This document shows, one piece after another, positions 1 to 37,999 of a stretch of DNA of 37,999 bases. The notes beneath the pieces are model-generated. The model searched no databases. It saw only the letters and a list, made by a program, of their open reading frames with translations, and was not told where the DNA came from. The first letter of the stretch is position 1; each line of letters begins with the position of its first letter. The translations under genes were made by a program, and so were the position numbers. Source of the stretch: Octopus sinensis. Lineage: Eukaryota. Location of the stretch: the NCBI RefSeq assembly GCF_006345805.1, contig NW_021835942.1, positions 1 through 37,999 on the forward strand, written 5' to 3'.

Positions 1-40
1 ATATACATATACATATACATATACATATATATACATATAC

Positions 41-93
<53 letters not shown>

Positions 94-107
94 CATATAT
101 ATATAAC

Positions 108-138
<31 letters not shown>

Positions 139-180
139 CATATATATATAACATATATATATATATACATATATATACAT
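1..180. repeat. (TA)n/(TACA)n compound microsatellite
   Basis: Directly visible TA/ATAC repeats. Confidence 0.95.
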
Positions 181-1338
181 ACTTATTCTCACATTGATAT
201 GCATGTATACATACATATACATTTAATTATTAGTAGGTCTCCTTCTTTAGGTCATGTGCCACATGTTAGTTTTGCTGAAACCTTTTTACATTTCTGCCCC
301 ATAACCATCCAAACATCGCCATCCCTTCCTTTTCTAAATCTGGATATATGCTCTCCTTGTGCACACCGCTACTTTTCCTGTACGTAAAAGCAGGGTGTCG
401 TTTTGGGGATATTATCCTGCTATTTCTAGCAGCTTGTGTAGTCACAAAGAGACTCATTCATGAGTCCGTGGTGCCAATTTTCAGATGATAGTTGCGTTAG
501 GTGTAAATTGAGATTACGTGAAGTCAGGTAGGACTTGAACTTAGAGTTTAAGCGTCAGATGTACGTAGCCATATGCAGCCGTTCTAAATATACTTAACAA
601 ATATTGAATGTACTAACCATTAATGAACCACCACATTTTCGATTAACCTGCTGGAAGCAACAACACACAAAAACACACACCACACATATATATAACTGGA
701 AGAGATTGATTGAAGTACCTTTCAATATAGAAATTCTGGATGACCTGTAGCAAACCACAACAATAATGAAAATTAACCTGTACTACTGGTAACATGGAGA
801 ACAGTTCTTGAACTGTTCACTAAAATTTATTGGTTATCAGTCGCAATAAAACCACCAATTTGGTAATACATCAATTTAATATTCCAGTAATTAAATATTT
901 CATGTTTTTTTTTATTCTGTAAGAAACGGTTGATTGTTACATAGATTAAAAGTCTGATAATTTTACTATGGGGATGTGCAATGGTAATTTTTATGCGTTT
1001 ATCTATTTACTACAAGTGATGCATTTGGGAGATTAAGGAAATTACATGAATGAAAAATTTTGACAATTGCCGAGAGAAATGAAGTTACAGCTAGCGTTGT
1101 TTACCGTTTATGCTCTATAATAATAACAATATCAAATATCAACAGAAAACCAATATATTAGGAAGGAGTCGTGGATTAATTAAGAACGTCGGACAAAAGA
1201 ACGGAGTAGTTATTCACGGCCCTTTAAATTGTGAGTTCAAATTCTGTCTTTCATTTAATCATGGTCACTGAAATAAAGTACTAGTCAAGTACTGAGATCA
1301 ATTATTTATATTATTTACATTCGACGGGTATTTGTCCT

Positions 1339-1384
1339 AACACAGCATTTCGGCTGATATACCCTCCGGCCTTCTTCAGGTGTC
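1339..1384 (-). ncRNA. Minimal type I hammerhead ribozyme motif (Penelope-like); stem III mutated in this arm
   Basis: Minus strand reads GACAC-CTGAAGA-A-GGCCG(GAGGGTATAT)CAGCC-GAAA-TGC-T-GTGTT. Core CUGANGA and GAAA present; stem I GACAC/GTGTT; stem II GGCYG/CAGCC. Confidence 0.7.
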
Positions 1385-1691
1385 TTGGGGAAATTTCGAA
1401 CCTGGGTTCTCATTCCTAAGATATTTTTCGATGTTACTATTATTAGTGTTCAGGTCACTGTTTGGAATCGAACTCGGAATCTTGCGGTTAGTAACCTGCA
1501 CTCCTAACCACTACGTCATATGCCCGTGGGGATATGATGTAGTGGTTAAGAGTGTCTAGTGGTTAAAATTGCGGGCTACTAACCCCAAGATTCCGAGTTC
1601 GATTCTAAGCAGTAAGCTGAACACTAATAATAATGATAATAATAACAATAAAATCGAAAAACATCTTAGGAATGAGAACCCAGGTTCAAAC

Positions 1692-1726
1692 AAGGCTGGA
1701 GGGAATATCAGCCGAAACGTTGTGTT
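1692..1726 (+). ncRNA. 3' half of the same hammerhead motif (CUGAAGA half deleted)
   Basis: AAGGCTG(GAGGGAATAT)CAGCC-GAA-ACGT-T-GTGTT. Perfect stem II, palindromic ACGT stem III; ~20 nt missing upstream relative to the left arm. Confidence 0.6.
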
Positions 1727-2434
1727 AACAACAAATAAGATGAGGACAAATATATGTCGAATATAAATAATGTATATAATTCCTCATCTCTTAAATATAG
1801 AACTGAGATCAATTTAATCAATATTACCATCCTCCAAATTTTCAGCCATGTGCAAATTTTAAAAACCAATGTTTTTGTAGTGAAGAAACAATTTCAGTAT
1901 TTGATATTTGCAGCATCGGTGAGCTATGAATACAGGAAGTACAGGACCACATTTGAGTGTAGTATAACATTTTTTCAAAAGTGCTTCTTTCTTTCCATTC
2001 AAAGTCCAATTAATTTCTTATTAATATTCAACTGGTACGTATGTATTATATCGAACTTGGAAGCATAAAACTTATCTTCACCTAAAAAAACCGAATCGAT
2101 CGCAGCGAAACAAAGAAATTTGTCTAATACGGTATCGTATATTTTGTTCATAAACCTATGAAAATACAGCCATCACCAGTCGTGAATGATAGAGTCTTTG
2201 GCAATGAATGCAATAAATAAAGAAAGAAACAAAAAGTAGTGTAAGAGAATAAAAGGGGCCAATCATCTTATCCAGAGCCTTTACAACAAGGAAGTGTCTT
2301 ATTTTTAAGAAAAGAAAAAGGAAAGGTTTAGTTGAGATTCAAAATCACATCAGAAACCAGGCTTTCCGGGATCTTACTACTCTAGAGAACACGTGCTTAA
2401 TGACTTCAACATCAGCAACAGAGCGCACAGCTTT

Positions 2435-2520
2435 GTAGGTCGTAAGTCGACCGATTTCACCCCACAATATGGTTTTTATTTACTTTATCGACCCCCTGAG
2501 AGATGAAAAGCAAAATAAAC
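2435..2520 (-). mobile_element. Degenerate family-C SINE fragment
   Basis: TACTTTATCGACCCCTGAGAGATGAAAAGCAAA is the reverse complement of the family-C central domain. Confidence 0.55.
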
Positions 2521-2782
2521 AGCTTATGCTATCCCTTTTCTCACACAAACCCAGTTTTTTTAGATTCGTTGAAGTGGGGGGTTCAAAAATAAAATGTGTA
2601 AGCATAGGTGTGCGATAATCATTTTATTTTAATTTTAGTGTTTATGGTTATAAATCCAAAATAATCGAAAGCAAGTTGCTGACTTGGGTCTCTGGCAGTT
2701 CTTACATTGCCTTAAAGTATATATTTGAATACGGCATAATTACACTATTTCTCGTGATAGGGAAATGTAGTAAATTTTAATA

Positions 2783-3202
2783 GGCGCAGGAGTGGCTGTG
2801 TGGTAAGTAGCTTGTTTACCAACCACATGGTTCCGGGTTCAGTCCCACTGCGCGGCACCTTGGGCAAGTGTCTTCTACTATAGCCTCGGGCCGACCAATG
2901 CCTTGTGAGTGGATTTGGTAAACGGAAACTGAAAAGAAGCCCGTCGTATATATATGTATATATATATATATGCGTGTTTGTGTGTCTGTGTTTGTTCCTC
3001 TAGCATTGCTTGACAACCGATGCTGGTGTGTTTATGTCCCCGTTACTTAGCGGTTCGGTAAAAGAGACCGATAGAATAAGTACTGGGCTTACAAAGAATA
3101 AGCCCCGGGGTCGAGTTGCTCGACTAAAGGCGGTGCTCCAGCATGGCCGCAGTCAAATGACTGAAACAAGTAAAAGAATGAAAGAAAGAATAAAGAAAGA
3201 AT
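2783..3202 (+). mobile_element. Family-A tRNA-derived SINE with internal (TA)n(TG)n
   Basis: Head GGCGCAGGAGTGGCTGTGTGGTAAG..GGTTCAGTCCC, CORE-like CCTTGGGCAAGT, tail GACTGAAACAAGTAAAAGA; near-identical copies at 19904, 27991, 30498 and 33370. Confidence 0.9.
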
Positions 3203-3800
3203 AAATATTAGTAGTGGATTAAATATTGGTGATTATTTTGTAAGAAAAGTAATAGAATGAGAAAAAGTTGAAAGAGTAGCTAAGGGAGTGTCTTTGAAGT
3301 CAAATAGTAGTGAAGTGTTACTAAGTACCAAATATAAGTCTGTCTGGGGCTCCCCCATAACTGTCCTTATACCATTCTTCGTCCACATCAGTAGTGATAA
3401 AGATGAACCAAAGAAGGAAGACGTATTCATAGAAAGCTCGTCTTGCTAAAAATACCAGCTAAATGTACGTTAAGTAATGTTTTAGAAGTTTGAAACAGGA
3501 GACATTTATATCCAAGATAAAGTAGTTCTAGATTTATTATATCTTACAGAAATGTGATGGGGATCACGTCTGGGGTGTCCTTGATCATAGATTTACGTTA
3601 TCATCGCTTACTGAAAGAGAGGAATGTGATCAACAAAATATGGTGGAACAAGCTTACATCTTCGGGTTTAGTAGAAAACAAAACAAATCGATTCGGGAGG
3701 AGCGGAAACAAAGTTCACTTTCGTTGGATTTTAATTCAGACGTTAACTAGATGGAATTAGATACTGTAAAAGCTTTTGTCATGAGTCTTAACGTTTGTAT

Positions 3801-4126
3801 GTGAGGGCGCGTGGCTTAGTGGTTAGGGCATTCGGCTCATGATCGTAAGGTTGTGAGTTCGATTCCCGGCGACGCATTGTGTCCTTAAGCAAGACACTTT
3901 ATTTCACGTTGCTCCAGTCCACTCAGCTGGCAAAAATGAGTTGTACTTGTATTTCAAAGGGTCAGCCTTGTCACTCTCTGTGTCACGCTGATTATCCCCG
4001 AGAACTATGTTAAGGGTACACGTGTCTGTGGAATGCTCAGCCATTTGCACGTTAATTTCACGAGCAAGCTGTTCCGTTGATCGTATCAGCTGGGACCCTT
4101 GTCGTCGTAACCGGCGGAGTCTTTAA
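3801..4126 (+). mobile_element. Family-B' tRNA-derived SINE (different head and centre, same 3' half as family B)
   Basis: Box A TGGCTTAGTGG, box B GAGTTCGATTCC; TSD AACGTTTGTAT at 3790-3800 and 4127-4137. Confidence 0.9.
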
Positions 4127-4340
4127 AACGTTTGTATAATTCCTTCTTGAATCCTTCTTGAATCCTTCTGATGCAACAATAACAGCGATACTTAAGACAA
4201 CGTAAAGAACGAGACAAAAAAGGCAAACGTAAGCACAAAATTAGAAATTTGAGGAGTCACTGAAATATTTAGAGAAATTAATCAAATCAATAAATCTATA
4301 TATGCATGCACCTTTCTCGCTCTCTGTATATATTTCTGTA

Positions 4341-4729
4341 GTGGAGGTGCAATGGCCCAGTGGTTAGGGCAGCGGACTCGCGGTCATAGGATCGCGGTTT
4401 CGATTCCCAGACCGGGCGTTGTGAGTGTTTATTGAGCGAAAACACCTAAAAGCTCCACGAGGCTCCGGCAGGGGATGGTGGTGATCCCTGCTGTACTCTT
4501 TCACCACAACTTTCTCTCACTCTTACTTCCTGTTTCCGTTGTACCCGTATTTCAAGGGGCCGGCCTTGTCACTCTCTGTGTCACGCTGAATATCCCCGAG
4601 AACTACGTTAAGGGTGCACGTGCCTGTGGAGTGCTCAGCCATTTACACATTAATTTCACGAGCAGGCTGTTCCGTTGATTCGGATCAATCGGAACTCTCA
4701 TCGTCGTAACCGACGGAGTGCTTCCACTA
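4341..4729 (+). mobile_element. Family-B tRNA-derived SINE
   Basis: Box A TGGCCCAGTGG, box B GGTTTCGATTCC; TSD ATATATTTCTGTA at 4328-4340 and 4730-4742; five copies in the window. Confidence 0.92.
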
Positions 4730-4919
4730 ATATATTTCTGTATGTATATCTGTCCGTCTGTGTATCCGTCTGTCTACCTACCTATCTTTAAAATCAGTAA
4801 ATTACTGGCACTTATAATAAAGGGTTGATATATAAAGAGTTGACATATAATGTATCGACCAGGTTCTTGGATGTCGTTATAGAACGCTAGTAACAAAGCA
4901 GTTACCTACATCCTTGTAA

Positions 4920-5052
4920 CTTTCAGTTGATGCAACCCAGCTGGGTAGGCGGACAGAGCAGCGTTTCCTCTGAATAGAAAGCCACTCTGTCGCATAACTA
5001 ATCTTGTGATGGTGAGTACAATACTCTAATCACTAGGCTACGTGCATTCACA
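4920..5052 (-). mobile_element. Highly degenerate tRNA-headed SINE remnant
   Basis: Minus strand GTGAATGCACGTAGCCTAGTGATTAGAGTATTG resembles a tRNA-type head; the rest is decayed. Confidence 0.35.
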
Positions 5053-5255
5053 TGTGTAATATATAACGTAGAGAGCGAATCTACTGTATTATTAGTATCG
5101 ATCATTGAACTGTAAACCTAAAGCATTGCCAAATTTATACGATTTAGAAGATAACATGTCCTCCATTATACGACTGGCATATATTTTCACCATTATTGTA
5201 AGACAGGAAATGTCAAGGCGAAAACATCTTTAGACTATGTATCACTTTATAATAA

Positions 5256-5259
<4 letters not shown>

Positions 5260-5295
<36 letters not shown>

Positions 5296-5371
5296 ATAAT
5301 AATATGAGGGAATATTATTCCAAACTTACAGGGAAAAATTCAATTTAGAAATACTAAATCAAATTTCACAA

Positions 5372-5429
<58 letters not shown>

Positions 5430-5574
5430 TAGAAAAAAGCACTTTTTATCAATTCAATAATGAAAAATTAAATTATACCATTTAGAAAATTACATGTTAT
5501 ACAAAAGATTAAATATACGATAAAACATATAACGATGATTAAGTAATGTGCAAAATAATAAATAAACGTATATG

Positions 5575-5617
<43 letters not shown>

Positions 5618-5640
5618 ATATATATATATATATATAATAT
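5260..5640. repeat. Three (TA)n tracts with AT-rich spacers, probably part of an interspersed repeat
   Basis: (TA)n at ~5260-5290, 5375-5425 and 5570-5640. Confidence 0.7.
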
Positions 5641-5744
5641 AATGGCCTTCAAGTTTTGGTTTAAAAACCCTTTGAATAAAAAAGTCGAAGGCTTCAAAGA
5701 GTTATTTTTACCCAAAGTTTATTCGCTAAAAATCTACAGAATTC

Positions 5745-5834
5745 AACTTCGAGAAGACTTGAAATTAAGTTTTTATCCTTTAACTGTTGCTGTTAAAAGA
5801 TAAAAAAAACTTAACTTCAAGTCTTCTCGAAGTT
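5745..5834. repeat. ~90-bp near-perfect palindrome
   Basis: AACTTCGAGAAGACTTGAAATTAAGTTTTTATCCTTTAAC, 7-nt loop, GTTAAAAGATAAAAAAAACTTAACTTCAAGTCTTCTCGAAGTT. Confidence 0.85.
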
Positions 5835-5854
5835 TTAAAAATTATGTATATATC

Positions 5855-6108
5855 ATGGCATGTTGTCATAAGCTATGTCATTGCTGATAAACTGGGAGAG
5901 TGACCGAATGACTTCCTTAAAAACAGGTAGTTGCAGCCAACGGTGCCCTTTCTGAGAGAACTCAGATCCTAAGTGATGTCCCCTAGAGGACTGTTCTGGG
6001 ACCATTAATGTTCATAATAGCCCTCTTAGACATACCCACGGTCACTCGGACAGCTACTGTCACTAGCTATGCCGACCATACAAACTTATCACAGGCAATA
6101 AAAAACCA
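5855..6108 (+). pseudogene. CR1/L2-type LINE reverse-transcriptase fragment
   Basis: Manual translation KQVVAANGALSERTQILSDVP*RTVLGPLMFIIALLDIP..SYADHT, i.e. decayed SGVPQGTVLGP..F and YADDT motifs. Confidence 0.85.
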
Positions 6109-6144
6109 AAGGGAGCGAGGCAGATATATGTATGTATATATATA

Positions 6145-6506
6145 CTAGCAGTATCGCCCGGCGTTGCTCAGGTTTGTAAGGGAAATAACTATAAGCATTT
6201 TTAGAGAGGTTAGCCAAAAATAGCAAAAAAAAAGGAAAAAATTATGGTAAATTTTTTTTGATGTTAAAAAAGGTGAGTTGCGTCATACAAAGTTTGTGTT
6301 TGTGTTCCTATTCTCGACCCCATGATATATTTTTTTCAGAACTGGGGGAACTTTTCAAAATTTTCGCTGCGTTAGTTTTGAATTATGACATTGGGCTATG
6401 TGTGTGCAAGTTTCATCAGAATCGTTTGAAAGCCGTGGTCAGGGTGAGGGTACGAAGCAAACATACACACAGAAACACGCCAGACACCTGCGTTTTATAG
6501 AAGAGA
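6145..6506 (-). mobile_element. Non-autonomous Helitron
   Basis: Minus strand begins A|TCTCTTCTATAAAA and ends with a GC hairpin (CCTGAGCAACGCCGGG) then CTAG|T; inserted between A and T with no TSD. Confidence 0.75.
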
Positions 6507-6509
6507 TGC

Positions 6510-6683
6510 ACATGTATATATATGTTGTATATGTAGATATATGTATGTATATGTATATATATGTATATATATGTATGTATATGTATATATATGTATGTAT
6601 ATGTATATATATGTATGTATATGTATATATATGTATGTATATGTATATATATGTATGTATATGTATATATATATGTATGTATG
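6510..6683. repeat. (TA)/(TATG) compound microsatellite
   Basis: Directly visible. Confidence 0.95.
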
Positions 6684-6705
6684 TCTCCACTCTAGGCCCT
6701 CTAAT

Positions 6706-8311
6706 TGAGGGAGCGAGTCAGATAGATTGAGGGAGCGAGTGAGATAGATTGAGGGGACGAGACAGATAGATAGAGGGAGCGAGACAGATAGATAGAGGGA
6801 GCGAGACAGATAGATAGAGGGAGCGAGACAGATAGATAGAGGGAGCGAGACAGATAAATAGAGGGAGCGAGACAGATAGATTGAGGGAGCGAGACAGATA
6901 GATTGAGGGGATGAGACAGATAGAGGGGACGAGACAGATAGATAGAGGGGACGAGACAGATAGATAGAGGGAGCGAGACAGATAGATAGAGGGAGCGAGA
7001 CAGATAGATAGAGGGAGCGAGACAGATAGATAGAGGGAGCGAGACAGATAGATAGAGGGAGCGAGACAGATAGATAGAGGGAGCGAGACAGATAGATTGA
7101 GGGGACGAGACAAATAGATAGAGGGGACGAGACAGATAGATAGAGGGGACGAGACAGATAGATAGAGGGAGCGAGACAGATAGATAGAGGGAGCGAGACA
7201 GATAGATTGAGGGAGCGAGTGAGATAGATTGAGGGAGCGAGTCAGATAGATTGAGGGGACGAGACAGATAGATAGAGGGGACGAGACAGATAGATAGAGG
7301 GGACGAGACAGATAGATAGAGGGGACGAGACAGATAGATAGAGGGGACGAGACAGATAGATAGAGGGGACGAGACAGATAGATAGAGGGAGCGAGACAGA
7401 TAGATAGAGGGAGCGAGACAGATAGATAGAGGGAGCGAGACAGATAGATAGAGGGGACGAGACAGATAGATAGAGGGGACGAGACAGATAGATAGAGGGG
7501 ACGAGACAGATAGATAGAGGGGACGAGACAGATAGATAGAGGGGACGAGACAGATAGATAGAGGGGACGAGACAGATAGATAGAGGGGACGAGACAGATA
7601 GATAGAGGGGACGAGACAGATAGATAGAGGGGACGAGACAGATAGATAGAGGGAGCGAGACAGATAGATAGAGGGAGCGAGACAGATAGATAGAGGGAGC
7701 GAGACAGATAGATAGAGGGGACGAGACAGATAGATTGAGGGAGCGAGACAGATAGATAGAGGGGACGAGACAGATAGATAGAGGGAGCGAGACAGATAGA
7801 TAGAGGGAGCGAGACAGATAGATAGAGGGAGCGAGACAGATAGATAGAGGGAGCGAGACAGATAGATAGAGGGGCGCGACAGATAGATAGAGGGAGCGAG
7901 ACAGATAGATTGAGGGGACGAGACAGATAGATAGAGGGAGCGAGACAGATAGATGAGGGGCGAGACAGATAGATAGAGGGAGCGAGACAGATAGATTGAG
8001 GGGACGAGACAGATAGATAGAGGGGACGAGACAGATAGATAGAGGGAGCGAGACATAGATAGAGGGAGCGAGACAGATAGATAGAGGGAGCGAGACAGAT
8101 AGATGAGGGAGCGAGACAGATAGATTGAGGAGCGAGACAGATAGATTGAGGAGCGAGACATAGATTGAGGGAGCGAGACAGATAGATTGAGGGAGCGAGA
8201 CAGATAGATTGAGGGAGCGAGACAGATAGATTGAGGGAGCGAGACAGATAGATTGAGGGAGCGAGACAGATAGATTGAGGGAGCGAGACAGATAGATTGA
8301 GGGAGCGAGAC
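6706..8311. repeat. 22-bp minisatellite (GAGGGAGCGAGACAGATAGATA; variants GAGGGGAC and ATTG), ~70 units
   Basis: Tandem units visible; minus-strand ORFs repeat every 22 aa (3 units). Confidence 0.97.
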
Positions 8312-8351
8312 TGATCCATAGAGAGATAGATATTGAGATAGATAGATAGTG

Positions 8352-8403
<52 letters not shown>

Positions 8404-8880
8404 TGACAGATAAAGAGATTGATAGAGATAGAGAGATAGATAGTGAGAGAGATAGGTAGATAGATAGAGAGTGAGTGAGAGATAGAGAGAGATATATAGT
8501 GAGAAATATAGACAGATATAGAGCGACAGAGATAGATATTGATCTATAGAAAGAGAAAAAAGGAGATAGAGAGCGAGAGAGATAGATAGAGATAGAGCGA
8601 GATAGAGATAGGGGGAGATAGAGAGTGACAGAGAGAGATAGAGCGTGATAGAGATAAACGGTGATAGAGGGAGATAGACGGTGATGCATATAGACATTTA
8701 GAAAGAGATAGACGGTGATAGAAAGAGATAGAGGGTGACAGAAAGAGATAGAGGGTGACAGAAAGAGATAGAGGGTGATAGAGAGATATAGAGGGTGAGA
8801 GAGATATAGAGGGTGATAGAGTGAGATAGATATAGATAGAGACAGATAGGTAGACAGGTAGCGAGGTATGACAGATAGAC
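8312..8880. repeat. (GATA)n and degenerate GA-rich low-complexity tract
   Basis: Pure (GATA)n at ~8350-8400, decaying into GAGA/GATA mixtures. Confidence 0.9.
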
Positions 8881-10250
8881 AGAGATGGACAGGAAGAGCT
8901 GAACATGTAGAGATGGGCATGTAGAGATGGACAGGTAGAGCTGGACAAGTAGAGATGGACATGTAGAGATGGACAGGTAGAGATGGACAGGTAGAGATGG
9001 ACAGGTAGAGATGGGCAGGTAGAGATGGACATTTAGAGATGGACAGGAAGAGATGGACATGTAGAGATGGACAGGAAGAGATGGACATGTAGAGATGGAC
9101 AGGTAGAGATGGACATGTAGAGATGGACAGGTAGAGATGGACAGGTAGAGATGGACAGTTAGAGATGGACAGTTAGAGATGGACAGGTAGAGATGGACAG
9201 GTAGAGCTGGACAGGTAGAGCTGGACAGGTAGAGATGGACAGTTAGAGATGGACAGTTAGAGATGGACAGGTAGAGATGGACAGTTAGAGATGGACAGTT
9301 AGAGATGGGCGGGTAGAGATGGACAGGTAGAGCTGGACAGGTAGTGCTGGACAGGTAGAGATGGACAGGTAGAGATGGACAGGTAGAGATGGACATTTAG
9401 AGATGGACATTTAGAGATGGAGAGGTAGAGATGGACATGTAGAGATGGACAGGTAGAGATGGACAGTTAGAGATGGACAGTTAGAGATGGACAGGTAGAG
9501 ATGGACAGGTAGAGATGGACAGGTAGAGATGGACATGTGGAGATGGACAGGTAGAGATGGACAGGTAGAGATGGACAGTAGAGCTGGACAAGTAGAGATG
9601 GACATGTAGAGATGGACATGTAAGATGGACAGGTAGAGATGGACAGGTAGAGATGGACAGGTAGAGATGGGCAGATAGAGATGGACATTTAGAGATGGAC
9701 AGGAAGAGATGGACATGTAGAGATGGACATGTAGAGATGGACATGTAGAGATGGACAGTAGAGATGGACATGTAGAGATGGACAGGTAGAGATGGACAGG
9801 TAGAGATGGACAGTTAGAGATGGACAGTTAGAGATGGACAGTAGAGCTGGACAGGTAGAGCTGGACAGTAGAGATGGACAGTTAGAGATGGACAGTTAGA
9901 GATGGACAGGTAGAGATGGACAGTTAGAGATGGACAGTTAGAGATGGGCGGGTAGAGATGGACAGGTAGAGCTGGACAGGTAGTGCTGGACAGGTAGAGA
10001 TGGACAGGTAGATGGACAGGTAGAGATGGACATTTAGAGATGGACATTAGAGATGGACAGGTAAGATGGACAGGTAGAGATGGACAGTTAGAGATGGACA
10101 GTTAGAGATGGACAGTTAGAGATGGACAGGTAGAGATGGACAGGTAGAGATGGACAGGTAGAGATGGACATGTGGAGATGGACAGGTAGAGATGGACAGG
10201 TAGAGATGGACAGGTAGAGCTGGACAGGTAGAGATGGACAGGTAGAAGGA
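8881..10250. repeat. 14-bp minisatellite (AGAGATGGACAGGT and variants), ~95 units
   Basis: Tandem units visible. Confidence 0.97.
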
Positions 10251-10324
10251 TAGTTACGTATATGGATAGATATGTAGATAGATGGATAGATATGTAAATA
10301 AATGGATATATATATGTAGATAGA

Positions 10325-10800
10325 TAGATAGATACGTGGATAGATACGTGGATAGATACGTGGATAGATACGTGGATAGATACGTAGATAGATACGTAGA
10401 TAGATACGTAGATAGGTATGTAGATAGGTATGTAGATAGGTATGTAGATAGGTATGTAGATAGGTATGTAGATAGGTATGTAGATAGGTATGTAGATAGG
10501 TATGTAGATACGTATGTAGATACGTATGTAGATACGTATGTAGATAGCTGTGTAGATAGCTGTGTAGATAGCTGTGTAGATAGCTGTGTAGATAGCTGTG
10601 TAGATAGCTGTGTAGATAGCTGTGTAGATAGCTGTGTAGATAGCTGTGTAGATAGCTGTGTAGATAGCTGTGTAGATAGCTGTGTAGATAGCTGTGTAGA
10701 TAGCTGTGTAGATAGCTGTGTAGATAGCTGTGTAGATAGCTGTGTAGATAGCGATGTAGATAGCGATGTAGATAGCGATGTAGATAGCGATGTAGATAGA
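10325..10800. repeat. 12-bp array with stepwise variant blocks, abutting the 3' end of Tx1 copy 1
   Basis: Block order GATAGATACGTG, GATAGATACGTA, GATAGGTATGTA, GATACGTATGTA, GATAGCTGTGTA, GATAGCGATGTA. Confidence 0.97.
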
Positions 10801-13233
10801 TAACTTTCTTTATTGGCCACCCGAGGCTGAACATAGAGGGAACAAATACAAATGTAGAGCTTTTCTTTTCGAAAATGAAAAAGAGCATGTAAAACAAAAA
10901 GAGAACAAATATAAAATTCTGATCAAAAGGGATCGGAAAAAAACAATCAAAAGGGATCGTGTATCACAGAACTTTTTAAAAAGTAAGAAGCAAGATTAGG
11001 TTTATCCGTGGAAAGAAAAGCCTACGGAAAAGACCACGGTAGCCTCAGGCAGGGAAGAATTAATACATGAGAGTAAGGTGCTCTCTCTCTGACCGATTTA
11101 CTGGATCATACTCAAAATGGTTTCGCTGCTCGCACGCACCATCTTTGCTACATTCACCCACCTTTTTTGAAACTTTCACGAGACAAAACTTGCCTCTCCA
11201 TTCTCACCTTCCTTTTCAAGTGGTACTTGAAAAAGTTGATGAGCGATTGGCCAGAGAGGTAAGTGTTTGTCTCTAATCCTTTTGCTCGAGTCCACCACAC
11301 ACATTTTTCACCATGGCCAACAGTACGATGAAGACTGCCTTGCCTACCCGGTTGAGGGAAGGTAGCGGAGCAATTGATAGGACAGACTCGGCCGATAGGC
11401 GGATTCCTCCCACACGTAACAGCAGCCGTTCGGCATAAGCCCACACGTCCGAAATGGTTGGACACTGCATGAGTGCATGCAGGACTGTTTCGTCGCTCTG
11501 ACCGCATCTCGGGCAAGTCGGTCCGGTCCGGTGTGTCTCGAACCGTGCCTGTAGAGCTTATCGCGAACAGGTAATGCTTCTCGATAGCACTGCCAGGCCA
11601 GAGATTTTTGGTGATTGTCCATATAGGTCCCAGCCATAAAGTTGTCCTGAACAGGCGGGTCAGGCGTTTCTTGTCGACGCCCAGATTCGGCCCAGGAACG
11701 TCCTCTATAGAACGCCTTTGTTGCAATGAAGCCGCCCACGTTTGGTCCCGGACGGCAGTGTTGCTTGAGAGCAACGCAACACTCGCGGTGCCATTCGCCT
11801 AGCCTCGGTCTCTGTTTGATCCACGACTGTAGTTCGGTCGAGGAGACGAGCTGCAGGAAAGCGCGCCGCACAAACGGCGACCAACCTGCTTACCGTCGTC
11901 TATGAAGCGCCGGAGATGTCGCAGTCTCAGCGCATGTCTACGCATTATCAACTACGGCATGTCTAGCCCTCTATTTAGCGGGTGTTGACAGCAAATGGAT
12001 CGCCTAACCATCGGAACGCTTCCTTTCCACAGGTAGCGGAAGAGTATGAATTCCAGTTTGGTGATGGTAGGGGCGGGTCAAGGCACGACAGTCAGACGGT
12101 CGATGTGTTTGTGGATCGACACTTGACGGTGACGTCGTCCGCGTATGTAGACACGCTCCTGCCGCATCCCAGCTCTCGTGGGATGCCCCTCAGCGTCGCC
12201 AGCTTCTGCAGTAGTGGTTCAAGACTTAATACATAGAGAAGCGACGAGAGGGGGCATCCTTGACGAACAAAACGCATGATGTTAAATGGTCTGGATAGAT
12301 GACCAATTACGCGAATTACCGAGCGGATGCCGCTGTATAAACAGCGATCCAATCGCGGAAGATGGAACCGAAACCAGCCGCTTTAAGGACAGCCTCCAAG
12401 TAATGATGGTCTACCCTATCGAAGGCTTTTGATTGATCCAAATTGATCAGCATCCCAACCATGCAAGGATCCTGTCTATGATGTAACGCATCAGATGGAG
12501 GTTGTCATGGATACTCCTACTCGGTACGGTGCACGTTTGCGCCTTGTCGACTAGCTTCTCGATGACAAGCGCCAACCTCTCGGCTAATACTTTGGCCAAA
12601 ATTTTTTAATCTGCTTTGAGCAGAGTGATGGGCCTGAAGTTATCTATGACGTCCCCCTTGTTTGGATCTTTCTTTAGCAGTGTCACTGCTCCTCGCTTTA
12701 CAAAGACGGGGATACTTCCCTTTGCTGTCAGTTGCAACAGACTGCTGCCATGACGCCTCCAAACAAGTCTGGCATATAACAATAAAGTTCGTAGGGCAGA
12801 CCATCTAAGCCTGGTGACTTGTCTCTCACGCATCTTGCCATCGCATCCTGTACGTCCGCAGCCGTGATGGGTCTTTCACGGCACTCCGTCTCTCTTGCTG
12901 AGAGTCGTGGCAGGCCATGCAGGTAGGCACTAAAGTCGTCTCTGCGTTCTGACCCACCAGTTATCCCGAACAGTCAGGCAAAGTGTTGTTGAAAGGCCTC
13001 ACACATGCTTTCTGGCTCGAGTAATTCGCGCCCCTGTTCATCTGTAAGTAACCTAATGGTTGCTCTGTTGCCTCGTTGCGCCTCCGCCACTCGAGCCTCT
13101 CGGGCAGCTCCAACTCCTTCACCCCTCAGAACACACGTCGTAGCTCTGACAACGCATCCTTCGTGTTTGGCGTTGAGGTGTTGATCGAGGGCCAATTCTA
13201 AGTGCCTCTTCTAAATTCTTAACTAGGTCTCCA
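10801..13233 (-). mobile_element. Tx1-clade (L1 group) non-LTR retrotransposon copy 1, 5'-truncated and decayed
   Basis: ORF2 motifs FRPITLL, QGCPLSSLLYVLSLEP, YADD and the C-terminal zinc knuckle CPRCGQSDETVLHALMQCP; frameshifts, stops and a deletion after YADD; 3' end AATAAAGAAA. Confidence 0.9.
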
Positions 13234-13350
13234 GGTAGATATGTAGATAGATATGTAGGTAGATATGTAGGTAGATATGTAGGTAGATATGTAGGTAGAT
13301 ATGTAGGTAGATATGTAGGTAGATATGTAGGTAGATATGTAGGTAGATAG
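13234..13350. repeat. 12-bp array (GTAGGTAGATAT)n between the two Tx1 copies
   Basis: About 9 units, directly after the 3' end of copy 2. Confidence 0.95.
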
Positions 13351-16000
13351 GTTTCTTTATTGACCACGCTGGGCTGAATATAGAAGGGATAAAATACAAA
13401 GTAGAGCTTTTCTTTATGGGAAGAAGAGAAGGGAAAAAGGAAAAAAGAAAAAAAGGGTCGAATTCCGATCAAAAAGGATCGTGAAAAAAAAGTGGGGCCG
13501 ATCAATAGGGATCGTGTATCACAGAAATGTCAATGTAGAAAGGGAAAACAGATTAGGTTTGTCCGTGGATAGAAAAGCCTACGGAAAAGACCACGGGAAC
13601 CTTGGGCAATAGTGTCAAGTAAAAAGAAAACACATTAAGTGGCTCTCTTTTTTCCTTTCGTTTTTTTTCCATTTGGTTCATAGGAATATGCTCAGGCTGA
13701 CTCCGTTATTCACACGTGCCATCCTTGCTACACTCACTCATCTTTTTTTGAAGCATTCACTAGACAAAACTTGCCCCTCTAGTCTCACCTTCCTCTTCAA
13801 GTGATACTTGAAGAAGTTGATGAGAGATTGACCAGAGAGGAAAGTGTCTATAAATCTTTCAGACGCGTCCGCCATACACATTCTTTCGCCATAGCCACAA
13901 GTACGATGAAAATGGCCCTTCCTTCCCGTTTCAATGAAGGAGACGCGAAAATATATACGATATTGACGGACCGAACATGGAATGTCGAAAGGTCTCGATA
14001 GATGTCCATTTACGCAAATTACGGAACGGATGCCTCTGTACAAAGCAGCTATCTAGCCGCGGAAGACGGGACCGAAACCAGCCGCTATGAGGACAGCCCC
14101 CAAGTATTGATGGTGTACTCTATCTAAAGCTTTGGGTTGATCCAAATTGATCAGGGCCACACCCATGCCAGATTACATAACTACCCTGTCTATGATGTAG
14201 CGCACCGGTTGAGGGTTGTCATGGATGCTCCGGCTAGGCAGGGCGCACGTTTGCACCTTGTCGACCAGTTTCTTGATGACAAACCTCTTGGCCAAAATTT
14301 TCCTGTCTGCATTAAGCAGAGTGATGAGCCTAAAGTTGCCTGTTATGTCCTCCTTGTTTGGATCTTTCCTCAGCTCCTCGGCTCACAATACCGGGGATAC
14401 TTCCGTTTTTCAGCCAGTTGCAGTACACTGCTGCCAAGACGTCTCCAAATAAGTCTGGCAAGTCTGGCATACACCTGTAAAGCTCGTAGTGTAGACCATC
14501 CAAACCCGGCGATTTGTCCCTCAAGCATTCTGCCATCACGTCCTGCACTTCCGCCACCGTGATGGCACCTTTGCACACCTTGCCTCTCTTGGCGAGAGTC
14601 GTGACATGCTGTGTAGATAGGCACTGAAGTCTACCCTGCGTTCTCGCTTGCCACTCGTCCCGAATAATCAGGCAAAATGCTGTTGAAAGGCCTCACACAT
14701 TTTACTTGGCTCGAGTAATTCGCGTAATTGTTACCTTGTTGTGCCTCCGCCACCCGTCCCTCTAGCGCAGCACCAACACCTTCGTTCCTTAGAGCACGCA
14801 TCCTAGCTCTGACAACACACTCTTCGTGTTTGGCGTTGAAGTATTGGTCGAGGGCCAACCTCGCGCCAAAACGTCGGGTACGGTGCCACTTCTAATCGCC
14901 TCTTCTAGCTTCTTAACTATGTCACCCTCTACCCTGTTTCTATCTATGACTATTGCTTTGCTATACTTAATCGCTTCTGCTATTTTTGCTCTCTTAAGGG
15001 TAAACCACCATTTGTTGTTAATGGCTCCCATCAAAGCCTTCTTTACTAGCGTACTAATCCAGTCTCTGAAAGCCTTTCTCGACGGGAAAGACGCGTTTAG
15101 TTTCCAGTACCCGGGACCCTGCCTATGTGTCTTATCTAAGTCTAGCGTACACGTCACAAGTTTGCGATCCATGTAGTTGACCATGTGGAATTGTGGACAC
15201 CCTACGTTATCTTTATCTACTGCCCTGCACAGTATCCTATCTAGATACGATCTCGACAACCCGGTGCGGTTGCTCCACGTCCATGTTGGCGCATTCGGGT
15301 GGTCGAGTCGGTACCTGTCAGACAGTTGAAAGCGTCTGAGCAGGTCTCTGAGGCATTTGCATCCTCGTCTATTCCTATCTTTGCCCACGTAGTCTAGATG
15401 CCTGTCTAAGGTAGCATTCCAATCTCCCGCTAAAAGTAAGGGACGTTCCTAGGAATACTTCTACACATCGAAAGAAATCCAGCCGACCTGTTAAAGGTGG
15501 TGCGTAGACTAATAGAAGTCGAAAAGAGCACCCATTGCTGCTGTCGTCATCCGGGAAGACCAGTCTACCCTCCGGGTCTACGAATATTGTCTTTACTTCG
15601 AGATCCAGACTCTTGCGAAAAAGTACCGCCGTGCCACTACCGCCCATTCTCAGCAGACAGGGAAAAAAATAAATGTTAAACTGTCCACCAAACATGGACT
15701 TTACGGCCCTTGGATAATGGAGTCTGGTCTCACTTATGGCTTTTGTGACTTTATTTCATTTAAGAGTTTCCCTTGTTTGCAAGGGGACCCCAAAGCCACG
15801 CGTGTTCACACAACCAATTTGATCATAATCCTAGTGAGTTAAAACATAAATGAAAGGAGCAACATTGTTGTTGATGATGGCTCCCATCAAAGCCTTCTTT
15901 ACTAGCGTAAAGTTTTTGCTTTCTTCTCCTTCAGTTTGTTGTCGAGGAGATCCCAATAATGTTTTTGCGAAAGGTATTTCTGGCATTTACCAGAAATAGT
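13351..16000 (-). mobile_element. Tx1-clade retrotransposon copy 2 with APE endonuclease, partial RT and a large internal deletion
   Basis: IGCVNTRG near 15810, VYAP, TWTWSN..SYLDRI, GPGYWKLN, KSPGLDGL; jumps from mid-RT to the C-terminus near 13950; 3' UTR homologous to copy 1. Confidence 0.9.
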
Positions 16001-16039
16001 CAGGCAGGTATAGGTAGATAAATATTGGGAGATAGATAT

Positions 16040-16560
16040 AGGGAGATGTAGTTAGGGAAATGTAGCTAGGGAGATGTAGCTAGGGAGGTGTAGCTAGGGA
16101 AGTGTAGCTAGCGAGATGTAGCCAGGGAGGTGTGGCTAGACAGATGCGGCGAGATAGATGCGGCGAGATAGATGCACTAGATAGATATAGCTAGATAGAT
16201 ATAGCTAGATAGATATAGCTAGATAGATATAGCTAGATAGATATAGCTAGATAGATATAGCTAGATAGATATAGCTAGATAGATATAGCTAGATAGATTT
16301 AGCTAGATAGATTTAGCTAGATAGATTTAGCTAGATAGATTTAGCTAGATAGATTTAGCTAGATAGATTTAGCTAGATAGATTTAGCTAGATAGATTTAG
16401 CTAGATAGATTTAGCTAGATAGATTTAGCTAGATAGATGTAGTTAGATAGATGTAGTTAGATAGATGTAGTTAGATAGATGTAGTTAGATAGATGTAGTT
16501 AGATAGATGTAGTTAGATAGATGTAGTTAGATAGATGTAGTTAGATAATAATAATGTTAG
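16040..16560. repeat. 14-bp (GATA)-derived array with stepwise variant blocks
   Basis: Block order AGCTAGGGAGATGT, AGCTAGATAGATAT, AGCTAGATAGATTT, AGTTAGATAGATGT. Confidence 0.95.
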
Positions 16561-16938
16561 ACAGATGTTAGTTAGATAGATGTAGTTACAAATAGTCAGA
16601 CAATATAATTAAATAGATATAGAGAAACATAGATAGATAGGTAGGTGGATAGAGATTGTGAGAGATAGGGAGAGATAGAGATAGGTAGTTAGAGAGAGAA
16701 AGAGAGAGAGAGAGAAAAATGGATAGAGACAGAGAGAGAAATGGATACAGAGAGAAAGAAATGGATAGATGGGTAGATAGAACTCGTGCAAACATTCATC
16801 ACAACTCGTGTTTCATGTTTATCTACTTATATATATTTTGCTCATGTATAAATTCATTGTAAGCTCGTGTCTTTTACGTATATCTTTTATCGACAGAAAT
16901 TCTACATCTACGTGCTATAGACATAAATGCTACACACA

Positions 16939-16974
<36 letters not shown>

Positions 16975-17035
16975 ACGTGCTATAGACTTAATGCAACACA
17001 CACTCATATTATATATATATATATATATATATATC

Positions 17036-17229
17036 CTTTACTTGTTTCAGTGTGCGGACATACTGGAGCACTGCCTGGAAATTTTAGTCGAAGTAATCGA
17101 TCTCAGTACTTTTTCTTTTGTTAAAACCCGATTCTTATTCTATCGGTTACTTTTGCCGAAATATTAAGTTACGAGGACATAAACACACCAACACCGGTTG
17201 TCACGCGGTGGTTGGGGACAAACACAAAA

Positions 17230-17260
<31 letters not shown>

Positions 17261-17274
17261 CAACACACACACAT

Positions 17275-17327
<53 letters not shown>

Positions 17328-17486
17328 TGCACATGAGGGGCTTCTTTCAGTTTCTGACAACCAAATCCACTCACAAGGCTTTGATCGGGTCGTGGCTATA
17401 GTAGAAGACACTTGCCCAAGTTGTCACGCTGAGGAACTGAACCCGGAACCATGTGGTCGGGAAGCATGCTTCTTACAACACAGCGA
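17036..17486 (-). mobile_element. Diverged family-A SINE with expanded internal (CA)/(TA)
   Basis: Reverse-complement match to the family-A head and tail. Confidence 0.85.
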
Positions 17487-17782
17487 CTTCTATAATATTC
17501 CTAATATTTTCTATGAATGGAAGTTTGTTTAAATAAAACGATTATACCTAAAACCAATTACTTTCCAATTAAGTAAAGTTCTCCCGGTATCTGGAGGACA
17601 GGAATCCAGAATTTTTGGTTTTGCGTACAGAATTTCAGAATTAAATGTTTCAGGAAATTGTTATCTTTTGTTTAAAACCAAAACATACGGCTCTACCTAG
17701 ATGCAAAGTGCCCCCTCCTACATGTTGGAACATGCTTATATATATTTTATAAAAGTATGTTTTTTCTTATCTATTCATATAT

Positions 17783-18030
17783 CGGTAAAATTACAGATTA
17801 ACACCCGCACGATTTTCACTAAAAAAAAAAAAAAAAATCAGAGTTCTTTTTTGTGTGAAAATTCCGGGGTGGCGGGGTCGACCCCCCCTCCTCCGGACCA
17901 ATTCCGAACCAAAATATGGGATTTCCAGCATATTAGGAGGTCAGGGTACTTGATTCCACGCAAAAAATCCGAGTTTTTTTGTTTTTTTTCTTAGTGAAAA
18001 TCGTGCGGGTGTTAATCTGTAATTTTACCC
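17783..18030. mobile_element. MITE with long terminal inverted repeats
   Basis: TIR GGTAAAATTACAGATTAACACCCGCACGATTTTCACTAA and its reverse complement at ~17991-18029; ATATAT on both flanks. Confidence 0.85.
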
Positions 18031-18051
18031 ATATATCTTATGTAGATAAAA

Positions 18052-18695
18052 CCTACATGTCCAAGGTGCCACTCTGTAACATTTTATGTAAATGTCTACT
18101 ATAGTCTAGGCCGACTTAAACTCTGTGAGTGGATTTGGCAGATAAAAACTGAAAGGAGCCCGTCGTATGTGTGCGTGTATTCATACGCGCACATACACAC
18201 ACATATCCACACACATATATATATATATGTATGTATGCATTCACACACACACACATGCACATACAGTGTATGTGGTGGTGGGGTCTATGTGCTGTCCACC
18301 TCCGTTTGACAACCGGTATTTACCGGCTGCCGTTTACGTTGTGAGTTCAAATTCCGCCGAGGTCGACTTTGCCTTTCATCCTTTCGGGGTCGATAAATTA
18401 AGTACCAGTTACGCACTGGGGGTCGATACAATCGACTTAATACCTATGTCTGTCCATGTTTGTCCCCTCTATATTTAGCCCCTTGTGGGTAATAAAGAAA
18501 TAGGTATTTACGTACCCGCAACTTGCGGGTCGGCAGAAGAACCGATAGAATAAGTACTATGCTTTCTATTCTTTAAAAAAAAAAGAAAAGAAAAAAAAAA
18601 GAGGCGCTGGACTTGTCTCATTAGATTAAACCTCTTTAAGGTGGGGTGCCCCAAAATGGTTCCAGTGTAATGACAGAAACACGAGAAATATGAAA
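18052..18695 (+). mobile_element. Old family-A SINE interrupted by a young family-C SINE
   Basis: TGTGAGTGGATTTGGCAGA..CCCGTCGTA before the insert and CCGATAGAATAAGTACT after it. Confidence 0.75.
18324..18502 (+). mobile_element. Young family-C SINE (5'-truncated) with Tx1-like tail
   Basis: Central GTCGACTTTGCCTTTCATCCTTTCGGGGTCGATAAATTAAGTACCAG (resembles the Meta/MESC SINE domain, from memory); flanked by GGTATTTAC at 18315-18323 and 18503-18511. Confidence 0.85.
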
Positions 18696-18731
18696 CAAAT
18701 GAGCGTGTGTGTGTGTACTTTTATCTATATT

Positions 18732-19123
18732 GGCAAGCACTCCGTCGGTTACGACGACGAGGGTTCCGGTTGATCCGAATCAACGGAACAGCCTGCTCGT
18801 GAAAGTAACGTGTAAGTGGCTGAACACTCCACAGATACGTGCACCCTAAACGTAGTTCTCGGGGATATTCAGCGTGGCACAGAGAGTGACAAGGCCGGCC
18901 GGCCCCTTGAAATACATGTACAACAGAAACAGGAAGTAAGAGTGAGAGAAAGTTGTGGTGAAAGAGTACAGCAGGGATCACCACCATCCCCTGCTGGAGC
19001 CTCGTGGAGCTTTTAGGTGTTTTCGCTCAATAAACACACACAACGCCCGGTCTGGGAATCGAAACCGCGATCCTATGACCGCGAGTCCACTGCCCTAACC
19101 ACTGGGCCATTGCGCCTCCACAG
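18732..19123 (-). mobile_element. Family-B SINE
   Basis: TSD CTTTTATCTATATT at 18718-18731 and 19124-19137. Confidence 0.92.
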
Positions 19124-19604
19124 CTTTTATCTATATTACAACAGCATGTGTATGTTAGGGCCACTGCCTTTTAACACAAAATGTAAAGAAATCTTTCAAA
19201 TAACTTTATGCTTGCTCGCCAGACGTTGGTTCCCTGCCGGATGACCACCTTGCTATCTTGTGGCACATCTTTGTCGCTCAGTAAGTAATTATTTTCGTGC
19301 AGTTGTGTTCTCCTCCTGATACGTCCTCTATTTTCTATCATCTCCAATTCTCTTATTCATTTGTTTATCTCTCAGTTTTATTTCACGTCGGCACTGAGCT
19401 TTTCCATATTACGTTGGCATGTTGCCACTTCCTTTTTTCATTTCTGTTGTTGGTGGGGTCAAAGTTTCCGATCCGTAAACTACTACGTGTGTTGTTCATT
19501 AATTTAGGGCATTTTTTTTTTTCCTTTTCTTTTGAGATTCAATGGGATGTCTGATATGATAATGCATTCCTGCTTACTTAGAAGAGGAGCAACCAAATAT
19601 TAAT

Positions 19605-19868
19605 TACAAATTTTGGCACGAGGTTAGCATTTCTGGGGGAGGTGTAGGTCTAGTACATTGACCTCTATACTCAACTTGTACTTATTTTGTCGGCCTTGTA
19701 AGAGGAAAAAGCAAACTTGACCCCGGCGGAATTTGAACTCAAACGTAAAGTCGGAAGAAATGTCGCTAAGCGTTTTGTCCGGTACGGTAATGAGTCTGCC
19801 AGCACGCAGTGGAGACTGACCCCGGAACCATGTGGTTGAGAAGCAAGCATCTTACCACACAGCAACAT
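19605..19868 (-). mobile_element. Old family-C SINE joined to a family-A head fragment
   Basis: Family-C body 19605-19805; family-A 5' piece 19803-19868. Confidence 0.7.
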
Positions 19869-19903
19869 CCGTGTCTCTCTCTCTCACTCTCTCTTTCTCT
19901 ATA

Positions 19904-20290
19904 GGCTGTGTGGTAAGTAGCTTGCTTACCAACCACATGGTTCCGGGTTCATTCCCACTGCGTAGCACCTTAGACAAGTGACTTGCCTCAGGCTGACCAA
20001 AGCCTTGTGAGTGGATTTGGTAGACGGAAACTGAAAGAAGCCCGTCGTATATATGTATATATATATATATATATATACAAGTATGTGTGTGTATATGTTT
20101 GTATGTTTGTCCCCCAACATCGCTTGACAACCGATGTTTACGTCCCCGTAACTTAGCGGTTCGGCAAAAGTGACCGATAGAATAAGTACTAGGCTTTCAG
20201 AAAATAAGTCCTGGGTTTGATTTGCTCGACTAAAGTCGGTGCTCCAGCATGGCTGCAGTCAAATGACTGAAATAAGTAAAAGAGTAAAAA
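19904..20290 (+). mobile_element. Family-A SINE
   Basis: Full body match to the copy at 2783. Confidence 0.9.
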
Positions 20291-20844
20291 AAAAAAAGAA
20301 TATATATATATATATATATATATATATCTTAATTCTAAGTTTTCAGTTATATATAGTTTCTATCATCTATTTCGTGTTCTGCCTTAATACCTTAAATAAA
20401 TAAAGGTACATAGGGTAGAATAGATGAGTCCACAATAGAAATTTTGCAAAGTGGAACCAAACCGCTTTCGACGTCACGCGGGGATAACGGTGCGCTTTTA
20501 AAATTGAAGGTGCTTGTGAGGGTTTTATTTTTAATGTTTGAGAGAAGGAAAGGGTCTATCAGTATTCTGTTGTTACGGTGCCAATGCTACTCAGCAAAGC
20601 GAAACAGCTGACCCACCCCTTCTTATATAAACCCTGAATTTAACTATATATATATATTTTTATATATGAACAATGTTTAGAAAAACTTTTGTCTGTCAAA
20701 ACATCTTCGAACATAAAACTACCGGATCCAGCTTACAATTATAAACCGCTCTAACAAACAAAACAGTATGTATACGACGAATAATTCAATAATTAATTAA
20801 TACGGTTCAATTAATTGACTTAAAAAAAAAAAAATTCATATTTT

Positions 20845-21560
20845 ACTTACCTCAGATGTCTGAATACTTTTTTCTATAATTTTCTTTCAACATTTCGTTA
20901 TTGAGAAGCAATCATATAACGGATCAATTTTTCCTTCCAATTCACTCTTTAAGTCCACACTGATGATGAGAATGATGATGATGGTGTTGATAATGATAGC
21001 AAAGATAATGATTAGAGCTGTGGTTTATTTTTGATTTGTTAAAGAAACGCAAACGTATACAGCTACAGAAGAGTCGTTCACATGTTTACCGTTCATTCAC
21101 ACGTTGATTAAATGTCCGAGGAATTTTTGTTGTTGTGCTTTAATGTAAACGCTGTTGTTGATGCACCGACGTCTTCATTGGTTCTTGAAATTGCTGTATT
21201 TTTTCTTCCTTTTTTTTTTCTCTCTGTCTTTTATAACTTCCTTTACTACATCAGATATCACAGCATTTGTTATTACGCTGTTAATATTTCCTTACACCTA
21301 TGTTTATATTATATATATATAAACATATGTGTGTGTGTTAGTTATATAGTTCATTCATACATTGCTATATACATGATATATATCTGTGCGGTGCGTGAAC
21401 GTGCGAGCATGCGTTGAAGCGATTGCTTTTGAAAATGTTTATTCTTTCTCCTTCCACTATTTTCTCTGTTTTGCCGAGAAGACAGACGTAGTAGGGATGG
21501 GATGATACTGTGGTATCCTAGAGCTATGCAGGGAAGGGTGCGAATATTACGGTAAGTTTC
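20845..21560. promoter_or_regulatory. Possible bidirectional promoter with divergent non-coding first exons
   Basis: Minus-strand donor GAG|GTAAGT at 20851/20850 and plus-strand donor ACG|GTAAGT at 21551/21552; CpG-rich patch at ~21385-21415; no SINEs nearby. Confidence 0.3.
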
Positions 21561-22062
21561 CTGTGCCCAAGTGTAGTACACAGGCTAATGTGGCTGCTCT
21601 TTCCATAATCCTCTGATACATTTATGTGTGTGTGTGTGAGTGCGTATAAAACTTCTGGTGTTCGCGGTCACAGCGTTTAACTACATCTAACTTATATATC
21701 TCTATTCTGAATGGTATTCAAATTTTCTCAATGTGTCACCTTCCCATATGAAATTATTGGTTTGAATTAATTGATTTGAAATATCTCGATATCCACTGCG
21801 ATGAGGTAGTCTTCAGCCCAACACGTTTTCGTTTTTTTTTTTTTTGAATTAATTCACGATTAAATTGTAAATCTTGTTTCCGACTTAACTTTTCTTTTCT
21901 GTCCCAAATATTGTAAACTACATTTATCGTTATTATAAACAAGCTGTGTTACTCTTTACATTTTTTTCTCCCACCCGCAATAAAGTGAAAGTTATATTTC
22001 ATAAATATTGTTGAGATGAATTAAAAGAAATAATTTATATTTTAAAATTTCAAATAAATGTT

Positions 22063-22184
22063 GGCGGAGGTAATGAATATGCACACGACTAGTTTTCGGT
22101 GTAAACAAAAGTTCTAACCCTAAACCCTAACGATAATCCTAAAACTAACCCCAACCACCGAGTGTACGTATTCTTGACCTCACC
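22063..22184. mobile_element. Small MITE with CCCTAA-like core
   Basis: Imperfect ~24-bp TIRs (GGCGGAGGTAATGAATATGCACAC / GTGTACGTATTCTTGACCTCACC); 8-bp TSD TAAATGTT/TAAACGTT. Confidence 0.6.
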
Positions 22185-23792
22185 TAAACGTTATATGTAA
22201 TTTTTGGCATTATATATATATGTGTGTATATTGATTAGATAGTTTCAAAATTTTAGTTTAAATGTGAGCAGACTTCGTAAATAGTCAATATTTTACAATA
22301 ACAAACTAAAGGAGCCGAGAAAAGTCGTGGGGAAAAAAATTCTGTTTGTCCCTTTAAAATATTTAGTTTTCATCTGTTCAACGTTAACAGTGTTCTCTCT
22401 CTCTCCCTGTCTCTATTTATCCGTTTATCTCTCTGTCTTTCCTTCTTCCAGTCGGTGGTACTATGTAAATTAAACGGAAATCTCTGATTTCATCGTTACC
22501 TGTTGCTTTATGATGCATAAAGTCTTCTGTTTTAAATTTGTAACAAATAGCGAAATTATTAAATTGGAGAAACACACATTTTAAGCAAATGATTCTATTA
22601 TTAATTATAATGAATTTCAAACATAACAGGATTCCGCTGTATTATTATTATTATTAGTTGTAATATAGCCAAAAATGAAATTCAGTATTAACCTTCCATT
22701 CCGCGCCTCTCTCCACTTGATATTATGAGGGATATACCTGGTATGCTCCTTGTCGATGAAGTTGGTATCAATAAAATTTGTAATAGATGAATAACTGTAT
22801 TGAGTTCTTTTAGTTATTATTTGTTTATATGTTGAGAAAACAAAAAAACACTCATTGTTTACACACACACACAAACGTATGTTGATTGCATTGTTTACAA
22901 ACAGCTGTATGCAGTTTAATGTTGTTGACATAAGAAAAAGAAAAGAAAGGAGGAGGAAGAAGAAAAAAGTGAAAGACAAACCTAACTTATTTACAGTACG
23001 TGTGTCTGTGTGTGCGACTGCGTCGGCAAACACACAGTAATGAAATCTCTCACAGAGTTGAAAATGTTATTCCAATCAGTCGGAGCTCCGCTAGTAACTG
23101 TCCAAAATGCAGTGAGTAACGCACAGAGAAATTAACTTTCCTTTCTTTTTCTCTTCTTTCTATCTTTTATTCATTTTATTTATTTAATCTTTTTTCTTAT
23201 TTTATCTGTCACTTAGTCTTCTTCGATCTCCTTCCATTATGTTTATCATATTTATTATATATGAGAAAGATTAATTTCCCAACGAACCATTATTTGATCA
23301 AACCACTTGAACACATCTTTAGAATGAGACAACCGTCTTCCAGTTGATTTTCATAATCAAATAGGAACTGGAGCCCTATTTATTCAATTTAAAATAATAT
23401 GACCCAATGAGGACGATTAGGATTTCAAGATGCAAATTCACCCCTTCAGTTCTGTGACCACTTTCAGAAACTGTCTCCGAAGAAATAAGAATTAAAAAGA
23501 AAAAAAAAAAGAGTGCGAGAAAAATATATGCCCTTTTGAGTTCGTGAACTCTTTTAGAAAAATTTCAAAGAATCTTCTAAAAGACACAGGATTTTAGAAA
23601 ATGGAAAAGTTTTTTATAATATATTCATTTTATTTGTAGTAAATTGTGGAGATGAACGAGCGGAGGATTAAAATGTATTGTTATGAATAATCAAGACTTT
23701 CTACGTTCAAATCCTACCAAAGGTAGCTACTCGTTTATACTTCAAGGGTAAATATTTAAAGACGGTGAAATTCCTGATGGATTAGAGCTTTG

Positions 23793-24193
23793 GGATCTTT
23801 TCGGTTTGAACGGCAGTTTTTTCTAGCGTTGTCATATGAAATTGTCACCCATAATTATGACCCTAGTATCCATCTATTGCATTTCAATCTGTTTTAGGGT
23901 TAGGGGTGGGGGTATCTTTTTTTCTTCCCAAATGTAAATAAACCCAATCTGTTTCTTAAACGAGGGACATATTCATACGGCACAGACTCTTTTTTACCTC
24001 AATAGACGTCAGTGATTGGTTGAAATTGCAGAAATTGAAGAAAAAAACAAATATCTTACAAACTATAGAATTTTCTCAATTAAGCTAAGAGAAAAAGATG
24101 TTTTATAAACACATTCTACCAGTATACCAAGTTTTAAATTTTTTAGCTAACTAGAAATTATGTTAAAAACTGCCGTTCAAACCGAAAAGATCC
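23793..24193 (+). mobile_element. GGATC-TIR MITE, copy 1
   Basis: 29-bp TIR GGATCTTTTCGGTTTGAACGGCAGTTTTT; internal TTAGGG-like tract. Confidence 0.9.
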
Positions 24194-24254
24194 AATACGT
24201 TCTACTATTTTTCTCCGAGATATTTTTATTTATAACTTTTCTGAAGTTGATAAA

Positions 24255-24410
24255 TTTGAGGGGTGGGGGTTAATTGATTACAACGACACCAATGCTCGAC
24301 TTGGACTTACTTTATCGACCTTGGCGGAATTTCAATTCATAATGTAAAACCGAAAAAATGCCGCTAAGCATTTTATCCGGCTTGCTAAAGATTTTGTCAT
24401 CTCGCCGATT
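24255..24410 (-). mobile_element. Old family-C SINE
   Basis: TTTATCGACCTTGGCGGAATTT..CCGCTAAGCATTTTATCCGG. Confidence 0.65.
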
Positions 24411-24476
24411 TTCTAGGGTAAATAAATATAACATCACTAGCAAAGCGGTAGACTGGATGAAGGTAATGAGTTAGCA

Positions 24477-24807
24477 CAGGGGTTTTCAACTTCAGTCCGT
24501 ATGGCCCCTGAGGGTCTATATAAATTTTTTTGGGATCCACGTAAGGAGAATAGTAAATTGGGGATGCACAGCAGTACATTAAGGGTTCATGAAAAAAGAA
24601 AACGTTCCTTTAGATGTATTTATTGCAAGAGACAGCTAGGTTTCTTTCTTTAACATTTTACATAGTTCACTGTGTGAAAAACGAAATAAGAATTTTGTAA
24701 GTAGTATTTGTAAAACTAATTTTTAAACATCGAGTGGCTATGGGGATCCACCAGAGTAAAATAGTAATGAAAGGGATCCACAAGTAAAAAAAAATTGAGA
24801 ACCACTG
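24477..24807. mobile_element. hAT (Charlie-like) MITE inserted in a family-C SINE head
   Basis: TIRs CAGGGGTTTTCAA / TTGAGAACCACTG; perfect 8-bp TSD AGTTAGCA at 24469-24476 and 24808-24815. Confidence 0.9.
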
Positions 24808-25205
24808 AGTTAGCAGAACTATTAGGGCGTCGGAAAATGCGTTGCGGTGTTTATTCAGATTCTTTTACATTCTCAGTTCATCGAGATATAATTTGCCTTT
24901 TATCCATCCCAGATCGATAAAATGACGTAACAGTCAAAGTACTCAGGTCAATGTTATCGACTCATCACTCACCTAAAAATTCTCGGCCTTGTTCCTATAG
25001 AAGAAGCAATTACTAAGGTGGTGAGCTGACCGAATCGTTACCGCACTTCTTCCGGCTCTTTATGTTCTAAGTTCAAATTCCGCGAGTCGACGTTGCCTTT
25101 CATTCTTTCGGAATCGATGAAATAAGGCACCAGTCAAGTAATGGGGTTGATGTAATCTATTATCCCTCCCCCAAGTTTCAGGCCTCTTGCCTATAACAGA
25201 GAGAA
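24808..25205 (+). mobile_element. Two tandem old family-C SINEs
   Basis: Two successive TTGCCTTT(T/C)AT..GATAAAAT/GATGAAAT..CAGTCAA domains, each with the old-C tail. Confidence 0.7.
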
Positions 25206-25249
25206 TTATTATTAATGTTGAATGGAATAATGATGGGCAATTCTTTATC

Positions 25250-26612
25250 TGTATTTGGAATAAGACGAACGACAAAGTTGACGCTGGGGAATTTCGATTC
25301 GGATATTTATTAAGAAGTGGTATAACCGATGGAGTAGATTCCAAGTATATTACTAGTACTTCTTTAAACGAATTAAAAAGTGGTATTTGTTCTGATTTTC
25401 TGTATTCTAAGTTCAAATTCCGGCGAAGCTTACTTAACTGACAAATTTAAACTGTCAATCAGTTTACAAATACTGTCAAGCCCTTGGTTGCATATTAGTG
25501 GTCTCGCCTTTGTTGCAAATATTTCATCCAGGTCTTATAGTTTAAAGATTCCTTTTTCTATCACCCCACTACTATTCTTTAGGAGGCGCAATGGCCCAGT
25601 GGTTAGGGCAGCGGACTCACGGTCATAGGATCGAGGTTTCGATTCCCAGACCAGGCGTTGTGAGTGTTTATTGAGCGAAAACACCTAAAGCTCCACGAGG
25701 CTCGGCAGGGGATGGTGGTGATCCCTGCTGTACTTTTTCACCACAACTTTCTCTCACTCTTACTTCCTGTTTCTGTTGTACCTGTATTTCAAAGGGCCGG
25801 CCTTGTCACTCTGAATGTCCCCGAGAACTACGTTAAGGGTGCACGTGTCTGTGGAGTGTTCAGCCACTTACACGTTAATTTCACGAGCAGGCTGTTCCGT
25901 TGATTCGGATCAACCGGAACCCTCATCGTCGTAACCGACGGAGTGCTTCCCCCCCCTACTATTCTTTAGACGTCATGAAAAGTAATGGGAGTGCCCAGAA
26001 TTTCGAAAACATGGTTGCTTAGACCACTCCCATCCAGTAAAGACTCGGTGCCCCTACTCACCATTATAAATTCACAGGGCTCCTAGTCGGATCTCCAGTT
26101 GCCCCGGACTGTTGTTCCATTTGAACCTCTCCCTCCCATGGGGGTCTTGTACCTGCATCTTTGACTAAGCTATTAAAAAAATTATTGGAGTTTATCAAAT
26201 GGCCTTTGTCCCACCTCTCTCTCTCTCTACCTTGTCTCTATGTTAATAACAGATAGTCTTATTGAAAGGGAAATTAAAGCTTTAATTTGTAGAATCTATA
26301 ACGTGCTGGAAAAATGTTTTTTAGTCGATGGGGGTTAAATTCGATTCCTAAATCGTTCAAATAAATTCCATCGATTGTACCACTTCTAATATTTGTAAAC
26401 TGATCGACAGTTTAAATTTGTCAGTTAAGTAAGCTTCGCCGGAATTTGAACTTAGAATACAGAAAATCAGAACAAATACCACTTTTTAATTCGTTTAAAG
26501 AAGTACTAGTAATATACTTGGAATCTACTCCATCGGTTATATCACTTCTTAATAAATATCCGAATCGAAATTCCACAGCGTCAATTTTGTCGTTCGTCTT
26601 ATTCCAAGTACA
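25250..26612. repeat. ~222-bp inverted duplication (25250-25472 versus 26390-26612)
   Basis: About 5 mismatches by eye; right copy flanked by direct repeat CACTTCTAATA at 26381-26391 and 26611-26621. Confidence 0.92.
25582..25955 (+). mobile_element. Family-B SINE
   Basis: TSD CTACTATTCTTTA(G) starting at 25569 and 25956. Confidence 0.92.
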
Positions 26613-26744
26613 CTTCTAATAAATGGAAATGAATCCTAGTTAAAATCCCATCTACAGATATTTTGCTGTTCATTGTGTACTGAAGAGAGAGAGAGAGAGA
26701 GAAAGAGAGAGACTCAGTCCTTTATTATTCAATTGTAACAATCC

Positions 26745-26934
26745 TTTGTACTATAGGCACAATGCCTTAAAAAATTTGGTGGGGGTGGGGGGCTAGTGGA
26801 TTCCATCGACAACAGTACTCAACTGATATTTTCTTATCGACCCTGAAAGGATGAAAGGCATAGTTAACCTCACGGAATTTGAACTCTGAATGTAAACAGC
26901 CACCAAGCATTTTGTCCGGTGTGCTAACGGTTCT
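26745..26934 (-). mobile_element. Old family-C SINE
   Basis: TATCGACCCTGAAAGGATGAAAGGC..GGAATTTGAACTC plus the old-C tail. Confidence 0.75.
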
Positions 26935-26951
26935 TACGTTATAGGAATACC

Positions 26952-27186
26952 TATTTCTTTACTACCCACAGGGGGCTAAACATAGAGTGGACAAACAAGG
27001 ACAGACAAAGGGATTAAGTCGATTACACCAACCCTAGTGCGCAACTGGTACTTAATTTATCGACCCCGAAAGGATGAAAAGCAAAGTCGACCTCGGCGGA
27101 ATTTGAACTCACAACGTAACGGCAGGCGAAATACCGCTAAGCATTTCGCCCAGCGTGCTAACGGTTCTGCCAGCTCGTTGCCTTCA
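26952..27186 (-). mobile_element. Young family-C SINE, full length, with Tx1-like tail
   Basis: 17-bp direct repeat TACGTTATAGGAATACC at 26935-26951 and 27187-27203. Confidence 0.9.
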
Positions 27187-27403
27187 TACGTTATAGGAAT
27201 ACCGTCTCCTGAGTAAGGGCATAAAATCTTTTTCAGATACATTTCAGCCCCTGACCCACAAGCATGCTGCCCCTAGTTCTCACATTTTTACCGCTGCTGT
27301 TATGGTCTCTGCCTCTCAGTGTCATCTCCTTTTTGGCACACTTGTCTCACTTATCTCTCCTATTCACACTTCTCATGTTGAGTTTAGCACTTTCAAAACC
27401 TGG

Positions 27404-27788
27404 GGGAAGCACTCCGTCGGTTACGACGACGAGCGTTCCGGTTGATCCGAATCAACGGAACAGCCTGCTCGTGAAATTAACGTGTAAGTGGCTGAGCACT
27501 CCACAGACACGTGTACCCTTAACGTAGTTCTCGGGGATATTCAGCGTGACACAGAGAGTGACAAGGCCGGCCCCTTGAAATACAGGTACAACAGAAACAG
27601 GAAGTAAGAGTGAGAGAAAGTTGTGGTGAAAGAGTACAGCAAGGATCACCACCATCCCCTGCCGGAGCCTCGTGGAGCTTTAGGTGTTTTCGCTCAATAA
27701 ACACTCACAACGCCCGGTCTGGGAATCGAAACCGCGATCCTATGACCGCGAGTCCGCTGCCCTAACCACTGGGCCATTGCGCCTCCAC
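27404..27788 (-). mobile_element. Family-B SINE
   Basis: TSD TTCAAAACCTGG at 27392-27403 and 27789-27800. Confidence 0.92.
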
Positions 27789-27990
27789 TTCAAAACCTGG
27801 ATTAATCACTACACCTAGTTCTTCCTCTCGGTTTTCTGGAAACCTAGCCTTACTTCAAGTAGCAACTTGTGACCGTTTCAGCTGAACGTTAACGGTTCCC
27901 GCACAACGATCACAGGTGGGGAGAGTGCGAAAGCTATGGGTTCTTCCCCTTCATCCTGTTCTAGCAATTATACAATAAATAAATAAAATA

Positions 27991-28405
27991 GGCGCAGGAG
28001 TGGCTGTGTGGTAAGTAGCTTGCTAACCAACCACATGGTTCCGGGTTCAGTCCCACTGCGTGGCATCTTGGGCAAGTGTCTTCTGCTATAGCCCTGGGCC
28101 AACCAATGCCTTGTGAGTGGATTTGGTAGACGGAAACTGAAAGAAGCCTGTCGTATATATGTATATATATATATATGTGTGTGTGTGTTTGTGTGTTTGT
28201 GTTTATCCCCCTAGCATTGCTTGACAACCGATGCTGGTGTGTTTACGTCCCCGTCACTTAGCGGTTCGGCAAAAGAGCCGATAGAATAAGTACTGGGCTT
28301 ACAAAGAATAAGCCCTGGGGTCGATTTGGCCGACTAAAGGCGGTGCTCCAGCATGGCCGCAGTCAAATGACTGAAACAAGTAAAAGAGTAAAGAGTAAAA
28401 GAGTA
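27991..28405 (+). mobile_element. Family-A SINE
   Basis: Full-length match with (GTAAAAGA)n tail. Confidence 0.92.
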
Positions 28406-28440
28406 ACAATGAGTTACTGAAAACGCAATTATATATATAT

Positions 28441-28670
28441 GTTTCTTTATTACCCACAAGGGGCTAAACCCAGAAGGGACAAACAAGGACAGACAAACGG
28501 ATTAAGTCGATTACATCGACACCAGTGCGTAACTGGTACTTAATTTATCGGCCCCGAAAGGAAGAAAGGCGTAATCGACCTCGACGGAATTTGAACTCAG
28601 AACGTAGCGACGGGTGAAATGCCGCGAAGCACTTCGTCCGGCGTGCTAACGTCTCTGCTAGCTCGCCGCT
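28441..28670 (-). mobile_element. Young family-C SINE with Tx1-like tail
   Basis: Matches 26952-27186; 3' end lies in (TA)n. Confidence 0.88.
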
Positions 28671-28984
28671 TTAAATATAAGTGACAGATATAGTTGTATG
28701 TATGTGGGCGCTCGCGCGTATAACACCGATGTTCTGTTATCCAAATATTCATGAAAATAGCCTTCCACATTCAGTGAGTTATGTTCTACTTCATGATCCT
28801 GAAATATCTTTTTAATATAAAACACTAAGGGATCCAATTAGGTTATCCTCGTTAGGACGTTTAACCTCTTATAAAATATGGTTAGATATGTAATCGGTTA
28901 TATACTTCGTTATAGTCGAAGGTAATGTGGTAATGCTAAGAATCATTAGGACCTCCAGAGTTACTCAAGTACTTAATTTATCGA

Positions 28985-29830
28985 CGAAATGCGTAGCGGT
29001 ATTTCGTCTGCCGTTACGTTCTGAGTTCAAATTACGCCGAGGTCGACTTTTCCTTTCATCCTTTCGGGGTCGATTAAATAAGTACCAGTTATGCACTGGG
29101 GTCGATATAATCGACTTGATCCGTTTGTCTGTCCTTGTTTGTCCTCTCTGTGCTTAGCATCTTATTCGTAGTAAAGAAATAGGTATTTCGTCCGTCTTTA
29201 CGTTCAGAGTTAAAATTTCACCGAGCTTGACCTTGCCTTTCATCCTTTTGAGGTGGATAAAATAAGTACCAGTAAGTTCGATACAATCGACTTACCTCTT
29301 CCCCCGAAATTGCTGGCTTAGTGCCAAAATTTTAAAACAATATTGGTCAGCGGCACTTCCTAACATCTCCCCCTCAAAATTACTGACCATGTGCTTAAAT
29401 TCAAAACAATAATTTAGAACAGTGATTTGGTAGAATCTATAGAGCGTCGTATAAAATACTTTGCAGTATTTCTTTCCTCTGTTTGCGTTTTGGGTTCGAA
29501 CCCCGCCGAGGTTAGGTTTACGTTTCATCCTTTCATGATATATAATAAAGTACCACTCATATTATGCGATCGATAAGTATCCCAACAAAATTAATTACCA
29601 ATCTAAATCAGAAATAAAATTCAGAGGCTACAGACTCGCGGAATAGTTTGACGTCCGACAAAAGTTCTTTGTAATTTCGGCACTTTACGTTCTGCGTTCA
29701 AATTTCACCGGAGACAAATTTTATTGTTTATCGCTCGGTTGCCGATAGAATAATCAAGTGTCATTCAAGTACTAAAATCAGTGTCATCAGCCCCGCTCTC
29801 CTTCCTTTGCCTCAAATTTCCCGGTCGTGA
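28985..29830 (+). mobile_element. Cluster of four co-oriented family-C SINEs (one young copy ending at 29181, three old)
   Basis: Box B plus central domain repeated at ~29020, 29205, 29490 and 29690. Confidence 0.75.
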
Positions 29831-30497
29831 TCCTCCATTAAAAGCAGTTTTTAGAACGAATGCTGAAGTGATATGAGTCAGACTAAAATATGAATATAAA
29901 CACATAATGGTTTGTGGATATTGTGAAATTATTAAATATTCAGAAATATTATGTGAAGTGGTCGAAGATAAACGATAGAATTTCAAAGACAAAAATGTGA
30001 AAAACGAAATAAATAAGAATGTATACAAAAATATGATATGAAAATAAAAATATAATCGAAAGAAACTAACGATAAAATATTAATTCATTTAATAATAAAA
30101 AAATACATAAAAAATAACATATAATAGCATTAATTAATCACAAGTATTAGTATTAGTTTTATTCATCTATCTTTTATTTATTAAGTTTTTGATTTAAAAT
30201 TTCAGTGAGAAGTGGGGTAGGATATGTGAGAAGGAAATTTAGTGGAAAATTTAATGGTTCAATTAATGCAATTACAAGAATAATCAAGTAAAATAAAGAC
30301 GTTTTGTGACTGCAAAACGGAAATGAAGACGTCGTCGTCATCGCTGTTACGTTTTGTGGCTGTCGTTGTGTTAAAGTTATCGCTCTTTTTCAATATTCTT
30401 ATTATTATTGAGAGTTATTGTAGCTAGTCTATACGTTTCTTTTGTTGTTATTATTAAATGTTATTGCGATTTTTGTTCTTTTTCAGTTTACCCAGCT

Positions 30498-30710
30498 TTA
30501 CTCTTTTACTCTTTTACTTGTTTCAGTCATTTGACTGCGGTCATGCTGGAGCACCGCCTTTAGTCGAGTAAATCGACCCCGGGACTTATTTTTTTGTAAG
30601 TCCAGTACTTATTCTATCGATCTCTTTTGTCGAACCGCTAAGTGACGGGGACGTAAACACACCAGCATCGGTTGTCAAGCAATGCTAGGGGGACAAACAC
30701 AGGCACACAA

Positions 30711-30762
<52 letters not shown>

Positions 30763-30920
30763 CGACAGGCTTCTTTCAGTTTCCGTCTACCAAATCCACT
30801 CACAAGGCATTGGTCGACCCGGGGCTATAGCAGAAGACACTTGCCCAAGATGCCACGCAGTGGGACTGAACCCGGAACCATGTGGTTGGTTAACAAGCTA
30901 CTTACCACACAGCCACTCCT
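30498..30920 (-). mobile_element. Family-A SINE
   Basis: Reverse-complement near-full match. Confidence 0.92.
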
Positions 30921-31251
30921 TTTATTTTTTTTTGTTGTCCATAGCGGTTTTTCGATCTCTATAGCTGTTTGTTATTGTTTTTGTTACAGCTGTTTTTGTT
31001 GTTGTTGTTGTTTTTATTACTGCTGTTCTTGTTCCGATTCTTTAATCCTCGGTCAGTCCTGATCAAAAAGATCTAAATATGATCAAAGGTACTCTAGCCG
31101 TGGCAATCCGATATTTTCAGATGTATCTAGAACCACGTTATCTAAGGCGTGCCATTCCTCTTTTTCTTTAAAGTGTATAATGCACGTTAAAGGAAATTAG
31201 TTTACCATTTCTAGCACATTTATCATTCGCGTAGTTGTTTATTCATTGAGT

Positions 31252-31639
31252 GTGGAGGCGCAATGGCCCAGTGGTTAGGGCAGCGGACTCGCGGTCGTAG
31301 GATCGCAGTTTCGATTCCCAGACCGGGCGTTGTGAGTGTTTATTGAGCGAAAACACCTAAAGCTCCACGAGGCTCCGGTAGGCGATGGTGGTGATCCCTG
31401 CTGTACTCTTTCACCACAACTTTCTCTCACTCTTACTTCCTGTTTCTGTTGTACCTGTATTTCAAAGGGCCGGCCTTGTCACTCTCTGTGTCACGCTGAA
31501 TATCCCCGAGAACTGCGTTAAGGGTACACGTGTCTGTGGAGTGCTCAGCCACTTACACGTTAATTTCACGAGCAGGCTGTTCCGTTGATCGGATCAACCG
31601 GAACCCTCGACGTCGTAACTGACGGAGTGCTTCCATCCA
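31252..31639 (+). mobile_element. Family-B SINE
   Basis: TSD TATTCATTGAGT at 31240-31251 and 31640-31651. Confidence 0.92.
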
Positions 31640-31749
31640 TATTCATTGAGTTGTAATTTAGCCCCAAGTTAGCTCCGAATCGAATTAACCAATGACCAAA
31701 GACATTTCAACCGTGATCCCATAGATCAGTGAATTATAGGAAATAATAG

Positions 31750-32195
31750 TGATCTTTTCGGCAGTTTTTAACATAATTTCTAGGTAACTAAAAAAATTTT
31801 TAACTTCGTATAACTGGTAGAATGTGTTTATAAAACATCTTTTTCTCTTGGCTTTATTGAGAAAATTCTATAGTTTGTAAGATATTTGTTGCTTTTTTTC
31901 TTCAATTTCTGCAATTTCAACAAATCACTGACATGTATTGCGGTAAAAAGCATTCTGTGCCGTATGAATATGACCCTCGTTTAAGAAGCAGATTGGGTTT
32001 ACTTACATTTGTGAAGAAAAAAAATACACTTCCTCCCACCTCTAACCCTAACCCTAACTAACTCTAACTAAACCTAACTAACCCTAACCCTAAAAAAGAT
32101 TGAAATGCAATAGATCAATACTAGGGTCATAATTATGGGTGACAATTTCATATGACACCGCTAGAAAAAAACTGCCGTTCAAACCGAAAAGATCC
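31750..32195 (-). mobile_element. GGATC-TIR MITE, copy 2
   Basis: Reverse complement of copy 1; left TIR partly deleted; possible TSD AATAATAG/GATAATAG; (CCCTAA)-like tract at 32040-32092. Confidence 0.88.
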
Positions 32196-32434
32196 GATAA
32201 TAGTTACATTAAATGATGTCTCCTTCCTTCTTTTGTGGAAATAGCAGCCAAATCTTTAAGTTTGGCTGCTATTTCTAGCAGGCTGAGTGGTTACATGTAA
32301 TCACCACTTTTGGTTCGATAGTTGTAATTTTAGTCTGAAGTAAACCCTGATTGAATGCATCTTTAATTAAACGTCATTCCAACCCTGACCATCTTGTCTA
32401 GCAAGAACTACATTATTCAAAGCATCATGGCTGC

Positions 32435-32637
32435 GAGCTAACAGAATCGATATCGCACCGGACAAAATACTTAGCGGATTTTCCCCGGCTTTACGTTCCG
32501 AGTTCAGACGTTGCCGAGGTCGATTTTGCCGGTCATCCTTTCGGGGTCGATAAAATAAATATAAGTTAAACACTGAAATCGATGTAATCAACTAGTTCTT
32601 CCCCGCAAAATTTCAGGCCTTGTGCCTATAGTAGAAA
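32435..32637 (+). mobile_element. Old family-C SINE
   Basis: Head, TCATCCTTTCGGGGTCGATAAAATAA and tail AAAATTTCAGGCCTTGTGCCTATAGTAGAA. Confidence 0.8.
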
Positions 32638-32641
32638 ATTA

Positions 32642-33284
32642 GGATCTTTTCGGTTTGAACGGTAGTTTTTTCTAGCGGTGTCATATGAAATTGTCACCCT
32701 AGAATCGATCTATTGCATTTCAATCTCTTTTAGGATTAGGGTTGGGGTTAGGGGTGGGGGGAGGGTATCTTTTTTTCTTCCTAAATGTAAATAAACCCAA
32801 TCTGTTTCTTAAACGAAGGACATATTCATACGGCACAGAATGCCTTTTAACTCAATAGACGTCACTGATTGGTTGACGTCTAACTAAAAAATTTAAAACT
32901 TCGTTTAACTGGTAGATTGTGTTTATAAAACATCTTTTCTCTTGACTTTATTGAGAAAATTCTATAGTTTGTAAGATATTTGTTGTTTTTTTCTTCAATT
33001 TCTGCAATTTCAACCAATCACTGACGTCTATTGAGGTAAAAAAGATTCTGTGCCGTATGAATATGTCCCTCGTTTAAGATACAGATTGGGTTTATTTACA
33101 TTTGTGAAGAAAAAAAGATACACTTCCCCCCACCCCTAACCCTAACCAACTCTAACTAAACCTAACTAACCCTAACCCTAAAACAGGTTGAAATGCAATA
33201 GATCGATACTAGGGTCATAATTATGGGCGACAATTTCATATGACACCGCTAGAAAAAAAACTGCCGTTCAAACCGAAAAGATCT
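32642..33284. mobile_element. Composite GGATC-TIR MITE with ~235-bp inverted arms
   Basis: Plus-oriented half (32642-32876) joined to a nearly complete minus-oriented copy (32881-33284). Confidence 0.88.
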
Positions 33285-33369
33285 GAGTTTCCTTTAAACA
33301 TTATAATAGTATTTAACATAATCAAAAATTTCCCCATTCGACGATATACGTGTCCGAGTAATACGCTTA

Positions 33370-33836
<467 letters not shown>

Positions 33837-34216
33837 TATTATATCTAATACACTTTAAATTCTTTTTATATCTAATACCCTGAATGGAGTACTGATTCGA
33901 ACTGAGAGACAGTGCATCTGCTTCACTCAAAGGTATCCTAAACCGCTTCCATAAGAAAAAAAAGAAGCCCCCAACATAAAAAAAGAAGCCAAAACAACTA
34001 TCTGACACTTAGTAGGCTCAGTAACACAACTTATCCAGAATCTTTTGTTTCCTGAGCTCTGACTTTTCTTCCCTTAATACAATAGTATTACTTCTTCTGA
34101 GTTGGTTGACTTTTTGCCGACTCTGTTCAGGGCCATTCAACGTATTCATCTCTTTTCTCATCATACATATGTACGCTCTCAATGCACTGCACAAACCACT
34201 TTGCCCAGTCACTGAT

Positions 34217-34730
34217 TCAAGAGTGTAGGTCTTTTGGAATTCTCTTCCAGTACGTATCTGTCAGAAATTGTCCACATCAAACAGCTCAAGAGAACAGTTA
34301 ACCCTGTAAAACTCATCGCCATGGTGATGATCCTGTTGTCAGAGATGCTCAAACCTCCACTCCAGGCCAATCCGTCATTTTTCTTTTTTTTTTTTATTTA
34401 TATTCCTAACTGCTACGTGATAAGATTGCCTTACATTAATTACTGTACTTCAAAGATAACTACATGAATCTACTACGACTCAAGAGTGTAGGTCTTTTGG
34501 AATTCTCTTCCAGTACGTATCTGTCAGAAATCGTCCACATCAAACAGCTCAAGAGAACAGTTAACCCAGTAAGACTCATCGCCATGTCAGAGATGCTCAA
34601 ACCTCCACTCCAGGCAAATCCGTCATTTTTCTTTTTTTTTTTATTTATATTCCTAACTGCTACGTGATAAGATTGCCTTACATTAACTACTGTACTTCAA
34701 AGATAACTACATGAATCTACTACGACTCAA
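34217..34730. repeat. Tandem duplication (263-bp and 247-bp units)
   Basis: Units 34217-34479 and 34480-34726 with TCAA at all three boundaries; unit 2 lacks 15 bp (GTGATGATCCTGTTG). Confidence 0.93.
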
Positions 34731-35184
34731 TCTTCTAATTCGTTTTACTTTAATTGCAATGAGCCTTGTCATTGAACAGCCGGTCGCATATTTGTAAAAT
34801 GACAACTGTTCCATATTAAAATGGTTAAGAAACATACCAGTAATTTGATCGCTGAAACGAGCATATATCAAATGCTGTACATTATGAAGATGAATGTAAA
34901 AATTTATGTAGACGTTAAAATTGCAACCTTATATACATGCCAATGTAAACGGAATGGAAAGCGTCGTGGGCTCTTTAAAACTTATTAATTTCATAATAGT
35001 AAAACCCGAAGATGACCTCAGTAATTTGAACTCAACGCCCTGGAACGTATATTGCAACGTAGTATGTCAGATTTTCCGACTCCTATCACAATCAGTAATC
35101 TTCAAACATGTTCACACACGTGTGCACACTCATTCATACTCGCACGCATACACGCATACGTACACTAAAATTATTGATGCTAGT

Positions 35185-36420
35185 AGTTAAACTGTATCTG
35201 ACAAGACACTTGAAGCGCTTGAAATTCAAATTGTAAATTAGTCGTGTTCAACAGTATTCTCGAAATAAAATCACAGCCGTTTAAAAACTTCTCTCTTAGG
35301 ATTTCGACCTCTAGGTCATAACAAATCATGATTTTGAGAGAGAGTCTTGCAGCATTATGAATGCTTACGCTCCTATTAATGCGTCAAACTAAACGGTCAG
35401 ATCGCTGGTTCAAGGATATTCAGGGTTGCATAACGCATAACTTGTTCAAGCGAAATGCATGTATCTACTGAATTGTGGGATCTTTTCTCTCTGCGTAGTA
35501 TATCCAGTAACTTTCTGTTGATTATTTTCGTGGTGATTAGTCCTTCACTGAACTATTGGGAGTCTTATATTGTTTGACGTGAATGTTCGGAAAAACATTG
35601 GGAATCAGTCTTGTTCTATTTCACTGAGTAAGCTGAGGAACTAGCTGTTGGAATCCTTATCAAAACATTCATTTCCTACTTTGAGGAGCTGAGTGACGAA
35701 CTCACTAGCAGCATTATAACCAATAAATAATACTCGCATATTAAATGTACGTAGGGCAAAAATTAAGAGATTTTAAGGCGGGCATTGATTTAAATTTGCT
35801 AATGTTCCACCAGGTTCTATAAAGTGAGTTTATTTAAAATCACTGTCTACTAAATCCTGCATTATCCGATCTAGGAATTCAATCACGCGTTTGCGGCTCA
35901 TGGTTGACTTTTCTTAGATAATCAACTTGCATTTTTGTAGAGGCTAAATCTTGGCTGAGAAATTGCACGGATTTTGTTCAGGTCTTACGCGTTAGTATTA
36001 GGGTCTAATGACAACTTAAACATGAAACATTAATGCAGCACTACTTGAAGATACATCAAGGGCAAAATGTTGCATTTGGCGAACATTTACCAGCAGGAGT
36101 TTTGCAAGAAATATTTTACCTGTACCTCCAGGGGTATGAATGAAAGAGATTCATTTTTTGCTATTTTCAACGATTTTCACAATGACACAATAGGCATGTT
36201 TTTGCTCCTGAACAAATCAATGTTAATTTTCATTCACAAACCAGCATGAATACCTTGGTTTGTCTCCTGAAAGGATTCTTGCACTAGTTCAAGATCTATA
36301 TCAAGTTTTGTCAATATACTATTCAATAATTGAAATCCACGAATTTGTTAATACCAGCCAAAAATTCCACACAAAATTTGACAACCTTTATTCTGATTTG
36401 ACTTCGATTGTTTTCTGATA
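35185..36420 (-). pseudogene. Decayed Helitron RepHel PIF1-like helicase domain
   Basis: Manual translation: FIHTPGGTGKIFLAKLLLVNVRQMQHFALDVSSS (Walker A at 36115-36129), KCKLII*EKSTMSRKRVIEFLDRIMQDL, and HNAARLSLK..LEVEIL..FISRILL..LQFEFQALQ; many stops and frameshifts. Confidence 0.85.
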
Positions 36421-36642
36421 TATTACTCTTATACTCGTGCAAGTATAGAAAAGGGAATGAAAGGTCTACATGCAGTAAACATAATTACAAACAGCTGTAA
36501 CATATAACTAACCATGTGATTGACCGTTGCTTCTCTAGAGTCTGATTTCAATGTCTATTGTTACGCAGGAGTCTGTGAAGGCCACCCAATTCTAAGTATG
36601 TTATTTGCATCCTGTTTATCCCTGAGATTTTATATGTCGTTA

Positions 36643-36820
36643 GGGGGAGAGGATTAGCCGATTATATTTACCTCAGTAGTTGACAGGCACTTTGTTTTAT
36701 CGATCACGAAAGGAGGAAAAGTAAAGTTGACCTCGGTACTATATCAGCTCAGAACTTAAAGAGGCAGAAGAAATGCCTAGACGCATGTGAACCGAGGTGT
36801 AAACGATTATGCCACTTCAC
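36643..36820 (-). mobile_element. Old family-C SINE
   Basis: TTTTATCGATCACGAAAGGAGGAAAAGTAAAGTTGACCTCGG. Confidence 0.65.
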
Positions 36821-36930
36821 AACCTTGATAAAAGCAAACTATCGCATATTTATGGTTGTCCGTTTTTGCAGTTTTTGTATTGAAACGGGATATTCACAAA
36901 AAGTCAGACAGCTGATACAGAAATCTCTGC

Positions 36931-36931
<1 letters not shown>

Positions 36932-37013
<82 letters not shown>

Positions 37014-37070
37014 ACTATGTATCTATCTATTTGTCCGTCTGTCTGTTTGCCTGTCTATCTATCTGTCTGT
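36932..37070. repeat. (TATC)n microsatellite with degenerate (TGTC) edge
   Basis: About 20 pure units. Confidence 0.95.
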
Positions 37071-37121
37071 CATGCATATTGTCAGGCAATGCATAACCTG
37101 TCAGGGCATACAACAGATCAG

Positions 37122-37301
37122 AATGTATATATATATATATGTACATACATATATATGAATATATATGTATGTATATATGTAGGTATATATATATATATAT
37201 GTATATATAATGTGTATATATATGTGTATATATATGCATATATACATATGTATATATGCATGTGTATATATCTGTGTATATGTATATGTATGTATATGTT
37301 A

Positions 37302-37351
<50 letters not shown>

Positions 37352-37378
37352 TATATATGTATATGTTACATGTATATG
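37122..37378. repeat. (TA)/(TATG) microsatellite abutting the RTE 3' end
   Basis: Directly visible. Confidence 0.93.
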
Positions 37379-37999
37379 TGATGATGGCAATCCCTCAAGG
37401 TCGAGGATGATGGTCTTCACGCAAATTTACTAGTGAGTCCGTAAGTGACTGATAAGACCAATTCTTGCTTGAAAAGATCGGTCGCAGTGCGGACATCTAG
37501 TGCCGGAAGGGAGAGTCGCACGTGGTTGTTGTTGGCGCTCCTTCCGTCGTCGTCTTTTCTCCTCCAGCTCTGCAGACCTTTTCGACTCGAAAGTCGCCGT
37601 TCCCTCATGGATGGTGGTTTTCCAGAGTGGTCTGTTTTTTGCCGTTTCCTCCCAGTTAGTGAAGTCAATGTCACAATTTTTGAGGTTCGTTTTCAGGGAG
37701 TCCTTGTAGCGTTTCTTCTGGCCTCCTTTTGTACGCTTGCCGTCTTTGAGTTGGGAGTAGATCTGTTTGGGAAGTCGTTCGTCAGTCATTCTAACCACGT
37801 GACCGCTCCATCTTAGTTGGCCTTTGATGACATAGGCTTCGATGCTGGTCATTTTTGCTTCTTGTAGCACGCTGACGTTAGTTCTTCTGTCTTCCCAGCT
37901 GATGTTAAGGATCTTTCGGAAACAGCGTTTGTGAAATTTCTCGAGCGTTTTCAGGTGGTGACTATACGGGGTCCAGGCTTCGGATGCGTAAAGGAGGGT
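37379..37999 (-). mobile_element. 3' end of an RTE-clade (BovB/RTE-like) LINE, running off the window
   Basis: Short 3' UTR with stem-loop (CCTCGACCTTGAGG) and a CATCATCA end. Confidence 0.88.
37430..37999 (-). CDS. C-terminal part of RTE LINE EN/RT polyprotein (partial, open at window edge)
   Basis: Stop-free 189 codons: [74 protein letters not shown] (terminal C2H2 finger). Confidence 0.88.

Follow-up and report, generated by a model that had tools for sequence, protein, structure and literature searches.

Two solo pLTRs of an autonomous Penelope-like element joined head to head in Octopus sinensis, with tRNA-like heads as putative internal Pol III promoters

What kind of mobile element places two tRNA-like heads and two hammerhead motifs back to back in a single insertion? 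The window, i.e., the whole analysed stretch of 37,999 nucleotides at the beginning of contig NW_021835942.1 of Octopus sinensis, carries at positions 1304–1801 a 498-bp insert between identical 13-bp repeats (1291–1303 and 1802–1814, matching at 13 of 13 positions). A preliminary description, made from the letters alone, saw a head-to-head inverted dimer centred at about 1526 that had entered an older SINE as one unit and left a perfect 13-bp target site duplication (TSD), and regarded it as a ‘ribozyme SINE’ dependent on a Penelope-like element (PLE). The layout was borne out in all these respects. Five inverted-repeat blocks with 85–90% complementarity place the centre between 1526 and 1527, the two arms are identical at 177 of 202 aligned bases, and the older repeat is interrupted by the insert: its left flank matches 38 other places in the genome, intact copies of the host repeat (L395 and L396) cross the insertion site, as judged by eye, into sequence like that of the right flank, and the right flank itself matches L101 at 75%. 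Both arms are only 89–92% identical to an intact copy of the family, and this is therefore an old, decayed insertion. As to its nature, we consider it, with a probability of about 0.65, an inverted pair of solo pLTRs of an autonomous PLE, the tRNA-like heads of which serve as an internal Pol III promoter. The parts of the locus are as follows.

1205..1290 (+): 5′ part of the older, SINE-like interrupted repeat, which resumes past the right TSD at about 1815–1866
1291..1303 (+): TSD, left copy, same as 1802–1814
1304..1526 (−): left arm, an inverted pLTR copy in the short form without tail, according to the inverted repeats and the short/long rule of the pairs
1339..1384 (−): left minimal type I hammerhead, with CUGAAGA preserved and mutations in the stem III palindrome, at U16.1 and at one base of stem II
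1411..1413 (−): ATG of the left arm, with which the PLE ORF of full-length copies begins (150 codons open in L215, L226 and L239)
1449..1525 (−): left tRNA-like head, A box 1508–1518 and B box 1465–1475
1522..1531 (strand not applicable): central 10-bp near-palindrome common to both arms, seen in the sequence; full-length copies naturally have this sequence immediately 5′ of the head and at its start
1528..1622 (+): right tRNA-like head, 17 nt of which are duplicated internally; the A box begins at 1535 and the B box at 1595
1625..1655 (+): (AAT/AAC)n spacer, of varying length between copies
1672..1801 (+): first codons of the PLE ORF, broken by a 19-nt deletion and overlapping hammerhead, stem-loop and tail
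1694..1726 (+): right hammerhead remnant with stem II, GAAA box, ACGU palindrome and 3′ strand of stem I
1721 (+): base after which the right hammerhead is predicted to cut, from hammerhead numbering
1738..1789 (+): stem-loop, with the short-arm end point in its loop and its 3′ strand in the tail
1778..1801 (+): PLE ‘tail’, on the right arm only, leading straight into the ORF in full-length copies
1802..1814 (+): TSD, right copy, the first 4 nt of which are also the element’s next 4 nt (microhomology)

We identify the arm as pLTR of an autonomous PLE, because the same stretch of about 265 nt lies on both sides of an ORF for a reverse transcriptase (RT) and a GIY-YIG endonuclease in the same genome and continues into its coding sequence. 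The unit is ordered as head, (AAT)n, ATG, hammerhead, stem-loop, tail, ORF (RT and GIY-YIG-type endonuclease), stop codon and again head, with the 3′ half of the arm, hammerhead included, coding for about the first 47 codons of the ORF. Sequence shared upstream of some heads led to the ORF, whose stop codon is located about 30 nt 5′ of the head. A search with this upstream sequence revealed the ORF end adjoining the head on its upstream side in 30 loci, and when an outside endonuclease protein was used as a probe, all 30 picked loci belonged to the family, 25 of them with the head directly after the ORF. At the opposite end, the pLTR body continues through the tail into the ORF start in 9 of the 30 loci picked on the 5′ ORF. 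L252 is complete, displaying inverted partner, pLTR, ORF and pLTR, and both ends were found in one copy in others as well. The supposed dependence on a PLE thus held true, the arm being the PLE’s own pLTR, whereas the autonomous partner had been expected to share the 3′ end only and in fact has the whole arm in common, including the ORF start.

Nine copies were tried for a reading frame from the pLTR ATG, which stands just 5′ of the hammerhead: three were open for 150 codons, three had no ATG motif and three were broken, and an unbroken ORF was present in none of 20 PLE copies re-examined. The ORF protein matched RVT_1 with an E value of 1.6e-8 and had 36 homologues, 35 with PF26215; the homologues carry PF00078 together with PF26215, and the Atlas clusters gave HTH_animal/GIY-YIG at 0.97. 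Pfam GIY-YIG itself did not score on P0002, and a PDB search revealed weak RT matches only (telomerase RT, E 0.06). The same peptide across the hammerhead region was found in P0003, a protein from another source with 52% identity. As in EN+ PLEs, a single ORF combines RT and C-terminal GIY-YIG endonuclease, pLTRs with a hammerhead motif flank it, and insertions show an inverted 5′-truncated partner and a tail at one end. From an endonuclease motif and the architecture shared with the Anolis element PAc, we presume that the family belongs to the Penelope/Poseidon clade.

The hammerhead displays the features of the minimal type I form, namely CUGANGA and GAAA..UH boxes, stems I and II and a palindromic 15.2–16.2. 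Its intact core, with zero mismatches, occurs 2,756 times in the genome (1379 + 1377) and the reversed control pattern 0 times, in keeping with the proposed minimal hammerhead of the PLE kind. Both ribozymes of the window copy are damaged, as had been noticed before: the left one retains CUGAAGA, with the partner base of A15.1 and the stem III palindrome mutated, and the 19-nt deletion removed the 5′ strand of stem I and the start of the CUGA box from the right one. Among 173 arms spanning the hammerhead, 23 have the full motif and 69 the core boxes, and position 17 is U in 60 of 69. A U at this position makes a slow triplet. N7 was the sole common non-CpG change among the core substitutions, which were scored against a reference copy that has no stem I 3′ strand, so that those columns are unscored. 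Stems I and II are the predicted fold; in the predicted homodimer they are swapped, and the ACGU helix is absent from the prediction. Neither for the window nor for an intact copy did Rfam return a hammerhead (E ≤ 10) or a tRNA family, and ARAGORN reported no tRNA in either, lowered thresholds giving noise; both labels therefore rest on motif and alignment evidence. A strict-core hammerhead scan of hand-entered strands gave none among the matches listed.

Head-to-head pairs were analysed at 41 loci, of which 21 had been chosen by the whole insert, 14 by the 3′ end, 5 by upstream sequence and 1 from the even sample described below. One long and one short arm were seen in 39 of them and two long arms in none, the short arm being without the tail of about 25–30 nt. 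The ‘extra hairpin’ ascribed to the right arm of our insert is consequently no extra part: its 3′ strand is the tail, which one arm per pair carries. A flanking repeat of 10–19 bp was found in 29 of the 41 pairs (0 of 41 in a shifted control), and 20 of 29 loci picked by the 3′ end alone have an inverted partner; three loci of the latter set, L045, L048 and L050, are one insertion, a solo pLTR in another repeat (around 1050–1680) that was then amplified to three chromosomes. The centre of a pair is usually the natural 10-nt palindrome (AC, AT or GT in 18 of 25 centres), which could let two cDNA ends anneal. Two centres look different, that of L018 with telomere-like TTAGGG repeats between the heads and that of L044 with a short 5′ ORF piece, which suggests a template jump.

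At diagnostic sites, the arms of one pair often disagree, namely in 10 of 35 pairs at the N7 site and in 5 of 28 at the head site, with per-arm background rates of 0.9% and 1.4%, respectively; random pairs disagree in 49% at the N7 site. Many pairs were thus likely copied from two RNAs. Nevertheless, the arms of a pair agree more than those of random pairs and share more rare variants than expected (22 vs. 6.0), so two different templates are not needed for every pair. Judging from these sites, a third or more of the pairs would come from two different RNAs and the remainder from like templates.

Queried with the insert, the genome gave at least 40 scored candidates of 66–95% identity, and so it did with the 3′ 112 nt alone. 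In an even sample, made up of 60 × 10 kb of chromosome-scale contigs, seven clusters were present, probably 5–7 insertions, and its 0.6 Mb contained no ORF fragment; solo copies outnumber ORF-bearing ones. By extrapolation, the family comprises roughly 2–3 × 10^4 insertions per 2.72-Gb genome, an estimate with a wide error that, along with the number of perfect cores, agrees with the many copies anticipated. In the manner of SINEs, copies start at the head and carry the A and B boxes there, at their 5′ end; in contrast to SINEs, they show, at three diagnostic sites, no separate non-autonomous lineage apart from their autonomous partner. Nor do they form the head-to-tail tandem arrays of retrozymes: head-to-head pairs prevail, and direct neighbours are only occasional (e.g., L030). 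Assembled contigs from four presumed-RNA runs of four organisms covered 30, 30, 30 and 28 of 30 element bins, which indicates presence only, and in these contigs starts and ends showed no pile-up.

Of the octopus SINEs, OR1 and OR2 were reportedly traced to tRNA-Arg by Ohshima and Okada in 1994. They resemble our element, compared by description only, in their tRNA-derived heads, and are termed CORE-SINEs (PMC4824008, PMC4758252); the older interrupted repeat of the window would be their likelier match.

The tRNA-like head with A and B boxes, previously noticed on both arms, was recovered by motif and by alignment, the family head fitting tRNA-Arg(TCT) best among nine tRNAs tried, a subset of isotypes (z 8.1, next 6.6). 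To locate the 5′ ends, 75 heads were used from loci not picked on upstream sequence, about half of them from pairs picked with the insert. By an ungapped rule, 70 start at or after −7, including L047 and L053, which both extend further upstream if indels are allowed, and 51 start between −7 and +4; copies passing −75 have scattered end points 74–855 nt upstream. The pile-up at the head would mark the 5′ end of the RNA, because copies halted by RNA structure should end on the 3′ side of the tRNA fold.

Pol III terminates at four or more T. On the sense strand, 101 copies (113.7 kb) contain 38 TTTT runs, none of which is present in more than 10% of the covering copies, with every position of the 2.65-kb strand covered by at least seven copies. 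Such runs number 3.8–4.3 per kb in three ORFs from other PLE families in the same genome. Under dinucleotide shuffles, single copies reach P values of 0.05–0.66 only, and the result counts as one lineage; with codon-aware nulls, one of six stretches gave P < 0.05. TTTT is likewise absent over 1.4–2.3 kb in 2 of 41 outside relatives (15 clusters), and the pLTR of the TTTT-free relative L325 contains CCAAT and TATA words. An A and B box pair follows the ORF in 11–16 of 30 own copies vs. 0 of 37 relatives (10 clusters). Taken from these sequence features, Pol III transcription of the short copies is probable, and that of the full-length RNA is a close call leaning slightly towards no; the need to translate an uncapped 2.9-kb RNA is a point against Pol III reading of the ORF RNA.

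A serious, if unlikely, alternative is that the same PLE is an ordinary Pol II element, driven from a TATA-like word at the upstream ORF end, with the head being a captured SINE head that yields at most short RNAs. The TATA-like word is located about 28 nt before the inferred start, where it is compatible with Pol II or Pol III; complete copies such as L215 and L252, however, start at the head and have no sense-strand TATA word before the ORF. PLE pLTR promoters described so far in PMC8557442 are of the Pol II type and CCAAT words occur in other PLE families of the genome, yet the approximately 30 nt between stop codon and head hold no CCAAT-type pLTR segment. A capped RNA would solve the problem of translation, and L325 unites a TTTT-free ORF with a Pol II-type pLTR, whereas in our family a shared TTTT is missing from 2.65 kb for which base shuffles predict 4.5–5.7. 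Improbable, in our view, is the reading put forward in the preliminary description, according to which the short unit constitutes a non-autonomous ‘ribozyme SINE’ lineage in its own right, with solo copies as the source of its RNA and the PLE mobilising it in trans. It contains nothing specific to itself, the whole unit being colinear with the pLTR down to the ORF start, the two main haplotypes are common to 94 solo and 42 ORF-linked heads (as defined by three diagnostic sites only), and the natural upstream palindrome is kept at most pair centres. All this stands against the prevalence of solo copies, with 5–7 insertions and zero ORF fragments in the even sample, and against the presence of both boxes and RT start sites in the solo pLTR, owing to which solo copies could be source elements.

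Two further alternatives concern the pair itself. Its palindromic centre and the rare variants shared by the arms (at most 13 in 500 shuffles, vs. 22 observed) would fit a single cDNA that folded back at the palindrome, with a snap-back second strand instead of two cDNAs; we likewise hold this to be improbable, since the arms differ at diagnostic sites in 18–29% of pairs vs. a background of about 2–3% and many inverted partners end without any palindrome, within the body or within the ORF. Long terminal inverted repeats plus a TSD would also be accounted for by a SINE-derived DNA transposon of the foldback or MITE type, but this is effectively refuted by asymmetric ends in 39 of 41 pairs, a TSD length varying from 10 to 19 bp, centres and arm lengths that differ between copies, and the identity of both arms with pLTRs of an RT-encoding element.

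With the insert understood as a pair of PLE pLTRs with an internal Pol III promoter, its formation may be pictured as follows. The RNA would start a few bases before the head, and the PLE protein would cut both target strands in a staggered manner, as in the anole PLE. Reverse transcription, again as in that element, would begin inside the RNA at two sites about 25–30 nt apart; the stem-loop at 1738–1789 is likely the RT start structure, by analogy with PMC11167929, where two RT start sites and extension on both strands are described for PAc. A start in the downstream pLTR would yield 5′-truncated copies bearing the ORF, and a start in the first pLTR of the RNA, or in the RNA of a solo copy, would run off after about 270 nt and give rise to the abundant solo pLTRs. 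Two cDNAs, one per strand and often from different RNAs, could anneal via the 10-nt palindrome at their 3′ ends into a head-to-head pair. The ACGU palindrome of the hammerhead may join two RNAs, with cleavage perhaps secondary; in vitro, insertion of the anole PLE, the one PLE so studied, did not need the ribozyme (PMC11167929). An internal promoter would be regenerated by each complete copy. As a tentative extension, to which we give somewhat less than even odds, an autonomous, protein-coding element would have exchanged a Pol II promoter for an internal Pol III promoter derived from a tRNA and lost the terminators from its 2.3-kb ORF, such that an uncapped RNA of about 2.9 kb acts as message and template, its 5′ repeat gives rise to SINE-like hammerhead pairs by the tens of thousands and the ribozyme palindrome pairs two RNAs for double-strand insertion.

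Hammerhead, inversion, tail and TSD are known PLE biology, and the new part is the putative tRNA-type promoter in the pLTR of an autonomous element whose sense strand is free of terminators. The Poseidon element PAc of Anolis carolinensis is alike in its ORF for RT with a GIY-YIG-type endonuclease at the C-terminus, its pLTRs, an ORF start that overlaps with the hammerhead, an optional tail due to two 3′ end points, and insertion products of both strands; unlike PAc, for which the part of PMC11167929 drawn on here mentions no such promoter, the octopus pLTR opens with tRNA-type A and B boxes and has a TTTT-free sense strand. PLE insertions in general show an inverted 5′-truncated copy at the 5′ end and a tail of 30–40 bp at one end (Craig et al. 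2021, PMC8557442), and the octopus pairs have the same inverted partner and one-sided tail; their truncation differs in being sharp at the tRNA head, which leaves a product the size of a SINE, present tens of thousands of times. Min-HHRs are of type I with an extra base before stem II, a stem I of 4–5 bp and a palindromic 15.2–16.2, and Schistosoma has dual hammerheads on opposite strands 100–700 bp apart (Cervera and de la Pena 2014, PMC4209133). The octopus hammerhead shares this minimal form and the opposite-strand pairs. Sm-alpha and Sj-alpha of Schistosoma are also short repeats with a tRNA-type Pol III promoter followed by a hammerhead, but are tandem, non-coding and SINE-like (PMC6765202), whereas the octopus unit is part of an autonomous PLE and mostly head-to-head. 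Non-LTR retrozymes resemble it as non-coding hammerhead repeats related to PLE pLTRs and differ in forming head-to-tail tandems that lead to circular RNAs (PMC7229834; bioRxiv 10.64898/2026.07.22.740005); ‘tRNA’ and ‘promoter’ have zero occurrences in the main text of the latter, as have ‘hammerhead’ and ‘ribozyme’ in a term search of the supplement of PMC13282606.

According to the usual rule as given in PMC10886601, autonomous retrotransposons use Pol II, and Pol III serves short non-autonomous ones only. The TRIMp3 elements Cassandra, Helenus and Ajax likewise have a small-RNA-derived Pol III promoter within the terminal repeat, but are non-autonomous LTR elements of 311–1263 bp, whose autonomous partners, it is argued there, must use Pol II, whereas the octopus boxes lie in the repeat of an autonomous element (PMC10886601). 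Autonomous elements with a tRNA-like part have some precedent, because the LINE RTE-1_DAn contains one (PMC5786205). Full-text literature searches turned up no PLE whose pLTR is tRNA-derived or of the Pol III type; the family may be catalogued in Repbase or Dfam. If true, the combination of a Pol III pLTR with a terminator-free ORF in a PLE would break the Pol II rule, and a protein-coding gene read by the small-RNA polymerase would be a rarity and a natural test of the translation of uncapped Pol III RNA. It would also show how an autonomous element can lead directly to a SINE-like family, in which case some annotated ‘SINEs’ in such genomes would be PLE repeats. If the promoter is of the Pol II type, what is left would be an ordinary insertion of a PLE that captured a tRNA head. 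As pairs with diagnostic sites exist in thousands, the origin of inverted structures and tails of PLEs is testable from genome data alone.

Other PLE families of this genome, obtained with the GIY-YIG Pfam search and tried as partners, were rejected, their DNA having no match to the element. Two of them, L265 and L262, carry hammerhead-like motifs with a U3-A8 core variant about 980 and 570 nt past the stop codon, respectively; their pLTRs are rich in CCAAT words, that of L265 also in TGACGT words. A young PLE family is represented by L265 (174–3875) and L267 (163–3864), with copies 97–99% identical. Its coding region appears to be split between two overlapping frames, of 479 and 781 codons, in L265 and L267 alike, which suggests a programmed frameshift, an intron or two ORFs. 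In the distant relatives P0007 (C-terminus) and L325 (2600–2660), hammerhead sequence follows the ORF, and P0007 seems to read through into it. L297 contains a tandem cluster of seven tRNA-Cys genes at 493–3006. Within the window itself, positions 6500–10960 are occupied by a long block of low-complexity and minisatellite sequence with spurious ORFs, and 11150–15760 on the minus strand by decayed LINE fragments with endonuclease- and RT-like open stretches, which look L1/Tx1-like.

Follow-up and report, generated by a model that had tools for sequence, protein, structure and literature searches.

Does a SINE of octopus owe its 3' end, and perhaps its mobility, to an L1-type LINE? The question is raised by a stretch of 37,999 nucleotides of Octopus sinensis DNA, referred to here in its full length as the window, which is repeat-rich and contains members of three SINE families (A, B, and C) along with two L1-group LINEs and part of an RTE-like LINE. 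An earlier note on this DNA had claimed that a young family-C SINE ends like a Tx1-clade LINE and was moved onto Tx1 machinery by a tail swap. We take families A, B, and C to be like OK, OR1, and OR2, with family C resembling OR2. The LINE features of the window are as follows.

10805..13232, minus strand: L1-Tx1 LINE copy 1, 5'-truncated, with a broken ORF2 (linker, RT, C-terminal CCHC-type region), from translation and tblastn with P0004
about 10805-11097, minus strand: 3'UTR of LINE copy 1
10805..10846, minus strand: the last 42 nt of LINE copy 1, shared with the SINE; they finish with AATAAAGAAA, no poly(A)
13352..15990 (5' limit approximate), minus strand: L1-Tx1 LINE copy 2, with endonuclease and part of the RT, an internal deletion near 13963, and a rearranged 5' piece
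13352..13393, minus strand: shared 42-nt 3' end of LINE copy 2

RT motifs are present in both LINE copies, with the frames broken. The N-terminus of ORF2 in copy 2 encodes an AP-type endonuclease, found above the cut-off (PF03372, E 2.9e-06, 14789-15448, minus strand), and the C-terminal region of copy 1 has a zinc-knuckle motif, C-x2-C...H-x4-C. P0004, a near-complete relative on which PF13966 was found, matches copy 1 at 56-75% in most segments and at 38% in one, and its closest solved structure is human L1 ORF2 (E 3e-50; R2, E 4e-24). By a hand count across two frameshifts, with about ten residues left out, the RT of copy 1 agrees with O.sinensis_100/101_LINE at 135 of 149 aa, and copy 2 has diagnostic words in common with O.bimaculoides_9_LINE; these clusters carry the class L1-Tx1 (PMC10294476, supplement). 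The Tx1-clade identity claimed for the LINE is thus supported by the published cluster label, although that label may be broader than Tx1 in the sense of Tx1L, Keno, Kibi, and Koshi. The LINE proteins also match an Argonauta protein, the Argonauta relatives being P0003 and P0006. Several sister RT lineages of O. sinensis share the motif (39 alignment rows bear it, of which 25 were inspected), and in a wider RT search the matching RT clusters were all unnamed. In L001 4900-5678, a distant relative (30% to P0004), the terminal AATAAAG lacks poly(A) and is followed directly by a (TC)n repeat, an arrangement known from Kibi-type targets. Within copy 2, a 42-nt piece of ORF2 at 15012-15053 is duplicated at the rearranged 5' end (15868-15909).

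The two copies are 73% identical in DNA and so belong to different subfamilies. Their terminal 42 nt agree at 34 of 42 positions, in register with the 3'UTR, and a block near 11000-11050 agrees at 39 of 42, while the remaining 3'UTR blocks score 21-32; the end and this block are therefore the best-kept parts of the 3'UTR between the subfamilies. Since the end has been kept in two subfamilies so far apart, it is older than the SINE copies that bear it, which are 85-93% alike. As a separate observation, the coding DNA is less well kept than the 3'UTR block 10960-11050/13510-13600 (minus strand) and a short GATCCCTTTTGAT motif that occurs repeatedly, which makes these two candidate RNA elements.

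The family-C SINE copies of the window, with their tails, are listed here.

18315..18502, plus strand: 5'-truncated, Tx1-like tail 18459-18500, inside a family-A SINE
26952..27186, minus strand: full-length, Tx1-like tail 26954-26995
28442..28672, minus strand: full-length, Tx1-like tail 28442-28483, then a (TA)n-like run
28983..29181, plus strand: 5'-truncated, more diverged Tx1-like tail 29138-29179
18440..18458, plus strand: 19 nt of the new tail, from the breakpoint of old and new tails up to the portion that matches Tx1, unmatched in both window LINEs
32430..32642, plus strand: old copy, alternative tail
26745-26934 (minus strand), 25010-25210 (plus strand), and 19590-19810 (minus strand): further old copies

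The end of LINE copy 1 aligns with the SINE tail at 18459-18500 without gaps at 34 of 42 positions, reproducing the count given in the earlier note, and the end of copy 2 reaches the same score, also ungapped. Against the tails at 26954, 28442, and 29138, the scores are 33, 32, and 28 for copy 1 and 31, 32, and 24 for copy 2. As a control, 300 dinucleotide-shuffled 42-nt queries were made for each LINE tail, and the best match was scored anywhere in the window on either strand; for both tails, the shuffled queries reached 22-27 of 42, and the best unrelated real site in the window scores 23. The tail had been said to occur also in copy 2 and in the SINEs at 26952, 28441, and about 29140-29180. 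This is so, although the copy at 29138 is weak on its own, its 24/42 falling within the shuffle range. When the 10-nt AATAAAGAAA anchor is removed, copy 1 still matches the four SINE tails at 24/32, 24/32, 22/32, and 19/32, compared with best scores of 18-23 (copy 1) and 18-22 (copy 2) for shuffles treated likewise. In local alignment, the three best SINE tails give z = 10.8-15.3, and 0 of 2000 shuffles are as good. A profile built from the two LINE ends, the only two on which the comparison rests, places three SINE tails next in a window-wide scan, at 21-25 bits; a profile built from the four SINE tails places both LINE ends next, at 22 and 17 bits, and the following site at 8 bits. The likeness stops sharply upstream of the 42 nt, where 5 of the next 18 bases match, and within the tail the SINE bases differ from both LINE ends at columns 18, 25, 26, 31, and 32. 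Poly(A) is absent from the ends of the LINE copies and of the tail-bearing SINEs. Thus, the 42-nt end common to a family-C SINE subfamily and the two L1-Tx1 LINE copies is real.

The central domain of the SINE was also compared with the LINE-tail profile, and this candidate was rejected, as its 11-15 bits correspond to about three hits expected by chance. Outside the window, the tail pattern had no matches in viral contigs, in bacterial genomes, or in metagenome contigs, where the pattern left out the upstream SINE bases. Loci related to the LINE were not found in viral contigs, and the metagenomes gave five distant ones (24-37%). The tail is absent from these five (best 20-22/42), a result that is uninformative on close relatives.

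Can the shared end fold? Four of the six tails fold alike, with an outer stem that pairs TCT-A-TGTT with AATA-A-AGA and a small inner stem, and the remaining two take other shapes. Across the six tails, 41 of the 42 outer-stem cells are paired, with G-U/A-U and U-A/U-G/C-G variation, compared with 44-59% in slid controls; however, the covariation is not significant, since 33 of 500 shuffles reach the same score. Over the predicted 3' stem-loop, 96% of cells are paired, the same 33 of 500 shuffles being as high. The inner stem is offset by one base between LINE and SINE. The small hairpin described earlier at the tail end can therefore be drawn, but its folding energy is no better than that of shuffles in any of the six tails (z +0.53 to -1.18). 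We regard the hairpin as predicted, and as a fair guess.

The SINE is a short, interspersed, high-copy element of about 235 nt, with 5' truncations. A B-box-like GAGTTCAAATTCC can be seen by eye in its head; ARAGORN reported 0 tRNA genes, Rfam gave no tRNA match in 26900-29400, and no match to a U1/U2 snRNA-derived head was found in the family-C SINE. Old and new tails part right after the central domain, near 18439, and only the last 42 nt of the 61-nt new tail match the window LINEs. The old copies carry at least two other tail types, in agreement with the earlier observation of a different tail: the one quoted then lies at about 32605-32640, 25165-25200, 26740-26790, and 24965-25005, and a second type at about 29295-29340 and 19600-19640, and also at 29370-29410. 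In both old types, a small stem can be drawn that encloses a CTTGT-like loop. Pairwise, the old type-A tail is weakly similar to the tail at 18459 (z 2.1-5.8), with the same CTTGT loop and the stem swapped, although a window-wide profile scan places this similarity within the background (8.4 bits, compared with 7-9 at unrelated sites). The tail swap may have come from an older related partner. The SINE called young is younger than the old family-C copies, as the four tail-bearing copies are 85-93% alike and the six old ones 65-76%; families A and B, whose copies average 92% and 96%, are even more recent. LINE copy 1 is at about 9% protein distance from the published cluster (one copy), and the SINE copies are at about 6% DNA distance from their centre (four copies), so that the two ages may be compatible. 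The SINE at 28983-29181 passes without a gap into an old family-C copy, meeting its head segment (29182-29340). An inverted 17 nt at 28969-28985 raised the question of twin-priming, which was rejected on the ground that the direct piece starts upstream of the inverted one.

The insertion sites of the LINEs and SINEs differ. The LINE copies adjoin the following feature.

6700..10803: GATA/TATC-rich satellite tract, 3' of LINE copy 1, with like tracts at 13240-13351 and about 15995-16800

The two LINEs sit head to tail within one GATA/TATC-derived tract (6700-16800) with several unit types, where the motif density is 15-19 per 100 nt compared with 1.6-1.7 elsewhere. Microsatellite targeting by the LINE is possible, the two copies in one shared tract not being independent evidence of it. 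By contrast, three of the four SINE copies continue after the tail with TAGGTATT (flanks 18503-18511, 26935-26951, and 29182-29192), and the same three have C-GGTATT at the 5' side; the fourth, at 28442, is followed by a TA run, and no target-site duplication was found for it. The SINE at 26952 has a clean 17-bp target-site duplication outside the SINE (26935-26951/27187-27203), which starts with GGTATT. For the SINE at 18315-18502, GGTATTTAC is present at both 18315-18323 and 18503-18511, but here, as at 28998, the 5' repeat coincides with the internal GGTATTT of the SINE, so that the duplication is ambiguous. Target duplications are thus clear in one of the four tail-bearing SINEs, ambiguous in two, and absent in one. 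GGTATT occurs 19 times in the window, both strands together, and the word is also found inside the family-C head; the GGTATT landings may reflect self-targeting or a composite element. The flank at 18503 reads TATTTAC, whereas all six other family-A copies read TGTTTA, although the family-A host at 18503 is itself diverged.

The rest of the window holds several other elements. The RTE-like LINE 3' fragment (37370-37999, minus strand) has an open frame of about 190 aa with a C-terminal C2H2-like motif, and its end bears a weak likeness to the family-B SINE end (z 1.3-2.8), possibly a second SINE/LINE pair. A 223-nt inverted repeat, 98% identical and about 0.9 kb apart (25250-25472/26390-26612), with a family-B SINE inside, may be a young DNA transposon or MITE. 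Palindromic or terminal-inverted-repeat (MITE-like) elements lie at 1300-1781, 5745-5834, and 17777-18036. A repeated element of 400 nt with short terminal inverted repeats and telomere-like CCCTAA runs is found at 23790-24200, 31760-32200, and 32640-33290, the last holding two copies back to back, and there is a tandem duplication at 34214-34730 (about 260 nt, 92% identical).

Contigs from public runs were placed on the SINE and LINE stretches. Runs X1 and X7 come from two studies with two species labels, and X1 is possibly the source of the window itself. Contigs leave at 18421 into the old tail in both (2,445 in X1 and 1,346 in X7), and others in the same runs cover the new tail through 18509, with cover in both runs going on through TAGGTATTT. 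In X1, 333,736 contigs fall on a 246-nt SINE stretch (142,184 in the other run) and 15,944 on a 2.4-kb LINE stretch; such counts do not measure copy number, yet they make it plain that the SINE greatly outnumbers the LINE. Many contigs run from the new tail into a family-C head, with joints from 18506-18510 back to 18333-18342 supported by 4-39 contigs per row (X1), and the letters between the joints vary. At the LINE 3' junction, no loose-end row was found among the best 24 of 3,941 rows of the contig placement; one more LINE contig end with TATC-type repeats was seen, in run X15.

How, then, did the SINE come by this end, and what moves it? We consider it rather probable that the family-C subfamily gained the 42-nt Tx1 end by template switching and relies for its copying on the ORF2 protein that a sister Tx1 family encodes, which would recognise the poly(A)-less, hairpin-forming end. 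This explanation is supported by the single breakpoint between old and new tails, the lack of poly(A), the 17-bp duplication, and the L1-Tx1 identity of the LINEs; furthermore, the only other LINE in the window, the RTE-like one, has an end unrelated to the family-C tails. In the proposed sequence of events, a template switch onto Tx1 RNA would join the Tx1 end to the family-C body. The sister-family ORF2 protein would then bind the terminal stem-loop, in which AAUAAA would be paired, and reverse transcription would start at or just after AATAAAGAAA, a position suggested by the SINE copies, three of four having no more than 9 nt beyond the tail. The endonuclease of the partner would pick C^GGTATT, a site inside the family-C head, perhaps with help from pairing of the last RNA bases. 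The A at 18503, where the six other family-A copies have G, is a hint of such pairing, though the host is diverged. There is precedent for individual steps: zebrafish L2 ORF2 proteins, from a stringent LINE, bind the 3' stem-loop (PMC4176376), and a template switch has been proposed for other SINE superfamilies (PMC4824008).

On sequence grounds, a SINE/Tx1 partnership is probable, but the LINE copies of the window are probably not the direct partner, because of the TATC as opposed to TAGGTATT flanks, the five tail differences, and the 19 unmatched upstream bases. A sister family of these two LINEs is the likely donor of the tail and mover of the SINE. The tail swap onto Tx1 machinery put forward in the earlier note therefore stands as regards the shared 3' end, the L1-Tx1 identity, and the switch at one breakpoint, and is not supported as regards the window copies as partner. 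The direction from LINE to SINE is favoured, since the end predates the 27% split between the LINE subfamilies. In the data examined, no sister Tx1 family landing at GGTATT was seen. Further points count against the proposal: given the excess of SINE contigs, a modest LINE family would have driven a huge SINE expansion, and contigs running from tail to family-C head are also expected from a composite that ends in the old tail.

Other explanations must be weighed against this one. The TATC-repeat Tx1 families of the window might move the SINE directly, with the RNA bases beyond the tail pairing with nicked DNA and steering the landing. The equal match to both LINE copies, the contig cover through TAGGTATTT in two runs, and the A in the 18503 flank, which may be RNA-templated, would all fit; however, the five tail differences are fixed, the 19 upstream bases are unmatched, the A may be a mutation of the diverged family-A host, and the target of Tx1-type elements is thought to be set, usually, by the endonuclease (PMC4494074). 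We judge direct movement by these families unlikely. It is similarly improbable, in our estimation, that the tail came from Tx1 once and that the SINE then spread as a composite, with the new tail in the middle and old body and old tail at the end, or by another LINE enzyme, the Tx1 segment being a passenger. Such a form is seen in the copy at 28983-29340, which has no host head upstream, and the tail-to-head joints of X1 agree with it, as does the report that RTE-BovB is the expanded LINE of octopuses (PMC10294476, PMC8967140). On the other hand, the new tail is terminal in three of the four copies, one with the clean duplication, the letters between the joints vary as they would from independent insertions into diverse old copies, and neither of the family-C tails is related to the end of the RTE-like LINE.

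The transfer might also have run the other way, an ancestral Tx1 LINE having taken and retained a SINE 3' end. The likeness of the old type-A tail to the new one would then mean that the SINE lineage may have had the hairpin for a long time, but this likeness is within the window-wide background, the end is common to two LINE subfamilies 27% apart, and the sharing is limited to the last 42 of the 61 new-tail bases; we give this direction little credence. Chance or convergence of a T-rich stretch, a small hairpin, and an AATAAA signal is more improbable still. Ten of the 34 matched positions do belong to the AATAAAGAAA end, yet the 24/32 obtained without it exceeds all 300 shuffles for each LINE tail, and a profile from either side alone ranks the other side first. 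This explanation is largely refuted.

Copying of the SINE by a sister Tx1 family, if correct, would show what drove a major expansion of SINEs in octopus, one that is usually discussed without a partner; SINEs make up 11.6% of the O. vulgaris assembly (PMC13282606), and tRNA-Core SINEs are the main octopus SINEs (PMC8967140). It also bears on the origin of the L1 clade, where the question is whether recognition was tail-specific first and was then relaxed to poly(A), and an animal Tx1/SINE pair without poly(A) would be a direct test system. A bolder version, which we hold to be doubtful, is that RNA selection in an animal L1-group lineage depends on a hairpin that lacks poly(A) and hides AAUAAA, that a short RNA tag beyond the hairpin, derived from an earlier landing site, steers the target, and that this SINE, among the commonest in octopus, captured both and homes into the heads of its own family. 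If this were true, target choice by an L1-type enzyme would be partly RNA-guided, and the ancestral stringent state would be alive beside the vertebrate L1 branch. In the tree of PMC3472496, Tx1 groups with vertebrate F-lineage L1.

In the full-text papers searched, neither a SINE/Tx1 pair with a common tail nor a LINE partner for any octopus SINE came to light. No such partner is named in the passages searched in PMC13282606, PMC4758252, PMC8967140, PMC5804259, PMC4824008, PMC9115989, PMC3531059, PMC4176376, PMC5786205, PMC12988792, and PMC10294476. Table 1 of a survey of 58 SINE/LINE pairs has L2, CR1, and RTE among its LINE partners and gives L1 for maize, sorghum, and Chlamydomonas alone; within that table no family is named Tx1 and there is no octopus SINE (PMC3747384); the L1-tail SINEs of the survey are three only, from plants and an alga (PMC3472496).

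Family C is putatively OR2-like. Octopus OR2 is a CORE-SINE of O. vulgaris, for which no partner LINE is given in the passages searched (PMC4758252, PMC5804259). CORE-SINEs resemble family C in combining one head and body with alternative LINE tails (MIR/L2, MIR3/L3, Mar-1/RTE, UnaSINE/UnaL2, BivaCORE-SINE1/CR1, and BivaCORE-SINE2/L2; PMC3747384 Table 1, PMC4824008), but their reported partners are L2, CR1, and RTE, whereas the octopus tail is of L1/Tx1 type. The crocodilian SINEU had been cited in the earlier note as a precedent. Like the octopus SINE, it appears to be moved by a Tx1 element (Tx1-Mar), inserts at one site in another repeat, and forms stacked copies (PMC4494074). It does not, however, serve as a precedent for tail-sharing: Kojima reports no LINE sharing the SINEU-1 3' end and argues for the Tx1 link from target preference (PMC4494074). 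SINEU has U1/U2 heads and poly(A) and is linked by its target (PMC4494074), while the octopus SINE is linked by its shared end and has a target unlike that of the LINE copies. The Tx1 families Kibi, Koshi, and crocodilian (TTCC)n target microsatellites (PMC4494074), and both octopus LINE copies lie in a simple-repeat tract, although their repeat is TATC-like, unlike (TTCC)n, and the two copies share one tract. The closest tail-sharing precedents are thus the plant and algal L1 pairs. ZmSINE2 and ZmSINE3 of maize and sorghum with LINE1-1_ZM, and SINEX-3_CR of Chlamydomonas with L1-1_CR, have about 45-50 terminal nt and a proposed hairpin in common with an L1-clade LINE, and in these pairs, as here, the LINE end is better kept than the remainder (PMC3472496, PMC3747384). 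A terminal poly(A) or poly(T) is present in those lineages of plants and algae, whereas the octopus pair is of animal L1-Tx1 type and has no homopolymer tail.
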